DNA of 63,841 nt, the filler included, from Kipferlia bialata (taxonomy: Eukaryota), in the NCBI GenBank assembly GCA_003568945.1. It is 6 parts of 6 records of this genome, joined end to end, with 100 filler letters (N's around TTAATTAATTAA, not from the genome) between each part and the next. Parts side by side here need not be neighbours in the genome. Positions count along the whole stretch, not along the records: positions 13,794 to 27,366 come from BDIP01000916.1; 5 more parts are not named here. One strand, given 5' to 3'. A program made the translations under genes and the position numbers. A model generated the notes under the pieces. It was not told the origin of the DNA. It searched no databases and worked only from the letters and a program-made list of their open reading frames with translations. This document shows, piece after piece, positions 1-63,841 of this stretch (position 1 is its first letter; each line of letters opens with the position of its first letter).

Positions 1-65
1 AAAAAAAAAAAAAAAAAAACCCTCCCCCCCCCCCCCCCCCCCCCCTATCTGTTCCTAACTCTCAG

Positions 66-137
66 GTGGATGACAACGACCCGGAGATCATGGAGTGTGT
101 CCGCTATGTGGATGCCAAGAGCAGCATGCGTGTGTGA
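66..137 (+). CDS. Last exon of an unidentified gene (VDDNDPEIMECVRYVDAKSSMRV*)
   Basis: ctaactctcag acceptor followed by an open frame ending in TGA at 135-137. The upstream part lies outside the window. Confidence 0.55.
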   Translation: MDDNDPEIMECVRYVDAKSSMRV

Positions 138-613
138 GCAGTTGTGACATGTTAACGGGTTGGGAGTGTTGGGAATGTTGAGAGCTCCTGGTGAACTGTA
201 CTTCAGTAAGCAGTTCTGTTGGAGCAGTGAATTAGTTCGTCAGATTGGAGGGTTTGTCCTGTATTGGATGCGGCTTGGTTTGCCGTGTGTCGTCTCTTGA
301 TTGATGTCAATTGAGTTGTAATTGATAACAGAGAGAAGTTTGTTAGTGTCGGGCGTACGTTGATGCGTGTTGATCTATATCAGCCATAAATACCATTGTA
401 TTGATATGTTTGGTGTCTTTTGTAAGGACTTACTTACTTACTTAGGCTAGTTCTATCCTATTTCTATCCTAAAAACGAGACCTTTAATCTTAAGACTAAA
501 TCTAAAGCTATCCAAAGGGTGTAGGTCTCTGGGTTGAGACGCTCAAACGTTGGCGCCAAGTCTTGGCGGTCTTAGCCTGTTCTTCTTGGAGACCATAAGC
601 AGCAGTAGCCACA

Positions 614-1195
614 ATGGGAATCAAGAACCTGCAGAAGCTGATCGACGAAGGTTAGTGGTGACTCATACCGTACTGTGGGAGGGTGATGTTATGTTTATGG
701 CCCTTGAGTTAGACTTGGGCAGAGTTTAGAGCGGAGTAACCACAAGTCCCCTAAGAGTAACAGCCTTTCAATACCAACGTGTGTGCCTCCCATACTACCC
801 CTCTCACCCCCTAGTGTGCCCCCAGGCCAAGACCATCCAGGACCCCAAGTCCTTCTTCGGCAGGTATCAGTATCAGTATCTGTATCTGTCCGTATTTGAT
901 ACTGAGTATATATATATATATATACTGATACTTATACTGATGGCAGGGTGGTGGCCATCGATGCCTCCATGGTGCTGTACCAGATGCTCATCGCTATCAC
1001 AGGTACGTTATAGTACCGCCTTTCTATTATATACGCCAATATGGTGTGCCAGTGCTATTGGGGTATGTTCAGTCTCATTCTCATGCTCTGTCTCTAACCA
1101 CCCTGTCTCCCTCTCTTACCCCCAGATGAGAATGGCGCCCCTCTGACCAACGGGGATGGCAGGGTGACCTCACACCTCCAGGGGCTCATCTCTAG
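614..1195 (+). CDS. FEN1: Flap endonuclease 1, N-terminal XPG-N region (4 exons: 614-650, 815-863, 947-1002, 1126-1195); 3' part missing
   Basis: GT-AG splicing gives MGIKNLQKLIDEVCPQAKTIQDPKSFFGRVVAIDASMVLYQMLIAITDENGAPLTNGDGRVTSHLQGLISR. This matches the FEN1 pattern MGI..L..LI / FGR.VAIDAS..YQ.LIA / G..TSHL.G...R. The sequence breaks at a poly-C tract. Confidence 0.92.
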
Positions 1196-2111
1196 GTACG
1201 TAATATATATATATCCCCCCCCCCCCCCCCCCAACACCCCCCCCCCCCCCCCCCCCCCCCGATACACAATCGAATTATCCATAATTTGATAGTGTGGGGT
1301 TTCGACTGCTTGAAATATATATTCCAATTCCTCCATTGGTACATGTGTGTGTATGTATACACTGTACCAGTGAATATGCGCAGTATAGCACATATTGACA
1401 CTGTAGTAGGACTATATAGAGTGTATATCTTTATACATTGTGTCTCAGTTCCTAATACCGAAACTCTACGGGCCAGTGCTGTTTCAGTACTCTTTATCTT
1501 TTTCTCTCTCTCTCTCTATGTTCATGTATGAGTACATGTAGGTATATCAAAACCCACCTTTAGCCCATCAAGGCGCATAATCAGCTTGATACTGTAAAAT
1601 ACTATTCTCTCTCTCTCTCTCTCACACACACACACCCTCTCTCTCTATACATATATACACATTTACATATATAATGTTCTCACTGTCAGGGTGCCAAGGC
1701 CCAGAAGCTGTTCTCTCTCTCTCTCTCTCTCTCTCTTTATACATGTATATTATTATCAATATTAACATTCAGGCTGCCAAGGCCCAGAAGCAGTTCGATA
1801 AGTAGCTTCACCCACCCGCACTCTATTATTGTGTATTCAATATATATACCCAATACTTGTACATATATATACTAATGTATGTTCTCACCAAGAGGCCCAA
1901 AACCAGTTTGTTACTGTAGTATATTATACTTTCTCTCTCTCTCTCCATCTGTCTCTCTCTCTCTATGTATATATGTATGTATATATGTATACCTATATAC
2001 CGTACTCAGTGAGTACTACTCACCTTTAGGCTGTGAAAGCCCACAAGTAGTGTGGCTTATGTTGGCATACGGTGATATACTATACGTAGATACCTATATA
2101 TGTACTCTCTC

Positions 2112-2144
<33 letters not shown>

Positions 2145-2184
2145 TTATACATGTATGCATATATATATCGGTTCTTACCCCAAG

Positions 2185-3597
2185 GCTGTTAAGGCCCAGA
2201 CGCAGTTTGACAAGTACACCCCATCTGACACTGAGGAGGTGCAGAGGCTGATAGAGAGAGCAAGGTACCATATATATATATATATATATACTAATGTATA
2301 TGTAGCATATATAGGTACACCCCATCTGACACTGAGAAGGTGCAGAGGCTGATAGAGTGAGCAAGGTACCATATATATATGTATATATATATATATATAT
2401 ATATCACTTGGTTGTGTGCATAGGGGTGGTTGATGTGTACATATGCCGTGTATATATGGTATATTATATCCCTGTGGTGTGACATATGTATAATCATATA
2501 CCATCATATATCAGGTCCTTTGATGTCTCCCACTTTGAAGTGTGTATAAGGACACAAATGTATATATTCTACATTAATACCACATATCCTCTCACGTTAG
2601 GGCCTTTGACCCCTCCCACCTTACTGTGTGCATGGGGGTAGTGGACACATGTGTCCCCCTTGCTAAGCGTGTGATAGAGGGCAAGGCCAGGGTGGAGAGG
2701 TTCCTCAAGGAGCACTCGAGTGGCAAGGTTGGTATACACACACCCTCATATATATATGAGTACATTTTTGTACACTATATACACTATATCTCTATTTCAA
2801 TAGAGGTTCCTCAAGGAGCACTCAAGAGATAAGGTTAGCTCATAGTAGTATATATGTATGTATTGTGTATTTGTTACACATATACTTAATCATAATGATT
2901 CGTAATTTTGGTGATATGCTCTGTCAATGATACATCTCACCTAAAGTTGTTGTCCAGGACTGTACTTCTATACTCCCCTCTCTCTATATGTGTATACCTA
3001 TATATATATATGTATATATGTATACAGAGACATGCGTTTCTAAACATCTCTCACTCTAGGTTGTTGCCCAAGACTGTGCCTTTGTCCTCCCATCGTATAT
3101 ACACTGGTGTAAACACATATATGTAGGAGTATATATATGTGTGTGTGCGTGTATGGGTATCTATATTTCTAACCCTACGGTTGTTGCCCAGGACTGTGCC
3201 TCTGTCCTTCCCTCTCTAGTCACTCTACACAGAGAGTTCAAGGACATGTACACCCATATGACTGCATCTATGGGGGCAGAGCCCACCCTACAGGAGAGTG
3301 AGGATGCTCTGCAGCAGGCAGTGGAGCTGAAGGAAGGTATATCCAATACTTATGGTCTCTACACCTGATACTCTATCATTACTGGAGACCATTACTATGC
3401 TATAGATATGTCACCTGATTTATGCATTACAAGTCCTACCAGCACTGACCCCAGACATATCCCGATGCTTCACCATCTTTCCTTTGTACGCTGTACTTAG
3501 AGTACTCATGAATTATTGATGAATATATTTATACATATATATGTAACATTACATCATAGTGTATATAGTACTTACCCCAGCCCTATCACGGTGTTTC

Positions 3598-3645
<48 letters not shown>

Positions 3646-5600
3646 CATACTACTATATGCACTCCCGGTACTGATCCCAGCCATATCCCGGTGCTTCATC
3701 ATCCCTCTCCCTGTTGACATGGCTTCCATGTCTCTATCTGGCAAGGGCAAGTACTGCCAGATTGAGAGGTGAGGTCCTCACTGAGGACTCATATTACTAA
3801 TAGTGCCGTGAGTATTTGCTATATATATTCCTCTATCCACAATGTATACTCTATATACTCTCTCTGTCTGGCAAGGGCAAGTCCTGTCAGGTCGAGAGGT
3901 AAGGACCCAAGATAGGTGATCAGTATCGATAATACATCATAGTATACTATTAATTATTGTTATGTGGTGTCTCACCCCTAGGCACAACGGGTCTGTGAGA
4001 GAGCTCATAGAGTCAGCCCAGGCCATCATTGAGAGTGAGGTGTATAATCACGTGTATAAACATGCTAGTGTATATGTTCTCATACTAGTATATATATATG
4101 TGCGTGTGTTAGTGTGAGTATGTGTGCTAGAGGGAGGTGAGATATATATGGGTCTGTGTTATGTGTAGTTACTCACCATATGCTCATATTGACACCCGTG
4201 TAATATACACTCGACTCTTACGCACATAACTGTAGTAGAACTTCTGAGTAGTTTCTCACTCTATGCCCTTATTGAGTTTTATCTATAATAGTTTTTTTTG
4301 TTGTGTCTTGTATATTTTCACTCTAGGCCCTCATTGAGTCCTGCAAGGCCAAGCTGCAGAGCCTTGTTGTGCCAGACATGATGGAGTGTGGAGCTCTGGT
4401 TGGAAGGTGTGTTTATGTTGGCGTTACTATATATATGTGTGTGTATGACTATTACCCCAGCAGACGTGCTGGGATGTGTAGCACTGGGGTTGTATGAATG
4501 TATTGTCGGATATATATATATATGTAGATATATGCTTACCATACAACATATATGTGTAAACATATGTCTCAAGTGCAGGTGCCAGAACATGATTCCACTA
4601 CTCGAGGCCCTCACAAAGGACCAGAAGAATTGCAAGGTTCGATAGTGGCATTGTATTGAGCAAGATGTAACTGTTTCTACACTCACACATATATATGCGT
4701 ATGTATATATGTCTGCCGGTATGTCCTCAAGTCTAGTGACTACCCGTTAATACTGTATGTATAGTGTATGTAGTAGTGTGTGTGTTCTCATTCTACAGGT
4801 ATTCGTATAGATCTCTTTCTCTGCTAGAGTATGTTTGGCTCATGCTAACAGAAGCATACAGATCCCTGCATTATTGACTAGTCTAACCCCAGCCACTCCT
4901 GGAGAAGCTCTCGACTCTTTCCAAGGTGTCTGAGGTAGAGATCGAGGACCAGGAGTACGAGGCTGAGATGCTGCAGGTACATGGCCTAATCGCGTAGTTA
5001 TTCACAAGCATCGCGTAAATCCTTAACATCCAGCTCAAGGCCAAGAAGCGCACTCTTACCGCCAAGGAGCGCTCTACCTACGAGACCCAGGCCACTGCTA
5101 TCAGAGAGAGGGTGAAGTCATTGAGAGAGGCCCATGCTGCAAGGGCAAGAGCGGAGAAGGCTCTCTCCCCCTACGTGCACCTAGCTGCAGTAGCCAAGGC
5201 TCTGGGTGTGAAGAGAGGGCCAATCCCCCTGGTGCGTAGAGTAAGGGGGCAGTGTGGTGTGAGGGAGACAGAGAGACAGAGACAGAGAGAGGAAGAGGGA
5301 GTGGTGGGCATGATGATCAAGGGCGGTGATGTCGTTGCCACTCAGAAGGAGAGAGAGAGAGAGACAAGGGGCGTTGTGTCGACCAGTAGTGACAGGGATA
5401 CTACGAACCCCTTGTGTACTGAGGCTCTTACAGGGGCTCTTGGTGCGTCCACGCATGTATATGGAACTATAGAATGCTATCCAGCCGCTCCTCTGCCAGA
5501 GATATCTCCTCAGCAAGATAGAGCTAGCAGGAGAAAGTCCCTTGCCAAGTGGGAGAAAGAGATTAGGGAGAGAGAGATGTGGCTGAGTGAGAACAGTTGA
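2185..5600 (+). CDS. Multi-exon hypothetical, helical/coiled-coil protein (5' end unresolved)
   Basis: Phase-compatible exons AVKAQTQFDKYTPSDTEEVQRLIERAR / AFDPSHLTVCMG...SSGK / VVAQDCASVL...ELKE / PLLEKLSTLSK...EMLQ / LKAKKRTL...WLSENS*. No family recognised. Confidence 0.6.
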
Positions 5601-6070
5601 GAGCTGAGTTGGAGGAGTGAGACTCACTGACTGAGATAGTGTCCGGCTAAGACTGACTCTGAGAGTGGAGATGGCTAGAGGGAGAGAGAAAGAGAGGAAG
5701 AGTGGCCGTAGCTTGCGTGGAAGCTGAGAGACTGGCCCTGAGGGTGGAGAGGGTCGTACAGAACAACTTCACTGGGGATTGGTATATAAATAGTGATATT
5801 TGACTTGTAAAACACTTGGTTGCCTGTAGAGTATGATGGATACCTAACGTGACACGCATAGTTAGAGAATCCCATGTTGTGAGTGTAATCTATATAGAAT
5901 AGATATACATACTTCCAGACACTCTTTTAGGATGGCCCTCAGGTACATCTTCTTGACCTCGAGACTTTTGATGCAATAAACATACATAGATTCTCTTTCT
6001 ACCTACCAGAACTATGAGCGACGCTCATTGATCCAAGAGACTCAGAACACTCCTATCTCTGTAAGTGATT

Positions 6071-6100
6071 CACTGATAAGTTATCACTGATAAGTTATCA
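6071..6100. repeat. Tandem 14-bp repeat (CACTGATAAGTTAT)x2, creating two TGATAA-G-TTATCA palindromes
   Basis: Read directly. It lies about 80 bp upstream of the ATG at 6181. Confidence 0.8.
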
Positions 6101-6180
6101 GATGCTGTGACCACACCCTTTATTCATGGAATGACAAGTGACTGACTAGCTAGAGTTGTATATATCTGCTTCTTCTCTGG

Positions 6181-6400
6181 ATGATGCGGTCGAGATATAT
6201 TTGTGCTGTTCTAGTGACCATTCTCTGCCTATCGGTAGAGAGTGTACGGGGAGAAGACTTTGCCAGGTGAACAAGCACAATGAAGTGCTATACATCACTC
6301 TGTTTGATACCCTCTTCCGCTGACTTCTAGTTTCACTGCCTCCTGTGGGGTGCCCGAGACAGTACAGCCAACATACGAGGCATCATGCTACTATGATAAG
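6181..6400 (+). CDS. 5' exons of a putative secreted/surface protein with signal peptide; 3' part lost at poly-C tract
   Basis: Exons 6181-6266 and 6331-6400 splice to MMRSRYICAVLVTILCLSVESVRGEDFASFTASCGVPETVQPTYEASCYYDK: basic N-terminus, hydrophobic core and a VRG-ED cleavage-like site. Confidence 0.55.
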
Positions 6401-6651
6401 GTGTGTGATTATGGATACGAGCGATATTGGCAATGGGTATCCGACCCTCATATTTGTGAGTCGGAGTGTCTCTTAAACAGTATCAATCTGCCACAATACA
6501 TATCTGTGTATTCAGTTATATATGTATGTTCACAGTGTCGTTATTGGGTGGCATCTCCCCCCCCCCCCCCCCCCTCCTCCCCCCCCCCCCCCCCTTTTTT
6601 TCTTCCCCCCCCCCCCCCCCCGTCTCTTTCTCTTCCCCATCTCATGTATAG

Positions 6652-8333
6652 CTTGACCTGTGCACCCAGCTGCGGTCTGACTGTCACACCCACCTAGCCC
6701 TGCTCACAATGCACAGACTGGGTATGGGGTGTATATGTATATATAGTATATAGTCTATATAGAGTACATATACTGTGTAGTGTGTATATGACTGTACATG
6801 ACTCTATATATATATATGGTGTATATGACTGCCACACCCACCTGGCCCTGCTCACAATGCACAGACTGGGTATGTTATACATGTACATAGAGTATATGTA
6901 GTATATATATATATATAAGGTGTATATGACTCAACCCACCTGGCCCTGCTCACAATGCACAGACTGGGTATGGAGTGTGTATCCACCTACTTATATGTAC
7001 ACATACACATGTATGTGTACACTCTATCTAACCCCCCAGGTGTCATCAGACTGGTGGAATGGGCCAACCCCTCTGCCCTGGCATCGGTGGTACTAGATAC
7101 TCTGAGGTATATACATATATAGTATATATGTATACATATTGGATATACTATATATATAGTATAGGGCCAACCCCTCTGCACTGGCATCGGTGGTGCTGGA
7201 TACACTCAGGTATGAGTATAGTTGTATATAGTATATGTATGTTGTATACATACGTGCTAGTTGATACTCCTTTGCCCTGGCATCGGTGGTGCTGGACACT
7301 CTGAGGTGTGTATATACACACACATATTTATATATATGGAGCTTAGCTTAGACACACATTAGTATTTCCTCTTGTCTTCCCACTCACATCTCCAGGCAGA
7401 GGATGCTTGCCGCTTTGGTTGGGTATATTATCTATATCATAGTTATTTATACATATGACTATATGTGTTACATATTGTATAGTTTTTAGTGTTCTCTTAC
7501 ATCACCAGGCAGAGAATGCTTGCCCCTCTGGTTGACAGGATGGCAGATGGTGACGGCGAGTGCTCTGACCCAGAGGCCATACTCAGGCTGATAGGGAGGG
7601 TGTACAGTGGAAGGTATGAGTGTTTAGGTATTAATATATAAATGTATATATGAGCATTGTATATCAATGTGCCAGAGGCCACACTCAGACTGATAAGGAG
7701 GGAACAGTGCTCTGTATGGAACGCATTATGTAGTCAAATATTTACTCATCTATACTTGATCAATTGTGTATTTCATATTCATTAGGATAACTCACCGGCA
7801 GCCTTGTATCCGAGGGTGTCCTTCCCCAGTCCCCCAGTCACTATATATATGCATAATACATACATTTTAGATAGTTGATATATAATATATATATATATAT
7901 ACACTATACCATGCCTGATCCAAGGCTAGTGTCCGATGGTGTCCTTCCCCAGTCCCCCAGTCTCACCATATGCGATGCAGTCAACACACTCATGGTGAGT
8001 GTCACATGCAAATATGCAAGACTATTAGCAGTTAACTGTAGATATCTTAAGAATCCATTCCTTTATCTAAGTGCCATCATATGTATGCGATGCAGTCAAC
8101 ACACTCATGGTGAGTATCAACAGTTAGTTACTGTATGGATATGTGGAAATTGTCCTTTCACATCCCTATTGTCCTTGCCTCTAACTCAGTTAGACCCTCA
8201 CCCATAGCGCTGAGTCTGTTTTCTTTCTTTCTTTCTCTCTCTCTCTCTCTATCTCAATATATGTATATATATATATATATCTATATTATGTCATCACCTT
8301 AACCCTAGGCCCCCTCCCGTGGCATTGAGTCTG

Positions 8334-8368
<35 letters not shown>

Positions 8369-11300
8369 CACATACATATGTATCTATAATTTCCATGACT
8401 CTAGGCCCCCTCCCGTGGCATTGAGTCTGACCTCCGCAGTGTCAGGACAGTGATGGCTGGACTGTTAATGGGAATGGGTTAGTACCTATAGTATATATGT
8501 ATATATATATATATATATATACATATCCACCTCTGCAGTGTCAGGACAGTGATGGCAGGGCTACTCATGGGGATAGGTATGCATATACTATATATGTATA
8601 TATACACACACACATATATATATATATGTATATATCCCATCCACCTCCGCAGTGTCAGGACAGTTATGGCTGGACTGTTAATGGGGACAGGTAACTGGGG
8701 TGTAATGTATACACACTTCATACATGCATTATTTCTTCCGGTACCTAGGCTCTAACCCCCCAGACACTGCCTCTGCCAGTCCCACCCAGAGTCACATGGA
8801 TGAGCTAGGTACATAGAGTGCTTTGAGACGACAACCTGGATGATATCTATATGTCTATCTTTTGTATCAATGTATTGATAGTATTATTGTAACTCTATCA
8901 TCATGAGCTTAACAAATGCTACGCTCATGCTACAACACTACTGCATTACATACTCTCTCTCTCTCTCTTTCTACTCAACAATACTCTTGTACATCTTATC
9001 TCATATATTAGGCTCCTTCATGCTCCAGCACTGCATCTACCACATGTGATATACATATATATATATTAGATGTGTATTAATGTGTATATATAGAACACTA
9101 CTATACTCTTCTACATCTTTATCTCATATATTAGGCTCCTTCATGCTGCAGCACTGCATCTACCATGACAACTTGGATGCATACAACGCAGGGTTCATAG
9201 GTTTGATACTTGCATATATATACTAATATATATGCATGTACGTGGGGTTCATAGGTATCTATCGCAGTGAGACCCCTGGTGCCTCTCTCTCTCTATATAT
9301 ATATAGGATATGTCTAATGAGTGTTTGCTGGACAGTGGATACATCACGACAACCTGGATGCATACAACGCAGGGTTCATACGTAATGTGCATACAGTATT
9401 ATTTGCAGCTGCATAGTTATGTATGTACTATCTCTCAGAGTCTGGTACTGGTGTCCCTCTCCCCTTTTGTGTTAATTTACATACATGTGTGGAGTGCTGA
9501 TGCGTGCAATAACCCCAGCCCTTTCCGAGTCTGGTACTGGTGCCCCTCTCTCCCTGTCACTCACTGCACCCAATGGCCAGATGTACACACCACCCCCATT
9601 CCCCATAGCGGCTACGAGGTATGATGCTTCATATATATAGTGTTAAGACACAATTCACTGTATCTTGTCTTCACTAGTATTGAGTCTTCCCATTGTGTAA
9701 ATTGTCATTCTTCTCTTTCCTTACATCCTTTTGCAACTTTCTATCTGGCACTCTTTCGAGCATGACCTGTGTCACTGTCTCACTTACTATTCTATGGTTA
9801 TGTAATGTATTTAGATACATATCCACTTAACCCAGGCAATTCTTCGAGCATGACCTTGATGTGTTTCGTCTCTCTCTCTCTCTCTCTCTCTGCATCCTAT
9901 ATATTCTGATTACAGACACTTCTTCGAGCATGACCTTGGTCTGTATCACTCTCCCGTTACTATATGTATATGTATATATATATATATGTATATATGTATA
10001 TATATATATCCACTGACTTGCAGACACTTCTTCGAGCATGACCTTGGTCTGTACCGTGAGAGGTCCATGGACATGAGAGTACAACGGATGGACATGTACA
10101 CACAGGGACTAGGTATGTATACAGGGTATTATATATATATATGATATATAATATATCTATATACTAGATAGTATATGCTATATTCTATGGTCCATGGACA
10201 TGAGGGTACAACGGATGGACATGTACAGTCAGGGATTAGGTATACTATATAACTACACATACATATCTATCTATGTATGTGTACAGTATATCTGAATATC
10301 TATCAATATATGCATACTATTAACTCCCCAGGCACCCATGCCCACCTAGCACTACAGGATACCCATCTGGCCAGTATATATATATGTACATATGAATACA
10401 TAACATATATGCATTGATAGTATCTCACTCTACAGGCACCCATGCCCACCTAGCATTGCAGGATGCCCATCTGGCCAGTGTCATGGGGGTGTCCATGTAC
10501 AATGCACGAGGAGTGGCAGCATTCCAAGCAGCAGGTACATATTACATATATATACTATTCTATAGACTATATATACTATGTATATCTGGCCATATGTATA
10601 CGTGTATATACCCTAACCCTAGGCCTGTCTCTTGGTGCCTCCCTCGGCTACTCCCTCCCTGACCCCCTGAGGGCACTGTTCAGACTGGACACAGTCACGC
10701 CGGGTGTGTATTTGTATATATGCATATACGGGAATACATATATATATATAGAGAGAGAGAGTATCAACTGGGGGCACTGTTCAGACTGGACACAGTGGGT
10801 ATGCTATTATATCTATGTGAGTGTATTCATATATAGTGACTGTTATTATTCAATCATGTATTGTTGTACTCAGGGCACTGTTCAGACTGGACAGGGTGAC
10901 ACCAGGTGTGTATTTGTATATAGTAATATATAGTTACTAGTTCATGGTTGACACTGACTCTCAGCATTAGAGGACGTCTCTCCTCCATGCTGCGCTCACT
11001 CCCTCTCATACACATATATACACATATATACACATATATACTCATATATACATATTCCATATTCTCACTCTCAGCCCTAGTAGATGTCTGCCTATCCTCC
11101 ATGCTGCGGTCTGACCCTGTGATATCCCTATATATATATATATATATATAATCGTATATGGATACCCACTATTGTACATAACTAACCTGCAGCCCTAGTA
11201 GACGTCTGCCTATCCTCCATGCTTAGGTCTGACCCTGGCCTGTCTAAGTCCCTGGTGGACATGGCCACAAGGGGACCAAAGGGGACAAGGGTGAGTGACG

Positions 11301-12203
11301 AGTATCAGTATGTAGCTATTATTCTAAGTGGGGGAGGTAGAGGGTGTTTTGGTGGGTGTATATGTGTGCTTGTACTATTTGCATGGACTCTATACTCTAT
11401 ACTCTATACTCTCTACTCTCTACTCTCTACTCTATCTGTCTCGTCACACGTTTATACGTATGTCTCTCGTAGGCTTAGCGCTCACTCTCAGACATCTATT
11501 CCCCCCCGTCTGTCCTCCCTGCTGTCCCTACTCTCATTTATACTCTGCAGTTATATATATATGTATATAGCATATATATATGTATGTTTCTACTCATTAC
11601 CAGACCTCTATCCCTCCACGTCTGTCCTCCCTGCTGTCCCTCCTTGCGTACTCTGCTGTTGGGGTGCAGGGGGAGAGAGACGGAGAGGATATGCGGGCTG
11701 TGTCTGTGGGTCTTGATGGCAGGTATGCTTGTATTGAGAATACCTTCGGTATTGTCTCTACTTAGTGGTTAACCCTTCTATGGTCGTTTCTTACCCTAGC
11801 ACCTCTGCCACTCTATCCCTGTGCAGCCCCTGTATATTTTCATATTCTTATATTTATTAATGTATATATCAGTATTACATGAACCCTTATCCCAGGGCTT
11901 CTGCCACCCTGTCCCTGTGCAGCCCCCACGGCTCTGCCTACTCTCTCTCTCCCTCTCTCTACTCAGTACTTATCACCCAGCGCTTCTGCCACCCTGTCCC
12001 TGTGCAGCCCCCACGGCTCTGCATACCCTGCTGACTCTGCTGCTGTCTCAGCCCTGGATAGACTAGGACTGCTGGTGCAGTGTATCAGAATGAGGTATAG
12101 TAAATATATATATATATATATATATACTAGGCATATGTATACTTGCTGTGTCTGCTCTAGACAGACTGGGGTTACTGGTGCAGTGGATAAGGATGAGGTA
12201 TAG

Positions 12204-12234
<31 letters not shown>

Positions 12235-12391
12235 TATGCATATGCATACTTGATGTGTCTGCTCTTGATATACTGGGTCGTACAGTGTATCAGGATGAGG
12301 TATATATAAACATGTGTTCTAAATATACTCTGAATATATACATCGACTTACCATATCCTGCTGTGTCTTTACTGGAGTGTATCAGATCTGT

Positions 12392-12436
<45 letters not shown>

Positions 12437-13649
12437 ATACCAGGTGGACCACCTCCTTTTTGTACAACTCTCTCTCTCTCTATATATATATAAATATATA
12501 TACTCCTGATGTCAGATGGACCACCTCCCCCCACTCCTCTGAGTGTGACAACAAGTATATCCGTTCATCTCTCTCTCTCTAATATATTAATAACTCTCTA
12601 ATGTATCAATTGACTCTTCATTTAACCATAAGGTGGACCACCTCCCCCCACTCCTCCGAGTGTGACGCCTGGTGTGCCCAGATACTGGCACACCCACTAG
12701 GACAGGCACTGGAGATGGATGGATACTCAGTAGGGTTAGTATATATATATATATATATCTATAGTATATGTGTCTATGATATATATATATATACTGACAC
12801 ACCCACTGGGACAGGCACTGGAGATGGATGCATACAGTGTTGGGTATGTGTATATACACAGTATTATTTGAACACTCAGATGTCAGCTCTATCCATAGAC
12901 ACATCCCTATGCACTCTGGTATCTATATCTGTTATATGTATTTATACACTCACCCCAGCTCCATCCTCTACACCCTCCTTCACTCCGGTCTGCCCCCCTC
13001 TGTCATTGAGACAACAATACTATATATATGTATATGCGTAAACGTATATATATACTATACTCACCCCAGCTCCATCCTCTACACCCTTCTGCACTCCGGT
13101 CTGCCCCCCTCAGTGTTTGAGACACCCATATACTAGTATATACATGTATACTATATACTATATACTCATACCAGCTCTATCCTCTACACCCTCCTGCACT
13201 CTGGCCTCCCCCCCTCTGTGATTGAGACTGCACTGCTCTGTGCACTGGGGGACACTATACAGGACATGCAGTACATGGACACTATCAGGAGGTATATATT
13301 TGTATGTATACTTGTATAGTAATTATATTATAATCTATAGTGTATATACTATGTGCACTGGGGGACAGTGTGCATGATATGCAGTACATGGACACAATCA
13401 GGAGGTATGGTATATATTATATATATGTATATTGATACAGTGTATAGTGTATACTGTTGTATATATGAACTATGCACTAGGGGGTGTGCATGATATTCAG
13501 TGTATGGACACAATCAGACTGTATAACAGTGATGTGTTTATTGTGTATAATGTACTCAATATCAGGTATACGTCACACTATATACCTTCTAACATCCCAG
13601 GACCCCAGACGGTGCCCTGCTGATCAGGTTCATACAGGCACACCCAGAG
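6652..13649 (+). CDS. Large multi-exon hypothetical protein (partial at both ends)
   Basis: About 20 short exons with GT/AG borders between TA/CT microsatellite introns, e.g. LDLCTQLRSDCHTHLALLTMHRL, GTHAHLALQDAHLASVMGVSMYNARGVAAFQAA, WTTSPHSSECDAWCAQILAHPLGQALEMDG. Family not recognised. Confidence 0.55.
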
Positions 13650-13693
13650 GTATATATATAGTATATAGTATAGTATACACATAACAAAACAAA

Positions 13694-13793
13694 NNNNNNN
13701 NNNNNNNNNNNNNNNNNNNNNNNNNNNNNNNNNNNNNTTAATTAATTAANNNNNNNNNNNNNNNNNNNNNNNNNNNNNNNNNNNNNNNNNNNN
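13694..13793. other. Artificial contig linker (N-run/TTAATTAATTAA/N-run)
   Basis: An identical 100-nt spacer with stops in all six frames recurs five times in the window. Confidence 0.97.
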
Positions 13794-13794
13794 C

Positions 13795-13861
13795 GCGCTT
13801 GATGTAGAGAGTGACACCCTGACAAGTGACTGACCCAGCTGGTCAGCTGTCAAAACTAAAT
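13795..13861 (+). repeat. Left terminal inverted repeat (67 bp)
   Basis: GCGCTTGATGTAGAGAGTGACACCCTGACAAGTGACTGACCCAGCTGGTCAGCTGTCAAAACTAAAT is the reverse complement of 27299-27365 with one mismatch. A further shared block CCTTTTTAGCATATT lies at 13885-13899. Confidence 0.95.
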
Positions 13862-14157
13862 TGCTTAAGCAGATCGAGTCAGAACCTTTTTAGCATATTA
13901 TGTCACGAGAATTAGTTCTATTTCAGACTTTGACCTTACTCTCTCCATGGCCAACAGATCCATGACAGTCAGCATCTGGCTAGTTTCGGTTGGCAGCTCA
14001 GATTTATGGGTAGATCGGTTTCTATATGGACTGCTGCAACGAGGAATGACCACTGTAGAGAGGGGGCCTCCTTCTACTGTTGATACCTATTGAGGGTGGA
14101 CTGAATGCCATCTTACTGCTTCTCTACCCCTAGAGCATTCGTTCTCAAGCCCAAGCA

Positions 14158-17100
14158 ATGGGTAAGAACGACCTCAAGCCGAAGAAATGGTTTGCCATGG
14201 GAGACCTCTCATCTGGGCCCCCTGAACCTATTCGATTGGTCCACTTTCTCTTTGCTGTCGATGCGACAAGGTACAATATGTATACTTCCGTTATTTTCAA
14301 TAACGATTACATGCGCGATTTCGGTATGGATCAGAAGGTAGTGACCTGTGTGGATTCAGATAATTTGTCTAATTGTACCAGATGGGATGTCAGGTATGTA
14401 GATGTATCCCCCCCCCCACCAAATGCCAATACCAGGTCAGACAGTATGACGGTCCACTTCCATCCCAAGTGGGGAGATGCATACAGGGTCACCAAGCTGG
14501 CACGGTATGTGAATTTAGTACGATACTGATACCAGTCTGGCTACCTCATTTTGAGATTAGACCCTAACCTTGCAGGTATGCCAGAGTGGATATTGTCCAT
14601 CTTTGCATGCCTACGACCCTAACTATGGGCAAGTGGTCCTTCAAGGTGACCTCCCCGTTTATGTGTCGTTATTCAGCAATGTCACTACCGCGTCAGTTAC
14701 TGACCCCCCCCCCCCTCCCCATCAGATATGTATCTAACCACAGTGCAAGCTCAAGGGAAAGAAGTTCTCAACACAAGACTGGGAGAGAGACCAGGGCATG
14801 CCAGTCATGAGTCACGAGTCCAAGTATCCTGACAGGTATATCACGAGGCTGCTCTTGTGTATACAATATTGAGTACCTGGTGTCTATCCGTCTCACTGCA
14901 GGTACATGTGCCTTTCCAGCGGTGACATATATCTAGGGTCCGTGTTGCACTCAACATTCTGTCCTGGACGCCACATTGGTATTCCCAATGAGCGTGTGGC
15001 TGCTCTTGTGGCGACAGCTCTCAGGTGAGCTGAAACACTCTTCTGAGTCCCATCTTCTCTCAACTGACCTCTTACTCAGGTGGTTTTCAGATAGACCCGG
15101 CCTCCTTCCCTGTATACAGAGCCTCTGCCAGATGAATGGCAGCTTTCAGTGTCCCTGCAGCCGGCCTCTGTTCTCCCCACCACCCCCTGGCATCAAGACA
15201 CACTACTCTCTGTCTGACGCCCTTGCTCTCGTTCAGTCCCTGGACACTCCCCTCTCTGAAGTGGGGGACGCATGTCTGTACCTGGGCTTTGACATCGCTG
15301 ACCTCTTTGCGGCACCGTGGCTCCCTGTGTGTCAGAGAGGCGCTGCACGGGGTCTGGATAGCCGGAAGGGCATTGCAGGTCTGCAGAAGGTGTCTCTGGC
15401 CGGGTTGAAACTGTATCTCGCTGTTGTGAGGCAGAGGGTGGGGTCGAAGATGCGGATGTTGGAGGATGTCCACCGGATGCTGACACTTCCAAGAGAGGGG
15501 AAGCTGCCTCCAGCGCTGGCCACCCAGTTTGGTGTCCTGGTGGCTGCAAGTCACCCTAGTGGGCGCCAGGAGCTCTCCCAGCTACGCTCACTTATTGGTA
15601 TTGTTCCTTCTGCCTTTTGGAACCCGTTGATGAAGGTGTGGTGTCTCTATTACAGATATGTCTCTCTTAGCACACTATGACTCACATCTGCCCCTTACAT
15701 CACTGGCCTCACCTTAGCAATGGAGTACGCCCAGGGGCATGGCTACGGGGCTATCCTTTGTGGCAGGCCTCCCCTCCGACCACCCATCTGAGTGTGCTAC
15801 CATCCTGGACGCAGCAGAAGCACATGGCCTCTACAGCTCGGGCTGGCCCCTGCATGAGGTCCTCCATAAGCGGGCACTCTGGGAGGGAGGGGATGGAGTG
15901 CTGCTGAACAGAATTGATTCAGTAAAGCAACTGCGTGTATTGAAGGAGAGGGTGCCTCTGAGGGTTGTGACTGGATGCGATCTGGAGGATTGTTGCATCG
16001 ACGGCCCTGTGGAAGGTCTCCTTACCTCCCTTGGGCTTGTTGATAGTCTCCCTGCCTTCGAGGCGGCTTTCCACTGTCTTACCAAGAGTCAGAATCTCCT
16101 TCACATACTCCAGGAGCAGCATCGTCACATGGCAGTTGTAGGCGGTGTGTTCACAGACGTTCTTGGGCAGTGTGTGGACCTGGTTATGAGGAAGTTAAGG
16201 ATGGCGCTTCTTACAACGGTCATTGACATACCCGGCCTATTGGAGGGCAGTGATACTGGGGATGTGATTATTATTGGCCAGTGGGTGCAGTCCACGCTGT
16301 TTCACCACTTCGTCTCCCACTCAGATCTCAGTGGCATTGGAGTGGTAGTGTCAGATACTGAATCTGACACTGAGTATGTACCCGATGACAGTGGAGTGGA
16401 GACACCAGACACTGATTACAGCACTTCAGACCCTATGATCGTGGAGTCGGGTATGACCGATACACTCTCTACCCACTCAGAGAGTGCCTCTGATGATAGA
16501 GCCATGACGCATGTCATTGACCTCCGGCCTGTCTTAACAGTCTCAGATCTCGTGACTGTGGCACACGCTGTCCAGGACATTGACAGGGCAATCAGAGCCC
16601 GCAGTATCGAGCCCTCAGCTGCCACTCTACTTGCAGCAGTGCCTCTTCCAGTTCTTGAGCGCCACATCGAGGAGGTGATTGGCAAGAACCAAACAGGCCA
16701 GTATCTGGATACACTCATAGTGTACGTGCGTGTCATCACCGCCATTCCCCACCTCGAGTCCCTCTATCGACACATCACTGTCACTTTCCGGAGTGTGAGG
16801 AAGCCTCTCTCTCATTCTGTCCGCAAGACTATTGACAGGGTCATGCAACAAGTTGGGAGGGTGGGTTGTGGCACAGCTCATCCTGACAAGCTCTGTACCC
16901 CTCTGGCCTCCGCGCTCTCTGCTCTCTGCCACACACCCCACTGTCTGTCCTTCTTCGAGTGTGCTGCAGGGGAGGCCAAGGAGGGTATGGCATTTGCAGC
17001 AAAGCAGGCCGACTCTACCGCCCACTTACTCAACCAACTCAGACACCGGGGCGCTGGGGTCCCTATTAGCGTCATATCAGGCTTCACATGGCTGATAGCT

Positions 17101-20100
17101 GATGCTTCCTCCCCCATGTTCATTCTGAAGGCCAAGAAGGTGACTCTGCTTGGGAAGCTCGGAGACCTTGCTCGTGTGGACTTTGCCAAGAGTGAGTTCC
17201 ATCTGCGCTCTGTCCACCAATACAGGCAGGGTCTGAGGCAGCTTATAGACGACAGTCACGGCACCAGTCAGAGAGGCCTGAACCACAAGGCAGACTACAT
17301 TCTCAGTCAGGGGTATGGATACATGTACCTCTGTGTTTTACCATTTTCTCATCAGTGTAATTGCCAATGCAAGTGATATCCTTTGACCCCCAAGGTTTCT
17401 CATGGTGCTGACGGGTGATGGTCCTAGTATCACCGTTGGTGACAGTGCAGCAGCCCAGAAATGGGACGTGCACGACGTCCTCTTACTCAAGAATCAGGTA
17501 CTATGCTACTGTGATTATTTCAGTATTCCGTGTTATCGGCAATGCCGACTCTGCATACATAGTATTCATCCCAGATCATCTTCAGTGCCAACGACGATCC
17601 GGCCCCAAGTCTTTTGGTCCTCCTGCTGAGTACGTATTGCTGTTATAGAGTACATGATAAGACCCACCACTTACATCCAGAGACCGCCCAGGACATTTGT
17701 GAGAAAGAGGCCGCAGTCCTAGTGTCTCTTACAGGACGTGAGGTGAGGAGAGAGGTCCGGTTCCCCGGGTGCGTAGATGCGGTGTCCTCCCGCGGTCTCA
17801 TGGTGGAGGAGTTGAAGGGGGTCCGACGGTCGATTCTGGAGGAGATAGAGAGACAGCGCCACGTGGCAGAGGCAAAGAGGCGAGACTCGGCCTGTGCATA
17901 CATGACAACACGAGACATCCTCTCCTGCGAGAGACGCCTCAACAGGCACATCCATCGACAGCACTTTGCTGACCCACGCTGCTTCTCAGTGTCTTCGCTT
18001 GCCACCCCTATCTCGCTCCGGTTTTCCGCAGTGACCTCTGTAATAGTGACTGAGGGTACTGTCCTGGATACCGTGCAGGCCCTGTGCCGGTCTGCCCCTA
18101 CTCCCATCATGAGTGTGAGGAACGTGCATCTAGGCAGCGGGGAGTCCACTGTTGAGGATATCCGGGCCCTTGTGGCCCATGCCTCTCTGTTCCCATCGGT
18201 GTGCCACGTGGTTGCCCTGCCTAGCCACATGCCCCAAGGGGTACAGGCAGAGATGCGGCAGTGCCTGCTGGGAGAGACCATCACCATGCCGAGGGAGTAT
18301 GGTCCCATTGTGCTCTGTGATGTTGCTGGGAGTACTGCATCCTCGTTCCCCAGGACTGTTGTGGATAGTGCATGTATGGAGGGGTTGGCTAAGGCAAAGG
18401 CGGCTGACTTGTTGGACGGCAGCCGCCTTCTGCTAACCAGCACTGATGCTGGTATGGGCAAGACTACTGAGGCCAGGAGACACCTGGGACCAGACTCACT
18501 GAGGCTGCACATCTCAGGTCCAGCCAAGTACTCCACTCTGTGCACTTCTCTGCTGACCCAGTTTGAGTCTCTTAAGAAGCCATATGACCTGCACATTGAC
18601 ATAGGGAGGCCTCTAGGCGATGGGCAGTATAGCCCAGGGCAGTGGGTGGCAGAGAGCGCTGTGTTCTCTCTCTGCTGGCTAGGGGGGCTGAGGGGGCAGG
18701 GGGCTATAGTACATGCCCCTTCTATAGTGGCAGTGGAGTTGGCCATTGGAGTGTCCAACCAGGTTGAGTCATACTCTGCCATTCTGGGGGTTGAGGCAAC
18801 CTTGGTGACCTTTCCAACCACGCAGACGCAGTTTCTGGAGGAATTCATACATGCCCCTGACCCTTCTGATGTGAGTGTAGTGAGTGAGGAGTCTAGGGAG
18901 GCCTACAAGGGTGCATGTGCACTATATGCACTTGCCAATTACCAAGACGTCCCAGACATTGATGAGACAAGCAGGACCGCCCGTGTTGACTCAGTACTAG
19001 CCCATGCATACAATGCTATTTGTGCCAGGACAGTTGGCATCTCTTGGGCTGCCTTCACTGCTGTTCTGCTCTCTCTCAAGACCAGTCTGGAGCGCATTGG
19101 CCGCTGCCCCCAGTTCTCAGACTTTGATGGGGACCAGTTACCCCTGGAGGCCAGGGCAGAGGTCATCGCCTTGACCAACCGCTATGCCAAGCAGTACGGC
19201 ATCGACGCCGTTGCCCAGACGGTCCAGTGCCAGAGGACTGTGATAGAGAACGGCACAAGACGCACCCCGACACAGGGAGAGACACCCAATGAGTGTAGAG
19301 TTGGTTACTCCAACCTACGGTGTCCCTATATCGTTCTGGACTCTGGAGACGCGCCAATTGCTTTCAGCAATTCTGCATTCCGGTGGCCTGCAGCATATGA
19401 GTCCTTACTCTCCAGGTGGCCTGGCCACAGACCCACCACGGAGAGACTGACCGCCTCACAGCTCAAGACGGCCGTGGCGGACTTCTGTCTAGGCCCTGCC
19501 GCTGCCGGTCGCTGCAGCAGGTTCCAGTCCAGTGTTGCCTCATATGAGTTCACTCCCGATGTGGCTCTGAAGATGTGTATGCTGCACACCAAGGTGTCGA
19601 CAGGACAGCCTGTGCTACTGACAGGGGATGGGGGCACTGGGAAGACAGCCTTGGTCACGTCGTATCTGGAGATGATGATGGCCCTTGCCCCAGAAGGCAC
19701 ATTTGGGTACACCACTGCCACTGTCAACGCATCTACCTCTGAAGAGACCATAGAGGGACTGTTCAGTGACATGAGTAGACACAGGGAGGGGGTGAGCAGA
19801 GATGTATTGTTCCTAGATGAGGTCAATGCCTCTCCCTTCAGCACAGAGATCATGGCAGGGGTATTGTCCAGACAGTTCAGAGGGCACCCGTTCCCTCCCT
19901 CCCTCAGCGTTGTGATGGCAGTCAACCCCCTACGTACATGTCACCAGGAGAATGCTATGCTCCACAGTATGAGACACACCGTGCCCTATGTGTTCAGAGT
20001 CAACCCCATCCCCGAGTCCATGCTCAGATGTCTCATAGACTTCGGCAGCCTAGCACTGGAGGTACGAAGTACGCGATGGTGAAAACAGTCTCCCGTTAGA

Positions 20101-23100
20101 AGTCTTATATTCAGGACGAGGTTAGATATGTCCTGCAGATACTTGGCACGGCTGAGGATAAGTATCCCTCTATTGGCATATCACAGGGTCTATTGGAGCG
20201 AGTTGTCAAAACCCACCATGCGGCCAAACAGGAGTCCCGAGGATACTCTTTCTCTGTGTCACTAAGGTACTTGTTGCTGAGTTTGTGTACTCTCTATGTG
20301 TCAGGCAAGTGTCACTGACCACCAGGGACATCAACAGGTTCGTGAGTCTCCTCCGGGTAGCAAGGGTTGTGTTTGCACCTATGATACAGGAGAGGCGGGC
20401 CACGGCTACCGACGTGGAGGCCTTTGTACTGCATCTCACCTATGTGCTCAGGATTCCAGATCCTGCTAGGAGGGTGGGTGTCCTCCAGCAGATTGGGCCC
20501 CAAGCTACGAGGAGTGTGTCTGTGTGTCAGAATGAGTGCATGGGGTGGCTAGACGAGGTGGCAGGAACGGGTGAGACATCAGACGTGACTGGTATGGTCA
20601 TTGCCAGAAACAGAGCATACTCAGAGAACGCTCCAGCACTTCTCATGTGTGTTTGGGCCAAGGTATGCGTGACGGCCGTTTGAGTATATGCCATACAATG
20701 AGTCTATTCCAATGTCAAACCCAGGTTCCTATCATCATCATTGGCGAGCCCGGCACCTCCAAATCCCTAGCACTAAGGGTGTGTTTTGAGTTCCTAGCCT
20801 CAGCCAAGAGCCACACTGTATACCCCACTAGGGTGGAGCAGACTGTGTATCAGGGCACCACCCAGAGCACTACAAGTGGTGTGGATAGTGTGTATCGGGA
20901 AGTGCTTGGTAACGTACCCGAGGTAGCATATGTACTAAGTTCTATTTGTATGTCAAGTGAGCAGTCTTAATGTCAGGATGGATCTAGTGCCCTCACGTCT
21001 TTGTTTGTCTTTGATGAACTGGGCCGTGCCGCCCAAGCACCTGGCAACCCACTCAAGTCGCTTCACTCCATCCTGGAACCCCATGGGGGTCAGGACAACC
21101 TGAAGTTTGCCTTCATCGGCCTGTCTAACCACAGCATAGACTCTGCACCCACTTCTAGAGCCCTAGTTGTGTATAGGTAAAGCCGTAATGGTGATTCCTA
21201 TGAATACCGCACGTATATGATGCCATAACAATAACTACCATACCTTACGTCAGACTTGGTACAAACGATGGGCTGGCCGCCACTGTCCGAGATATTCTGC
21301 GGCAGAGAGTGTCAAACCGGCAGGCGCATGCCCTTGCGGACGCCCATTGTGCCCTGTCTAGGAGTATGAATCATAGACTTGGAAGAGATGCGGGCAGATC
21401 GATATTCGGACTGAGGTGAGCTAGAACGTGCCACTGATTCACTAAAGATACTTCACCTATACCAACGTCAGAGACGTCTTCTTCCTGGCCCACAGGGCAC
21501 TGGCTGAGGGTGATGTTGGGGTGGATAATCCCCACAGTCGGGCAGCAACTCTGGTTGCCAGGTGCTACAGCATAGGGTATGCCCGGGAGAGGGGTCTGGC
21601 TTGTGAGAGGATGGTACGAGCTACCGAGAGCATACTGTCTACTCTCAATGAGGGACGCGACAAGGGTCTGTTTAGAGACATTGGTAGATTGTTGCGATGG
21701 GGGAAGGGAGCTGAGAGAGTGAAGATTGATCCTGTGATGTGTACTGGCTACCAAGCCATGCGAGACGCCTTGCTTGACACACACGAGTGCTCCAGGTACT
21801 GACTACTACACTAATGTACTACTGATTTGGTAACCACCATATTGGCTTATGCCAGGTATCTCTTGGTTCAGACGGAGTCCCCTGACCTTATTGTCGAGGC
21901 TATTCAGAGAGACGCTCGAGTGATGGGTGGGGATAGCAGAGGCATAGACGTTCTGAGTGGCTCCCAGTTTGAAGGAGACTCCGACATTGGAACCTCCATT
22001 GAGACTCTGTCTGCCCTAATAGAGGGGGCCAGAAGGGGAAGGTAAGGTCGAATATGGTTCAAGTGCCTATGTTAGCTCATTGCAGGGTTGTAGTGCTGGT
22101 GCATCAGCAAAAGGTGCTGGACTGTCTCTATGACATGCTGAATAAGAACTATGCCCGGTTTAGCCACGCTGGAGTAACCACCACGTGTTGCAGGTAGTTG
22201 AGTTACCATGAAGTTGTTTCAAGCTAAGAGCGTTCTATATATCCATTCAAATGACACCCAGAGTCTCACTCGGGAATTGTGCTGACAGTTTTGTCCCTGT
22301 GGCACCCAGTTTCAAGTTGGTGGTCTGCCTCTCTGCGGCAGAGGTGGCTGATGAGGAGCCCGCGCTGCTTCAGAGGCTGGAGAAGGTCCGGCTAGACATA
22401 CATGATATGGGGGAAGTTGCTGAGAGTGCAAAAGCCGAGCTGATGGAGGCCTCTACTCAAGAGGCACTAGCTGAGGTGCATGCCTGTGTGCATCGACTGG
22501 GTACGGTGTCTCAGATCACAGACGGTCTGCTCTGGTTGCACTCCTGTCAGGCCAGGGGAGAGAGCATCCTACCCTTAGCTGCTCACCTTGTTCCCCCTAT
22601 CCTGCTACTGTCCCACACTCTCAAGGAGACTGGCGGTTCTGCGGATGACACTCCAGAGTCGGCACTGCTGGACGGCTCTCTATTCCATGGCTGTATTGAC
22701 GTTTTGGACTTCCTGCAGATGCTCTTGAGGCACAAGGGAGCTCACATGAGTACCTGTTCCGATGTTCCTGTAGTACTGTACAAGACAAGTGGTTGTGGGA
22801 CGGGAGACTCCGTCGATGACCTCGTGTCTGCGGGGACTGAGGCTGGCATTTCCATCTCGCGATTGGTTGCCTCAGAGAACCGCACTGCTAGAGAATTCCA
22901 GACAGCGGTGGACAGTGTCCCCCATGAGTCAGTGATTGTGTGCAGTCTAGGGTCTAGAACAGAGTTTGTCCCACAGTGCCAGGCTGTACTTCGAAAGAGA
23001 GAGGGCCTGAGCGTCATCGCAGTGGATAACACCTCTGACACCAACTCCATATGTGTCGGAGTGACGTCTGGGGTATGTGCAGTGGACTGTCTAGTGAAGC

Positions 23101-26100
23101 CACAGTACCTGCCGGTATCCTTCAACCCCGAACCCGTGCTGACTCTCTCTGACACCCACACCTCTTCCTCAGACTTAGCGGACCAGCAACTGAGAACTCT
23201 TATCCAGCGCTGCCTGCAGAGGAGTCTCCACCAGGTACTGGCAGGACTCCACAGCCAACCGGGACAGGGTTTCAGTCAGTCGTCCGATAGGGCCCGGGAT
23301 CTGTCCCACTTTGTGTTCGTGCATCAGGATAAGATTGCCTCGCTGTGCGTACCCCATGCCCGGGGTGAGCTTCTCCGTGTGTATGGACATGGGTGTGTAT
23401 TGTCCGCTGTCGATATACAGGAGTATACCTCATTGGCAGAGGCCACGCAAGATGTGGTGATGTCATCTCTCTCTGAGTCCCTGGTTCCTGTTATAGGGCG
23501 TCTTGCCTACACTGGCCTCTTAGAAGGAGACCTGGACCCCGACCCCTCCTCTGCTGGTGCCCGGGAGTACGCAGAGGCTGTCATGGGAGAGATTGCTACG
23601 GTGGTTGACAGAGAAGGACAGGACGTCGTGATGAGGGACCCCAGTGATGAGTCACAGACAGTCGAGGAAATCAGGACGGCATTACATAACACTGACTTGC
23701 GGTACATCCTCGCCCCCCTGATACCCTGTGACCTGTCTACCACTCCCACCCTACTCATACACGCTGTGAGGACCACCCTGTGCCACAGTCTGGTGCTGCC
23801 TGACGACCTGAAGGGGGAGTCAGATGCTGTGGTGTGCTGTGTAGGCAAGGCCGTAGAGGTTCTCAGGGTGAACTATCAGCACTCCATATCAAGGGACACC
23901 CTACCAGTAATCACCAAGATTGTACTATGCCAGCTGTCCCTTGATAACCTCTCCGTGTCAACACAGGGACTACTGGGATCAGTTACTGTAGCCATGGAGT
24001 GTTTTGAGCAAGACACAGACGCCATTGAGTATGAGTGCCTCAGTCAGATGCTTGTGCGGGGTATAACCTACATGGGAAGTGAGTACTGCAGATTCGACAA
24101 TTCGAAGCCCTCTGGGGCACTAGCGCTCACAGGGGATCCCGATGAGCTACATTGTGCCGTGAGGGGGGTTCTGGGAGACGAGGCCACACCCAGCCAGACG
24201 ATAGCATTGATGCAAGTGGGACAGTATGATGACACCAGCTACATGAGTGTGTGCTCCATGACGCCTCCTACCACAGATGATACTCTAGCGTGTGAGGTAT
24301 TCACTGCCAGACTGTGTGGAGAGATTGGTCCCACATACCTGCTCTCCGACGACAGACAAGTTGACGCGGGCCTGGGTGTCATGATATCACACCATACTGA
24401 GCAGATGCTATCCCAAGACAACAGCCTATTCGTTGGACCTGGGTCGATAGGTGGCATCCTCACGCGTGTCACAGGTACTCTGCAGGGAGACACCCTGACA
24501 ATAGGGTGGTCGGTGGCTGCTGCTGTGCTGCGGCACTGTGCAAGGCAGGCCAGAGATGCCACAGGATGCGGGATGAGTCCTAAGGCCCTGTCTCTCCTGT
24601 TCAGCTGCAACCGGCTGTGTCAGCTGTCCTTCGTCTGGCACTATCGGCAGGGCAGAGAGGGGGAGACCGAGAGAGTTGAAAGGGGGGTTGCAGAGGTGCT
24701 GGGGAGACATGTGGCTGCTACCCTCTTCACTGGCAGCTATGCAGAGCGGTATCCTATGTCTGCCCTCGTCGACTGGGCCCTCCACTGCTTGCCAGCCTTT
24801 GGGGCAGAGGGTCCACCCTCAGCGTCTGCTAACAGACTGACCCTCTTCCGCAGACACCTAGTCAATGTGAGCAGTGGCAGTGCTGAGGGTGTACCAGGTG
24901 CAGTATACGCCATGCACAGACACATTGGTATGGGGGGTATGGCCCTGCTGGGTGAGGTGGCTGGGTGGAACCTACAGCCTGGTAGCCTTGTCCATGCTGT
25001 AGCCACAGACCCCGGTTCCTACCTCCTCCCCTTCGAGTGGCTCAATGCTGTGTACGCAGAGAACACATACAGCAGAAGCCATAGTGATGATACTGGGAAG
25101 AGGACCAGGGTGAGACGCTGCGGAGGGTGTGGTCTTGTGGTCTTCATTGGCAACTGTGGGGAGCATGACCACACTGCTCAGGCTGGGGGGTACGGGTATG
25201 CCAACTGCCCAAAGTGCAAGCGTGCTCTTACGGAGTCCCGCACCAAATCTGTTGATATGGACCGGCAGCCTAGAACAACGGTGTCAAGATCCAGTGTGTT
25301 CTACAAAGACGGGGTACAGATGGGGTTTGTATATGACGCCGATACGGTGCCTCCTTGCGAGGGTACCTTCCCATTCACATCGCACATGAGAACATCGCCC
25401 CGGGAGACTGTGTTTGTAAGGTGTGTATTGGCGGCCCTTCATCTCCAGCGGATAGTTGAATCAAATAGTGTTAGCACCCTCTCTCTGGACCTCCGAAAGA
25501 CTCTGGTTGATAGGGTGAACCAAGGGGTGAAGAAGTTTGGAGACCGTCTGCTGTCCTTGGTTCGCCGGACCGCCCCCACCATACAGGAAGTGCATGCTGC
25601 GTCGGATGTATGTGCCAGGTATCGGCAGGAGGTGGATCTGATCAAGAGGCTGCAACTGTCAGCCAGAACTCCGGCCGTGGTCCCACCCTCCGGTGCTTCG
25701 CATGCCCCTGTATTCCCCCTAACCCCCTCTCAAGCTGTGGAGTCCGGCCAAAGAGAGGACTTCATACGCCTCTTAGCCCCTCAGGAACCTGGAGATCTCA
25801 GACTAGGCGAGGGGTACGTGGCCCACATAGGGGGAGAGACTATGGCTACAACACAGCAGGCAGAGGCATGGTGCGGGGGCCTCGCTGTGCTTCCACAGGT
25901 CCTGTCTCTCCCAAGGACGGTGCTGAGACCACTGCAGTTCATCGGTTCGGGATGTGACACCTCGCTCCTGGACCAACCACTCACGACAGTCCTAGAGAGC
26001 CTTAGGGTCGATATGACTGCGGTAGAGGATGCATTTGAGGCATGGAATGTTGTATCGAGGTCCTTCTCTGAGTTTCAGCACCAGCTAGTCATTAACTGCT

Positions 26101-27131
26101 CCACCTCTGTGGACATACCTGTGATTGTATGGCAAGATGTGACCCTGGGTCAGTTCCTCGCCTTACAAGAGGATATCACCCTTCCAGCCAGAGCACAAGG
26201 ATATGAGGGGGAGGCTGTGTCAATGGGCACTGTTCTCATGAAGCTGATACAGCAGTACAATGCTATATGCCAGTCCATCCTCCAGGAACTTGGTGTGGAG
26301 GGGGTTAACCTGCACAGAGTCAGTGCGTCTGCATTCTCCCAGCGCAACCTGCCCCCTACCCTAGATGTGCAGACTGTGGAGCCTGTGGCGGCACTCTCCC
26401 ATGATGCTGCCCAGCTGCTCTCTGGGGTCAGGGTACTCTCGGGTATGCCTGCTCTTGTACTGATAGACGAAGACCCCACCCCTCTGGAGATGCACAAGAT
26501 ACAGCCACGAGGATGCCTACAGTGGGTCCAGGACTATGAAGAGGGAGTGGTAGGGGATATGTCACGCCCTGTTCCACCTCTACCGAGTGAGACTGTGCAG
26601 ACTATCTCTGACATGCCCCGGAACACCATAAGTAGGACTGTGGGTGCCTGTGCTGCGGCCCAGGATGCTGTGTCTACACTAGCTCGTGTTGAGGATGCAA
26701 CTACACCTCTGAGAGAGTTTCTGGACAGGTGGGGAGTGACACCGCACGTCAGTGTGCTGGCTGAGTATGATCTCGTCGGTATAGAGGTGCGGCAGGTGCT
26801 GAGACTGGCCTCTGCCCTCCAGGCTAGACTAGACTGGGATGACATAGTGGATAGGGTGCAGGGGGAGGTGCCTCTGGAGCACTGGACTCTGACCAAGGCT
26901 CAGAGACAGAGACTAAGGCGCATGTCACAGACAGACACAGCATGTCTTGGGCACTTGGTCAAGGTGCTGTCCTTCAGGGTGGATCAGACGGAGAGGCACA
27001 ACCCTGCAATGACATCTCTGTACTGTACGGCATATGAAGAGGACGAGGGGGGAGAGGCCGTGTGTAGGGCTCTGGATACTCTATCATTCATGTCACTGGT
27101 GGCATACTTTGTCAAGGAGTCACATCACTGA
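14158..27131 (+). CDS. RNF213-like: RNF213/mysterin-like giant AAA+ ATPase with RZ-finger E3 module (~4000 aa, multi-exon; exact start uncertain)
   Basis: Collinear RNF213 motifs: STDAGMGKT (cf. SERAGVGKS), YEFTPDVALKM..PVLLTGDGGTGKT (cf. YELTTDNMLKI..PVIIMGETGCGKT), LFLDEVN, AVNPLR, YVFRVNPIPESM..DFGSL, IARNRAYSEN..VPIIIIGEPGTSKS, FDELGRA..NPLKSLHSILE, FIGLSN, FGLRD, SRYLLV, GSQFEGD, LYDMLNKNY, PALLQRLEK. RZ-like CGGCG.VVFIGNCG..CPKC at 25119-25217. Stop at 27129-27131. Confidence 0.93.
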
Positions 27132-27298
27132 GTGTGGAGGGAGATCTGATTGCAGAGTCTCACGTGCATTGATCTGCAGGAGATACCGATAATAGAGAAG
27201 ATGATTTTCGTCTATTATGATGAAGTGGTGATGTCCTGCACAATATGCTAAAAAGGCTCCATTCATTATATGATTAAGCTTAGAAAACTGTTTTAGTG

Positions 27299-39902: not shown

Positions 39903-41093
39903 TCACTGTGACAGTGGCGACCCCGGGGCCAGCGCCATCCCCTGTGTCAGCTTCGCCAGTGCCTGTGCCACCACAGAGTTGTCTCTGGCAGGCCTCTCAC
40001 TGATACCCGCCTGTCTGCAGAGACGTGTCCTGGCCCTCTTGTCCCTCAGCCTGGCAATGGGTGTGAGGGTTGGTGTGATGATACCCGACCTCTGTCTGTC
40101 CAGTAGGGTCATGGTCACCCTGCTCTCATTGACAGCTGATGCAATGGCGTCACTCTCATCCCTCCACCGCACCCTCTCCTCCTCCACCTTGGCAGGGTGG
40201 GAGGCCAGGAAGGCTGCGTCGGGGGGGGTCTGCAGCGCCCACCCCTTGCCGGTCACCTTCTTCAGCAGGGGGGAGAAGAGAGACCGAACCAGGTGGGGGG
40301 GGAGACCGGTCTGGTCTGTGAAGCTGCGCCTGGACACGTATGTAGATGTGGCTAGGAGCAGGAGGAGGTAGTCTCTGAAGGGTACGAGAGACTCCTCGAC
40401 TGCGTCCCTGGACCTCTGCACCCACACCCCATTGACAAGCCTGGCCAGGTCCGACAGGTGCTTCAGCAGCTCCGACTCCTTGACCCTCCCTGCCGCCCGG
40501 CAGATCATCGAGTACTGCATGATGGGCTTCTTCTTGAGCAGGTGCCCCACAAGGTCCCTAGGGGGTAGGCGTCTGATGAGCTCGAGGGACAGGGCCCCCG
40601 AGGAGTGTGTCTGGGCTGGAGCCGTGGCAGAGGGGGCAGAGGGGGGCTCGGGGAAGAGCTGGTTCACATACTGCACAGCCGGCTGGTCGAAGTTGATGGC
40701 GTCTCCCTTGCAGGAGAGGAGGCGGTGCAGCTGCATGGTGGACTCCCTGGGATAAGGGGGGGGGGGGAATAGATATAGATGCACATATACACACACACCT
40801 GCTGCCCTCTGGGTAATACTTCATATCCACGCTCTCTCCCTTCTGCACCTCGACTGGCCCGTGGTGCCTAGAGTGAGACAGGGAAGGGGGGGGAGGTGTA
40901 TATATATCCATGCATCCCATCATGGAATAGACTCTACCTCGCATTGGCCGGGGCCTGACAGAATGCGTCGATGTCTGACTGTCTGTCCACTGTGTTGGTG
41001 TAGCTGTGGCTGGGCCTCACACTCACCACACTGCTGACTGGGGTCAGGTGCAGGGCATTGCCCCCAGACAGCAGTCCCACGGCCATGGTCGAC
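39903..41093 (-). CDS. POLR3E: RNA polymerase III subunit RPC5/C37 (Sin-like), 5' end missing
   Basis: LHLTPV, SLELIRRLP..LLKKKPIMQY, ARLVNGVWVQRS, RDYLL, KGWALQTPPDAAFLASHP..W parallel POLR3E (MAQLRTLP, AMLVQGNWVVKS, RDFVM, KGWEFILPYDGEFIKKHP). Confidence 0.82.
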
Positions 41094-41148
41094 CTAGAGG
41101 GGTGAGAAGGGGGGGGGGGGGGGGGGGGGGGGAATTTGGGGGGGTTGG

Positions 41149-41248
41149 NNNNNNNNNNNNNNNNNNNNNNNNNNNNNNNNNNNNNNNNNNNNTTAATTAA
41201 TTAANNNNNNNNNNNNNNNNNNNNNNNNNNNNNNNNNNNNNNNNNNNN
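41149..41248. other. Artificial contig linker
   Basis: N-run/TTAATTAATTAA/N-run. Confidence 0.97.
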
Positions 41249-41297
<49 letters not shown>

Positions 41298-41347
41298 GGG
41301 GTGACGGAGTAGGTTGTATTACACTGCATCTCAAGGCACCCACACAC

Positions 41348-43899
41348 CTTGACCACTCCAGTCGATGCATACTTCTCAACGACAGAGTCGAATGCAGTAA
41401 ACATGACATTCAGCATCCTCACCACGTCGGCACCGTGCTCCGAGCAGTATCTGGTGAACCCGACAATGTCCAGCTTGGTGTACACCATCAAGGGGAAGAA
41501 CTCAATCTCAGAGGAGAGCATGATGGCACGCTCCTCCTGCGGTCAGGGTATTTGTATATATATACGTATATATATATATATAAATATCTATGTAATGTAT
41601 CAGAGTGCAGAGTGCAGAGTGATGTCTATGCATGTACAAGGATTGGACACACACTGCAGCACATGATATATATACATGTATATAAATGTCACATAGCACA
41701 TGATATATATATACAGGTACTCGTGTCCCTACCTCAGATGCCAGGTGGATATCTGATGCAACACCTGGGACGACCCCTGTCACACCCTGCCTATCCACAC
41801 ACACACTATCAGTATCAGTGGCACCCATGGGTGGGACATCCCCATCCCCTCCACTGAAGGGGCAAACTGCTGCTCCTGTTGAGGCACCTGCGTCGGGGTG
41901 TGCAGTGGATACAGATAGGACTGTGGTCTCACAGACAGGGGCAGTGTTGGTGTCAGAAGGACCTGACGTCTCAGACGTCTCAGACGTCTTAGACGCCTTT
42001 GACGACATTGGGCACAGGCGCATCTTGCCATCTGCCCCCATACCATGATGGCTCATGGGGCACCCAGTGCTATGGGGTAGGGTATCTGACACACCATCAG
42101 TTACACCCTCAGGGGGGTGGGGCATACCCCCTCTCTTGGCACCAAGCTGGGGATACCACTCCCTGAACAGAACCCTGATCTCGGCCTGGGGATGAGGGAG
42201 TCAATACATATATATATATATATAGATATATACTTAGATATATCTATACAAGTGCATATAGTCCTTGATCACCAACCCTGATCTCCACAAAAACAAATAC
42301 ATATGAAGAAATATTAGAAGCAAAAATGAATGCACACACCTCCTTGACGTCCACCTTGGCCACACAGGCAGAGGGACAATATATACAGATAGNCCTCCTT
42401 GACGTCCACCTTGGCCACACAGGCAGAGGGACAATATATACAGATAGATATACACCAAATAGTATATATAAATATATATATACATAAATGTATGTTCTTA
42501 TACCTCCTTGACATCAACCTTGGCCACAGAGGCAGATGGACAATATACCTATACACTAATAGTATACATACACATGCCCATATACCTCCTTGACGTCCAC
42601 CTTGGCCACACAGGCCGAGGGACTGGGGGCAGGGCTGGGGGAGGCCTCGCGGATGGCAGAGTAGAGGCTCTTGAGGAACCTGAGGTGAGATATTACAATG
42701 ACACCTACATATCACACTGACTCAGACTATGTATAGCGGATGGCGGAGTAGAGGCTCTTGAGGAACCTGAGCATCAACACCGGTATCAAAATATTTACAC
42801 AACATACACTGACACATACTATGTGTATATGCACTGTATTTGATACCGTGTAGTGCTAGGGTTCTTGTGGCATATCAACACCATAAATAATATACATACA
42901 CCATATACGCTATGTATGACAGTGGTATAATTAATGTACCTTGTGGTGCTAGGGTTCTTGTGGCATATGCACTGGTGCTCACAGGGGACATCCTCTGATG
43001 TGACACACTCACATGCACCATGGCTCTCCCCACCCTGTCCAGACACTGACAGGGATGGTGATACGGGTGCCAGTAACTCTCTGTCTGAGTCGAGAGGGAC
43101 TGCCTGGGTGTCAGCGTATATTGGCACGTACATATACTCAACGTTAAGGGATACAGTCACATATATACATACACACACATATATATATATGCATACCTTT
43201 GCCAGGAGGAGTGGGAGCAGGACAGTCTCGTTGATGCCCCTCAGCAGGTGCTGCTCCTGCAACCTCCTAGGGGTGAGGGAAGGGTAGTCACATACATGAA
43301 GGGAGACAGACTGACTGATGGAGTATTGAACATGTAAACTACTATGATATATACATCTATGCAATCCCCCCACCTGACTATAGCTGTGGCGTCCTCTGGT
43401 GTCATTGTACCAAAGGGGAAGGCGGAGGAGGACGTCTCGGCAAAGGAGGGGGCCATGATCCTGAAAGGTAAGGGTTAATGTTCATAAACATCAAATACAT
43501 ATATATATATATATATAGCTAGATACACTACACACTACATACATACATGTAGAATAACATGGGGCCAGGATCCTGTGGTTAGCATCAGTAAGGGGGGTGT
43601 TCACAGGGATGGTATACCATTGTATGTATCACCACCCACTATTGTATATATTATGCAGCCACTCACTTGTTGAAGAATCTGCCTGATGCCACCCTGGATA
43701 CCAGGACCATACATAACGTATATACTATGATATACATACACATATGTATACATGCTCTTCACACCATATATAAAATATCATACATAATTTGAGACATACT
43801 TGTTGAAGAACCGTCCTGATGCCACCCTGGATACCAGAACCTTGGCAGCAGTGGACTGGACAACGAAACGGGTGCCGACAATGAATGAGACAACCTGGG

Positions 43900-43940
<41 letters not shown>

Positions 43941-45480
43941 CATGAGACAACACTGCGGGAGGGAGGGAGAGTAATAAACCAATTTGCGAACCGCCAAAGC
44001 ACAACCCAACCATAAACTATATCTGAATATACGTGTCATATACATCACACATCCATGCAGCACCTGTGTGATGGCCTGCAAGAGGCAGAAGCTGCCTACG
44101 AACATGACAGACAGTATCATGTAGCTGGCAATCCTGGGGTGAGGAGCTGGGGAATGATGATACCATGATACAGTGGAGAGCACTAGTAGAGAGACGGGGC
44201 TTCATGTGGGTATATATACCGGTGGGGTGTCACCATAGTGATGCAGCCATACATGAACTACCACACGTATACAATACCATACCATTCTATATGTCTACAC
44301 ATGTATAAGTGACTGACTATGTACCTGTGGTGTGTCACCATAGTGATGCAGGCTGGCACATACACCATGCCCCCTACTGAGAGGGCATTGACCGCATCCA
44401 CATCCGATAGGGAGAAGAGGGCTATGACGGTCTCACCCAGCACAACGTATACAGTGGCCTTGGATGAGAAGGGAGGGTGGATGTAGATGGGGGAGCAACA
44501 TACATGGTGGGTGAGACAGGAACACGACCCGGCTGGGATGCCTTAGCCAATATGTGTCTCACCAGTGTCTCACCACTGTCGCAATATATCACACACACAA
44601 TTGAAATACCCCACGTTACATATCCTCTTCTAACACACTCACTGCGACCACTCACCCACAGGACATTGACGCTGTGCGTGATAGCTAGGCTACAGCCCTC
44701 CTCCTCGGCTGCATCCGATATAATGCGGCTGGTGAAAATGAGGACCACAATGACTGGAGTGAGAGGCACTGGTGAGAGGTGAGATGGGATACACTCCATA
44801 GTACACTTGCACACTTGCCTAGACACTCTCCATTACATATATGTATATATTCACACCACATTGCCCCACCTATCTGAATCAGCACCTGCAGGCCCAGCTT
44901 GACTGCACAGCTGACACGCCAGGTGGACAGCAGCTGCTGAGGGTCAGGGAGAGGACAGTGAGACATACTCATAGACACAGCCAAGAGAGACACATCCACA
45001 CACACGCCTTATACATATAAGTACAGAGATACATGCTACATCCCACCCTCACCTGAACCTTGTCTTCGATGGGCGTGTCTGTCTTGTCGGTATCCAGCAG
45101 TGTCCGTGTAAAGAGGGTGAAGGTGATCCGTCTGTGCTTGAGGTATGAGACCAGGTCCACAACGCATCTAACCTGGGTGTCAATGGACAATATGGATACA
45201 CAACAGAGAACATACCAATAAACACGAACTCAGTAACTGTGTGTGTACAGCACTCAAGTGTGTATATGCCTGCCCATATGGGACGTACCAGTGTGAGTAC
45301 CAGCAAGCACACCAGACACACTGAGGTGGATCCAACTGCGCCAGGGACAGAGCCCGAGAGGACCCCGCTCCCATGCACCTCGGCGGCCCCACTCCAACGC
45401 ATCTCGAACCAACTGACGACACCGTAGGCCATGATCAGAACCTGGGGGGTAAGAGGGGGGGGGGGGTATAGGATATAGGA

Positions 45481-45516
<36 letters not shown>

Positions 45517-48500
45517 GATATAGGGACTCAGAAAGAGATTCAGAACATATATATAATGGTCAGTGTTGGATGATCTGTATGCTGGTCCCAAACAAGACAC
45601 ACTACCTGAAGACAAACTAGTATCATTGTTGGCACAATGTACCGCTGTATCTTCCCGATATCCTGGAAGGCCACAAAGAGATTGCGGCCATAGCTTCGGG
45701 ACCAGCTGATCTGGGGATCAGAATTATCGTCAACGTAACAACAAATCTTCGAATCCAAACAGCAACTAGTGCATACCTTCATAGCCTGTCCGATTCCGCT
45801 GTAGAGGGTGGGCACAAAGCCAAGGACACAGCGGGGCCTATCCGGGGACGGACTCCGTCCACTCTCAACTCTATCTGCCTCAGCCTCTGCCTCTGCCTCT
45901 GCCTCTGCCTCTGCCTCTGTGGCCCCATCTGCCTTAACAGGGCATGGGGTAGGAGTAGGGTTAGGGGTGGGGGTAGGGACACTGGTAGTAGGTACCGCCT
46001 GGGGCACCAGGGCCCCTGTTGTGGCCATGTACTGATCTGCCATGACATCCAGGGCAGACCCAGTTGGCACACACCTAGGGGGTCAGAGAGGGGGGTAGAC
46101 GAGGAGAGAGGGGTGGGGCATATAACAGGGCACAGTATATATATATATATACACATATGCATGATACACCACTCACGTGTGCAGTGCCTCCAGGTGCCTC
46201 AGAATGCACTCGTCCAGCACAGTCACCTCTGTGGCTATCTGGTCCACGGTCACTGGATCATCGGCCATGGGGTTGGAGGGGTCGCCGAGGGGGCCCATCT
46301 CCAGCACACAGTTGTCAGAGGGGGGGCTGGACTGGGCAGCAGAGTCCCGTCTGGACTGCGAGGTGGAGGTTGGCAGGGCGTCCAGGCTGCCCGTCCTGCT
46401 GGTCACTGAGCGCCTCCTGCCCGCTGGTCTCACAGCTGTCGCAGGTCCGTCTGTCGGGTAGAGCTCCGGCCACCTGGTTGTGACGCAGGACTCCTGCCGC
46501 GTGAGGGGTCCGATGGGCTCTATACTTGTGGAGGTCTCAGAGGCCGGTACCCCCTCCCCTGCAGACACCGCAGGGTCATGGGCATCCTGAGGGTCTAGGT
46601 CTAGGTCCAGGTCACTGTCACTGTCATTGGGCCTGGTGGATGTCACCAGGCCTGACCTCTCTCGCGGGGACACCCCGTTAGTGCTAGAGGCATTGGGGTT
46701 GGAGACATTGGTGGCAGACCCAGAGGACCGGGACCCGAGGGAGTCCACGATTGATGGGATAGATGGGTTGGTGACGCCAGGGAGACGCCCACCTGAGCCA
46801 ATCTCTAGCAGACTGGCGGAGTCGGACCAGAGAGAGCCTACAGTGAGAGACAGGTTGTGATATATCAACGCTCGGTGATGAATACAACCCACTAATGATA
46901 AGAGTACCTTGGAATGATGAGTCGGTGACAAAGGCTGCCGGCATCGACTCACTCCGTCCCCCCTGGCCTGGCCCCCCACTGACGCCCTGCCCATTGGTTA
47001 ACTGGCTGAGAACGGGTCTGACGAAGGTGGAGGACAGGGGCTGGGCGCGGGGGAAGGGCACCTCCATCTGGCTGGCAGCCCTGACAATGTGGGAGAGAGA
47101 GGACGGGATGCGCTGGCAGAAGGACTCGGGTCTGCCGCTGGGCCTGCGGATGACGTTGTCCTCCGATATGTCGACAGGGAAGGAGTGGTTGGCAAGGCTG
47201 GGGGCACCCATGGTGGATGCGTGGGAGCTCCTGTTGCTGGTCTTGGACCCCTGGGGCACAGGGAAGGAGGAGCTGGGACCGTGTGCCCCACTGTCCATGC
47301 TCTCTCTCTCCCTTGGTAGAGGTGCCGCACCAAAGGGAGAGGCGACATCACACCCCTCCGAGGATGATGAACTGTCCTCATCCACTAGGATGTCAGCCTG
47401 GGTCTCGATACCGTCAAACTGGGTCTTGGACGGGACGTGACTGGACCCAACAACCACCTCAGAGGAAGAGGACTCGGAGGAAGAGGAGTCATCGATAACC
47501 ATGTCAGCCGTGGCGTCTAGACCCTCATCGGCCTGCAGGACACTCCTCATCCTGGAGGCCCTCTCAGACATCCTGCTAGACATCCTGCTAGGCCCCATGG
47601 TGCTAGGCCCCATGGTGCTGGACATGTGGGTGCCAGTCGTCTCAAACTCTACAGTGTGGACCATGTCCCCCTGGGTGGAGGACGACCACTCCGTATCTGC
47701 AGACTGGTCAGCGGGGAGGGACCCACTCGAGAACATGACGGAGTTGACTGCGTTGCTGAGCCTCCTGTTCATGTTCATCCTGGGCATCGGGGGCCTGGCC
47801 TGGCCCTGCCTGGCATCTGTCAGCAGACGCCCCAGGTTGAGCAAGGACACACCGGTGGCACCGACAGGGCGCGTCGAGTCTGAACCATCTCTGTCGCTCT
47901 CTGACCTGCCTGTGCCCCTCCCCCTCTCCGAGGTGTCGACATAGGAGCCCCTGAGGGAGGAGGGGTCGAAGGCAGAGATGGTGCCACCTGGGGTGAGTGC
48001 CAGTGTTTACAGAGGGGAGGGGGCGGTACACAACTACCAAGGCATGTATCAATTATGTGTGTCTACTGCATACCTATGTCTGTATCGATCTCGTTGAGGG
48101 AGCCCATGGTCTGGTTGGAGACAAAGGTGCCGTCGAAGGAGAATGACCCGAAGGATGCCATGGACATCCTGTAGTTCTTGTCGGTGGGGTACTCACCCCC
48201 TGGGGGCACTGCACTGGGAGGGGGGGAGGCAGCGTAGGCAGGGGGGGAGGCAGGCTTGACCGGCATGACTGGACTATGGTCCCTGGACACCTCCCTGATA
48301 GAGGCCAGGGCTGCTGTGAACTGGGAAGGGCCCCTGGGGGACTCACCGGTACCTGGGGACACCTGCTCAGAGGGTGAGTCCCTCGTGGGAATGGGGCTGA
48401 TGCGGGCCTGGGACACAGTCCTCTCAATGCCTGTCAGTGAGGGACACAGTTAGGGTAACAGAAGAGAGTGATGCAGCCTGGAACAGCAACTGAAGTGCCT

Positions 48501-49278
48501 CTGAGTGCTCATATATATATATGAACTTTCTATATACAAACCATAGCGTTACCTAGCATGACCGATGTCTCAGACACTGCCTGCATGTAGGAGGAGGCGG
48601 CCTGGAGGCTAGGGTTGGGGGCCCTGTCCCCAGAGAGGTTCCTGGGCAGTCCGTACCGCTCTGTCCCATCAGCGTTGGGATCACCCACAAAGGTGTCATT
48701 AACAACAACGTCCACAATGTCTCTGAAGGTGCCCCCGTCGAAGCCAGGCTCGTGTCTCTCTGGTGACACCTCTACACCCCTGCTGCTGTTGTTTGTGTGG
48801 GAGAGAGACCCCGACCTGAGCCTGGAGTGTATCCTAGAGATGGACCCCGAGGAGGACAGGATGGATCCGATGTCTGAGACACTGTGGGCGATGGAGGCAG
48901 ACTTCATGGAGTGCACTCCGAAGCTGGGGGTAAAGGGGGGTGGGGTGTACATAGCAGAGTAGAGTGATTAGTATATTGACACATATTAGTAAATACAAAC
49001 ATACCTCTCCCTGGTGACAGTCATACTTAACACTGAACACTAAACATGTCAATGCAGGTATTACTATATATACTAATACATATATACACACCTTGCCCTG
49101 ATGACGGCCCATGGTGCCTGGAGGATGGCATTGATGGTGGAGGGGTCTGGGAGGCTGGGGTTGAGTCTAGTGACGGTGGGGGAGGGGACGCCATGATCAC
49201 CCTGGCCGAGGAGGGCTGATCTGCACACAGCTGGGTACACAGAGAGATCGGCATCGAAGGTCGGGTCCATGATCTGAG

Positions 49279-49315
<37 letters not shown>

Positions 49316-50105
49316 TGTACACAATGACAAGACTGGGCATGTATATACACTCACCCTCTTGATCCAGGGCTGTGACTCTGATGCACCCTGCATACTGGTG
49401 TGCATGTGGGTGTGGAACAGGCGGTACACCTGGGGTGAGATACAAGGGGGTACTATATTAAAAAGAATGATACATTTACAAATACTCCTATATCATACCT
49501 TCTCCCATGTAATGTCTGGCAGGGTCATGGTGCGCACTGGGAAGATGCCCTTGCCCTTGAGAAACAGGAGGGTGGGTCTGGAGTGCATCAGGTAGATGTG
49601 ACTCGCCCTGGGGTCAGGAGCGCGGGGAGAGAGAGTGGAACACATATACACGTATATACACGTATACATATACCCCTGATACCTTGAGTACGGGTTCTCC
49701 TTGAGTGTGGTAGCTGACACAGAAGTGGCAGCAGTGGCCACCCTCTCAGTCACCACAACCTGGTTGCGCTTGGCCTTGTTCATGAGCCTGGGGTGAGTGG
49801 CAACAAGGTCATTACATATGGTATTTGTATACATACTATAGTAATTATTCATGAGTCTAAGGTAAGGGAAGAGGTGATAAGAGAGGGAGAGAGAGAGAGA
49901 TAGCAACACCTAGGCATACCAATGACACAAATGAAGAGAAAGATATACATATACATATATATATGGAGAGAGTGCTCACCTTGCCGCTGTGTTGACTGTG
50001 TCTCCAAACACATCGTACATGAGCTCGTCTGTGCCCAGGACACCCCCAGTCACACTGCCACAGGAGATACCGGCCCTGGGGTCAGTGGGTACTATATATA
50101 TATAT

Positions 50106-50146
<41 letters not shown>

Positions 50147-50333
50147 TAGTCCCCCAGTCACACTGCCACAGGAGATGCCGGCCCTATTGATACATAAACA
50201 CCATAGATGCATGATATGCATACCTGATGGCCGATATTGTCTCCAGTGCCACCCCCCTCTCCCTGAGGGAGGGTATCGCCAGGGTGGCAAACAGACAGAA
50301 GTGGCACATCTGGTAATAAGAGTGGGGTAGGGG

Positions 50334-50367
<34 letters not shown>

Positions 50368-50877
50368 CATGTCACCTGTCTGCACTCGAGCTGTATCCTC
50401 TGCTCACTGGGTGTACCCACTAGGCCATCCCTCGATATACGCACAATGAGGCACCCGTCTGAGCCCTTGATCTTCTCAACGCCTGGGGATGAGGGAGAAT
50501 GGGTTGCTGATTGGACTACTATGTTCTCTTGGACTCATAGGATTGATATGGATATACTGTATGAATATATATATATATATATATATTCATATATATACAC
50601 TATACATATATATATACTCATATATATATACTCTACATATATATATATTCATATATATACTACTGAGCGCCTGTGATTGACGCGATGATACCACATGTAT
50701 AACATGTATAATATGCATAATGCACGTAAAAACAGGGAACACGTACCTGTGAATGACGTGATGAGTATGTCGATGGTGTTCATGAGTGACACGAGGTCTC
50801 TGACATACGCAGCGGCCGGGACCTGCAGAGTCAGTGTACAATAAATAACATACATACACATGAATTCATCCATATCT

Positions 50878-50910
<33 letters not shown>

Positions 50911-51311
50911 TTGGAGGGACAAAGAGGCACCCCCTAAAGAGTCAGACACTGACCTGGTCCTCTATGGGCACCACCCCCACAAATGCAATGACAGTGTCAC
51001 TCTCGGTGGAGATGAGACCTGGGTTAAGGGAAGGACAGGCATTGGACAGGGAATGGCTATAATTGAGATATATACCAAGTATGCATTATGTACCTGGACG
51101 CTGCACAGACCCCTCTCTCTCTCTGACAACGAGTGATGTCTCGCTCTTGACCTCCCCCTCCCCCTCTCCCTCCCCCTCTCCCGCTGCCCCAGGTGAGAGT
51201 GCCCTCGGTGTGATGATCCTGTCGTGCAGACTGGACGTGACACTGCCGGAAGGGTCGGCCAGGCCATGGGTGTGCGAGGAGTACAGGGTGGAGCCGTGGC
51301 TGGGGTGAGGG

Positions 51312-51344
<33 letters not shown>

Positions 51345-52472
51345 TGGAGTGAATGGCAGGGGGTGGGGATGGCCAATGATGGGTGATCGAGAGATACATG
51401 GAGAGAGAGCACATTGTGATTGGGAGCAAAGGCATCGTAATACACACACATCCATACCTGGACCCCGATGTGCCTGATATCTGGTGCTTGATGCCCTTGA
51501 GCTTGACATCAGACCCACTGAGGCACCTTGGGTGAGGCAGAGACAATACATTGTAGGTATGTATATGGATATTCTGTGTGTGTGTGGGGGGGGGGGGATT
51601 TCTGCTACAATACCAGGCTCTTAGAAGTAGACACCCATACCTCTTGACACTCTGTATCAGTATCAGTATCAGTATCAGATACTGATAGAATCATACCTCT
51701 TGACACTCTGTGTCACGTATCTACGCGTGGACTGGGGGAGGGAGGTCACAAACACGCGCAGAGAGGCCGTGACATCTCTGACAGTGAGGCAGGTGAGGAT
51801 ATGATACCCAAAAATATATAAACTGACGTTCACTGAGATGCATATAGGGAAGAATATATACAGATACGCTGATACTCAACTCTAGCAGTGACATCTCTGA
51901 CAGTGAGGGTAGGGACATATATAGAAGTATATGGATATAAGCTGATGCTCAGTGAGGGGCAGGGATATATAGATGATATATACGCTGACACTAAACTGTA
52001 GCATCAATTGGGGATGCTTATCCATATATACACCTATATACATTCATATACTCACCTCTTGAGACGCTTTGCCTGTAGCTCCAGAGAAGCCTCGATCCTG
52101 CCATTCCCTCTCCACCTGGCAGTGAGTGAGGGTGTCTATATACACATGCAAACATGTATGCAGGAGAAGACTAATGGTTCCATTCAATATCCTAGCTTGG
52201 GTAAATCTGTTGCTCACAGTGAGTGGCCACACTAACACATATACTATATATGCACTCACATGATGAGCGAGGCCATCAGGATCAAGATGAGAGTAGATAG
52301 AGTGGCTATACATACATGTACATACTGTATACACATATACTATACACACACTCACATGATGAGGGAGGCCATCAGAATGAGGAGCATGATGGATGGGCCA
52401 TAGGTGTGGGTGGGGGACGCTGGGTAGAAGACGTAGAGGAGGTGGCTGGCATAGGCAATGACACCTGCACGT

Positions 52473-52556
<84 letters not shown>

Positions 52557-54848
52557 TATAAGACCCACATAGCATCGTCCCATGGCATAAGTGGAAGATA
52601 CTCTATACTTCACCTAAAGATATACATAGAGAGAGAGCCTACCTGGCATAACCGCCTTGCCGCCGCCCTGACACTCTTACTGGTAGACACCAGACTGGCG
52701 AGTACCAGGAATGTCAGTGGTCCAGGGACAGGCTGGGAGATGTCAGCAGTGAGTCTCCTGACGTCTATGCCCTCACCTGTCATGTCAGCATCACATGGAA
52801 GAATGTATATATATGTATAATATATACACTCAATAATATTATATATACACTCAGAAGTATATCTATGCCCTCACCCCCTAGGTCGAAGAAGCCGGTCAGA
52901 ATGTATATATATTATATACATAATAAATACATACACCCAATAGTAATAATAATATATAAAATATAATAATATATAAATAGTAACATCTATATATATACTC
53001 AGAAGAGTGTCTATGCCCTCACCCCCTAGGTCGAAGAAGCCGGTTAGAATGTATATATAAATATATATATATACTATACACTATACACTATATATAGTGT
53101 ATATATAGATATATATGGATACACTATATATATCCCCTCACCCCCTAGGTCGAAGAAGCCGGTCAGGACCTGCCGCACTATGCTGCGCCGCTGGTAGCAT
53201 GATATAAGGGCCTCCACAACGTCAATATACCTGGGGTCAGAATATGAAGAGAGACAGTGTGTGTGTGTGTCCACGTATACATATGTATATGAATGCATTA
53301 ATAACTGTACCTCGAGAGCGCCTTGACCCCCGACCGGTCCCCAAGTGCCACGGGTCTCCTAAACAGTAGGAGCACGGGTGAGAGTGATAGAGTGGCGGGT
53401 GTCTCCTCCACCCCCTCTGCACTATCAGTACTATGCCTGGCATCCACATCACCAGAGGGCACCTGCAGCAGAGAGAGCAGGTCCCCGCTGCTGTTGGACA
53501 CCCCGTCACCCTCCTCCTGCCTCCTGGCCCTGTGCAGCATGGAGAGCAGGGTGGACAGGGTGTCGATGTAGGGCATGAGCACCACTAGCTCTAGTATAGT
53601 GACTGGGGGTAGGCCAGGGAGGGGGAGTGTCTCACACAGGTCCTTGGGTCTGATGTTGACAGCGTTGCCTAGGGGGGAGACCAGGGAGCCGGCAACACGC
53701 TCGACAAAGTGGGGGCGCCTCACAGTCTGGTACCTAGAGTCAGGGAGTGCATATATATATAGAGAGATACAGAATACACAGGTTGATAAGGAAACTACCT
53801 AGACTACACCCCTGGTGCCACCCCTGTCTCATACACACACATATACTGCCCTGTCTCATATATATATGTATTGACACTATGTATTGACACTGACTGGTAC
53901 CTGGACTGTACCCCCCTTGTGCTTCCCCTGTCTCTCTCTGCACGGTGGGCATGGTGCTGGTGGTGGTGGGACCCCTGGGAGTGAGATATATAAAGACAAT
54001 GAATGAGAGAGATGGGGGGGATGTCTATTATATACAAGACATGTATATGATAGTGCTGGCGTTGGTGGGACCCCTGGGGTTAGATACAAAGAAACAACCA
54101 TATATATAGAAGGGGGTAAGGGGGTTGCTCAATATTGTGGTGGGACCCCTGATACTAGATATATACAGATAAACAGAGGGAGAGGGAGAGGGAGGGTGTG
54201 TCTAGATACATAAAGAGAGAGGGGGGGGGGGGGGGGGTTGGGAGAGAGAGCCAGTGAGATAACAGACATATACATGTATATACACATACCTGGGTATGTC
54301 TGGGGACACTCCCATGACCGCAGGCACTACTGAACCCTTATCCAGGCCCTTCTTGATGTTGATGCTATCCCTGCTATCTCTCCTGATGCTCAGACTGTCC
54401 CGCCTACCCTCCCCAGGCACCTTCTCTCCCCCTCTCTCCTTGTCCGCGGCCTTGCCGTCCCTCCTGTCCTGCTGGTGTGACACAGTGAAGTGGTCCACAC
54501 TGTCCTCACTGACGTGCAATGGCTCAGAGAAGGAGTCTACAGGGAGGGAGGGGGTGGCGACGGAGGTGAACGAGAACAGAGGCACCTTGGGGGATGCATG
54601 CTCGGGGTCCTCCACTAGGGTGGCCTCGGCCTGGGGTAAGGGGGAGGATGTATAGTATATATACAAAATAGGGTGAGGGTGGGCACCTGCTCTCCGTAGT
54701 GCAGAGACAGCCTGCACAGACAGTCCACAGCTGATATCCAGCCTATCCAGCCGGTTGGGATCTCTAGCACAGCCCTCTTCAGGAGGGATAGGGCAAAGGA
54801 GCACACATCAGGGCAACCCAGTACAAACTGACCGGCCCTGATGGAGGC
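41348..54848 (-). CDS. Giant multi-TM class III nucleotide (likely adenylyl) cyclase with two cyclase domains; partial at both ends
   Basis: Domain 1 (~49500-51020): VEKIK, RAGISCGSVTGGVLGTDELMYDVFGDTVNTAARLM, LFLKGKG. Domain 2 (41348-41540): LDIVGFT..VVRMLNVMFTAFDSVVEKY..VVK. Hydrophobic TM exons lie at 43800-45780 and 52060-52780, with long Ser-rich linkers between. Confidence 0.85.
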
Positions 54849-54923
54849 CTGAGAGTGAGAGGGGCTGGTATAGTATGGGGTGGGGGGGGGGGGGGGGGGG
54901 GGGAGAAAAAAAAAAATAGCATA

Positions 54924-55023
54924 NNNNNNNNNNNNNNNNNNNNNNNNNNNNNNNNNNNNNNNNNNNNTTAATTAATTAANNNNNNNNNNNNNNNNNNNNN
55001 NNNNNNNNNNNNNNNNNNNNNNN
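54924..55023. other. Artificial contig linker
   Basis: N-run/TTAATTAATTAA/N-run. Confidence 0.97.
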
Positions 55024-55915
55024 AGCAGAACATGGCTGGGGGTGAGGTGCATAGTAAATATATTGAGGGGGGGGGGGGGAGAAAACAATAGATAGAATAG
55101 CCCCCAGGCACTTTGAATATCTCCACACTTATGTCTCCATACCTAGTCCCGTGGCTCTTAGCCAGTATAGTGTTGGTGGGCAGGGGGAACCACGAGTTGA
55201 TACCACCCTAGGGGGGTTAGGAAAGAGAGATTAACAGAGGAAATGAGAGAGAGTGTGTGAGAGGGACAGAGAGCGTGACAAAAGGAAGAGAGAGAGAGAG
55301 AGAGAGAGACAGTGTCATACCTCCCACGTGTTGACGAATGCCCCGTCTGTCCGTCCAACCTCTCTCTCTCTCTGTGCTCTCAGGATCAACACATCCTGGG
55401 GGTGAATAGGGGGGTAGAGAGAGAGAGAGAGAGAGTATGAGATAGCGGAACTAGACTAATGATATAGTATGTAGAGATACATCTCAGGATCAACACATCC
55501 TGGGGGTGAATAGGGGTGTAGGTGGAGAGAGATAGTAGCACAACTTCATCCATATACAACTACATGTGAATATCCAAATGGATACATATTTGTGTATACA
55601 CGAACATGTATACCTTGTTAGATACAGACACCACGCACTGCACGTCTGAGCTGGATGGGACCAGTCTGGAGAGGGAGAGGGTGGAGGAGAGAACGCCTGG
55701 AGTAAGAGAGGGAAACACACACACATACATTCATAATGCAGTGTATACAAGCACAGTACACACCTGAGTCACTTCTTTGGGTCATGTCTCCCTTACAGTA
55801 TAAATATGCCACAAGACTGGTAAGTACATATACGGCATTGTATATACCTAGCTGGGCCACGTCCTTGGGCAGCTTGACACTGGTGTCCACAGGGGAAGGG
55901 GTGACCTGGGGTGGG

Positions 55916-55958
<43 letters not shown>

Positions 55959-56511
55959 AATGGTGTCCACAGGGGCAGGGGTGACCTGGGGTGGGTATAG
56001 AGAGAGAGAGAGAGAGAGAGAGACTGACACTGGTGTCCATAGGAGCATGGTATAGAGAGAAGGTGTATATATGATACAATCATATCTCCGTACCTCTGCG
56101 TCCAGTGGGTATGGGTACCCCAGGTATCTCTCAAAGGAAGGGGGTTTCTTGTCACCATGGGCCTAGGAGTAAGGGGGGACAGAGAGCGAGAGAGAGAGAG
56201 AGAGAGAGAGAGGAAGGGAGGGAGAGTGGGAGAGAGGGCGGGTTGTCACCATAGCATAATAATATGGGAGAGACGGACACATCTGTTGGAATGTACTATA
56301 TACATTCACTATGTATCTGCCCTGGCAAATACAACGAGTACACTGGACTCTACATTGTGGCTATATAATACCCATACACACATATATACATGAATACCTC
56401 CACAAATGCCCCGTATGCACCCAATGGGAACTTGCTGGCGTGCGATGCTGGGGGGACCTGGTGGTTAGGGTATGTCTATATATATACATATGTAGGCACA
56501 CACCCACACAC

Positions 56512-56549
<38 letters not shown>

Positions 56550-56723
56550 GCTGGTATGGGAGGCAGGGGGGGGCTGGGTATAGAGCACAGTAAATATACC
56601 CACGGAAAGAGAGATATACTTGCTAGTCGAGTGGTGATTGTACTATCCATATCCTATCATACATACCATGTCAGTTCTTGAGTTGCAGGGTGAATGACAC
56701 TACATGGAATGAAAATTTCAGTC

Positions 56724-56759
<36 letters not shown>

Positions 56760-58099
56760 GTATATATACGTATAGATATGTACATACCATGTTCTTGAGC
56801 TGCAGGGTGAATGACACCATCAGGGAGGCAGTGTCATACACAAACACATTCCTATGGGTTAGGGGTGTAGAGAGAGAGAGAGAAGGACATAGGCATACAC
56901 AACCGTCTCAGATACAAAGGGTGGACAGGGAGAGAGGGAGACAGTCTTGTACCTTCCGGATCTGGACACAAACACAAACCGGCCATCCCTGTCGAAACAG
57001 GCACCTGGACATAAGGGTGTAGAGAGAGAGAGAGAGAGAAAGATAGATACTCATACATAGTCAGGCTATTACCTAATCTCGCTGTCTTGTGGACCTTTGT
57101 GCCTATCTGCACTGGGTCCAGGATGTACCGGATGTCACCATGCATAGGGTTGGGAGTATTAGGAGCACTCTCTCCCTCTCCCTGTCCCTCTCCCTCTGCC
57201 TCTGGCTGTGGAGGGGGGGTGAGGCTGAGGGCATCGGTCCATCTGGGGGTGAGATAAATGACTCACATACACGTATTGATATACAAATATATATATGCAG
57301 AGAGAGAGGTAGAAGTGGTGAGGCTAAGGGAATCTGCCCATCTAGGGGTTAGTTGGAGAGAGTAGGATGTATACATACAGCTTCTTACATACCTCATGCC
57401 ACAGTACATGGGCCTTGTGAGTGAACTGGCCACCAGCATCAGGGAGTGCTCTCTCTCTCTCTCTCTCCCAGTCTCTCTCTCTCCCTCCTCACCCTCTGGG
57501 GGCACTGCCTCTGCACCCTCTCTCTCTCCCTCGGTGCTCTCCTCTACCTCAGCCTCTCTCTCCCCCTCGCCCTCAATCTCTCCAGTGTGGACGTCAACCT
57601 AGTGTGACATACACGACAAAAGCCATACCTAACCAATTCTGTGAACATGTATACAGATACTTTCCTGCAGAATAGTTGTGTATGAGTGCAGCACACACTC
57701 TCACCAACATGCAGATACACACATATACATGAATATATGCAATTGTGTATGTATATGTATCCATAAATATATGTACAGTATGCGTTATCAAAACACATCT
57801 GCAACAATGGTTGAGTCCGAGTGCAGCACACATTCAAAAACATGTATACATGTATGCATGTATGTGTATATAGGAAGAAACCAACTATGTTATACATACA
57901 CATATGTACATACCTGCACAATGGTGGAGTCTGAGTGCAGCACACACACAACGTCATAGGCAGGCCGGTCCTGGGGGTGAGATGAGAATACAATAGTCTA
58001 GAGTTTAACACCTCTCCATCCCTCTCTCTCTCTTAAGTGCCCAGAACTATTCACAATACATATACCTTCATCCTGCCCTTGAGCATGTCCAGGGTAGTT

Positions 58100-58133
<34 letters not shown>

Positions 58134-58379
58134 CATACCCTATGTATACTATATACCCCTATACCTTCATTCTGCCCTTGAGCATGTCTAGAGTGGTGCT
58201 GCCAAGGGAGGAGGGGGCACGGTCACGGGCCCTGGTGTAAGAAAGGTATATATTAATACATATGTATTAATATATTAACAAAAAACATATATATATATAT
58301 AGAGATATGAGTGTATACGTACCTGAACACCATGTGCACGTCTCCCCCCTCTGTGCCCACCAGCAGGGCATGCCCAGTC

Positions 58380-58414
<35 letters not shown>

Positions 58415-58696
58415 ACGTATACACATATAGTTATGTACCTAAACACCATGTGTACATCTCCCCCCTCTGTGCCCACCAGCAGGGCATGCTCAGTCCATAT
58501 ACATATATATATAAGTGTGTGTGTGTACGTATACACATATAGTTATGTACCTAAACACCATGTGCACGTCTCCCCCCTCTGTGCCCACCAGCAGGGCATG
58601 CTCAGTCTCTCTCTCTCCCTCATCAGTGGATAGAGAGAGAGAGGCAGGGACAGGGGTCCAGTGCAGAGTGGAGGGAGGGGAGGGGAACTACGGTGA

Positions 58697-58727
<31 letters not shown>

Positions 58728-59966
58728 GCAGGGACAGGGGTCCAGTGCAGTGTGGAGGGAGGGGAGGGGAAGTGATGTAAGAAAGATATAAATATTTGTA
58801 TATATACTATATATACATATATATATATATAGAGAGAGAGCATACCTTGGTGAAGTGGAGCAACCGAGGAACAACGCCCTCACCCCTGGGGTCAGAGAGA
58901 ACTACCTAATGTACGCAGAGAGGGATAGAGAGGGTGATAAAGTGAGATAGAGGGTATGTACCTCTTCACCAGCTTGATTATGGCGCATGTCCCATTGAGT
59001 GTGCATACACACAGGAGGTCGGAGGTGGGGGAGAGGGACAGAGCCACAACCTGACATGAGAGTGGAGAGGGAGAGAGTGAATATACTATCAGTATATATA
59101 CACTGTAATATACATACCCTACTTCTGAGCTCTGGCAGTGACACGAGACTGGGTCTGGAGAAGGAGGGGGCGGGGAAGACCTAAGTGTGAGGGATAGAGA
59201 GAGAGAGAGAGACTGAATAGGACATGGAGGGGAATATCTGAGATAGGTAGAGTGAGGGGGAGAGAGAGAGAAAGGGGAAAGGAAAATAGCGACCCTATTC
59301 ATAGACAGGAACAATAATTCCCCTCTATCACTCAGAGAGAGACCACTGTACCACGCTATAATTACTATGTACATTATTGTGTACATATGAGTGACTCTTG
59401 TATAGTCATAGACTGTGGAAGTGGATGCACCCAGCACCATGTACAGCACATAGAGGATACACATAGTATAGAGAATAGAGACACCATGGTGTATATATAT
59501 ACCACTCACATAGACCGTGGACGTGGATGCACCCAGCACCAGGTACTGGTCACTGATGTCCAGAGAGGTGAACCTAGGGGTGAGAGGGAGTGCATATGCA
59601 AATGCCGCAATCAGCGTACACAGACGGTGGAATAACAGCGTGGACTAGAACACATATACAAGACAATTGATCATGACTTGTCCACTCTGGTACGGAGGGA
59701 TCGATACTGATACCAAATAGAGACTTGCAACTCATAACACATAGCGGGGGGTCACACTAACACATAACACACAACAGGGCAACCTTATTCTATAGAAATT
59801 ACTGTGTGTCATCCGGCAATCCACATATATGATCTATACCATATACTATCACTGATCGGTACTGGTACCGATACACCGATGCACACTCATACCTACTCTT
59901 CTCCCAGTCTGAGCTGATCTTGCTGGTCAGAGCCGGGCGCTGCAGCACCAGCCTGGCTTTGTCCAT
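55024..59966 (-). CDS. HPS5/TECPR2-family N-terminal WD40 beta-propeller protein (3' partial, 5' end uncertain)
   Basis: Spliced FTSLDISDQYLVLGAS, DSTIVQVD..LVASSLTR and QIGTKVHKTARLGACF..FVSRSGRNVF..VSFTLQLK parallel TECPR2/HPS5 (TALD...YIAVGSS; SSIVQLD..LLVST; QIGTQPRK..FGACF..ASRPG.RLW..VQATF.LK). Confidence 0.72.
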
Positions 59967-60371
59967 CTCTCTCTCTCTCTCTCTCTCCTACTCACGATGG
60001 GTTGCCTGGTGTCCACTCAGCCTCTCCCACTCAATAGACACAGGGGTGCAGAACTCAGTCAGAGGCTGCCTCTTAGCCCAAACCCGCAACAAAAGGTACT
60101 ACCCGTCACCCCACGTAGCAACAAGCGCCCTATGGTGCAGATGTGATAGTACTAGGGGGGTAGAAGTGACAGTACGAGTAGTGGGAGTCAGACATGAGAG
60201 ACGCTAGTTTCATCATTTTAGTGCTCTCTCCGACTATTCTCCGTTTCTCCGACCAGTGAGGCTCAGCAGGCACCAGCCAAGGAGCCTTTTCGCAACTGAA
60301 TCGTGGATTCTGTTGCGTCACCCGGCCAGAAGAACCTTCCACAACCAAGCCTACCGTAACCATCCCATAGT

Positions 60372-61387
60372 ATGTCTCTTGAGCTCCACAAACATGATAC
60401 CGACTCGTCCTACGCTGACGCTGTCGATATGAGTGCAGAGGAGGAGGAGGAGGGTTTCAACCCATCCACCCTGCCTCTGAACGAGTCCTGGGACTTCTTC
60501 TTCCGTATGCCAGACCACTTTGATGGCAAGAACAAGGTATGTGGCCCTGTTGCTGTGATCCTTGAAACGTTGTGTCTATACTCTACTTGGTGTTAGTTGT
60601 AGCCATATAGCGATTCTGTGTGTCTCTACGGGGTGTATACTGGGAGGTGGAGTGGGTGGGGTATTGTGTGTGGGTGTGGGTGACTGGTTCTGGGCTGGTG
60701 TCAACTCAGTGGAGTGTGAGTGAGTTGAGTGGGGTCGTATCGGTTTGGGTGGGATGTGGATATGGCATGTTCGGAGGGCGGAGGGGTGTTGGTAGGAGTG
60801 ATTCTTGGGTATGGGAGTGTAGAGAAGCGCGTGGCGGTGTGTGGAGTTGGTGTGAGGATTGCGTACCTGTGTTGCCGCATCTATACGCATGGTGTTATAT
60901 GTATAGATACATACTCCCTATTTCCCCTCCACATCTCACCCCCAGAACAAGGAGCAGACAGCCAGCGAGTACCAGAGGCAGCAGGTAGGGAGTGTGTGTG
61001 TATATGTTCCCTGCAGATGAGTTATTATGGTTGTAATACATACACACATATATACAGTGATTGACCCATTACTCTCTATCATTGGTGTACGTAGATTGTC
61101 TCACTCCCTATATATACGTCTTGGCATCCCCCAGTGCTTCCATTGATCCCGCACCCCCACCCCCACCCCCGTCTCTTTCAGTGTTATCTCTAACCCCTTA
61201 TATCAGCACCCCATTGCCACTGCCTCTGTGGTTGCTGAGTTCTCTCTCTCTCTCTCTCTCTCTGTGGCCCCTTATATCAGCACCCCATTGCCACTGCCTC
61301 TGTGGTTGCTGAGTTCTGGCAGATTGTCAACTTCCTGCCCACCTTCAGCCAGTTCAAGGACGCCGATATCCTGGTGTTCAAGCACGG
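60372..61387 (+). CDS. eIF4E: eIF4E-family cap-binding protein (exons 60372-60536, 60946-60984, 61281-61387; 3' part missing)
   Basis: LPLNESWDFFF ... EYQRQQHPIATASVVAEFWQIVNFLP...DILVFKHG matches the eIF4E core HPL...W..W / V.DFW / DY.LFK.G. Confidence 0.8.
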
Positions 61388-61476
61388 GTATGTGTGTATA
61401 TATGGTCATGTGTGGTATCATTCCATATAGTCCATGGTGTATATAGGTTTGTGGTTGCACTCCTGTGACTGTGTAT

Positions 61477-61509
<33 letters not shown>

Positions 61510-61520
61510 TCTCCTCTCCT

Positions 61521-61620
61521 NNNNNNNNNNNNNNNNNNNNNNNNNNNNNNNNNNNNNNNNNNNNTTAATTAATTAANNNNNNNNNNNNNNNNNNNNNNNN
61601 NNNNNNNNNNNNNNNNNNNN
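61521..61620. other. Artificial contig linker
   Basis: N-run/TTAATTAATTAA/N-run. Confidence 0.97.
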
Positions 61621-61722
61621 GGGGGGGGGGGGGGAAAAACGGGGGGGGGGGGGGGGGGGGGGGGGGGGTATTGGTTCAATGTAGAGTATAGCAGAGTCTA
61701 TTTAACCTATGCATAACACTAC

Positions 61723-63723
61723 CTGTCATCCGCGTGGCCCTTGCCTTGTACCCCATGGCATCCATCTCAGCGGCAACCTTCCTCTCATTCATCTCCACAC
61801 TCCTCTCCCTCTCGTGCTTCACCTGGGTTAGAGACAATATACTAACCACCATATATATGTAACACATGTAATGTACAAGCAAGTGAATACAAGGATAGTC
61901 GATGCGATATGAGCGGAGCGCATGTCCTTACCTCTGTTCTCTCTCTCTCTCTCTCCCTCTCGGCGTCTGTCAGTTTCACCTTAAGCACATCTCTATCTCT
62001 CTCAAGCCGACTCATCTTGTGCGCAGTGGCAGCTGACTGTTAGAGATACCAACATCAATATCCCAATACTATACTCAATCTCTCTACTCATTCTATTAGT
62101 TGATACCCACCTCTCTCACTCTCTGCGGCATGCTCCACCTCGTGCAGTCTCTCCGTGATGCTGTCGGCACGCTGGGTCTGGGAATGAGGGGGACATACAG
62201 CACTAGCATAGACAAATACTCCGACATACACACTATATATATATATATATCCCCACCTGGGTCTCTGCCCGAGTGGAAAATATAATTGCACAGTGTATAC
62301 ACACAGTCCGATCTGCACTCTATAAACATACTACAGGTACCCCCACATGCGTCTCTGCCTCCATGAGTATAGTATGGTATAGTACAACAGTGTATACACA
62401 TCTGATATACAACACGTATATATACAATATATATACCTGCGTCTCTGCCTCCATGAGCGCTGCCTCGAGGTCTCTGTGCATCCTCTCCAGCTCGGCCCTG
62501 TCTCTCTCACACCTCTCCTCCCTCTCCCTCTGTCTCTCCCTCTCGGCCTCACCGGCCTTGGGGGGCATCGTCATCCGGTACATGCCGCTCTCCTGGGGTG
62601 AGTACAGAGAGGTAACATACACACACATATATATTCTGCAATGGGGGACTAAGAGAACATTCAGCGAGGTAACATTAGGGAAGAATATAGTATAGATTAT
62701 ATGTATATACCTGGTTCCCAAGCCCCACACTGCTCCCCCTCCTGTGTGAGTACCCTCTAGACATGGACAGAGAGAGGGCATCTCTGTCGCCTGGGGGTCA
62801 GGGTATAAATACATATATATAAATACATATGATGACATATGAGGGATATATACCCACTTCACATGTACTACAATACACTCTACTGTACATATATGAATAC
62901 TAGGACTTGCTGCTGTATGAACACTGAAAACAACATACCCAACTGTAAGATTATCCATTAACAGTATAAATATAATAGGCCCACCTCCTCTCTTCCTAGC
63001 CTGTGATGGCGACGGTGTGTTAAATGCCGATGGGGGTGCCGACCCCTCCTTGATGACTACGGGCAGGGTGATGCGGGGGTGGTGGGCAGGCTTGTTGTCG
63101 CTGAGGGTCAGCCACTATAGTATAAGAGAGTATATACAACTAGCAGTAGTACCTAAACAGCCCCCTGACGATCTGGGGCATGATTGTGTTGCCCCTCCCC
63201 CCGTCTCTCTCCAGCACCTCTCTCAGCTGGGAGGCCAGGCCGGAGTTGGCGGCATCCCCCACGGCATAGTAGTCAACACGGAACCGGGTGTCGGCAACAG
63301 TGGAGACAGAGGTGTCTGGGGGTGAGTGTATAGATATATATGCAGTCTACTAGGAATATTGTGAGATAGGTATATACTCTCTTATATCAGTGTGTGTGGA
63401 TGAGAGAGAGGGAGGGAGAGAGGGCGACAGAGAGTGATACACTCTGCCGTGTCAGTTGGACACACCTGGTGGCATTGCAATCAGGATAGTGATGCTTGCG
63501 CTCTCCTTAGGTCTCAGTATGCCACAGGGGGGCCTCACCACATACATCCTGGGGGGTCAGCGTACTCTCTCTATACATATGTGTTGCATATGCATATAGT
63601 GTATAGTATATAGTAATACAGAGGCCACATACCTAGGCCGTGTGGTCAGTATCTTGTACATCAGGTGGTCGTCACTGGTGTTCCTGAGCACCAATGGGAT
63701 CTGCCCATTGTGGAGGGTGTTGG
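61723..63723 (-). CDS. MSP-domain (VAP-like) protein followed by coiled coil; partial
   Basis: LVLRNTSDDHLMYKILTTRPR|MYVVRPPCGILRPKESASITI matches the MSP signature L.N.S...FK.KTT.P..Y.VRP..G.I.P. Downstream exons are E/R-rich heptads. Confidence 0.75.
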
Positions 63724-63841
63724 CTGAGGGGGTCAGAGGTAGAGAGACAGAGGGCAAACGGTGCTACAGTGGTGGGAAGGTTGGGTAGGGGAAAGAGGGT
63801 GGAAGGGGGGGGGGGGGGGGGGGGGACAAGATGGGCATAAG

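What the first reader, a model, noticed from the sequence alone, without database searches (positions are those of the whole stretch)
25119..25217. Variant RZ finger (CxxC in place of CxxxH) in a RING-less RNF213 homolog
Seen: RRCGGCGLVVFIGNCGEHDHTAQAGGYGYANCPKC, and no C3HC4 RING anywhere in the 1626-aa terminal exon. Known: the RNF213/ZNFX1 RZ consensus is C-x3-H...G(E/N)CG...CxxC. The GxCG cysteine is the transthiolating active site and supports RING-independent LPS ubiquitylation. Inference: the catalytic Cys is kept, the His zinc ligand is replaced by Cys, and a loop is inserted. This would be an RZ-only E3 in a lineage far from animals.
Basis: partly seen in the sequence, partly recalled or inferred. 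Interest (0 to 1): 0.72.

Follow-up and report, generated by a model that had tools for sequence, protein, structure and literature searches.

The report
Four-cysteine RZ finger in protist RNF213
A spliced gene of a single-celled flagellate encodes a RING-less relative of the human immune ubiquitin ligase RNF213 whose zinc finger keeps the catalytic-position cysteine and likely binds zinc with four cysteines, a form common in non-vertebrate relatives, but lacks the usual helper histidine, so ligase activity is likely but untested.

Summary
25119-25217 encodes CGGC-x8-C-x16-CPKC inside a 19-exon, 3,897-aa RNF213 homolog (source label Kipferlia bialata; PDB RNF213 E 4e-28). Transcript-like contigs show 15 of its 18 introns spliced. 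The spliced protein has no RING pattern. The motif is an RZ finger by position, profile match and flanking anchors. The scan noted both before on other DNA (Naegleria, fungi). IGG is missing only from the 4 fornicate fingers of the 40. In two Kipferlia paralogs a His sits five residues after the catalytic Cys and might replace the base. Most likely an ATP-gated, RING-independent transthiolating ligase; activity, zinc binding and any LPS substrate are untested. New variant of a known kind, moderate interest.

The parts
14158..27131 (+). RNF213-like gene, 19 exons, 3,897 aa (P0007; source label KIPB_004330, Kipferlia bialata). Fills one 13,573-base contig between N linkers.
   Evidence: 15 of 18 introns shown as GT..AG joints in run X2; in-frame stop upstream of the ATG
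19624..19647 (+). AAA3 Walker A (residues 1574-1581), intact
   Evidence: Alignment to human RNF213
19810..19821 (+). AAA3 Walker B (FLDE), intact
20743..20766 (+). AAA4 Walker A (residues 1889-1896), intact
21010..21018 (+). AAA4 Walker B (FDE), intact
22262..27131 (+). Terminal exon (residues 2276-3897): end of the AAA ring and the whole E3-module region; no RING pattern
   Evidence: one contig of run X2 covers 22259-27195 without gap
25023..25040 (+). Upstream anchor (LLPFEW), at the place of Chilomastix FIPTMW and vertebrate FLPTMP
   Evidence: By eye on alignment A7
25119..25130 (+). First zinc knuckle Cys3228-x-x-Cys3231, where vertebrates have C-x3-H
25155..25157 (+). Cys3240, equivalent of the catalytic Cys (mouse C4462, human C4516)
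   Evidence: Invariant in alignments A2 (25 rows) and A4 (41 rows), whose non-Kipferlia rows were chosen for having it; kept in all three Kipferlia paralogs
25158..25205 (+). Lengthened loop, 16 residues against 8 in 34 of 40 fingers; low model confidence
25170..25172 (+). His3245, five residues after the catalytic Cys; candidate relocated general base (inference)
   Evidence: Kept in paralog P0008, not in P0009; no His in the loop of Chilomastix P0010
25206..25217 (+). Second zinc knuckle Cys3257-x-x-Cys3260
25218..25247 (+). Stretch where other RZ fingers have IGG-x-x-x-H with the general-base His; both absent here
25317..25328 (+). Downstream anchor (QMGF), aligned with vertebrate QTGH; the Gly is invariant
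26541..27128 (+). Probable diverged C-terminal (E2-docking) domain; weak support
   Evidence: HHalign E 0.007 over 83-84 columns, the only one of 16 blocks above background; HMM search negative

Best explanation
The motif is the RZ finger of a spliced, RING-less RNF213 homolog; it likely binds one zinc through four cysteines and likely still accepts ubiquitin from an E2 on Cys3240, without the histidine base that mammals place after the last knuckle. Shown: the gene, its splicing, intact AAA3 and AAA4 Walker motifs, no RING pattern, homology and position of the finger, loss of the IGG-x-x-x-H element, the longer loop. Inferred from mouse RNF213: Cys3228/3231/3257/3260 hold zinc; ATP binding at AAA3/AAA4 gates activity; E2~ubiquitin docks on the C-terminal domain and transfers ubiquitin to Cys3240, which passes it to a substrate. 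Inferred more weakly: discharge is slower than in mammals or uses another base, such as His3245 in the longer loop. The substrate is unknown; bacterial lipid is a guess by analogy.
For: RNF213 is the only PDB family matched by P0007 at E up to 0.1 (9 of 9 rows, best 4e-28). Finger lies 669 residues from the C-terminus against 701 in bats. Profile-profile match of three Kipferlia fingers to 15 non-fornicate fingers: probability 92.8, E 4e-7. The three Atlas rows shown are all ZnF_RZ-type clusters (best score 0.89, a lead only). Two models put beta-strands round the knuckles with pLDDT about 60-80, and weak fold matches are rubredoxin or zinc-ribbon chains. The catalytic-position Cys is kept in all 5 fornicate fingers found (P0007-P0010, P0014), although P0010 and P0014 are only 13-16% identical to the query over these regions. 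Of 49 Cys in the terminal exon 14 are kept in all three Kipferlia paralogs, 4 of them in this finger. Mouse H4483A lowers activity about tenfold but does not abolish it, and the RING is dispensable (PMC12075652, passages). 9 non-fornicate fingers also keep the Cys without that His. Foldseek ranks mouse RNF213 (7OIK) first for the 839-residue model, though not significantly (E 1.3).
Against: No activity or metal data. The His of the published Cys/His dyad is absent. Pfam ZnF_RZ-type does not hit P0007 even at E 10; paralog P0008 scores 11.1 bits against a cut-off of 27. Both models are low confidence overall (mean pLDDT 52 and 57) and the catalytic loop is under 50; no fold search matched the RZ domain of RNF213. 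The E2-docking domain is barely detectable: HMM negative, Atlas blank, no Trp at the place of mouse W5097. Many RNF213 homologs have lost the catalytic Cys or the whole finger, including Chilomastix P0015, so non-catalytic members exist.
Confidence: 0.6

Rival explanations
1. The finger is a real RZ homolog but catalytically dead or nearly so: a structural zinc ribbon on an ATPase scaffold, with Cys3240 kept for folding or redox reasons.
For: General-base His and IGG hairpin absent; E2-docking domain hardly recognisable; 25 of 65 parsed RZ-like fingers lack the catalytic Cys; paralog P0009 has drifted (first ligand His, no Gly after the Cys); P0015 has no finger.
Against: Homologs that lost activity in this sample lost the Cys itself; here the G-x-C-G motif is kept in P0007 and P0008 and A-N-C-G in two Chilomastix proteins. 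The His mutant of mouse RNF213 keeps residual activity.
Confidence: 0.27
2. The finger is active only together with a RING-type partner supplied by another gene, so the protein is not a self-sufficient RZ-only ligase.
For: Earlier notes of this scan report a RING-like/UBL/TerD gene beside RING-less RNF213 in other lineages (unchecked here). The C-terminal domain is diverged.
Against: Mammalian RNF213 works without its RING. No neighbour can be examined: the gene fills its contig and no genome is held.
Confidence: 0.08
3. The motif is an unrelated zinc ribbon that replaced the RZ finger at the same place.
For: No Pfam RZ hit; best Pfam rows are generic zinc ribbons below cut-off; fold matches are generic.
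Against: Spacing from second ligand to catalytic Cys, G-x-C-G, both flanking anchors and distance from the C-terminus all match RZ fingers; Chilomastix fingers bridge the gap (probability 95-96 to either side); P0014 keeps the canonical C-x3-H knuckle with the same long loop.
Confidence: 0.05

Closest known systems
Mammalian RNF213 (mysterin); PDB 6TAX, 7OIK, 8S24, 9G08, 9JW1
   Same: AAA3-AAA6 region aligns over about 780 residues (E 4e-28) with intact AAA3 and AAA4 Walker motifs; RZ finger about 670-700 residues from the C-terminus with the catalytic-position Cys; both flanking anchors.
   Different: 1,300 residues shorter than human; no RING; AAA4-to-RZ distance 1,339 against 1,720; ligand set CCCC against CHCC; loop 16 against 8; no IGG-x-x-x-H; C-terminal domain and CBM20 not clearly detectable.
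RZ finger (Pfam PF20173 ZnF_RZ-type) of RNF213 and ZNFX1: C4505/H4509/C4525/C4528 metal site, C4516/H4537 catalytic pair (PMC11549300, PMC12075652, passages)
   Same: Two knuckles, beta-hairpin, G-x-C-G nucleophile loop with the same spacing from the strand.
   Different: Cys for the His ligand with a two-residue knuckle; general-base His absent; below Pfam detection.
Non-vertebrate RNF213 homologs with all-Cys RZ fingers (Glomus, Rhizophagus, Gigaspora, bdelloid rotifers, unnamed metagenome proteins)
   Same: No RING pattern; CCCC ligand set (21 of 40 fingers); 7 of the named ones also lack the His.
   Different: They have CxC or CxxxC first knuckles, keep IGG or IGA, and nearly all keep the 8-residue loop.
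Fornicate paralogs and orthologs: Kipferlia P0008, P0009; Chilomastix P0010, P0014, P0015
   Same: Long loop (15-26 residues), no IGG, no His after the last knuckle; one clade in a quick tree (long-branch warning).
   Different: First knuckle varies: CxxC here, CxC (P0008, P0010), HxC (P0009), CxxxH (P0014); P0015 has no finger.

Membership tests
RNF213 family | Dynein-like AAA core homologous to RNF213 | tested here: met
   phmmer against PDB: 9 of 9 hits are RNF213, residues 1546-2329, E 4e-28. AAA1/AAA2 were not separately aligned.
RNF213 family | Walker A and B intact in AAA3 and AAA4 | tested here: met
RNF213 family | RING domain in the E3 module (vertebrate form) | tested here: not met
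   No RING pattern or Pfam RING in the spliced protein; present in only 3 of 122 homologs, all vertebrate, so it defines the vertebrate form only
RNF213 family | C-terminal E2-docking domain (mouse F5093, W5097, D5101, Y5106, E5108; PMC12075652 section 10) | tested here: inconclusive
   HHalign E 0.007, above 15 control blocks and a reversed control; Tyr and Glu align, Trp does not; HMM negative; Foldseek 7OIK rank 1 at E 1.3
RNF213 family | N-terminal CBM20 domain | tested here: inconclusive
   A by-eye resemblance at residues 80-115; profile tests with 4 seed sequences gave nothing; no Pfam hit
RZ finger (PF20173) | Homology and position: between E3 core anchors, about 700 residues from the C-terminus | tested here: met
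RZ finger (PF20173) | Score above the Pfam gathering cut-off | tested here: not met
   No hit for P0007 or its excised finger at E up to 10
RZ finger (PF20173) | Four metal ligands in two knuckles | tested here: met
   CxxC and CxxC; sequence only
RZ finger (PF20173) | Published CHCC ligand set (His as second ligand) | tested here: not met
   CCCC here; CHCC in only 4 of 40 sampled fingers
RZ finger (PF20173) | Catalytic Cys in G-x-C-G | tested here: met
   Cys3240
RZ finger (PF20173) | General-base His 9 residues after the last ligand (mouse H4483, human H4537) | tested here: not met
   No His and no IGG after CPKC
RZ finger (PF20173) | RZ fold (helix plus two beta-hairpins round one zinc) | tested here: inconclusive
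   Models give strands at the knuckles, loop under pLDDT 50; only generic zinc-ribbon matches; coordinates not available for distances
RZ finger (PF20173) | Zinc binding and transthiolation from E2~ubiquitin; lipid A ubiquitylation | not testable with these tools
   Needs biochemistry

The most novel reading that the evidence does not exclude
Fornicate RNF213 homologs rebuilt the RZ active site: they lost the IGG-x-x-x-H hairpin and doubled or tripled the catalytic loop, and in Kipferlia a His five residues after the nucleophile (His3245) now serves as general base. This would be a third layout of a transthiolating zinc-finger active site, with nucleophile and base on one loop, in a RING-less ligase of an anaerobic bacterivorous flagellate.
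Probability: 0.2. Interest if true: 0.62.

Novelty: new variant of a known kind. Interest (0 to 1): 0.38.

Why it matters
Published work defines the RZ finger from animals and calls its zinc ligands fully conserved (10.1101/2021.05.10.443411, passage). This gene and its relatives show the His ligand, the RING and the general-base His are all variable, while the nucleophilic Cys is what stays. A natural RING-less, His-less RNF213 that is 1,300 residues shorter than the human protein is a ready test of what the minimal ligase needs, and it places the family in fornicates, deep in eukaryotes. The first two points are general to non-vertebrate homologs, so this gene adds mainly the fornicate loop remodelling.

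Tried and rejected
Phmmer of the 363-residue RZ region against 1.84 billion representatives gave only the two Kipferlia paralogs and one spurious repeat protein, P0013. The terminal exon alone, and the small alignment A1, matched nothing meaningful in PDB sequences; A1's fourth row was the wrong part of P0010 and is not used. Fold searches on the 363-residue model gave no RNF213 match: helical hairpins (Z up to 6.9) and weak rubredoxin-like rows. The second look for the 839-residue model could not align chains over 3,000 residues, which excludes RNF213. A finger-only model was not made: short queries aligned wrongly to whole proteins (A3, A5, A6). One search was circular (target inside the alignment) and is not used. 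C-terminal domain: HMM of 48 homologs found nothing in Kipferlia; Atlas blank. The 450 to 900 residues upstream of the finger gave no profile match to other homologs, so the place where a RING would sit could not be mapped. CBM20: not shown. Run search listed no holder on record as RNA; X2 is only guessed to be RNA, from its spliced joints. No genome is held, so E2 genes and further paralogs were not surveyed. Neighbouring genes were rejected as context because the window joins separate contigs. Considered and rejected: hidden intron or frameshift inside the finger; a RING in a skipped upstream exon (transcript joints agree with the model in 15 of 18 introns shown). No complex prediction was run: no ubiquitin or E2 of this organism was in hand.

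Full report
1. Observation. The coordinates translate on the + strand to the quoted finger, Cys to Cys, inside the stop-free frame 22212-27131. A search with this region returned a 100% identical public model, P0007, 3,897 aa, labelled KIPB_004330 of Kipferlia bialata, and a paralog P0008. P0007 maps to 19 exons from 14158 to 27131. The gene fills one contig between N linkers, and no genome is held, so there is no usable neighbourhood. A DNA run (X1) and a run guessed to be RNA (X2), of one sample, were laid on 13800-27400: X2 skips GT..AG introns that X1 does not; the 15 joints shown match 15 of the 18 model introns, 4 more joints were not shown, and one X2 contig covers 22259-27195 with no gap or other letter. 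An in-frame stop lies just upstream of the start codon, so the protein is complete at its N-terminus. The terminal exon starts at 22262 (1,622 whole residues, not 1,626). Four RING patterns find nothing in the spliced protein, whose only two CxxC pairs are in this finger; Pfam finds only AAA families above noise.

2. What the protein is. Against PDB sequences P0007 hits RNF213 only (9 of 9 rows, best E 4e-28, residues 1546-2329). Walker A and B of AAA3 and AAA4 are intact. Three homolog searches gave 122 proteins over 2,600 aa, P0007 included: three Kipferlia paralogs, three Chilomastix proteins, one partial Aduncisulcus protein, Glomeromycota, rotifers, corals, a starfish, a ciliate, a dinoflagellate, three vertebrates and many unnamed ones. 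One search listed 120 of its 126 hits. The sample is biased by its fornicate seeds and holds clusters of close relatives, so the counts below describe it and not the family.

3. Is the motif an RZ finger? Pfam PF20173 does not hit P0007 or the excised finger; P0008 scores 11.1 bits, cut-off 27. A profile of 42 non-fornicate fingers gives one domain in P0007, at 3228-3276, 4.9 bits; the best of 300 shuffles scored 1.9 (69 gave any domain). HHalign of the three Kipferlia fingers against 15 non-fornicate ones gives probability 92.8, E 4e-7, and Chilomastix matches both sides at 95-96. The finger is 669 residues from the C-terminus (bats 701). The flanking anchors align, and the Gly of the downstream anchor is invariant in A4 and A7. 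The Atlas rows shown are all ZnF_RZ-type clusters, best score 0.89, which the tool calls a lead only. Two AlphaFold2 models (mean pLDDT 52 and 57) place strands round both knuckles at pLDDT about 60-80 and leave the loop under 50. Fold searches give generic zinc-ribbon rows for the finger and rank mouse RNF213 7OIK first of 350,542 chains for the 839-residue model, at a non-significant E of 1.3. I take RZ homology as about 0.93 likely, resting on sequence more than on structure.

4. How unusual is it? Of the 122 proteins, 53 had no RZ-like hit at 3 bits (P0009, whose finger was read by pattern, is among them), 4 could not be parsed, 25 had knuckles without the catalytic Cys and 40 kept it. Among the 40: ligand sets CCCC 21, CCCH 14, CHCC 4, CCDH 1; first knuckle CxC 16, CxxC 16, CxxxC 4, CxxxH 4. 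So Cys in place of the His ligand is the majority state (36 of 40). The other 15 CxxC fingers pair it with a His-ended second knuckle, so CxxC with CxxC is seen only here, a one-residue insertion relative to the CxC of paralog P0008. CxC fingers of Glomus and Rhizophagus already carry PF20173 and the name RZ-type domain-containing protein. A RING pattern occurs in 3 of 122, all vertebrates. In a quick tree of the AAA region (24 of 35 rows; 11 dropped because a motif search failed; long-branch warnings) the Kipferlia paralogs form a clade, and the CxxxH finger of Chilomastix P0014 is sister to the CxC finger of P0010, far from vertebrates, so the His/Cys state changed more than once. The tree has no root and does not give the ancestral state.

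5. In mouse RNF213 the nucleophile Cys4462 works with His4483, and H4483A lowers activity about tenfold (PMC12075652, passages); human numbers are C4516 and H4537 (PMC11549300, passages). That His follows an IGG motif after the last knuckle. Here neither exists. IGG is absent in 4 of 40 fingers, exactly the four fornicate ones; the His is absent in 13 of 40 (4 fornicate, 5 fungal, 2 rotifer, 2 unnamed). The loop between nucleophile and third ligand is 8 residues in 34 of 40, and 15-26 in the fornicates (16 here). P0007 and P0008 share a His five residues after the Cys; P0009 does not, and P0010 has no His in its loop. Since 19 of 50 His in this exon are kept in P0008 anyway, two sequences are thin support for a relocated base.

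6. Mechanism. From mouse RNF213 (PMC12075652, passages and section 10; PMC7311170, passages; 10.1101/2021.05.10.443411, passages): ATP binding at AAA3/AAA4 activates, E2 docks on the C-terminal domain, ubiquitin passes to the RZ Cys, and the RING is dispensable. For this protein the ATP sites, the Cys and four plausible ligands are shown in sequence. The docking domain is uncertain: the last block of the Kipferlia alignment is the only one of 16 to match the other homologs' C-terminal profile (E 0.007), Tyr and Glu of the docking helix align but Trp does not, and an HMM search fails. I put an active RZ-only transthiolating ligase at 0.6, a dead structural finger at 0.27, dependence on a separate RING partner at 0.08 and an unrelated ribbon at 0.05. 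The best argument for activity is that all five fornicate fingers keep the Cys in spite of deep divergence, while non-catalytic homologs lose it. Nothing here bears on LPS as substrate.

7. Literature and earlier notes. Searches: RNF213 with RZ finger and evolution, unicellular eukaryotes (32), H4537 and C4516 (49), Kipferlia (50, none), transthiolation (52), mysterin with fungi, amoeba or protist (68), Rhizophagus (72, none), Kipferlia with ubiquitin (73, listing only), RZ-type with ancestor (114). I saw no paper on fornicate RNF213 or on Cys-variant RZ fingers in these listings. The ZNFX1 preprint traces the RZ domain to choanoflagellates (10.1101/2025.10.14.682297, passage). Otten 2021 was not held and I opened no supplements; their alignments may show non-animal fingers. 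The scan's own notes already record RING-less RNF213 in Naegleria and fungi and the CxC variant as normal for a non-animal branch; I confirmed the latter independently. None was found for this genome or for the missing His in fornicates.

8. Verdict. Real feature, correctly identified as a variant RZ finger in a RING-less RNF213 homolog. The His-to-Cys swap and the missing RING are common outside vertebrates. The distinctive part is the fornicate loss of the base-His hairpin with a longer catalytic loop. New variant of a known kind; interest 0.38; most novel reading (relocated general base) probability 0.2, interest 0.62.

Noticed in passing
window 13694-13793, 27367-27466, 41149-41248, 54924-55023, 61521-61620: Paired runs of 44 N; the first pair surrounds a 12-base all-frame stop linker. 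The window is a string of separate contigs, so genes across these gaps are not true neighbours.
   Followed up: yes
window 9000-13693: An intron-rich gene region in which 35-85-base exon-like pieces recur as 2-4 degenerate tandem copies about 100 bases apart, between TA microsatellites (families D5, D7, D8, D10, D13, D17, D18). May be duplicated exon ends inside introns or alternative exons.
   Followed up: partly
proteins P0089, P0096, P0097, P0103, P0104, P0110, P0112, P0119-P0124, P0126 (unnamed): 14 RNF213 homologs have a swapped RZ ligand order, CxxC first and CxxxH second (CCCH), most keeping the catalytic Cys and the base His; P0128 has Asp as third ligand.
   Followed up: partly
proteins P0016, P0018, P0071, P0111 (Glomeromycota) and about 20 others: RZ-like fingers that keep the zinc knuckles but have lost the catalytic Cys: 25 of 65 parsed. 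Non-catalytic RNF213 paralogs look common.
   Followed up: partly
proteins P0023, P0028, P0032, P0042, P0050, P0064: Tyr stands where the general-base His is expected in four fungal and two rotifer fingers that keep the catalytic Cys.
   Followed up: no
protein P0015 (Chilomastix): Full-length RNF213 homolog with both RZ flanking anchors but no Cys or His knuckle between them.
   Followed up: partly
window 14134-14900 (P0007 residues about 25-125): N-terminal segment shared with P0008, P0009 and Aduncisulcus P0081 that resembles by eye the CBM20 signature of RNF213; profile tests did not confirm it.
   Followed up: partly
window 39903-40820 (-): RNA polymerase III subunit RPC5 match, E 6e-31.
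   Followed up: no
window 28318-31968 (+): Long exons of a large gene with only a weak DUF4470 match below cut-off (E 0.001).
   Followed up: no
protein P0075 (EukProt): RNF213 homolog listed with Pfam PF00644 (recalled as the PARP catalytic domain) and without an RZ hit.
   Followed up: no
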